Source: an uncultured bacterium (GTDB lineage Bacteria > Hydrogenedentota > Hydrogenedentia > Hydrogenedentales > JAEUWI01). From it: a stretch of 27,630 nt of DNA. Below are positions 1 to 27,630 of the stretch, one piece after another. Position numbers and translations under genes: made by a program. The notes beneath the pieces were generated by a model. The model worked only from the letters and a program-made list of their open reading frames with translations, searched no databases and was not told where the DNA came from. Location: contig CAXBPH010000075.1 of NCBI GenBank assembly GCA_963977445.1, positions 1-27,630 of the forward strand, in the 5' to 3' direction. Every line of letters starts with the position of its first letter. The first letter of the stretch is position 1.

Positions 1-1
1 G

Positions 2-112
2 GTGGTAACGTGGAAGGGAAACGCCGATGTGTCGGCTCTCGCGGGCAAGTCGCTCCGTCTCCAATTTGAACTGCACGACGGGGACCTCTATTCCTACATG
101 TTTGCTCGCTAA
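2..112 (+). CDS. 3' end of a hypothetical protein (partial, truncated by window start)
   Basis: Manual translation from nt 2 gives VVTWKGNADVSALAGKSLRLQFELHDGDLYSYMFAR, with TAA at 110-112. It resembles the conserved C-terminus (V.W....D.S.L.GK..RL.F......LYS..F) of propeller/glycosidase-like hypothetical proteins common in PVC-type genomes. Confidence 0.75.
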   Translation: MVTWKGNADVSALAGKSLRLQFELHDGDLYSYMFAR

Positions 113-264
113 CCGAATGGATTGACTCCCAAGAAGGTTCCTGGCCGTTTTCTCCGCACCAATAGTTATTGCCCCCTTGCAGGACAGGTTCCCCCGGCGG
201 ATTCTCCGTGCTAGAATGGGCACCTTGTGCAACGGGTGTAGCAGATTTTGTGAAGGGGCGATTT

Positions 265-1692
265 ATGTTGAAAATGGTCGGACTGCTTTGTGGGGTCTTG
301 GCGCTGGGTGCCGGTTGGGTTGACCGTGTTTCTGCGGAAGTTGGCCCCAAGCCGATTCTGAATATCACGCCCCAGCTTTATGTATTGGAGCCGGGGACGT
401 GCCCGGATGACATCGAAGCGGTATCCGCTTCCGATAGGGCCGCGCAGTTTAAACAGGTCGGTTCTCCCGATGTCCATTTTGGGTATACCAAAGATGCCTA
501 TTGGTTTCGTCTGGAAATGGGCGGACTCGAAAGCACCGAAGCCCTGACGCTGGAACTGAACAACCCACAGCTACTCTCGGTGACCTTGTATACCCCCAGC
601 CCATCCGGTGGCTACCATGGGGAGTCCGTGGGGGTGACCAAGCCTTTCTGGGAACGTCCGCTCGTCACGCTTGCCCCCTCATTTCCTGTGGAGATGGTCG
701 GGGCCGAGGGGGCGGAAGTCTACCTGCGTATTCAACACTATGGGGCGTTGCGTTTTCGTGCCTACCTGGGCCCGGCAGATGCAATGCGCGAGCAGGCGAT
801 TACCTGGATTGCCCTGAACATACTCCTGGCAGGATCGTTGCTCGGACTCACGATTTACCACGGATGTATCTTTGTGGGACTCCGTCAGGAAGTCTATCTC
901 TGGCTATCCCTCTTCCTCTTTTCAATCACCCTGAATCAAATGACCTTTTCAGGAACGGCAAACATGCTGTTGTGGAATGAGCCCAGTGTGTGGGCCAACC
1001 ACGCCCTGACGTTGACGGGAATTTTCTGTCTGGCCATGGGTATGTGCTTTTCCATGTGTTATCTCCGCAGTTGGAAATTTGCGCCTGGGACGTCCCGGCT
1101 GGCCACGGGCGTGATTGCCCTTGGCACTATCGCAGGACTGCTTTCATTCGCCGGATACCCTGCTGTCCTCTATGGCGTGTTGGCCTACGTGGTCATTGCA
1201 CCGGTTCTGCTGGTGGTGATGGCGGTGCATTCTGTCCGTCGTGGCACCGTGGGTGTCTATCTCTTCCTCTTATCCTGGGGCTTCGTTATGGTGGGGGAGA
1301 TAGTCTTCGCCAGCGTATACCTCGATATCGTGCCCGACAACGCATTCACGATGAATTTCATGCATGTAGCCTCCCTGGCGGCGGCCCTGATTTGGTCTTT
1401 TTCTCTGACGCGACAGATTCGCATCCGCGCGGCGCAGCAACGTGCCCAGCTAGAGCGAGAAGTGGGCGAGCGGACTGCCGACTTGGAGCGCGCCCTGAAG
1501 GATGTAAAAACTTTGCAGGGATTCTTGCCTGTATGCAGTAATTGCAAGATGATACGGGATGATGACGGTGCCTGGCATTCTATGGAGTCCTATGTAATGG
1601 CCAACACCGAAGCAAGTTTCAGCCACGGCATATGTCCCGGATGTGCCACCGAACTCTATCCAAAATACTTTCCGCCAGAGGGTAAGCAATGA
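265..1692 (+). CDS. 7TMR-DISM membrane receptor (DISMED2 extracellular domain + 7TM) with C-terminal Cys/His putative Zn-binding module
   Basis: ATG at 265 follows GAAGGGG, then a signal-peptide-like segment. 'HFGYTKDAYWFRL..LELNNPQL..VTLY' is typical of 7TMR-DISMED2. About seven hydrophobic helices follow, then a coiled coil 'LEREVGERTADLERAL' and the tail 'LPVCSNCKMIRDDDGAW..SFSHGICPGC'. Confidence 0.85.
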   Translation: MLKMVGLLCGVLALGAGWVDRVSAEVGPKPILNITPQLYVLEPGTCPDDIEAVSASDRAAQFKQVGSPDVHFGYTKDAYWFRLEMGGLESTEALTLELNNPQLLSVTLYTPSPSGGYHGESVGVTKPFWERPLVTLAPSFPVEMVGAEGAEVYLRIQHYGALRFRAYLGPADAMREQAITWIALNILLAGSLLGLTIYHGCIFVGLRQEVYLWLSLFLFSITLNQMTFSGTANMLLWNEPSVWANHALTLTGIFCLAMGMCFSMCYLRSWKFAPGTSRLATGVIALGTIAGLLSFAGYPAVLYGVLAYVVIAPVLLVVMAVHSVRRGTVGVYLFLLSWGFVMVGEIVFASVYLDIVPDNAFTMNFMHVASLAAALIWSFSLTRQIRIRAAQQRAQLEREVGERTADLERALKDVKTLQGFLPVCSNCKMIRDDDGAWHSMESYVMANTEASFSHGICPGCATELYPKYFPPEGKQ

Positions 1693-3698
1693 ACGCCCCG
1701 AGTTGGTGCGACGATCCTCGAATCCGTGCGCTATTTTTTGCCCGTGGCGTATGCCTCTGCGGACTCCTGATAGCCTCGATGGGACTTCCTGCTGGTGCCG
1801 GCGAGTCCCAAACGCTCCAAGTGGATGAAGTGCATCTTCGTCTGGGGGATACCGAAGAATGGCGCGATTTTTCTGCCGTCCCCGCGAAGCCGTCCCTTTC
1901 GCTCTCCTTCGAGTCCTCTCGGAACGCGGAAGCGTGGACCCTGGCGGTGCAACAGTGGGAGGTGAAGGAGAAGTGGGTACTTGGACTCAATGGGAAGAAG
2001 TTGGGCCAACTGCGGCAGGATGAGAATAATCTGATTCAGTATGTTGAAGTGCCCGCCGGAATCCTTATGGAAGGTGCCAACACGCTGACCTTTGAGCCAG
2101 ACCCTGCCGCACGGGGAAAGGTCGATGATATTGGTATCGGCCAGGTAGTGCTTCATCAGGAGCCGCCACCGCGCTGGCTGGGGGAGGGGGCCATGGCCGT
2201 CACGGTCCAGGAAGATGGACATCCCGTACCCTGTCTAATCACTATCGTCGATGCCCATAGTGCGCTGGCGGCATTGGGCACGACCACGGGTTCCGGGCTG
2301 GCCGTGCGACCGGGGGTGGTCTACGCGGCGACCGGGGAGGCCCGGATAAGCCTGCCCGCAGGAGACTACACCGTTTACGCGGGGCGGGGCTTCGAATACT
2401 CGCTGGATCGCGTTACGGTCTCGGTAGGTGCCGGAAAAATGGCCAGTGTGGACCTCTCGATTCAGCGGGAGGTACCCACCGAGGGCTATGTGGCCTGTGA
2501 TCCCCACATCCATACCGTGACCCACTCCGGCCATGGAGACTGCACCGTGGAAGAGCGCATGGTGACCCTCGCGGGCGAGGGGATCGAGTTGCCCATCGCG
2601 ACGGACCACAACGTTCATATCGACTACGAAGCGACGGCGCGTGCTATGGGGGTGCGGCCTTATTTTACACCCGTCATCGGGAATGAAGTGACCACTTCCC
2701 TGGGCCATTTCAACGTTTTTCCCGTGAAGGCAGATGCCCCGTTGCCTGATGCCAACGCCACGTCGTGGGATGATCTTTTCGCGTCCATCAAAGGCACTCC
2801 CAATGTGCGCGCTATCATTCTGAACCATGCGCGGGACCTCCACGCGGGTATGCGCCCCTTTGGCCCGGAGCACTACGACGACGTAACGGGGGCCAACACC
2901 GACGGATGGGACCTGCAGGCCAATGCCATGGAGATTATCAACTCCGGGGCAACCCAGTCGGACCTCCTGGAACTGACCCGGGACTGGATGACCCAGCTCA
3001 ACCATGGCGTCTACATGACGCCGGTGGGCAGTAGCGATTCTCACGATGTGAATCGCTTTATCGTCGGACAGGGGCGTACCTACGTTCGTTGCGCCGATGA
3101 TGAACCCGGCAACATCAATATCGACGAAGCGGTGAAGGCCTTTGTTGCGGGCAACGTGCTGGTCAGCTATGGGCTCGTCGTGGAAATGTCGGTGAACGAG
3201 CGCTACCGTTCCGGTGAGCTCGCGGCGATGGAGGCGGGTGCCACTTCGGTGGAAGTGGCCCTTCGGGTATTGGGCCCCCATTGGGTGGAGGCGTCTGAGA
3301 TCCAGTTGTACGCCAATGGGGCGCGGATACGTGAATTGAAGATTTCACGGGAGCAGGCATCGCCCGTGGGTGTTATCTGGACCGGACGCTGGACCATTGA
3401 CGTTCCGAAGCACGATGTCCACCTCGTGGCGATCGCGACAGGCCCTGGAATCGATGCCCCCTATTGGAAGATGGCACGGCCCTACCAGCCGACCTCACCG
3501 GAGTATTCTTCCCAGGTATTCGGGTGTAGCGGGGCCGTCTGGGTGGATGGAGATGGCGACGGAAAGCGCAGCAGTGCTCGGGACTATGCAGAGCGCCTGG
3601 TGAAAACAGGTAGTATCGATTTGGAAAACCTGGAGCAGCTACGTTCAGCGTACGATGCGGCCGTGGCCATACAAGCCCGTTATTTGCTCTCCCGTTGA
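1689..3698 (+). CDS. Secreted CehA/McbA-family (PHP-domain) metallohydrolase
   Basis: Metal-ligand motifs DPHIHT, TDHN, GNEVT..GHFN, NHAR and GSSDSH. An upstream 'Y.VYAGRGFEY' carboxypeptidase-regulatory-like segment and an N-terminal hydrophobic signal are present. The start overlaps the upstream stop (ATGA 1689-1692). Confidence 0.85.
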   Translation: MNAPSWCDDPRIRALFFARGVCLCGLLIASMGLPAGAGESQTLQVDEVHLRLGDTEEWRDFSAVPAKPSLSLSFESSRNAEAWTLAVQQWEVKEKWVLGLNGKKLGQLRQDENNLIQYVEVPAGILMEGANTLTFEPDPAARGKVDDIGIGQVVLHQEPPPRWLGEGAMAVTVQEDGHPVPCLITIVDAHSALAALGTTTGSGLAVRPGVVYAATGEARISLPAGDYTVYAGRGFEYSLDRVTVSVGAGKMASVDLSIQREVPTEGYVACDPHIHTVTHSGHGDCTVEERMVTLAGEGIELPIATDHNVHIDYEATARAMGVRPYFTPVIGNEVTTSLGHFNVFPVKADAPLPDANATSWDDLFASIKGTPNVRAIILNHARDLHAGMRPFGPEHYDDVTGANTDGWDLQANAMEIINSGATQSDLLELTRDWMTQLNHGVYMTPVGSSDSHDVNRFIVGQGRTYVRCADDEPGNINIDEAVKAFVAGNVLVSYGLVVEMSVNERYRSGELAAMEAGATSVEVALRVLGPHWVEASEIQLYANGARIRELKISREQASPVGVIWTGRWTIDVPKHDVHLVAIATGPGIDAPYWKMARPYQPTSPEYSSQVFGCSGAVWVDGDGDGKRSSARDYAERLVKTGSIDLENLEQLRSAYDAAVAIQARYLLSR

Positions 3699-3722
3699 GC
3701 GTTATCCATTGGGGGGGCGCGA

Positions 3723-4487
3723 TTACTCCGATGGCGTTGGAGGCACGGCCGCGTTTTCAGCCGCATACATGGCTTTTATTTCGCCAATTTTTTCAATCAC
3801 GGCCGGGGTCATGGGAAAGCTATCCCCGTAGCGTATAAAGCGGACGCGACTGTCAAAGTTTAACAGCGAGCCCTTTTCGTGTTTGTGTCGAAAGTGCAGA
3901 CCCGTCGCGGTGTAGTCGGGCAATTCAAAGAGGACGGGCATGCCGTAGGGCGCATCGCCATGGGCCGTAGGGTAATCCACCCGGAGCCGAAGAAAGACAT
4001 CGCCGCCGAAGGAGCCCTTGCCTGCGGGGGCTGGCAAATCTTCATCGAAATTGGCACCCGTCTTGATAAATCCCGGATAGGCATCAAGAAAGGCCATCAT
4101 TGCTTCTTCGTTTTGGAGGGCATAGCCGAAATAGGCGTAGGTAGGGGCGGCAAACTGGGCTTCCATCGATGGGGGAGGCGATCCCGGGCTTCCTGCCAGA
4201 CAGGTCAGTTCCGCCGACTCGTCTTCGGGAAACAGGGAGCGCACACTTTCGAGATCGGGGAAGAAATTTCCGGGGGTAGTGCTCATGGGGGGATAGAGTC
4301 CATCAGCATTTCCATCGCGGTAGGCGCTGAAGGCAGGTTGCCAGGCGTAGCGAAGGGTCTGGCTGCACTGGACGGGAAGGGTGGTAATCACAACAAACCA
4401 GACTCCAGCCAGCCCGATGAGCAGGGTTAAGATAAGGGCACCCGCGATAAACAGATTGCGACGGGATTTTGATGGGGTTGAACTCAT
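3723..4487 (-). CDS. Membrane-anchored hypothetical protein, degenerate DUF1559/H-X9-DG-like
   Basis: N-terminal basic patch plus one TM helix. 'QCSQTLR..AFSAY....DGLYPP' and C-terminal 'RHKHEKGSLLNFDSRVRFIRY..FPM' echo the C..NL/Y/YPP and H..G.N.L..DG.V motifs of DUF1559-type proteins. GGAG RBS upstream. Confidence 0.6.
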   Translation of the reverse strand: MSSTPSKSRRNLFIAGALILTLLIGLAGVWFVVITTLPVQCSQTLRYAWQPAFSAYRDGNADGLYPPMSTTPGNFFPDLESVRSLFPEDESAELTCLAGSPGSPPPSMEAQFAAPTYAYFGYALQNEEAMMAFLDAYPGFIKTGANFDEDLPAPAGKGSFGGDVFLRLRVDYPTAHGDAPYGMPVLFELPDYTATGLHFRHKHEKGSLLNFDSRVRFIRYGDSFPMTPAVIEKIGEIKAMYAAENAAVPPTPSE

Positions 4488-4557
4488 GGTACTACTCCGG
4501 TAACGGTTTGAAACTCTCTATTTAAAACTTAGTCTACTCAACATTGATAGTTTTACT

Positions 4558-5709
4558 TCATTCGTCGAAGGTGATCGTGAAATGGTCACTGCTATTTGTA
4601 GTTCCAGATTCTATCGTCTCTTCATAGGAGAAGGAGGATACATCGGGGGGATGTAGCACCGTGGCGAGCCATGGAACCTTTACGAGGGGTACGATACCCT
4701 TTTCGAAAGGTGGAGGGAGAAAATACTCGGCGGGGATGACGGTATTGCCGGCCTTATCCATGTACCCACAGGTGTTCGGCGTGTCGCCTTGCCAAAAGGC
4801 CGCTCTGCCCTCATAGAAGGGCTCAACCTGTTCCGCGTCCGGCGTGAGTACGGTTTTCCCCGCGCGGTCTACGAAAATATAGGTCGGTGCCTCTGTTCGC
4901 CAGACCAGGGCCATCCCATCATGGAGGGAGCTTTTCATGCGTTGCACCTTGTCGAGGCTAACAACGAATTTCCCCGTGTGGTCGATGAACCCGGCCACTT
5001 TTGCCGTGTAATCGGGATTGTTAATCTGAGCGGCGGCAAGGCCGTCCACAAACTCGAAAATCTCATCAAACTTCGGCTCAATCTGCCAGGCGCCCGTGCG
5101 GTCGATGGTCCCATAGCGGGACTTCCCCTCATCGGTTTCCACGGCCACCACGGCGATGCCATCAGAGAAGGGCAAGGCCCTGACGAAGGGCCCCGGAATG
5201 ACGGTGTTGCCGTCCAAATCAATATAGCGAAATGAAAAGCTCATCGACGAGCTCACATGGACGGGGGAGAAGGTCCCCACCGCTGCCAGCCCGTCATAAA
5301 AGGGCAGGGGGATTTGGAAATCATTGGGTGGTGCCAACAAGAGCGCTCCGCTGTGGTCAAAATAGTACGTGCCCGTCGATGTCTGAACCGGAAAGTGCGA
5401 CGGCATTCCAATATGAACGGCATACATGGTGGCAAGAGCAGTTCTAAGTTGATAGATGTCGTTGTAGGCACCGTAGACGCCAACCGTATCAATTCGATCC
5501 TGGAGCCAGCGGTCATCGGCTTGCCAAACCAGCGTATCCGCGATTTTCAGGACCCAATCAAGCTCGGCTTCGGGCACGATGTTTCCATCCAAATCCAAGA
5601 CCACAAAGGCGTTGCGTTCCAGGTTTTTGTAGGTATAGCCCAGCCAGCCGGCCACCGAGAGCAGGGTGAGAAGGATCGTGATGGGTAGGATGAATTTTTG
5701 GATTCGCAT
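4558..5709 (-). CDS. WG-repeat (WG_beta_rep/KWG-type) membrane-anchored protein
   Basis: Repeated units such as FYDGLAAV..YIDLDGNTVI, FSDGIAVV..YGTIDRTG, FVDGLAAA..GFIDHTG and FYEGRAAF..GYMDKAG, plus an N-terminal TM/signal anchor. Confidence 0.85.
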   Translation of the reverse strand: MRIQKFILPITILLTLLSVAGWLGYTYKNLERNAFVVLDLDGNIVPEAELDWVLKIADTLVWQADDRWLQDRIDTVGVYGAYNDIYQLRTALATMYAVHIGMPSHFPVQTSTGTYYFDHSGALLLAPPNDFQIPLPFYDGLAAVGTFSPVHVSSSMSFSFRYIDLDGNTVIPGPFVRALPFSDGIAVVAVETDEGKSRYGTIDRTGAWQIEPKFDEIFEFVDGLAAAQINNPDYTAKVAGFIDHTGKFVVSLDKVQRMKSSLHDGMALVWRTEAPTYIFVDRAGKTVLTPDAEQVEPFYEGRAAFWQGDTPNTCGYMDKAGNTVIPAEYFLPPPFEKGIVPLVKVPWLATVLHPPDVSSFSYEETIESGTTNSSDHFTITFDE

Positions 5710-5830
5710 GATTGCCGTTTGCCCCTCGGATTGATGATTAATGTCAGTGCAGACAGTGTAACAAGAGCTCGACTCTATAAGCTATGACGAGTGCCGACGC
5801 GAGACCGGCCCTCGGGGCGTTTTTTGCCGT

Positions 5831-6370
5831 TCGAGCGCATTCGCGAAGCAAAGAAGACGTCTGGGTGGCACGGACAAGTCTGCAAGACTTGCCCGTGGAG
5901 TCAGCACAGATGACGACGTGGTCTTAGTCAGATTTGCTACCCACACGGGCAAGCCCTCCGGGGCTTGTCCGTGCCACCCCGTCGTATTTCTTTACGAGTA
6001 GATTCACGCATGACAGGACCTATTCATGACGCGGGCCAAGGTAAGTTTAGTAACTCTTCGCGGTTCGCCCTGTTTGAGCCCAAGCAGTCGCCTGGGTGGC
6101 ACGGACAAGTCTGCAAGACTTGCCCGTGGAGTCAGCACAGATGACGACGTGGTCTTAGTCAGCTTTGGTAATTACACGGACAAGCCCTCTGGGGCTTGTC
6201 CGTGCCACCCCATCGTGTTTCTTTACACGTAGATTCACACGGGACAGGACGTATTCATATCTCTTCCAAGGTAAGCGTGGTTTCTCCACGAGGTCGAGAG
6301 CCCGTTTGAAGCGAAACAGTCGTCTGGGTGGCACGGACAAGTCTGCAAGACGTGCCCGTGGAGTCAACAC
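5831..6370. repeat. Tandem array of REP doublets (REPIN/BIME-like), ~2.3 units with 231-232-bp period
   Basis: GGGTGGCACGGACAAGTCTGCAAGAC starts at 5863, 6094 and 6326. Its inverted partner CTTGTCCGTGCCACCC ends at 5979 and 6210. Inner spacers are nearly identical, and linkers between units are recognisably homologous. Confidence 0.9.
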
Positions 6371-6468
6371 CGTGCTCTACAAGGCTTGCATATCGCCGAT
6401 GATCTGGGTAACGTAACGAGAGTCAATCTTCTCTCTACCGACCATCCCAATCATCGGAGTTTTTATCT

Positions 6469-7530
6469 ATGAACCGACGCGATTTTCTCGGCAGCACCGC
6501 AGGCCTGCTGGCGGCCACCCAACTCCAGGCCGTTGGCCAGACGTCTCCCAAAGAAAAAATACCTGCCGCCGTGTTGGGCCTCGGCCATGCCCATGGTTTC
6601 GGTATTGTCAGTGTGCTCAGGTCCTCCCCCGATTTTGAACTGGTGGGGGTGTGTGAACCCGACGCTGCCCTGCGAAAAACCTATGAAAGTCACAAATCCG
6701 TCGCGGATGTCACCTGGTTGAGCCAGGAGGAGGTCCTTTCCAATCCCGCTATCAAGATGGTGGCGGTGGAAAGCGATGTGCCCCGTTTGCTCGAACTGGG
6801 CCAGTCCGTCGTCGCAGCGGGAAAACATCTCCACCTCGACAAACCGGCCGGGACGGATCTGCCGAAGTTTCGCACCCTGCTGGACACGGCGAAACAGAAC
6901 GACGTCTATGTCCAGATGGGCTATATGTATCGTTACAACCCGGGCTTCGACTTTATCCGAAAAATGAATGCCGAAGGGGCGCTGGGGGATGTCTTCAGTA
7001 TTCATGGCACCATGTGCACCGATCTCTCGTTGGAAAATCGGAAGAAGATTGGCTTCCACAAGGGCGGTGCCATGCTGGAGCTGGGGTGTCACCTTATCGA
7101 TATGATTGTGCTGTTACTGGGTGAGCCCGACAAGGTTACGAGCTTCCTCCGACACGACAACGCCATCGACGACGGCCTCAGCGACAACACCCTCGCGGTC
7201 CTGGAGTATGACAAGGCCCTGGTGACCGTCGACATTTCCGTGAAGGAACCCAATTCCGGGGTGGGTCGTCGCTTTAAGATTACGGGGACGAACGGTGCCA
7301 TAACGCTATTGCCTCTGGAGCCACCGGCGGCCCAGCTTAGCCTTCGGGAGGCCCACGGCGACCATCCCAAGGGGATTTCCGACGTGGCCTTTCCCAATTT
7401 GCCCCGCCACATTGCCGACATGGTCGATCTCGCCGCAGCCATTCGGGGCGAATCAGCGTTTGTCTATTCCTATGACCACGACTACGCAGTGCAGCGGACC
7501 ATCCTCCGTGCCTGTGGGGAGCAGGTGTAG
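6469..7530 (+). CDS. Gfo/Idh/MocA family oxidoreductase with Tat signal
   Basis: MNRRDFL twin-arginine motif, Rossmann start 'AVLGLGHAHG', 'AAGKHLHLDKP', 'QMGYMYRYNP', 'GGAMLELGCHLID'. GGAG RBS. Confidence 0.9.
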   Translation: MNRRDFLGSTAGLLAATQLQAVGQTSPKEKIPAAVLGLGHAHGFGIVSVLRSSPDFELVGVCEPDAALRKTYESHKSVADVTWLSQEEVLSNPAIKMVAVESDVPRLLELGQSVVAAGKHLHLDKPAGTDLPKFRTLLDTAKQNDVYVQMGYMYRYNPGFDFIRKMNAEGALGDVFSIHGTMCTDLSLENRKKIGFHKGGAMLELGCHLIDMIVLLLGEPDKVTSFLRHDNAIDDGLSDNTLAVLEYDKALVTVDISVKEPNSGVGRRFKITGTNGAITLLPLEPPAAQLSLREAHGDHPKGISDVAFPNLPRHIADMVDLAAAIRGESAFVYSYDHDYAVQRTILRACGEQV

Positions 7531-7777
7531 TCAGGGGCCTGTAATAGGCCCTACCAGTCATGGCAATGACATCGGGTAGGACTTTTTCGGTTGCGACCTA
7601 TCCCCGTGCCTTGGCCTGGGCCCTTTGTCGCCAAAACAAGTGTGTGCCCTTGGAGAAATCAGCCCCGAGGGCGTATTTTTTGTAGAGGCTCTAATCGCTT
7701 GAGGTGGTCATCTTACAGGAAGGAAAACAGGAGCTTGCGCTATCGTCTCCCGACTTCTACAATAGCAGGGAGATTGA

Positions 7778-10078
7778 TTGGCAAGTATAAACGTGTTAAG
7801 GACTCAGCCCATTACGCCCGACAAGACCAACACCAGCGCAACCAACACAGATACTTGGCGTGCGCGTTCCGGACTTTCCTCCCGGGCGCTGTCCCATTCT
7901 TTTCGGACGACGGCCCTGCTCTTTCGCAGACAGCTTTGGATTTGGCCCCTGATTGCGGTTCCTCTGTTTGCAACCATGGGTTTTTGGGTGCGCGCCTATG
8001 TGGAACAACCCCTTGAAGAAAATCTGCAAAACGGTTTGACGACCATCCTCGACTCAGATGTAGCGGCGCTGCGACTCTGGTTGGGCTATCAGCAGGAGCG
8101 GGTGGAGTTGTTTGCCGCTGATGTGGATATTCGGGAGACCACTGACGCCCTTGCAATACTTCCCGCAGGTACGCCCCAGGACGTTGCGGCCCTATTGAGT
8201 GCACCCCAGCAGGCCACCCTGCGCCAACGGTATGAAGAGCACCATGATGTGGAGCTCTACAGTGGCTATATTCTTTTTGACATGGATGGCCGGGTCCTGG
8301 CTGCCGATACCATTGAACTCGTAGGCAAGGCACGCCCCATGGAGGATTCCCCCTGGCTTTCGCGCGCCATTGCGGGAGAGCCCGTCGTATCCATCCCGTA
8401 CAAAAGCCGTGTCCTGCTGCGTGACCGTCACGGACGGGAGCGCACGGGGGTACCCACAATATTGGTACTTGCCCCAGTGATGGATAGTGCCGGAACGCAG
8501 ATAGGTGTCCTGGGCATACGGGTGCGCCCGGAAGGGGGCTTCACGTCCATCCTCCGCATTGCCGAGGTGGGTGAGTCGGGGGAAACCTACGCCATCGACC
8601 GAAACGGTCTTATGCTCTCTCAGAGTCGCTTTGACGATGGTCTGCGGGCTATCGGCTTGCTCGCAGACGATGGAGAGAGTGCCTCGATCCTTACTCTGGC
8701 CGTTCGTGACCCCGGGGTAAATATGATCGAGGGAGAACGCCCGGATACGCGCCGATCGGAGCAGCCACTGACGTTTATGGCCCAGTCGCTTACTAAGGGC
8801 GAGTCCGGCGTCGACGTGGAAGGGTATCGGGACTATCGCGGTGTGCCCGTGGTTGGGGCCTGGGCCTGGCTGGAGGAGTTTCACTTCGGTGTGGCTACAG
8901 AAATGGATGTGGACCAGGCCTATCTACCGCTTTACTACCTGCGGACGGTTTTCTGGGGACTCTATGCCTTGCTAGGTGTCGCCGCGCTGGCCATATTTGT
9001 ATTTACGGTCATCGTGTCCCGACTAAACCGTGAAGCACGACATGCCGCACTGAAAGAGCGAAAGATGGGGAAGTATGCGCTGGAGGATGAGTTGGGTAAG
9101 GGGGGGATGGGCGTAGTTTATCGTGCACGGCATGAGCTGCTTCGGCGACCAACAGCGGTTAAACTACTGGATATCGACCGAACGACACCAGAAAGCATAG
9201 CCCGTTTTGAGCGCGAAGTAAAACTCACCAGTCAGCTCTATCACCCGAACACCATCACCGTCTTCGACTATGGGCACACCCCAGAAGGGGTGTTTTACTA
9301 CGCCATGGAGCTCCTCGAAGGGCTGAACCTCGACGAGCTGGTGATTCAGAACGGTGCCTTGCCCGAAGGGCGGGTCATCCACATCCTCAGCCAGGTTTGC
9401 AGTTCGCTGGCTGAAGCCCACAGCATAGGATTGATTCATCGGGACATTAAGCCCGCCAACATCATGGTTACCGCACGGGCGGGCATGTATGATTTTGTGA
9501 AGGTGTTGGACTTTGGCGTCGTGAAGGCGATGGATGGGGAGATACAGTCCAATCTGACGGCCGCCAATTCGTGGGTGGGAACGCCCTACTACATGTCCCC
9601 GGAGGCCATACAGAATCCGGACGACGTAGACGCGCGAAGCGACATCTATGCGTTGGGCGCAGTCGGCTATTACCTGCTGACGGGAACGATGGTATTTGGG
9701 GGCAATAACCCGGCAGAGATAATGCGAAATCACACCACCAAATCACCCGAACCCATTTCCGAGCGTCTTAGAAAGGCGGTATCACCCGAACTGGAAGCGG
9801 TGATTATGCAGTGTCTGTCGAAAGTGCCCGGAAAGCGGCCACAGAATACCGAAATTATCGCCCAGCGGCTTTCCGCGTGCACTCTTATTGAAGCGTGGGG
9901 CCCGGATAGCGCCCGCGCCTGGTGGCAGGAACGATTTCCCGACCAACATGGAACCTTTACCAAATCCCCATCTATAGAGGCCACCGACATTCGGACCACG
10001 ACCGAAATCAACAAGGTTGAATCAATCGATCAGGTTACCGTGGTGATGCCGACAGGGGATGAAGAGAAAGGGGCCTAG
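7778..10078 (+). CDS. Receptor-type Hanks Ser/Thr protein kinase with extracytoplasmic Cache-like sensor domain
   Basis: Two TM helices bracket a Cache-like region ('GESGETYAIDRNGLMLSQSRF', 'YRDYRGVPVVGAW'). Kinase motifs are LGKGGMGVVY, AVK, HRDIKPAN, DFG, GTPYYMSPE and DIYALG. The TTG start follows GGGAG; the exact start is uncertain. Confidence 0.92.
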   Translation: MASINVLRTQPITPDKTNTSATNTDTWRARSGLSSRALSHSFRTTALLFRRQLWIWPLIAVPLFATMGFWVRAYVEQPLEENLQNGLTTILDSDVAALRLWLGYQQERVELFAADVDIRETTDALAILPAGTPQDVAALLSAPQQATLRQRYEEHHDVELYSGYILFDMDGRVLAADTIELVGKARPMEDSPWLSRAIAGEPVVSIPYKSRVLLRDRHGRERTGVPTILVLAPVMDSAGTQIGVLGIRVRPEGGFTSILRIAEVGESGETYAIDRNGLMLSQSRFDDGLRAIGLLADDGESASILTLAVRDPGVNMIEGERPDTRRSEQPLTFMAQSLTKGESGVDVEGYRDYRGVPVVGAWAWLEEFHFGVATEMDVDQAYLPLYYLRTVFWGLYALLGVAALAIFVFTVIVSRLNREARHAALKERKMGKYALEDELGKGGMGVVYRARHELLRRPTAVKLLDIDRTTPESIARFEREVKLTSQLYHPNTITVFDYGHTPEGVFYYAMELLEGLNLDELVIQNGALPEGRVIHILSQVCSSLAEAHSIGLIHRDIKPANIMVTARAGMYDFVKVLDFGVVKAMDGEIQSNLTAANSWVGTPYYMSPEAIQNPDDVDARSDIYALGAVGYYLLTGTMVFGGNNPAEIMRNHTTKSPEPISERLRKAVSPELEAVIMQCLSKVPGKRPQNTEIIAQRLSACTLIEAWGPDSARAWWQERFPDQHGTFTKSPSIEATDIRTTTEINKVESIDQVTVVMPTGDEEKGA

Positions 10079-10221
10079 GGATCAAAATGGGCGCTCAGAT
10101 GGGGGGGGCCTGTGGTAGGATTAATTGGCGGTTGAATTTTTTGAGGAAAATGTCGTCTGTATTCGTAAATAGGGAGCAGTATGCCCTTCGCAACGTGGAA
10201 ATCTGCGATTAGGAGGAAGTC

Positions 10222-11505
10222 ATGCAAAAAACATTCTATCTCGTTATTGCCTTGGCACTTACGTCGGGATTGGCATCAGCCGATTCCATCCGGGTTGGGG
10301 ACAAACTCTATCGAAATGTCTATATTGGGGTAAGTAGCGAATATTACTACGTTCACCATCCAGAATCGGGTGAAATGGAGCGGATAAGTCGCAGGCGCTC
10401 CAACATTTCTAATGTCCAGATCGACGATAACGAAGATGCCCGAAGTGCCCTGCTCGCGCGATACGAAGCCGCGAAAGCGAAGCCACAGGAACCTGCCAGG
10501 AAGGCACCGGTTTCCCAATCTGAAGTGGCCGGTGAGACGAAATCCTTTGACGGTGATTTGCTCAAGTATCGAATCTATATGCGCGACCTGGCGGAATTTG
10601 AGACCCAACTTGCCCACTGGAAGGACCTCTCCCCGGAAACGCAGAAACGTATTCAGGGGGGGCTCTACGAAACAATGGAACAGCGTGCTGCCCGTCGCTC
10701 TGCAGCCCACGAACAGGCCGTGACGAGTATTAGCACGTTGGAGCAAGAGAAAGTTACGATACAGCAGCACGTGGAGGCGGCAGCCATCGAGCGGGAGCGC
10801 GCGGTGTGGCAAGCCCGTGCCGAGAGTACGGAAAGGAATTATCTGGAGGCCTACAAAAACTCCTGGGTTCCGGGTCAACCTCAACACTACTATTACCGCG
10901 AGGGTGGTAGACGTCCGCAAGTCGGGGTATATTACGTCTATGGGAGAGACACGGAAATATACAATTCGGCATTGGAAGAGCGCGCAAGAGAAAATAATCG
11001 GATCGCTGAGGCGAACGACCGCTATGAAGCTCAAACAGAGAACTACGGCAAGGTACTGAATTCCGTCGACTCAGCAATCACTCGCCATGCGCGGGAAGCC
11101 CAGACTACCGTTCAAAAGGCTCACGATGAGATGCGACGATACAAGGCCTGGCAGGCGCGTGTGGCCGCGCTCGATGCCGCAGAGGAGGATGAATATCAGC
11201 CGGTATTGAAACCTACGGTCGTGGAACACTGGACCGGCGCGGCGGATCGTCGCACACCGGATTTTACTATCGACCAAGGGCTATGGCGGCTGGACTGCCT
11301 GCGGGCCGAAGATGGGAATCTGGGAGACTTCGCCGTGACCGTCTTCAGTGCAGAAACGGATGCGCCCTTCACCCGGGTTTCTGGTGTGGACTATCTCGGT
11401 ATGCGCTCGAGGATTTTTGACGAGCCGGGCACCTACTATCTGGTGATCTCGCAGAGCGGTATACCCGTGTCCTATGATGTAACGGTGAGCACCTTGTCTC
11501 AGTAA
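10222..11505 (+). CDS. Secreted hypothetical protein with long coiled-coil and C-terminal beta-rich domain
   Basis: AGGAGG RBS, Sec signal (..SGLASA), E/A/R/Q-rich helical middle and a beta-strand-patterned C-terminus ('PGTYYLVIS...YDVTVS'). Confidence 0.8.
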   Translation: MQKTFYLVIALALTSGLASADSIRVGDKLYRNVYIGVSSEYYYVHHPESGEMERISRRRSNISNVQIDDNEDARSALLARYEAAKAKPQEPARKAPVSQSEVAGETKSFDGDLLKYRIYMRDLAEFETQLAHWKDLSPETQKRIQGGLYETMEQRAARRSAAHEQAVTSISTLEQEKVTIQQHVEAAAIERERAVWQARAESTERNYLEAYKNSWVPGQPQHYYYREGGRRPQVGVYYVYGRDTEIYNSALEERARENNRIAEANDRYEAQTENYGKVLNSVDSAITRHAREAQTTVQKAHDEMRRYKAWQARVAALDAAEEDEYQPVLKPTVVEHWTGAADRRTPDFTIDQGLWRLDCLRAEDGNLGDFAVTVFSAETDAPFTRVSGVDYLGMRSRIFDEPGTYYLVISQSGIPVSYDVTVSTLSQ

Positions 11506-11515
11506 TGAGGGGCTG

Positions 11516-11959
11516 CTATAGGCTTGGCGGGGGAATATTTGGCTGTATCACCAGGCCGCAATAGCTGGTCAACATTTCCAGCAGAGTAGAATACTTTGTG
11601 CCCACCTGCTCCTTGTTAATAAAGCCAGCGACATTATAATGGTAGGCAGCTTCCACATCTTCGTCGCGGCTTGACGTGGTTAGCATGAAAACCACGGAGG
11701 CGGCCAGTCGGGTGTCATTGCGAAGCTCCGCGAGGAACTCGATGCCGTTCATTCGGGGCATGTTCATGTCCAACAGAATTACATAAGGACTGGGAAGCAG
11801 GGCGTTGCCGTTTATCCCACGCAGTACATCCAAGGCCTCCACGCCATTCTTAGCGACGGTGATTGGCAAGTTCAGCTCGTGAGACTTAATGGCGCGTTGA
11901 ATGGCCATGACATCAATTTCGTCATCGTCCACCAACAGGATGTGAACTTCAGTGCTCAT
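11516..11959 (-). CDS. Single-domain response regulator (Rcp1-like receiver)
   Basis: ILLVDDDEID, ILLDMNMPRMNGIEFL (phospho-Asp), VFMLTTSS and GFINK. Probable start MSTEVH at 11959; the ORF is open to 11992. Confidence 0.9.
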   Translation of the reverse strand: MSTEVHILLVDDDEIDVMAIQRAIKSHELNLPITVAKNGVEALDVLRGINGNALLPSPYVILLDMNMPRMNGIEFLAELRNDTRLAASVVFMLTTSSRDEDVEAAYHYNVAGFINKEQVGTKYSTLLEMLTSYCGLVIQPNIPPPSL

Positions 11960-12150
11960 GTAGTACCTGTGAATCTTTTTATAATGGGCCATAGAATCGT
12001 AGTGATTGCGCCGCGTTTCTATCTGAAATCAGGGGTGTCGTTCCCCTCCCCGGAGCGCCCCCGAACCCATATCATGATGCCTGACAGTGTTTTCGATCAA
12101 GTTTTTTGGAATGGGTTCCCCGGTACGGCGAAGGCTCACACAACAGTTAA

Positions 12151-12518
12151 GGGTGCAGTTCTGCTATTACCGGGCCTGACCCCAAGTGATGCAACAGGTC
12201 CCCCCGCAATTCTTGACGGTTTATGAAGCGGGCTTTCAGCCCTTTGGGCGTAGTTTCACCTTTGTTCATGGGGCGTTGCCCCATGCTGATATGACATCGG
12301 GCCGTTGGCCCTCTACCGCGTCGCGCGTGCGGTCCGATTGCCATGCAAGCGCCGAAGGTGCTACCCATACCAGCCTGGGCCAACGGCCCAGGAAAAAACG
12401 TAACCCGTTTCGTAAAGGGCTGAAAGCCCGCGCCATGTATTGAAGGAGTAGGGTTGGACATTCAACGACAGTCCTCCCGACAACAAAATCGCTCATCGGT
12501 AATCGCAGAACTGCACCC
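12151..12518. mobile_element. 368-bp non-autonomous element (MITE) with 22-bp TIRs and 8-bp target-site duplication
   Basis: Left end GGGTGCAGTTCTGCTATTACCG (12151-12172) and right end CGGTAATCGCAGAACTGCACCC (12497-12518) are 21/22 complementary. The direct repeat ACAGTTAA flanks both ends (12143-12150, 12519-12526). Confidence 0.9.
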
Positions 12519-12722
12519 ACAGTTAACAGCCAATAGTATCCCTACACGTGCCGAGGATTCGGCGCAAGGACCTCACGGACGAACGGGGGAGGATAGTTGG
12601 GCGAAATTTTGCCCCCGTCTACGGCACGGTCGGTATGCGCCGCCGCCTGAATGAATACGAAATAGCACAAGCACGTAGCTGCCCGACTAACGCAGGGCGG
12701 GTAAGTGCCTTACTGACCGTCA

Positions 12723-14390
12723 CTATTGAGCGGTTTCCCGGTAGGGTGCGAAGAGGTCAAACTCATTCAGGTAGAGTTCCGTTTTTACACCCATGAGGCT
12801 GAGGAGCGAATGGGGGATGTTCTCGTGGGTGAGGGGTTGATCAACCGTTGCACCCAGAGCAGCCTTTGGCATGTTGTGGCTTGCCGCGTAGCCTTGGGAT
12901 ACCCAGGCAAGCATAGGCACATGGGTTTGGGCTTCCGGTGCCAGGAATTTTGGAAGTCCGTGGAGGTAGACCCCATCTTCCCCGAGGGACTCACCATGGT
13001 CGGAGGCGTAAAGCAAAAAGGTATCGTCTTGCTCACCTCTGGCTTTCAGGTAGTCGATGAGCCCGCCCAAGACAAAGTCGGTATAGAGAATGGTGTTGTC
13101 ATAGGCATTAATTACTTCTTCTGAGCTGCATTCCTGGGGGGAGCTGCTCTTGCAATCGGGCACGAATTGCGCGTGATCGGGGGGATAGCGTTTGTGATAG
13201 GTGGGGCCGTGGCTTCCCATAGTGTGGAGGATCAGGAGCACGTCACCCGTTGCATTGGCGACGCATTCGTCAAAATAATTGACCAGTGCTTCGTCGTAGT
13301 AGCCGCCATCGCTGTAGAGCGGGTCGGTGGGGTCCGGGGCCTTTCGAAGATCGAGGGTCTCGATGCGATTTGCTACCCCTTTTGAACTGGAATTGTTCTC
13401 TATCCAGAACACATCTACACCGGCTTTCTTGAGGACATCCAGAACATTGGAAACGCTCGCAGCCTTTTCCGGAGTGAATTTATTGGGCTTCATGAAGGTA
13501 AACATGCTTGGAACGGAGTAGGCCGTGGAGGTTCCTGCGGCAGTTACATTGGAAAAATTCAGAAGACTTTCCTGGGAAAGGATGGGGTTGGTGAGTCTGT
13601 CGTAGCCATTGAGCGAAAAGTGATCGGCCCGGGCGGTTTCACCTACTACCATGACGCCTATTGTTCGCTTGGGCGATTGTTTTTCCTGAACCGCGTCCAA
13701 GCCAATCGTCTCAAAAGGGACGGCCTCCGACTTTCGCAATTTCTTCGCGTATTGCTGGAGCGCGAATATGGGATAGGTGGGGATGGTGTATACCCGAATC
13801 TCCCGGTTCTCGCGGACGAAAAAGGACGTGAATTTAAAGTTGGCCCAAACGGTCAGGCCCACAACTGCGAGCATGGCCGCGACGTAGCCGGTTCGCTTGA
13901 GCAATTCGGGGAGGGGTTTCTCGTAGACCGGCTTTACAACGACGATTATCAGCGAAGGGAGCAGTCCATAAAAAAAGAGATGGAGGAGTAAGGCGAATGA
14001 AAGAAGCTCAAAGGCCTCCTGTTGATTGTTGTCCCGAATCGTCTCCGCTACATTGCGAATCATGTCGACGTCAAAAACGACGCCGAGCTGTTGGCTGAAG
14101 TAGCTGAGAACGGCCGAAAGCCCGATGAAAAAAATCAGAACGGGTTTGAGCGTATAGGGGTGTCCGGCAATGAAAAAGGCGATGGAAAGGACGGTTATGA
14201 GCAGCAAGTACGCGCTGAAGACAAAAGTGGCTCCGCCGACGGATAAGATTTCCAGCTTACTGCCTAGGGCGCGAAACAACGCGCCATTATTCGCCACGAT
14301 GATGAAGGTGGCCGTCAGCAGAATGAGGAGGCGTGCGGAAATGGTGATGTTACGTAGTCGGGCGAGCAGTGAAGATGTTGAAGCGGTCAA
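12723..14390 (-). CDS. eptA: Lipid A phosphoethanolamine transferase (EptA/MCR family)
   Basis: Five-TM N-terminus, then VVGETARADH, GTSTAYSVP (catalytic Thr), HTMGSHGP, NAYDNTILYTD and SDHGESLGEDGVYLHG. TTG start. Confidence 0.92.
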   Translation of the reverse strand: MTASTSSLLARLRNITISARLLILLTATFIIVANNGALFRALGSKLEILSVGGATFVFSAYLLLITVLSIAFFIAGHPYTLKPVLIFFIGLSAVLSYFSQQLGVVFDVDMIRNVAETIRDNNQQEAFELLSFALLLHLFFYGLLPSLIIVVVKPVYEKPLPELLKRTGYVAAMLAVVGLTVWANFKFTSFFVRENREIRVYTIPTYPIFALQQYAKKLRKSEAVPFETIGLDAVQEKQSPKRTIGVMVVGETARADHFSLNGYDRLTNPILSQESLLNFSNVTAAGTSTAYSVPSMFTFMKPNKFTPEKAASVSNVLDVLKKAGVDVFWIENNSSSKGVANRIETLDLRKAPDPTDPLYSDGGYYDEALVNYFDECVANATGDVLLILHTMGSHGPTYHKRYPPDHAQFVPDCKSSSPQECSSEEVINAYDNTILYTDFVLGGLIDYLKARGEQDDTFLLYASDHGESLGEDGVYLHGLPKFLAPEAQTHVPMLAWVSQGYAASHNMPKAALGATVDQPLTHENIPHSLLSLMGVKTELYLNEFDLFAPYRETAQ

Positions 14391-14432
14391 GGGGAAAAAT
14401 ATCCTTTTGGGCCAGGAAAAAGGTCTATGGGT

Positions 14433-15143
14433 TTATTCCGCTTCGCGGAGGGCTATCTTTTTTTGGGGCACACCCATGGCGTAGAGGACGATAGTAGCCG
14501 CCATCCAGCAAATCGCCAGGGCTATCAGGTCATGACTGAAGAAATGCTTTCCCCGGGCCTGCTGGGTAAAACCAAAAATGAATCCCAGTGTAAGGCTGAA
14601 GCACAACGCGGGATACTTCCATTTTGAGCCAGTTGCGGCCAAGAGTAAATAAATACTCACCAGGGCGAAGGCCCCGCTGGCGTGCCCTGAGGGAAAGGCG
14701 TGGCCAATAGGTGCCCCCGTTGGGACCGGGTCAAATAGCCGAATATGAGGCAGGGTGCCTCCAAAGTCCAGGAGCTTGGAAGGGGAGTAGATGTGGGTTG
14801 TATTCTTGATGATGGCAACCGTGCCAATACCACTGGCCATGGACAGGATGACATAGGTCAGGTCCAGGCGATACCGGGCGAATTTCGTGTTGAAAAATGA
14901 CAACACCAGCGAGAAGACCAAGCCGATGGAGATGCACACGATAAGGTCCTTGCCGCCGATATGAATCAGGCCTGCCGTTAACCACAATGACTCATAGGGC
15001 CAGGTCTGGGTGCTTGCGTCGTAGAACAGGCGGATGATGTATTCATCTACCCCGGAATACTGGCAGAAAACACCCAGCAAAATGAGCGTGGCGGGTATGA
15101 GGATGTGGGGGACGTAATTGAAGCTTCGATCAGACGTGGTCAT
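14433..15143 (-). CDS. PAP2 superfamily membrane phosphatase, probably co-transcribed with eptA
   Basis: K..T.IYSP (motif 1 variant), FPSGHAS (motif 2), QQARGKHFFSHD (motif 3) and multiple TM helices. It lies 42 nt upstream of eptA on the same strand. Confidence 0.88.
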   Translation of the reverse strand: MTTSDRSFNYVPHILIPATLILLGVFCQYSGVDEYIIRLFYDASTQTWPYESLWLTAGLIHIGGKDLIVCISIGLVFSLVLSFFNTKFARYRLDLTYVILSMASGIGTVAIIKNTTHIYSPSKLLDFGGTLPHIRLFDPVPTGAPIGHAFPSGHASGAFALVSIYLLLAATGSKWKYPALCFSLTLGFIFGFTQQARGKHFFSHDLIALAICWMAATIVLYAMGVPQKKIALREAE

Positions 15144-15509
15144 TTAGCGCTCTTCGTGTATTTGCATGTAGACGGTTTGAACCCACATCGGTGTGGGGCG
15201 CCAACGGCGGATAAAAATAAGTTTTTTTGTGTAAGGTGGCGCGCTCTCTTGGGGGTTGTGCGAACGTGGGAACGCCATTTTCTGATCCCTATCGTAGCAT
15301 GGCAGCAGTATAAAAGGCGCACATGACCTGCCCGTTGCAGAAACATTACCAATCGGCAAGGTTGCAAATAGGGATGGGATCCGAGACACAAGACAAGAAG
15401 TTGAGGCGCGATGTGTTGTCAATCCTGGCTAAACCGGACGCCCTTAGCTGAAAGGGTCCCGTTCGGGGATTCAATCCGTTTGGCATCATCCTGGACAATA
15501 TAGACTTCA

Positions 15510-15535
15510 AAAGTTAAGGAGACCATTAGGTCTCC
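15510..15535 (-). terminator. Possible intrinsic terminator after the large fusion gene
   Basis: Perfect 7-bp stem GGAGACC/GGTCTCC (15518-15535) with a 4-nt loop, followed on the minus strand by TTAACTTTT, ~50 nt after the stop codon. Confidence 0.4.
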
Positions 15536-15585
15536 CAATTCTGAACGTCCGTCGGGTGGGCGACACGTTCCTGGGAGTCAGACTC

Positions 15586-18500
15586 CTAGTGCAGAGACTG
15601 GAGAAAGGCTATCAGGTCCGCCATATCCTGGTAGTTCAACGCGGCCTCCCAGCCGTCGGGCATCATGGATATGGTCGTGCTTTCCAGCGCAAAAATATCG
15701 CTGCGAAGAATCTTTCGCAATTTGGCTCCTGGAAGTTTCATGATGATGCTGGTAGCGTTTTCCGACACGATCAAGCCAAAAAGTTGCTCGCCATCTTCCA
15801 ATTCACAGTTGTAGGCATGGTAGCCCGGCTGGATATCGATATTGGGATCCAGGATGTTGGCGAGTATTTTTTCTTTGGGATGTTGGGCCACCGTCCGCAG
15901 ATCCGGTCCGATTTCAAAACCTGTATCGCCGACCTTGTGGCAGGTTGCGCACGCCTCAACATATTTGACCTGTCCGCGGGCCACATCACCCGCGAGCGTC
16001 AGGGCGGGCTTGTAGGCCGCGATGACCTCGGCCCGTTCGGGGTTCGCATCCGATGCGAGTTGGGCGACCGCCAGAGTACGAAGGGCCTCATCGGATAAAT
16101 TCAGCAGCCGGGTTCGCCGCACGGGGCTCAAGTCCGTGGGACGTATGCTGCGCTTGCCGATGGCTTCCAACAGGGCCCGTGTCCACGTGCTGCGGGAAAG
16201 CAATACGTCGGCCGCCTGTTCCCGTGCGTCTGGTGTGAAGGTCGCCCACGCGTCAATGATAAATGAAGGGACCCGGTCATCGGAGGTCCGGGCAAGCGTA
16301 ACAAGGGCTTGCCGAAGGTCGTCAGGTGGCGTCTGGGTGGAAAGGAGGCCTGCCAACCAGGTGACGGCGGATTCTTCGAGAGCGGGATTGCCCGCCAGTA
16401 GGGTAGCTGCCGCCAGACGCACTTCCCTTACAACCTCTTCGTTGGCAATCGCGTACTTCGCGACATTCTGAAGGTGTATGGCGATAGCCTGTAGTTCCAG
16501 GGCAGGCTCCGACGCAGTACCTTCGGCCAACGCAGCAATCGACGTATCTCGTCGCTTGAGAAAATCCATGGCATCGGCGCACGCGTCTGCCCGTACCTGA
16601 GTCAATTGCTCGGAGGCTTTCTCGAAGGCGGGTAGGATCAAGGTGGCTACGGATTCTTTATTGCCCTCGCTCAGGGCCATATCGGCGAGGGTGAGTCGGA
16701 GCGGGGGGATGGCGGGGTCGTCGCGGGTAACCAGTTCTGCAATGAGGTTTTCCTGATGAGGCAAGGCGGAACTGAGGGCGGCGGCGGTAATGAAGGGGTC
16801 ATCGTGATCGCGCAGGAGGAGGTCGGCCAGCGTTTTGCCCAATTCTTTCGTCGGCGTAAAGGCACCGAGGGTGAAGGCCAATTGCTGGCGAACCTTGGCC
16901 TCGGGGTCCTCGGTCAGGCGCAGGGCTGCGGCGACGACCTCTTCTGTGCCATGTGTCTCGGCCAGTCGCAACGCATTCTCACGAACGCCGGGATTGGGAT
17001 CTGCCAATGCCCGCGCCACCAGGTCGGGGGAGAGGCTTCCCAGCCCGTCGAGGGTGCACAAGGCATGGAGGCGTCCCTGGGCGAGCTCACCGTGCGCCGC
17101 CAACGCCTCAAGGGCAGGCGTAACGTCCCGGGCATCGCGCCAAAGTAAAAGTTGCTGTGCCTTATCACGAATCCACCCGTTGGAAGCACCCAACTGGGCA
17201 ACCAGCGCTTCATTACCCATGGACTCCAAATTCGGGGTGGGATGCAGGGTGGCACCCGCAGGCCGTACCCGATAGATGCGGCCACGGTCATCGCCTTCGC
17301 GGTAGAAGGGAAGGAGTTCCGCCTTGCCTTCTTCGGGCAGCCACTGGGGATGCTCAATCATGTAGCGGTACATGTCGGCAATCCACAAGCCGCCATCGGG
17401 ACCCGTCCGGACCATTACCGGACGACACCAGCGGTCGGTACTGGCAAAGAAATCCGGTCCTTCCGGCGGGCCACTGCGCGTTCCCGAAAAGGTGACCCCG
17501 TCGGGAACCAGATTGATGCGCTGCACCAGATTGTGGAAGGGCTCACAGGTGAAGCCATTCATGGAGTCGTCGGAAAACAGGAGCGTATCTCGATAGATCA
17601 TGCCGCTGCATGCCGAGGTGAATCGTCCTGAGGCTTTGAAATCATGAAACCGTTTTTGTAGTGCGCTCGCCGGAAATACCGGGGGGCCTACTTCACCCAA
17701 TACCTGTATCTGCCCATCGGGAGCCGCCAGGAAAGGGTTGCGACTCAGGTAGTGGTCGGGCAGGGTATAATGCCACAGGGGGCGAGCATTCTGGGTGCCA
17801 AACCAATGGCCCCAGTCGTCGCGGTTCCGACCAAACTGGGTAGGGCCGCTCTGTGGCTCGACCACACCCGTGTCGGGATTGAAACGAAAATCCCGACTGC
17901 CGATAACCGTTTCGGTGCCGGCCCGGGTGGAATGTAGGCGGGTATCAATGGCGTACTTGCCGTGGTGGCCCCCGGCGGCGACATAGACCCAGTTGTCCAG
18001 TCCCCATCGAAGCCCATTGGCCCGGAGCTGTTGGTTACCTTCACTTAACCCAGTCAGGAGGACTTCCTGCACATCAGCACGGCCGTTTCCGGTCGTGTCC
18101 TCCAGATAGAGAATGTCGGGCGCGGCAGTGACAATCACACCATTGCGCCACGTCAGGATGCCCGTGGGGAAATTCAACCCCTCGGCGAATATCTGGCCCT
18201 GTTCATAGGTGCCATTCTGGTCCGTGTCGGTCAGCATGCGCACCCGACCACCGCTTGCACCGTTGCCATCGAGACCCAGGGGGTAATCCGCCATTTCAAC
18301 GACCCAGAGTCGACCGGAGGTATCCCAATCGAAGGCAACGGGGTCGAGGAGGTCGGGCTCCGAGGCAACCAGGTCGACGGTATAGCCCGCGGGAACCTGA
18401 ATCGCCGCGAGCCCGTCGTTGGTTGATAAGGGCGGTGCGGAAAGCTTCGCTGGCTCCATCGGTGGTTCTACCGTAGCCGTGCCCACCGGCTGTCCCGACG

Positions 18501-21336
18501 CCCCATGGATAGCGAGGGCCTCCTCGGGGGAGAGGGCGCGGTCAAAGAGGGCGAACTCAGCCAGGTAACCCGCCAGTGGGGCAAAGTTATCGCTTCGGGC
18601 TCCCAGAAAAAAATCGGGACTGTCGGTCACCGTCGTTTCGATGTCGCCGTCGATTTCAGGGGTTGCTACGCCATTGAGCCAGACGCGTAGGTGATTTCCT
18701 TCACGGACGAGGAGAACATGGTTCCAGGTGTTCGGGGGTATAGCCGTTGTGCCCACGAGCACCTCATTTTTGGCGTCGCCATTAAAGAGTATTAGACGGC
18801 CGGGAAAGTCATTGCGGAAGTTGCCACCAATGCCAAAGTGATCCCCCGAAGCGGCGGTACCTGCTGCTGTGCCGATAGAAAAGAGATAGCCCGTCACTGG
18901 GCGGGAATGTGTGTTGATGGTGTTCTTAAACCACAGGGAAACACTGTAGTCCTGGACGGCGTTATCCAGGGTACCGTGAATCCGCCCGGAAGCGAAGGCG
19001 GCATAGCGTCCTGGTGCCAGCTGTGTTCCTCCCTCGACAATGAGCGATGGGTCATGTTTGTCGAGGGCAGCCTGTCGGGCGGGGCGGAGTTCAGCGATTG
19101 ATTTTTCAAGGCTCGGCGGAAACTGGGGTGCTTTTGCCCGTGCGATAGCATCCTTTTCAGCCCCATCCCGTGCTGCTTGTTCTTCTGCCCGCTTGCCGGC
19201 AATCCCCGAGTGCTGCCAGAGCGACGCTACCGACTCGGGAGTGATGGGCTGGGCGAATACCGAGATTTCGTCGAGTTTACCTTCCAGTGTATCGCCAAAG
19301 ACGAGTGCCGCTGCCGTCGTGGTTTTATTTCGGTCTGCCGTACACGCCGCTGCGGTGTCACCGTCGATGCTTAGCGCTACGGTCTCGGATCCCACGTTTA
19401 ACACCGCGAAATGCCAATCTCCGGCACTGAGTTTGGTGGGCCCGGTAACCTGTTGTGCTGAGGTGACCAGTGAAATTTCGGTTGGTCCCGATGGGGCCAT
19501 GGCATAGTGGATTTTTTCGCCCGTTGGGAGCGTCAGTAAATCGCCCTGTCGCGCACTGACGCCGCTGACTTCGCCAAACCAGAACCAGAAGGTGATTGCG
19601 AAGGGGCCGGTGGGTACGTTGAGATTGGTCGTCATCTTGCCATCGGCGACGAAGTGGACGGCCCGATTAATGTCGTTGGGGCCGCCAAAATTGGACGAGG
19701 TCAGGGCTTCCCCGACACCGCTTCCGGTGCCACTGCCCACGCCGGGGAGAAAGAGGGCCGCCCCACCCGACAAGGTTGCGGTGATGTCCGCTCCCGTCGC
19801 GCTGTGGAGCGTTCGGCCGGCGATTTCATTCATACGCCAGTGGGCAAGGGGCTCGAAGGCCATAACCGCATTAAGATAGGGGCCGTCCGTATCTGTAATG
19901 GCCTTGCGCGGTGTTTCACTCACCTTTTCCAAGGCACCAAGCAAGGTTTCAACGATCGTGGGCTCCGCCTGGACCTCCAGCCCTGCGGTGCGGGCAGGCC
20001 AGGTCGTGTAGCCACCCAGTTCATGTTGTTCGGGCGGTGGGATGTAGCCCACGGACCCGTTCGCCAGTTCGATGTTGAAATGGGTGCCAAGAGGGGCCTG
20101 GAGTTTCAGTTTCAGGCCGGTGATTGCATAGACCTCATCGGGTAGCGTGGCCATGGTGAGATCACCAACCCGTATGGCCTGCAATTTGAGTTCCGTTTCT
20201 TGTCGCTCGTGGAGGATGAGGGCCTCGGCCGCGTAAATATCCGATTGGCTTTTGGGGATCTCATCGCCCAGGGCCTCCAGTCGGGCCTTGGCCCAGGCGA
20301 GGCGCTCCTCATTGGGAACGCGGTACTTCAGCGTGAGTGACGCTTCCGTCATGGCCAACGGCACGGTATCCTGCCATACAATGCTATCGTAGGCCGCCAT
20401 CGCCCGGGTGGCGACTTCGTCGGCATACATTTCGAAATTGCCGTCCTTTTTCGGGGAGCCGTAGTCCATCCACATGAGGTCGCCACTGGTACCTTGCGAC
20501 ATCATGGCGACGAAGGGGCCCTCACTGGAGGTCTGTCCGAGACGGATGCCCATGGCACGGGCAAAGGCACCATAGTAGTCGGCCGAAAGGAGGGGTGAGC
20601 CGTAGTAATGCTGGGAGTAGTTGGCAAGCAGGGCGATGGGGGTGCCATCGGGTGTGCGGGCCGCGAGGATACTCAGTCCGGGGTCCACGGGCCCGGACGG
20701 GCCAATGACGTCGACGCTCTCATAGCCCGGATGCATATGGGCGCGCACGGTCAGGTCGCCAAAGGGATCGGCGAAGATTTTGTCCGCCCTGCGAATCCAG
20801 CGGCGGTTGTGGGTGTGTGCCCAGTCGTCGACGGAAGCCCAGCCAACCTGTGCGGGCTGTAAGTGTTCTACGGCACCCACCAGCGCTTCGGCGATTTTGC
20901 CGGGGAGCCAGGCGGCATAGGCGGGGTCCTGTCGGCTTCCCAGGCAACCCATGGCAGAGGGGGCGCTGTGGGTGTGGGTGGCTGATACCATCATACAACT
21001 GGTGGGGATACCCGTGGCCGCAGATGCCGTAGACTTAGCGTCGTCAATGAGGTATTGCTCCATCATGCAGGTATCCACTATGCAGAGGACAAGACGCGTG
21101 GTGCCGTCGTCGAGCGCCATGGCTCGGGCGTGGAGGGTATCCACGGCGGCGTCCGCGCTGCGCTCATTGAACATACCGTTGACCCGCACCGGGTAGTGCT
21201 CTGGCGTTATATCGACTGCCGCGGCTCCGGCACGTAGCCCGGCCTGGGCGGTTGCTGGCAACATGCCCACGAGGATCAGGAGAAGAAGGGGGGAGATGGA
21301 CTTGCCGAATAGTAGACTCGAACGAAATGCCTGCAT
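15586..21336 (-). CDS. Large secreted fusion: neutral/alkaline ceramidase-like hydrolase + two LamG-like domains + PVC-type heme-binding dehydrogenase (beta-propeller, HEAT repeats, cytochrome c)
   Basis: Ceramidase-like: LRAGAAAVDITP, LHARAMAL, SATHTHSAP, ELANGSVGYIP..GGY. LamG-like: W.MNE..G, GDWHFAVL, GKLDEISVF, WNHVLLV, LAEFALFDRALS. PVC propeller: VASEPDLLDPVAFDWD..GRLWVVEMADYP, WCRPVMVRTGPDGGLWIADMYR. HEAT repeats and CATCH..GPDL follow. Start placed at 21336 (GAGGA RBS); the ORF is open to 21402. Confidence 0.88.
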   Translation of the reverse strand: MQAFRSSLLFGKSISPLLLLILVGMLPATAQAGLRAGAAAVDITPEHYPVRVNGMFNERSADAAVDTLHARAMALDDGTTRLVLCIVDTCMMEQYLIDDAKSTASAATGIPTSCMMVSATHTHSAPSAMGCLGSRQDPAYAAWLPGKIAEALVGAVEHLQPAQVGWASVDDWAHTHNRRWIRRADKIFADPFGDLTVRAHMHPGYESVDVIGPSGPVDPGLSILAARTPDGTPIALLANYSQHYYGSPLLSADYYGAFARAMGIRLGQTSSEGPFVAMMSQGTSGDLMWMDYGSPKKDGNFEMYADEVATRAMAAYDSIVWQDTVPLAMTEASLTLKYRVPNEERLAWAKARLEALGDEIPKSQSDIYAAEALILHERQETELKLQAIRVGDLTMATLPDEVYAITGLKLKLQAPLGTHFNIELANGSVGYIPPPEQHELGGYTTWPARTAGLEVQAEPTIVETLLGALEKVSETPRKAITDTDGPYLNAVMAFEPLAHWRMNEIAGRTLHSATGADITATLSGGAALFLPGVGSGTGSGVGEALTSSNFGGPNDINRAVHFVADGKMTTNLNVPTGPFAITFWFWFGEVSGVSARQGDLLTLPTGEKIHYAMAPSGPTEISLVTSAQQVTGPTKLSAGDWHFAVLNVGSETVALSIDGDTAAACTADRNKTTTAAALVFGDTLEGKLDEISVFAQPITPESVASLWQHSGIAGKRAEEQAARDGAEKDAIARAKAPQFPPSLEKSIAELRPARQAALDKHDPSLIVEGGTQLAPGRYAAFASGRIHGTLDNAVQDYSVSLWFKNTINTHSRPVTGYLFSIGTAAGTAASGDHFGIGGNFRNDFPGRLILFNGDAKNEVLVGTTAIPPNTWNHVLLVREGNHLRVWLNGVATPEIDGDIETTVTDSPDFFLGARSDNFAPLAGYLAEFALFDRALSPEEALAIHGASGQPVGTATVEPPMEPAKLSAPPLSTNDGLAAIQVPAGYTVDLVASEPDLLDPVAFDWDTSGRLWVVEMADYPLGLDGNGASGGRVRMLTDTDQNGTYEQGQIFAEGLNFPTGILTWRNGVIVTAAPDILYLEDTTGNGRADVQEVLLTGLSEGNQQLRANGLRWGLDNWVYVAAGGHHGKYAIDTRLHSTRAGTETVIGSRDFRFNPDTGVVEPQSGPTQFGRNRDDWGHWFGTQNARPLWHYTLPDHYLSRNPFLAAPDGQIQVLGEVGPPVFPASALQKRFHDFKASGRFTSACSGMIYRDTLLFSDDSMNGFTCEPFHNLVQRINLVPDGVTFSGTRSGPPEGPDFFASTDRWCRPVMVRTGPDGGLWIADMYRYMIEHPQWLPEEGKAELLPFYREGDDRGRIYRVRPAGATLHPTPNLESMGNEALVAQLGASNGWIRDKAQQLLLWRDARDVTPALEALAAHGELAQGRLHALCTLDGLGSLSPDLVARALADPNPGVRENALRLAETHGTEEVVAAALRLTEDPEAKVRQQLAFTLGAFTPTKELGKTLADLLLRDHDDPFITAAALSSALPHQENLIAELVTRDDPAIPPLRLTLADMALSEGNKESVATLILPAFEKASEQLTQVRADACADAMDFLKRRDTSIAALAEGTASEPALELQAIAIHLQNVAKYAIANEEVVREVRLAAATLLAGNPALEESAVTWLAGLLSTQTPPDDLRQALVTLARTSDDRVPSFIIDAWATFTPDAREQAADVLLSRSTWTRALLEAIGKRSIRPTDLSPVRRTRLLNLSDEALRTLAVAQLASDANPERAEVIAAYKPALTLAGDVARGQVKYVEACATCHKVGDTGFEIGPDLRTVAQHPKEKILANILDPNIDIQPGYHAYNCELEDGEQLFGLIVSENATSIIMKLPGAKLRKILRSDIFALESTTISMMPDGWEAALNYQDMADLIAFLQSLH

Positions 21337-21554
21337 GTGCTGATTCCTCAAAATGCGTTCGCGCCAGCCGCGAAGGAAGAAATACGAGTCTAGAGGATTC
21401 ATCCGTGGTGGTCAACACGCAAGGTAGGGCCCGTTTTCTTCGTGCCGAGGGGCCTGCACGGGATAGTAGCCCTTTCCACACGTTATAGATTACACAAGCC
21501 GGAAGGGGATTCATGCTAGGATGAATGAATGACCGACTGAAAGGAGGTACTGGA

Positions 21555-22451
21555 ATGAACATTCTTGTCAGTGGAGCGACCGGACTGGTCGGACAGGCCC
21601 TGTGTAAAACGCTTAAACCCGAGGGGCATACCGTGCGGGGAATGGTACGTCACGCAACACCCTTTTCTCCCGATGCGGTCTATTGGGATCCATCCAAAGG
21701 GATTCTTTCGCCCGCCGATCTCGAAGGTCTGGATGCCGTAGTTCATTTGGCAGGCGAGCCCATCGCGGCAGGCCGATGGACCGAGGCCCGAAAGCAACGT
21801 ATCCTGGACAGTCGTGTGAATGGCACCCGTTTACTCTGTGAACGACTGGCAGGGTGCAAAAGCCCACCTTCCGTTCTGATTGCTGCCTCGGCCATGGGCT
21901 TCTATGGCAGTCGGGGCGACGAAGTGCTCACGGAAGACAGCGCAGTCGGGGAAGGTTTTCTCGCGGAGGTTTGCCAAGCCTGGGAGGAGGCGACGAAGCC
22001 CGCATCCGACGCAGGAATTCGTGTGGTGAATCTGCGCATTGGACTCGTACTCAGCCGGGAAGGCGGTGCCCTCGGAAAAATGCTCCCCGCTTTCAAGCTT
22101 GGTCTGGGCGGCACCTTGGGCGGTGGACTACCCTGGATGAGTTGGATTCATTTGAATGATTTGGTCAGTGCCATCGTGCATAGCCTGAGCACAGAGAGCC
22201 TTGCCGGGCCTGTCAATGGGGTTTCGCCGGAACCCGTAACCAATCGCACCTTCACCAAAACGCTCGGTCGCGTGCTGGGGCGCCCTACCTTCTTACCCGT
22301 GCCCACGCCCGTGTTGCGCATGGCGCTGGGAGAAATGGCGGACGAATTACTCCTCTCCAGCATGCGAATCATGCCAGAGCGTCTTCAGTCATCGGGATTT
22401 ACGTTTCAGTTCGACAATCTGGAATCGGCCTTGCGTGACGTGTTGAGCTAG
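21555..22451 (+). CDS. TIGR01777/YfcH-like NAD-dependent epimerase family protein
   Basis: AAGGAGG RBS before ATG 21555. Motifs ILVSGATGLVG, VVHLAGEPI..RWTE..K..I.DSR, ASAMGFYG, GFLAEVCQAWE, LRIGLVL and MSWIHLND. Confidence 0.93.
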   Translation: MNILVSGATGLVGQALCKTLKPEGHTVRGMVRHATPFSPDAVYWDPSKGILSPADLEGLDAVVHLAGEPIAAGRWTEARKQRILDSRVNGTRLLCERLAGCKSPPSVLIAASAMGFYGSRGDEVLTEDSAVGEGFLAEVCQAWEEATKPASDAGIRVVNLRIGLVLSREGGALGKMLPAFKLGLGGTLGGGLPWMSWIHLNDLVSAIVHSLSTESLAGPVNGVSPEPVTNRTFTKTLGRVLGRPTFLPVPTPVLRMALGEMADELLLSSMRIMPERLQSSGFTFQFDNLESALRDVLS

Positions 22452-22473
22452 TCTTGCGCACCTGTTTTTTGTT

Positions 22474-24294
22474 TCAGCCACCGGAATACACCGCGTCTAC
22501 CAGCCCGCGCTGGACGTCGACACCATTTACCCGTTTGAGTGGTATGAGTTGCCCCTTGGGATTAAATTCCTCCCAGGCGGCCATTTCTTCACGATGCCCT
22601 ATTCGGCGAAGCCAATTCCAGGAGTCTACCCGGTTCTGGACCGCATCCATATCCCAATAGGCAAAACTATTTACCCCGTTTTTGTAGGCCTCGGTTACAG
22701 ATTGGGGGCTCATAGCCAGCTCACCGCGATATCCGGTATAGAGCACGAATTCACAATCATGTTCCTTGCCCAGGGCGATGTATTCCGGGTCGATGCCTTC
22801 CTGGCATATGACGCTGTCCAGCCACCCTTCCTTGATCCAGTGGGCCACATCGAGCCCTTCGGCCATAGGGGTGCCGCCAAGCCAGACGCCCCGTTCACTG
22901 GGCCACACCCAGACGGAAAGATTGAGTGGGCGGCCGCGCTCTTGGGCGATTTCTTCGGTGAGCCCATGGACCTTTGCCAGATAACGATTCATGAGCTCCG
23001 CGCGCACGGCGTATAGTCGTGGGTCGTCCGGGGCCACTTCGCGGGCATCCGTATTGTATCGGGATTGAAACAGCTCCAGTACGGGGGCCTCATACTGGAG
23101 GGCATGGGGGCCGCGAACGAAGCATAGATTGATGCCATCCGCGTCTACCTGACCGAGTGCTTCTCGCATGAGGGCGATGGTGAAGTCCTGGGTTTCGTCA
23201 AAGGCATAACTGGCCTTGTCCAACACCGTGCCGTCGGCAAGGACCTGACGGCAGTGGGGGTATTGCTTAAAAAAGCCTTCACCACTGAGATCGAGAAAGC
23301 CCAGGTCGCCCAGGATACCCAGTCGAAACATGAGGTCAAATTCCATTCCCATTTGATGAGCGTGTTCCGCTGCTATTTTTTGAGGGACCGCTCCAGCCTC
23401 CGCAAAATCTCGCAGGGCACGGTGGGCCTGTTGTTCTCCCCGTATGTAGTCGTTGGGGCCCCAGTTTTCTGCGTGGGCGGAGCGACTGTGCTCGCCCAGA
23501 AACAGGGCACCGGGTACCTGGGTGGGGAAATTGGTCCGATCGCCATAGTTGGCCGCCCACAACACCTTGGCCACATCGGAGTGACGATAGGGCTCTATAA
23601 GATCCAACACATCCTCGGGGTTGGTGTACTCACCGAAGTGGAAGTAACTCACCCCGTCGATGGTGGAAACGAGATTGCGGGTCTTCGTCTGTGTGCGATC
23701 GGCAACCACCCGCGCGACCGATTCACTGTCCAGAGGCTCCAGTTTCACATAGGCGATGGCACAACCCCGCCCAAGAATCCCATTCATCTTGGCAAAGACC
23801 AGATCCCGGTCCGTCAGGTCGGCGACGTCATAGAAGAGTTCCCGCAGATAGGTTCCTTTCTGGGAATCGTTGCTGGCGGGGAGATCAATCCGCCTGTAAG
23901 CCCCATCACCACTTAATTTGACGCGGAGCGACGTGAGGCCATCGTAGGCGAATGTTGGCTGCCAGATGCCCAGCCAGATGCGGTGCCAGCCTGGGGCGTC
24001 TACGGGAAGCGTGACTGCCGGGGCGTCGGTGATGGAGGCGGCATATAATAGGGTTCCTTGAATCTCCTCCGATTCATAGGGAATGAGACGCCACGTGCCC
24101 TGGGCGGCGGGGCCCTTGGTCAGCGCCGAAGCGGGGAGGCAGGTGGAGAAATCAGTGAGGTAGCGGGGGGCCATGTCGGGGGCTGCGTATCCCCAACCGC
24201 AGCTAAGGACGCCGAGGAGAAGCAGTGTTGCGAGGGGGATGGAACGCAAGGGGCTGCTGATTCGGTGGCAGTCCGCCAGATCAAGATACTTCAT
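22474..24294 (-). CDS. Secreted hypothetical protein, probable glycoside hydrolase-like TIM barrel (GHL10-like)
   Basis: Signal-like N-terminus and a beta-rich N-domain, then 'AEHAHQMGMEF..MFR', 'SYAFDETQDF', 'DADGINLCFVRGP' and 'GLDVAHWIKEGWLD', which resemble GHL10-like barrels. Start placed at 24294; the ORF is open to 24366. Confidence 0.6.
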   Translation of the reverse strand: MKYLDLADCHRISSPLRSIPLATLLLLGVLSCGWGYAAPDMAPRYLTDFSTCLPASALTKGPAAQGTWRLIPYESEEIQGTLLYAASITDAPAVTLPVDAPGWHRIWLGIWQPTFAYDGLTSLRVKLSGDGAYRRIDLPASNDSQKGTYLRELFYDVADLTDRDLVFAKMNGILGRGCAIAYVKLEPLDSESVARVVADRTQTKTRNLVSTIDGVSYFHFGEYTNPEDVLDLIEPYRHSDVAKVLWAANYGDRTNFPTQVPGALFLGEHSRSAHAENWGPNDYIRGEQQAHRALRDFAEAGAVPQKIAAEHAHQMGMEFDLMFRLGILGDLGFLDLSGEGFFKQYPHCRQVLADGTVLDKASYAFDETQDFTIALMREALGQVDADGINLCFVRGPHALQYEAPVLELFQSRYNTDAREVAPDDPRLYAVRAELMNRYLAKVHGLTEEIAQERGRPLNLSVWVWPSERGVWLGGTPMAEGLDVAHWIKEGWLDSVICQEGIDPEYIALGKEHDCEFVLYTGYRGELAMSPQSVTEAYKNGVNSFAYWDMDAVQNRVDSWNWLRRIGHREEMAAWEEFNPKGQLIPLKRVNGVDVQRGLVDAVYSGG

Positions 24295-24495
24295 AGCTAT
24301 AAACCTTTCGAGAGGAAAGCACCACGTGAACGGGTGGGGTGGGTGTGCTGGAATGGGACAGTTCAAGGAACAATATCAGCATTCCCGGCATTGGTCAACT
24401 TCACAAAGAAGCACCGAAGAATGATGATTTGTTATGATGGCGATTCAAACGATTGCAGCGTGGGCGACACAAGGCCGTAGCGACGAGGACAAGCA

Positions 24496-24744
24496 TTGCT
24501 AACCATAGGTATTAAAGAATTCCTGGTCATCGCGGGGATCGTCGCATTTATGATTTGGATTCGCATGTTTCGGGAGTCTATGGAAAAAACGACCTCGACC
24601 TTCATGCTGAAACTAAAAGGGCCCAAAAGCGGCGGGGGCGGCTTTGGCTGGCGGGGGCTGTTGTTGGCGTTTGTCGTGGGAATCGCCGCTTGCGCAGGAC
24701 TTATCCTCTTAATCCTGCGTCTCTGGCAGTTCTATAGCAACTAG
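24496..24744 (+). CDS. Small two-TM membrane protein, hypothetical
   Basis: GAGGA RBS before TTG; 82 aa with two hydrophobic helices separated by a basic/Gly-rich linker. Confidence 0.6.
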   Translation: MLTIGIKEFLVIAGIVAFMIWIRMFRESMEKTTSTFMLKLKGPKSGGGGFGWRGLLLAFVVGIAACAGLILLILRLWQFYSN

Positions 24745-24850
24745 CCACCATTTTGTAGAGTTATTTCCAAAATGGAACGTAAAACTTACCTTTCGGTAGT
24801 TTTGTGCTTGGACGCAATATTGTCGATTGCCGCCAGATTGACTTACCGAT

Positions 24851-24885
24851 CGGCAAAGGTTTGTCACGGCGGCAAACTATTGACA
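24851..24885. promoter_or_regulatory. Putative enhancer (UAS) for a sigma54 activator: two pseudo-palindromic boxes
   Basis: CGGCAAAGGTTTGTCA (24851-24866) and CGGCAAACTATTGACA (24870-24885) are 12/16 identical with 19-bp spacing, about 115-150 nt upstream of the predicted sigma54 start site. Confidence 0.5.
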
Positions 24886-24971
24886 CGCTCGCTGCACAAC
24901 ATTTTTACGCTCCGATCTCGTAAAACCTTTAGCTCTAACTGTTTGTGAGTGATATCACCCATTGCTCAGTT

Positions 24972-24988
24972 TTGGCCTCCTTTTTGCT
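24972..24988 (+). promoter_or_regulatory. Sigma54 (-24/-12) promoter
   Basis: TTGGCCTCCTTTTTGCT has GG (24974-75), exactly 10 nt, then GC (24986-87), matching TTGGC-N-TTGCW. Predicted +1 is near 24999. Confidence 0.7.
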
Positions 24989-24998
24989 CTATATGTTT

Positions 24999-25143
24999 AC
25001 ATGGGTAAGCGAAAGCAGCCCGCAATGTCAGGCTAAACATTTAATTATGTTGACGCTGCCACCAAGCCCGGGTTACGGTTGAGCATCCTGTCGATGCAAG
25101 GTCGGTAACCAACATTGTGGGTCGCTTTCTTTACCCCTTTTTT
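24999..25143 (+). ncRNA. Candidate structured small RNA (~145 nt), family not recognised
   Basis: 5' arm 25003-25028 pairs with 3' arm 25112-25136 (24 pairs including 3 G-U, 1 bulge, 1 mismatch). An internal hairpin spans 25071-25110 and a U6 tract lies at 25138-25143. The fold begins right after the sigma54 box. Confidence 0.65.
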
Positions 25144-25230
25144 GTGCCTGTACTCAATCGCCAACGCGTTCATACCCACCCCGTTGTGAGTATTGTTCCC
25201 GATGGTGTAAAGAGTTTATATAGAAAATAC

Positions 25231-25259
25231 TTGTCTTCTTAGATAGAAGTGCTTATACT
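25231..25259 (+). promoter_or_regulatory. Sigma70-type promoter for pilC/gspF
   Basis: TTGTCT (25231-36), 17 nt, TATACT (25254-59), preceded by an AT-rich UP-like tract. Confidence 0.6.
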
Positions 25260-25382
25260 CTTTATAAAACAAGTTGCGTCCAGCCTGCGCTGGGCGTGAA
25301 GTGTATCGACGTAGGTGCAGCGGGAATTGAAACCCCTAGTCTGGGTGTCGACGCTGCCGGGCCAACGAGGAGACTGTCGCTG

Positions 25383-26606
25383 ATGCCGACGTATGCCTAT
25401 ACAGCGCGCGCGCAAAATGGTACAAAGAAGCAGGGGACATTAACGGCAGACTCGCGCCAGGCCGCCACGCAGATGCTCCAGCAAAAGGGCCTGATTGCGG
25501 ACAAACTCTCTGAAAAGAGCGCCGGTTTCAGTTTCGGGGGTACGGCTGGTCCCAAGCTTAATAAGCGCGTCAAGACGTCCGAACTACTCGTGTTTACCCG
25601 CCAGCTCTCGACCATCGTAAGTGCCGGTCTGCCCCTCCTTCAGGGCTTGGATATTCTCGCCGATCAGACGGACGACCCCAATTTCGGTGCCGTTGTCGAC
25701 GCTATCGCCCAAGAAGTGGAGTCGGGCGAGACGTTCTCCGATGCACTGCGTAAATTCCCCAAGGCCTTTCCCGATCTCTATGTAAGTATGGTTCGTTCCG
25801 GTGAGGCCAGTGGTGATCTGGATGGCGTTTTGCTCCAGCTCGCTGATTATCTGGAAGCTTCGGAAGAACTGAAACGCCGCATTAAATCGGCCATGACTTA
25901 TCCGGTCGTCGCTTTCGGCATGATTATCCTCATCGCTGGCGGACTGATTGTGTTCGTCGTGCCCCAGTTTGCTGAAATTTTTGGCAGTTTCGGACGAGAA
26001 TTACCTCTGCCGACCCAGATTCTGATTCATATCAGTAACTTCCTGCGTTCCTGGTTTGCCATTCCGGCAATGGCCGCGGCAGGTGCGTTAATTTTCTTCG
26101 GTGTACGCGCGTATGGCGCGACCGAGAGCGGCCGGTACAACCTGGATAAAATGCGACTTCGCATGCCCATTTTCGGGTCACTGCTTCGTAAGGTGGCCAT
26201 CAGTCGTTTCACCCGTACCCTCAGCACACTGACGCGCAGTGGTGTGGCCATCCTTCAGGCTCTCGAAATTACCGAACGTACTGCAGGCAACGAAGTGTTC
26301 GCCAAAGCGGTTCGTGAAGCGGCCGACAGTGTCCGCAACGGTGATACCCTGGCCGACCCCCTCATGCGTAGCGAAGTCTTTCCCGCGATGGTTACACGTA
26401 TGATTGGCGTTGGCGAGAAGACGGGTGCCTTGGAAATTATGTTGGCCAAAATTGCCGATTTCTACGATGCCGAGGTGAAAGCCATGGTAGACAGCCTGAC
26501 CAGCCTTATCGAGCCCATTCTTATCGGCATGATGGGTGTGGTCGTGGGCGGTATCGTAATCGCCCTCTTCATGCCCATCCTTCAGCTTTCCTCGCTGGTC
26601 AGCTAG
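25383..26606 (+). CDS. pilC: Type IV pilus / T2SS inner-membrane platform protein (PilC/GspF family)
   Basis: MPTYAYTA start after GAGGAG. Motifs FTRQLSTIVSAGLPLLQGL, YVSMVRSGEASG.LD.VL, IKSAMTYP, RFTRTLSTL..SGV, MIGVGEKTGALE.ML.KIADFY and LIEP..ALFMPI. Confidence 0.93.
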   Translation: MPTYAYTARAQNGTKKQGTLTADSRQAATQMLQQKGLIADKLSEKSAGFSFGGTAGPKLNKRVKTSELLVFTRQLSTIVSAGLPLLQGLDILADQTDDPNFGAVVDAIAQEVESGETFSDALRKFPKAFPDLYVSMVRSGEASGDLDGVLLQLADYLEASEELKRRIKSAMTYPVVAFGMIILIAGGLIVFVVPQFAEIFGSFGRELPLPTQILIHISNFLRSWFAIPAMAAAGALIFFGVRAYGATESGRYNLDKMRLRMPIFGSLLRKVAISRFTRTLSTLTRSGVAILQALEITERTAGNEVFAKAVREAADSVRNGDTLADPLMRSEVFPAMVTRMIGVGEKTGALEIMLAKIADFYDAEVKAMVDSLTSLIEPILIGMMGVVVGGIVIALFMPILQLSSLVS

Positions 26607-26636
26607 TTCCAGTATTCCATCTAGATAAATTTCATT

Positions 26637-26663
26637 GCCGACCCTTTTTGGTCGGCTTTTTTT
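26637..26663 (+). terminator. Rho-independent terminator of pilC
   Basis: Perfect 7-bp stem GCCGACC-CTTTTT-GGTCGGC followed by T7, 30 nt after the stop codon. Confidence 0.88.
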
Positions 26664-26788
26664 GTGGGTGACCTAAGGGAACGTGGCTCCGGAATATAGC
26701 GCAGACACCCGTAAAACCGGTTGCTTCCGGTGGTAGTCTAAAAAGAGTGGTCCAACATTGACAGGACCCTATTCTGGAGACCAAAAGA

Positions 26789-27630
26789 ATGAAGCGTAGT
26801 CTTATAACGTGTTGCAGCCTCGTACTCCTGGCAACCAGTACGTCCTTCGGTGACGAAATCAAGGGCGAATTGCCCCAAACGGCGGGCAAGCGGGTAGAGA
26901 ACTTTCGTCTACTTGACCAGGCGGGTCAGTCGGTTGAACTCTATCGGACGGCCGAAGCACCGGCAGTCGTTCTCTTTACCCATGGTATCGGCTGCCCGGT
27001 GGTGCGCAGAAGTGTTCCGGAATTGAACCGATTGAAAGAGAAGTACGCCGCCCAAGGGGTGGTATTCTATCTAATCAATGCCAATACCCAGGATTCGCGG
27101 GCTGATTTGGCTGCCGAAGCCGATGAATTCGGACTGACCATACCCATCCTCAAAGACCCGACCCAGCGCATTGTCCATGCCATGGGCAGCACCCGGACGG
27201 CCGAAGCCCTGGTCTTGGACCCGAAGGATAAGTGGAAAATCCTGTATCGGGGTCCGATTGATGACCGTTTTGACTATGGAACCCAGAAGGATGTGGCCGA
27301 TCATCGTTGGGTGGAAGAGGTGCTGGACGCCCAACTCGCCGGCACGACCATACTCCCCCGGGAAGAAATGACCAAGGGATGCCTGATTAGCTTTGCCGAG
27401 GACAAGCCCGTATCCTATGCCGCCGAAGTGGCACCGATACTGGCGGCCAAGTGCGTATCCTGCCATACGAAAGGCGGCGTCGCGCCCTTTGCCATGTCGG
27501 AATATAAGAAGGTGAAGGGGTGGTCGGATATGATTCGCGAGACCCTGCGCACCCACCGCATGCCCCCATGGCACGCCGACCCTGCCTATCATTCCTTTCA
27601 CAATTCATTGGACCTGACCGCGGCGGAGCG
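26789..27630 (+). CDS. Secreted redoxin (AhpC/TSA-like) + cytochrome c protein (partial, runs off window end)
   Basis: Not in the ORF track. Manual translation from ATG 26789 (GGAG RBS): MKRSLITCCSLVLLATSTSFG..NFRLLDQAG..HGIGCPVVR..YRGPIDDR..KGCLI..VAPILAAKCVSCHTKGGVAPF..MPPWHADP, with no stop before the window end. Confidence 0.88.
   Translation, partial: MKRSLITCCSLVLLATSTSFGDEIKGELPQTAGKRVENFRLLDQAGQSVELYRTAEAPAVVLFTHGIGCPVVRRSVPELNRLKEKYAAQGVVFYLINANTQDSRADLAAEADEFGLTIPILKDPTQRIVHAMGSTRTAEALVLDPKDKWKILYRGPIDDRFDYGTQKDVADHRWVEEVLDAQLAGTTILPREEMTKGCLISFAEDKPVSYAAEVAPILAAKCVSCHTKGGVAPFAMSEYKKVKGWSDMIRETLRTHRMPPWHADPAYHSFHNSLDLTAAE

Follow-up and report, generated by a model that had tools for sequence, protein, structure and literature searches.

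Several bacterial small RNAs are known to be produced from promoters that depend on sigma-54. The Qrr RNAs of Vibrio, acting downstream of LuxO, and the Pxr RNA of Myxococcus are outputs of two-component systems that run through sigma-54 and an activator of the NtrC family; the Qrr RNAs have four stem-loops and no helix that joins both ends. In Salmonella, Y-like RNAs belong to a sigma-54/RtcR operon. The available portion of PMC9879122 names only the RNA repair operon under RtcR control. GlmY and GlmZ of Enterobacteriaceae have sigma-54 promoters that are activated by the response-regulator enhancer-binding protein GlrR at upstream TGTCN10GACA sites, with help from IHF (PMC3045617, in the part available to us). 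The accessible part of PMC8657755 reports that CrcZ and CrcY of Pseudomonas are driven by sigma-54 through CbrB and that, in Xanthomonas oryzae, RpoN2/PilRX regulates pilA and pilC.

Here we analyze a stretch of DNA of 27,630 nucleotides from an uncultured bacterium (the window), in which a structured RNA gene with a sigma-54-type promoter adjoins pilC. By kind, this RNA family groups with the small RNAs driven by sigma-54 and an enhancer-binding protein (EBP), and it is a member of none that has been named. Like GlmY and GlmZ, as the part of PMC3045617 available to us describes them, the window RNA would be a discrete structured RNA of similar size with a sigma-54-type promoter and TGTC...GACA half-sites upstream. 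Unlike them, with three N10 sites in that same part, it has one conserved dyad with a 14-nt gap; it matches neither the GlmY nor the GlmZ model of Rfam, and it differs in phylum, fold, and neighboring genes. In CrcZ/CrcY, Qrr, and Pxr, short invariant single-stranded motifs do the work, as we propose for the window RNA, but the latter has no sequence or covariance-model similarity to any of them, and CrcZ, with its many A-rich motifs, is much longer. A long helix between the 5' and 3' ends that encloses an internal domain and precedes a U-rich tail recalls Y RNA/YrlA and 6S RNA; unlike these, the window RNA has no match to Y_RNA, YrlA, or 6S in Rfam, and its interior is a three-way junction rather than a 6S-type central bubble. 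No TROVE/Rsr or RtcB domain was found among the 16 window open reading frames (ORFs) scanned. As in sigma-54/PilR control of pili, a sigma-54-type promoter and a candidate upstream activator site lie beside a pilus platform gene; in contrast to that control, the promoter here would drive a short noncoding RNA that ends before pilC, and pilC has a sigma-70-type promoter of its own.

A predicted structured RNA gene adjoins pilC

The relatives of the PilC protein place the window in Candidatus Hydrogenedentota, since almost all of them, at 64 to 93% identity, come from assemblies of that phylum; ten gammaproteobacterial loci also matched, at 37% identity. Through these relatives we fetched 80 loci (given L numbers below), which with the window make 81 sources. 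The gene order in the window is a DUF1731 epimerase, a 630-aa protein, an 82-aa ORF, the RNA, pilC, and an AhpC/cytochrome c protein (coordinates of the features under study are in Table 1). The 630-aa protein (22474-24366, minus strand) has no Pfam match and, among the 80 loci, a relative only in L002. The 82-aa hydrophobic ORF (24496-24744, plus strand), just upstream of the enhancer block, has no Pfam match either; it is conserved in L002 (67%), its N-terminal half is found in L003, L064, and L065, and it is absent from L024.

Table 1. Coordinates of features at the RNA-pilC locus of the window
Feature	Position	Strand	Basis or detail
Candidate enhancer (UAS) block	24852..24886	+	Conserved in 5-sequence alignment
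Sigma-54-type promoter core TGGCCTCCTTTTTGC	24973..24987	+	-24 GG 24974-24975, -12 GC 24986-24987
Structured RNA gene	24999..25143	+	Fold; covariance-model matches in 5 other loci; no Rfam match
P1 terminal helix	25003-25028 (5' arm) with 25112-25136 (3' arm)	+	Fold, covariation
P2 hairpin AACAU-loop-AUGUU	25036..25051 (25036-25040 with 25047-25051)	+	Fold
Unpaired C/A-rich linker	25052..25070	+	Contains CCACCAAGCCC; invariant core UGCCACCAAGCC at 25057-25068
P3 long hairpin	25071..25110	+	Tip GCAUC-CUGUC-GAUGC; apical loop CUGUC 25088-25092
U6 tract, putative transcript end	25138..25143	+	T5-T8 here in 6/6 RNA loci
pilC sigma-70-type promoter TTGTCT-17-TATACT	25231..25259	+	Nearly invariant in five close sequences
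pilC/gspF-family platform protein gene	25383..26606	+	Pfam T2SSF, two stretches, E 2.6e-67

The RNA gene is about 140 to 145 nt long and adjoins pilC on its upstream side; its predicted 5' end is placed from the promoter (±3 nt) and its 3' end from the U-tract. The plus strand of 24999-25143 folds at -56 kcal/mol, with a helix that pairs both ends. This terminal helix, P1, comprises 24 bp, as 7+6+11 bp, interrupted by a C bulge at 25010 and a single A·C mismatch (25017/25123), and a single base separates its 3' arm from the U6 tract. The fold contains, at the same positions, every structural element that had been read from these letters in the original prediction, and the comparison with shuffled sequence proposed there gave z-scores from -3.66 (153 nt, 200 dinucleotide shuffles, one of which folded equally well) to -4.79 (the 145 nt alone against 100 shuffles). 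The minus strand folds more weakly, at -52.2 kcal/mol (z -2.77). We also considered by eye whether CAGG (25029-25032) could form a pseudoknot with CCUG in the loop of P3, and set the idea aside since L064, L065, and L024 do not preserve the pairing.

The original prediction did not recognize the RNA as a tRNA, SRP, 6S, tmRNA, or known riboswitch, and Rfam 15 (4227 models) gave no match at gathering thresholds anywhere in the window. With permissive filters over 24750-25400, the only match was to MIR2670, a model of a plant microRNA; it scored 11.8 bits where the cut-off is 117, with an E value of 9.6, and we take it as chance. ARAGORN called no tRNA or tmRNA gene in 24500-25500.

Compensatory changes preserve the predicted helices in related genomes

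Of the 80 fetched loci, 5 carry this RNA, in each case immediately upstream of pilC and in the same orientation. Four of these copies, in L002, L003, L064, and L065, are close (147 to 163 bits, found by BLAST and then by covariance model), and together with the window they form what we call the five close sequences; the sixth sequence, in L024, is diverged, scoring 22 bits with model R1, but both the core TGCCACCAAGCC and the CCCCUGUCGGGG tip of the hairpin are unchanged in it. Model R1, made from the first hits, found the five strong copies and, weakly, L024, all remaining matches being reverse-strand echoes. Model R2, which includes L024, returned the same six, two echoes, and one 18-bit match in L056 (E 0.087) that we regard as chance. 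An nhmmer profile of the core also recovered the same six, at E 2e-10 or better, followed by an Alkalimonas locus at E 0.04. The RNA is present in 6 of the 81 sources, L001 having an upstream stretch too short to judge. In the search of 848,623 bases, both strands included, each of these loci had a single copy, and every copy was at the same syntenic place next to pilC. It is missing from some loci whose PilC is closer to that of the window than is the PilC of L024; in L005-L008, for example, pilC directly follows the epimerase gene.

All six RNAs are predicted to fold into the same three-way junction, with z-scores from -4.4 to -5.3. In a model-made alignment of the five close sequences (240 cells), 90.8% of cells pair, against 34 to 52% when partners are slid by one to three columns; six pairs change on both sides, against none to two in the slid controls; and the observed covariation score was reached by 4 of 500 shuffles. 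Because the inner P1 of L064 and L065 is out of register in this alignment, we realigned the helices of all six sequences by hand, taking coordinates from each sequence's own fold and anchoring them on the invariant flanks. Of 228 cells in 40 pairs, 219 (96%) are canonical, compared with 35 to 44% in slid controls. The 96% is biased toward pairing in that the L024 helices were placed from its own minimum-energy fold. The P1a and P2 of L024 (12 cells) were left out as unalignable. Both sides change in 19 of the 40 pairs (slid controls, 1 to 5) and, without L024, in only 4 of 40. The covariation comes from six sequences in about three lineages and therefore amounts to few events.

Within P1, both-sided changes affect one of seven pairs in P1a, four of six in P1b, and seven of eleven in P1c, as where CAAUGU/ACAUUG is replaced by CAGUGC/GCACUG. 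In L024 the base of P3 is GGCCGG/CCGGCC instead of GGUUAC/GUAACC, and the tip of P3 also changes on both sides, with CAUC/GAUG against CCCC/GGGG. P2 is nearly invariant in the five close sequences, and L024 has another hairpin at the same place. Neither the UGCCACCAAGCC core of the linker nor the CUGUC loop differs among the six RNAs, in which the predicted unpaired probability is 0.8 to 1.0 for CACCAA and 0.9 to 1.0 for the loop, with whole-RNA means of 0.31 to 0.37. Compensatory changes keep the predicted helices across homologues. The search upstream of pilC orthologues, with its test for covariation, which had been suggested as one of the checks, yielded five other loci in which the helices covary, and the proposed plus-strand orientation agrees with the hand alignment, where 20 cells are G·U and only 1 is A·C. 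As judged from these sequence comparisons, a real structured RNA element lies on the plus strand and is conserved in five other genomes.

If there were no RNA gene here and the fold were a by-product of a palindrome in the DNA or of a mobile element of the miniature inverted-repeat type, some of the features seen would fit, namely 25-nt terminal inverted repeats, a length of about 140 bp, and a minus strand that also folds. We consider this explanation extremely improbable. In the 848,623 bases searched, the element occurs once per locus at one syntenic place, its changes are compensatory and favor G·U over A·C, and only one strand shows a conserved promoter and U-tract; BLAST of the 145 nt against plasmids and phages gave no match, and no flanking duplication was noticed.

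A sigma-54-type promoter and an upstream dyad precede the RNA

The bare pattern TGGC-N7-TTGC is not significant in itself, with 2 matches in the window against 1.46 expected by chance; what lends it weight is that the homologues keep it. None of the five close sequences departs from TGGC and TTGC, whereas the 7-nt spacer and the flanks vary, and the promoter of L024 reads CGGCACGGAAGGTGC (CGGCACG-N4-GTGC). GG and GC elements at exact spacing (consensus TGGCAC-N5-TTGC) are present in the window and all five homologues. In all six, the C of the -12 element lies 12 to 15 nt before the first base of P1, so that a transcript would begin just before the helix; the original prediction that the 5' end of the RNA coincides with the +1 position agrees with this spacing.

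Between the upstream ORF and the promoter, the alignment of the five close sequences contains only one strongly conserved block, laid out as GTTTGTCA-NN-GCGGCAAAC-NN-TTGACA. It holds a dyad, TGTCA (24862-24866)-N14-TGACA (24881-24885), whose center lies about 125 bp upstream of the putative transcription start. A related motif, TTG[TA]CA[CG][GC]GCG, is found 507 to 526 nt upstream of pilC in 6/6 RNA loci, and L024 has TGTC/GACA repeats in a different arrangement upstream. This layout is that of an enhancer-dependent sigma-54 promoter, with the dyad as the predicted site of protein binding, and the RNA is probably dependent on sigma-54 and an EBP.

Neither the window nor the 6 kb around the RNA in any of the six loci contains an EBP gene or rpoN. 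Scanning all loci for GAFTGA and Walker A motifs revealed one EBP, in L058, a locus without the RNA; it lies next to pilC and combines REC, Sigma54_activat (E 1.2e-65), and HTH_8 domains. By this sequence evidence, EBPs exist in the phylum. In L058, genes for an NtrC-type response regulator and a hybrid histidine kinase (7346-8866 and 8902-10602, both on the minus strand) converge on pilC, whose promoter there is of the sigma-70 type only. The enhancer-like motif TTGTCACGGCGGC (window 24861-24873) recurs at L010 5921, L011 5921, and L012 4104, where it forms the -35 box and spacer of the sigma-70-type promoter of pilC in genomes without the RNA.

Sigma-54-like promoters recur upstream of pilC across the phylum

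We searched the 400 nt upstream of pilC for sigma-54-like promoters, requiring at least 9 of 11 consensus positions with GG and GC exact. On the pilC strand, 27 of 64 Hydrogenedentota loci (from among L001-L075) have such a promoter; the opposite strand has one in 4 of 64, and shuffles give 1.96. Some of them, in L011-L013 and L053, overlap the conserved terminal part of the epimerase coding sequence and probably arise there by coincidence. In L048, L052, L054, and L056 the promoter is just 80 to 150 nt from the ATG of pilC, and pilC itself may be sigma-54 dependent in these four.

Other predicted RNAs occupy comparable places. In L009 (about 5744-5890), L068 (about 3360-3490), and L004 (about 5710-5850), a long helix closes an interior of 70 to 90 nt between the upstream gene and the sigma-70 promoter of pilC, and those of L009 and L068 come immediately after a sigma-54-like promoter. 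By our models, these three are not detectably homologous to the window RNA, despite the similar closing helix. L030, L035, L038, and L040 have a conserved sigma-54-like sequence, TGGCACATAGGCTGC, on the opposite strand about 200 to 220 nt upstream of pilC, which in L030, L035, and L038 stands back to back with TGGTACACCGTTTGCT on the plus strand. In another clade, that of L036, L037, L041, L059, and L049, a sigma-54-like promoter is conserved some 300 nt ahead of pilC; after it come conserved blocks and two extended -10 boxes (TGGTATACT-like), an arrangement that suggests a multi-promoter pilC leader.

The RNA is better read as a stand-alone transcript than as a pilC leader

The original prediction offered two readings, a stand-alone regulatory RNA or an attenuating leader, and it is the former that fits better. 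We prefer it because conservation ends at the U-tract, a sigma-70-type promoter for pilC follows, and L024 has an additional hairpin with its own U6. The sequence from the U-tract to the pilC promoter is not conserved; that promoter begins about 90 nt beyond the U-tract in the window, with equivalents in L024 and L064. The additional hairpin (L024 2065-2128, -42 kcal/mol) directly follows the RNA and precedes the pilC promoter. A terminator scan did not call P1 plus U6, whose "loop" exceeds the limit of the scan. The inverted repeat TAAAGAGTTTA / TATACTCTTTA (25208-25218 and 25254-25264) flanks the pilC sigma-70-type promoter, its right arm (TATACTCTTTA) overlapping the -10 box, in a region that hardly varies among the five genomes; the repeat may be an operator.

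If the RNA were instead a cis-acting leader, the sigma-54 transcript would be the 5' leader of pilC, P1 and U6 would make up a regulated terminator, and read-through would add sigma-54-dependent expression of pilC to that from the sigma-70 promoter. Several observations speak for this arrangement: the RNA occupies a fixed place directly upstream of pilC, on the same strand, in 6/6 loci; sigma-54-like promoters are in excess upstream of pilC in the 64 loci searched; in L048, L052, L054, and L056 they stand 80 to 150 nt from the pilC ATG, with no other promoter seen; and sigma-54/PilR control of pilC is reported for X. oryzae in the available part of PMC8657755. Against it, the 24-bp P1 forms unaided and no alternative antiterminator fold is evident, the nonconserved stretch separates the U-tract from a conserved promoter that belongs to pilC itself, and a second strong hairpin with U6 stands in the way in L024. 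Neither a transcription unit shared with pilC nor a choice between terminator and antiterminator, by which riboswitches and cis leaders are recognized, is apparent from these sequences. We therefore hold the leader reading to be unlikely, while allowing that the RNA may have evolved from a sigma-54 pilC leader and that some transcripts may read through into pilC. Conserved adjacency suggests a link between the RNA and pilC, and its fixed place, given that pilC has its own sigma-70-type promoter, points to a shared regulatory theme rather than a shared transcript.

The best explanation overall, to which we assign a probability of about 0.6, is a stand-alone small RNA driven by sigma-54 and an EBP, whose invariant unpaired stretches act in trans. 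Under this model, an NtrC/PilR-type EBP would bind the dyad about 125 bp upstream and, once bound, would switch on sigma-54 RNA polymerase at TGGC-N7-TTGC. Transcription would start near position 24999 and stop at the U6 after the 3' arm of P1, releasing an RNA of about 140 nt. The 24-bp end-joining helix, the short hairpin, and the long hairpin would then fold into a three-way junction that exposes two stretches as the working surface, UGCCACCAAGCC at the junction and CUGUC at the apical loop, with the covarying helices serving as scaffold and end protection. Most probably the RNA would act in trans by pairing with G/U-rich sites in mRNAs, protein binding being the alternative.

The invariant linker and loop are the proposed functional surface

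Invariant unpaired sequence on a covarying scaffold is the usual signature of a functional RNA surface, and we propose that the UGCCACCAAGCC linker and the CUGUC loop form such a surface in the modeled fold. Target prediction for the linker on the pilC leader, as envisaged in the original prediction, did no better than shuffled controls: 17 to 78% of shuffles scored as well, and the predicted sites are not conserved. Duplex prediction between the full-length RNA and the pilC leader was likewise no better than shuffles and uninformative, and a search of the six sequences (roughly 95 kb) for 7-mer complements of the core found nothing conserved near starts.

The RNA core at 25047-25060 resembles the pilC leader at 25345-25357 on the same strand (TGTTGACGCTGCC / TGTCGACGCTGCC), CTGTCG occurring in both. 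This similarity (TGTYGACGCTGCC) has a P value of 0.023 in the window and 0.007 in L003 and is not significant in the other four; for us it is no more than a lead toward models in which the RNA is a mimic or decoy. In the decoy model, the RNA would work as GlmY or CrcZ does: its invariant linker and loop would titrate a protein, which might bind the pilC leader as well, instead of pairing with mRNAs. Strict invariance of two exposed stretches on a covarying scaffold would suit a protein-binding surface, as would the hairpin loop at L024 2065-2128, which holds a second copy of the core motif, CUGCCACCA, together with a GUAAC that resembles the P2 loop. Sigma-54-driven decoys are also known, with CrcZ/CrcY sequestering Hfq-Crc (PMC8657755, in its accessible part). 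Yet the similarity to the pilC leader fails in 4 of 6 genomes, the motif occurs once or twice per RNA where known sponges carry many, and no candidate protein was found, all of which makes a decoy a doubtful proposition.

A more speculative extension, which we think improbable, draws on the fact that the RNA and the pilC initiation region share GACGCUGCC and CUGUCG on the same strand. A two-component system of the PilS/PilR kind would have the RNA as its dedicated output, and the RNA, as a mimic of the translation-initiation region of pilC, would titrate a regulator of the platform protein. On a broader view, structured RNAs driven by sigma-54 would form a class in Hydrogenedentota that diverges fast and has its origin in the pilC leader. 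The idea of such a class comes from the 27/64 loci with sigma-54-like promoters and from L009 and L068, where these promoters are followed by unrelated RNAs with a long closing helix.

The conserved core might also be read as part of a small protein gene, given that an ATG at 25047 opens MLTLPPSPGYG across it and that the MLTLPPSPGY ORF is open in the five close sequences. The ORF, however, varies from 11 to 23 codons with differing C termini, has no purine-rich ribosome-binding site upstream, and starts within the P2 hairpin; the sole ATG ORF of L024 reads the invariant core in another frame, and the core is invariant at all three codon positions. With neither length nor frame conserved and no ribosome-binding site, we rejected this ORF, and a coding function is very improbable. 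The trans-acting small RNA remains our preferred reading.

Implications for Hydrogenedentota

To our knowledge, Hydrogenedentota has no cultured, genetically tractable member. Our literature searches pairing Hydrogenedentota with sigma-54 or noncoding RNA found nothing relevant. Small RNAs driven by sigma-54 are well known elsewhere, and the present RNA opens no long-standing question. The original prediction spoke of a candidate for an undescribed system; what the comparisons point to is a new family, but one of a known kind. A conserved structured RNA gene with a sigma-54-type promoter is, on this sequence evidence, new as a family and ordinary as a kind, and the window RNA is a candidate new RNA family for curation. 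For Hydrogenedentota, the combination of a covariation-supported RNA, a sigma-54-type promoter, and a candidate enhancer site amounts to a concrete regulatory module, and it hints that expression of the pilus platform in this phylum is tied to sigma-54 signaling.
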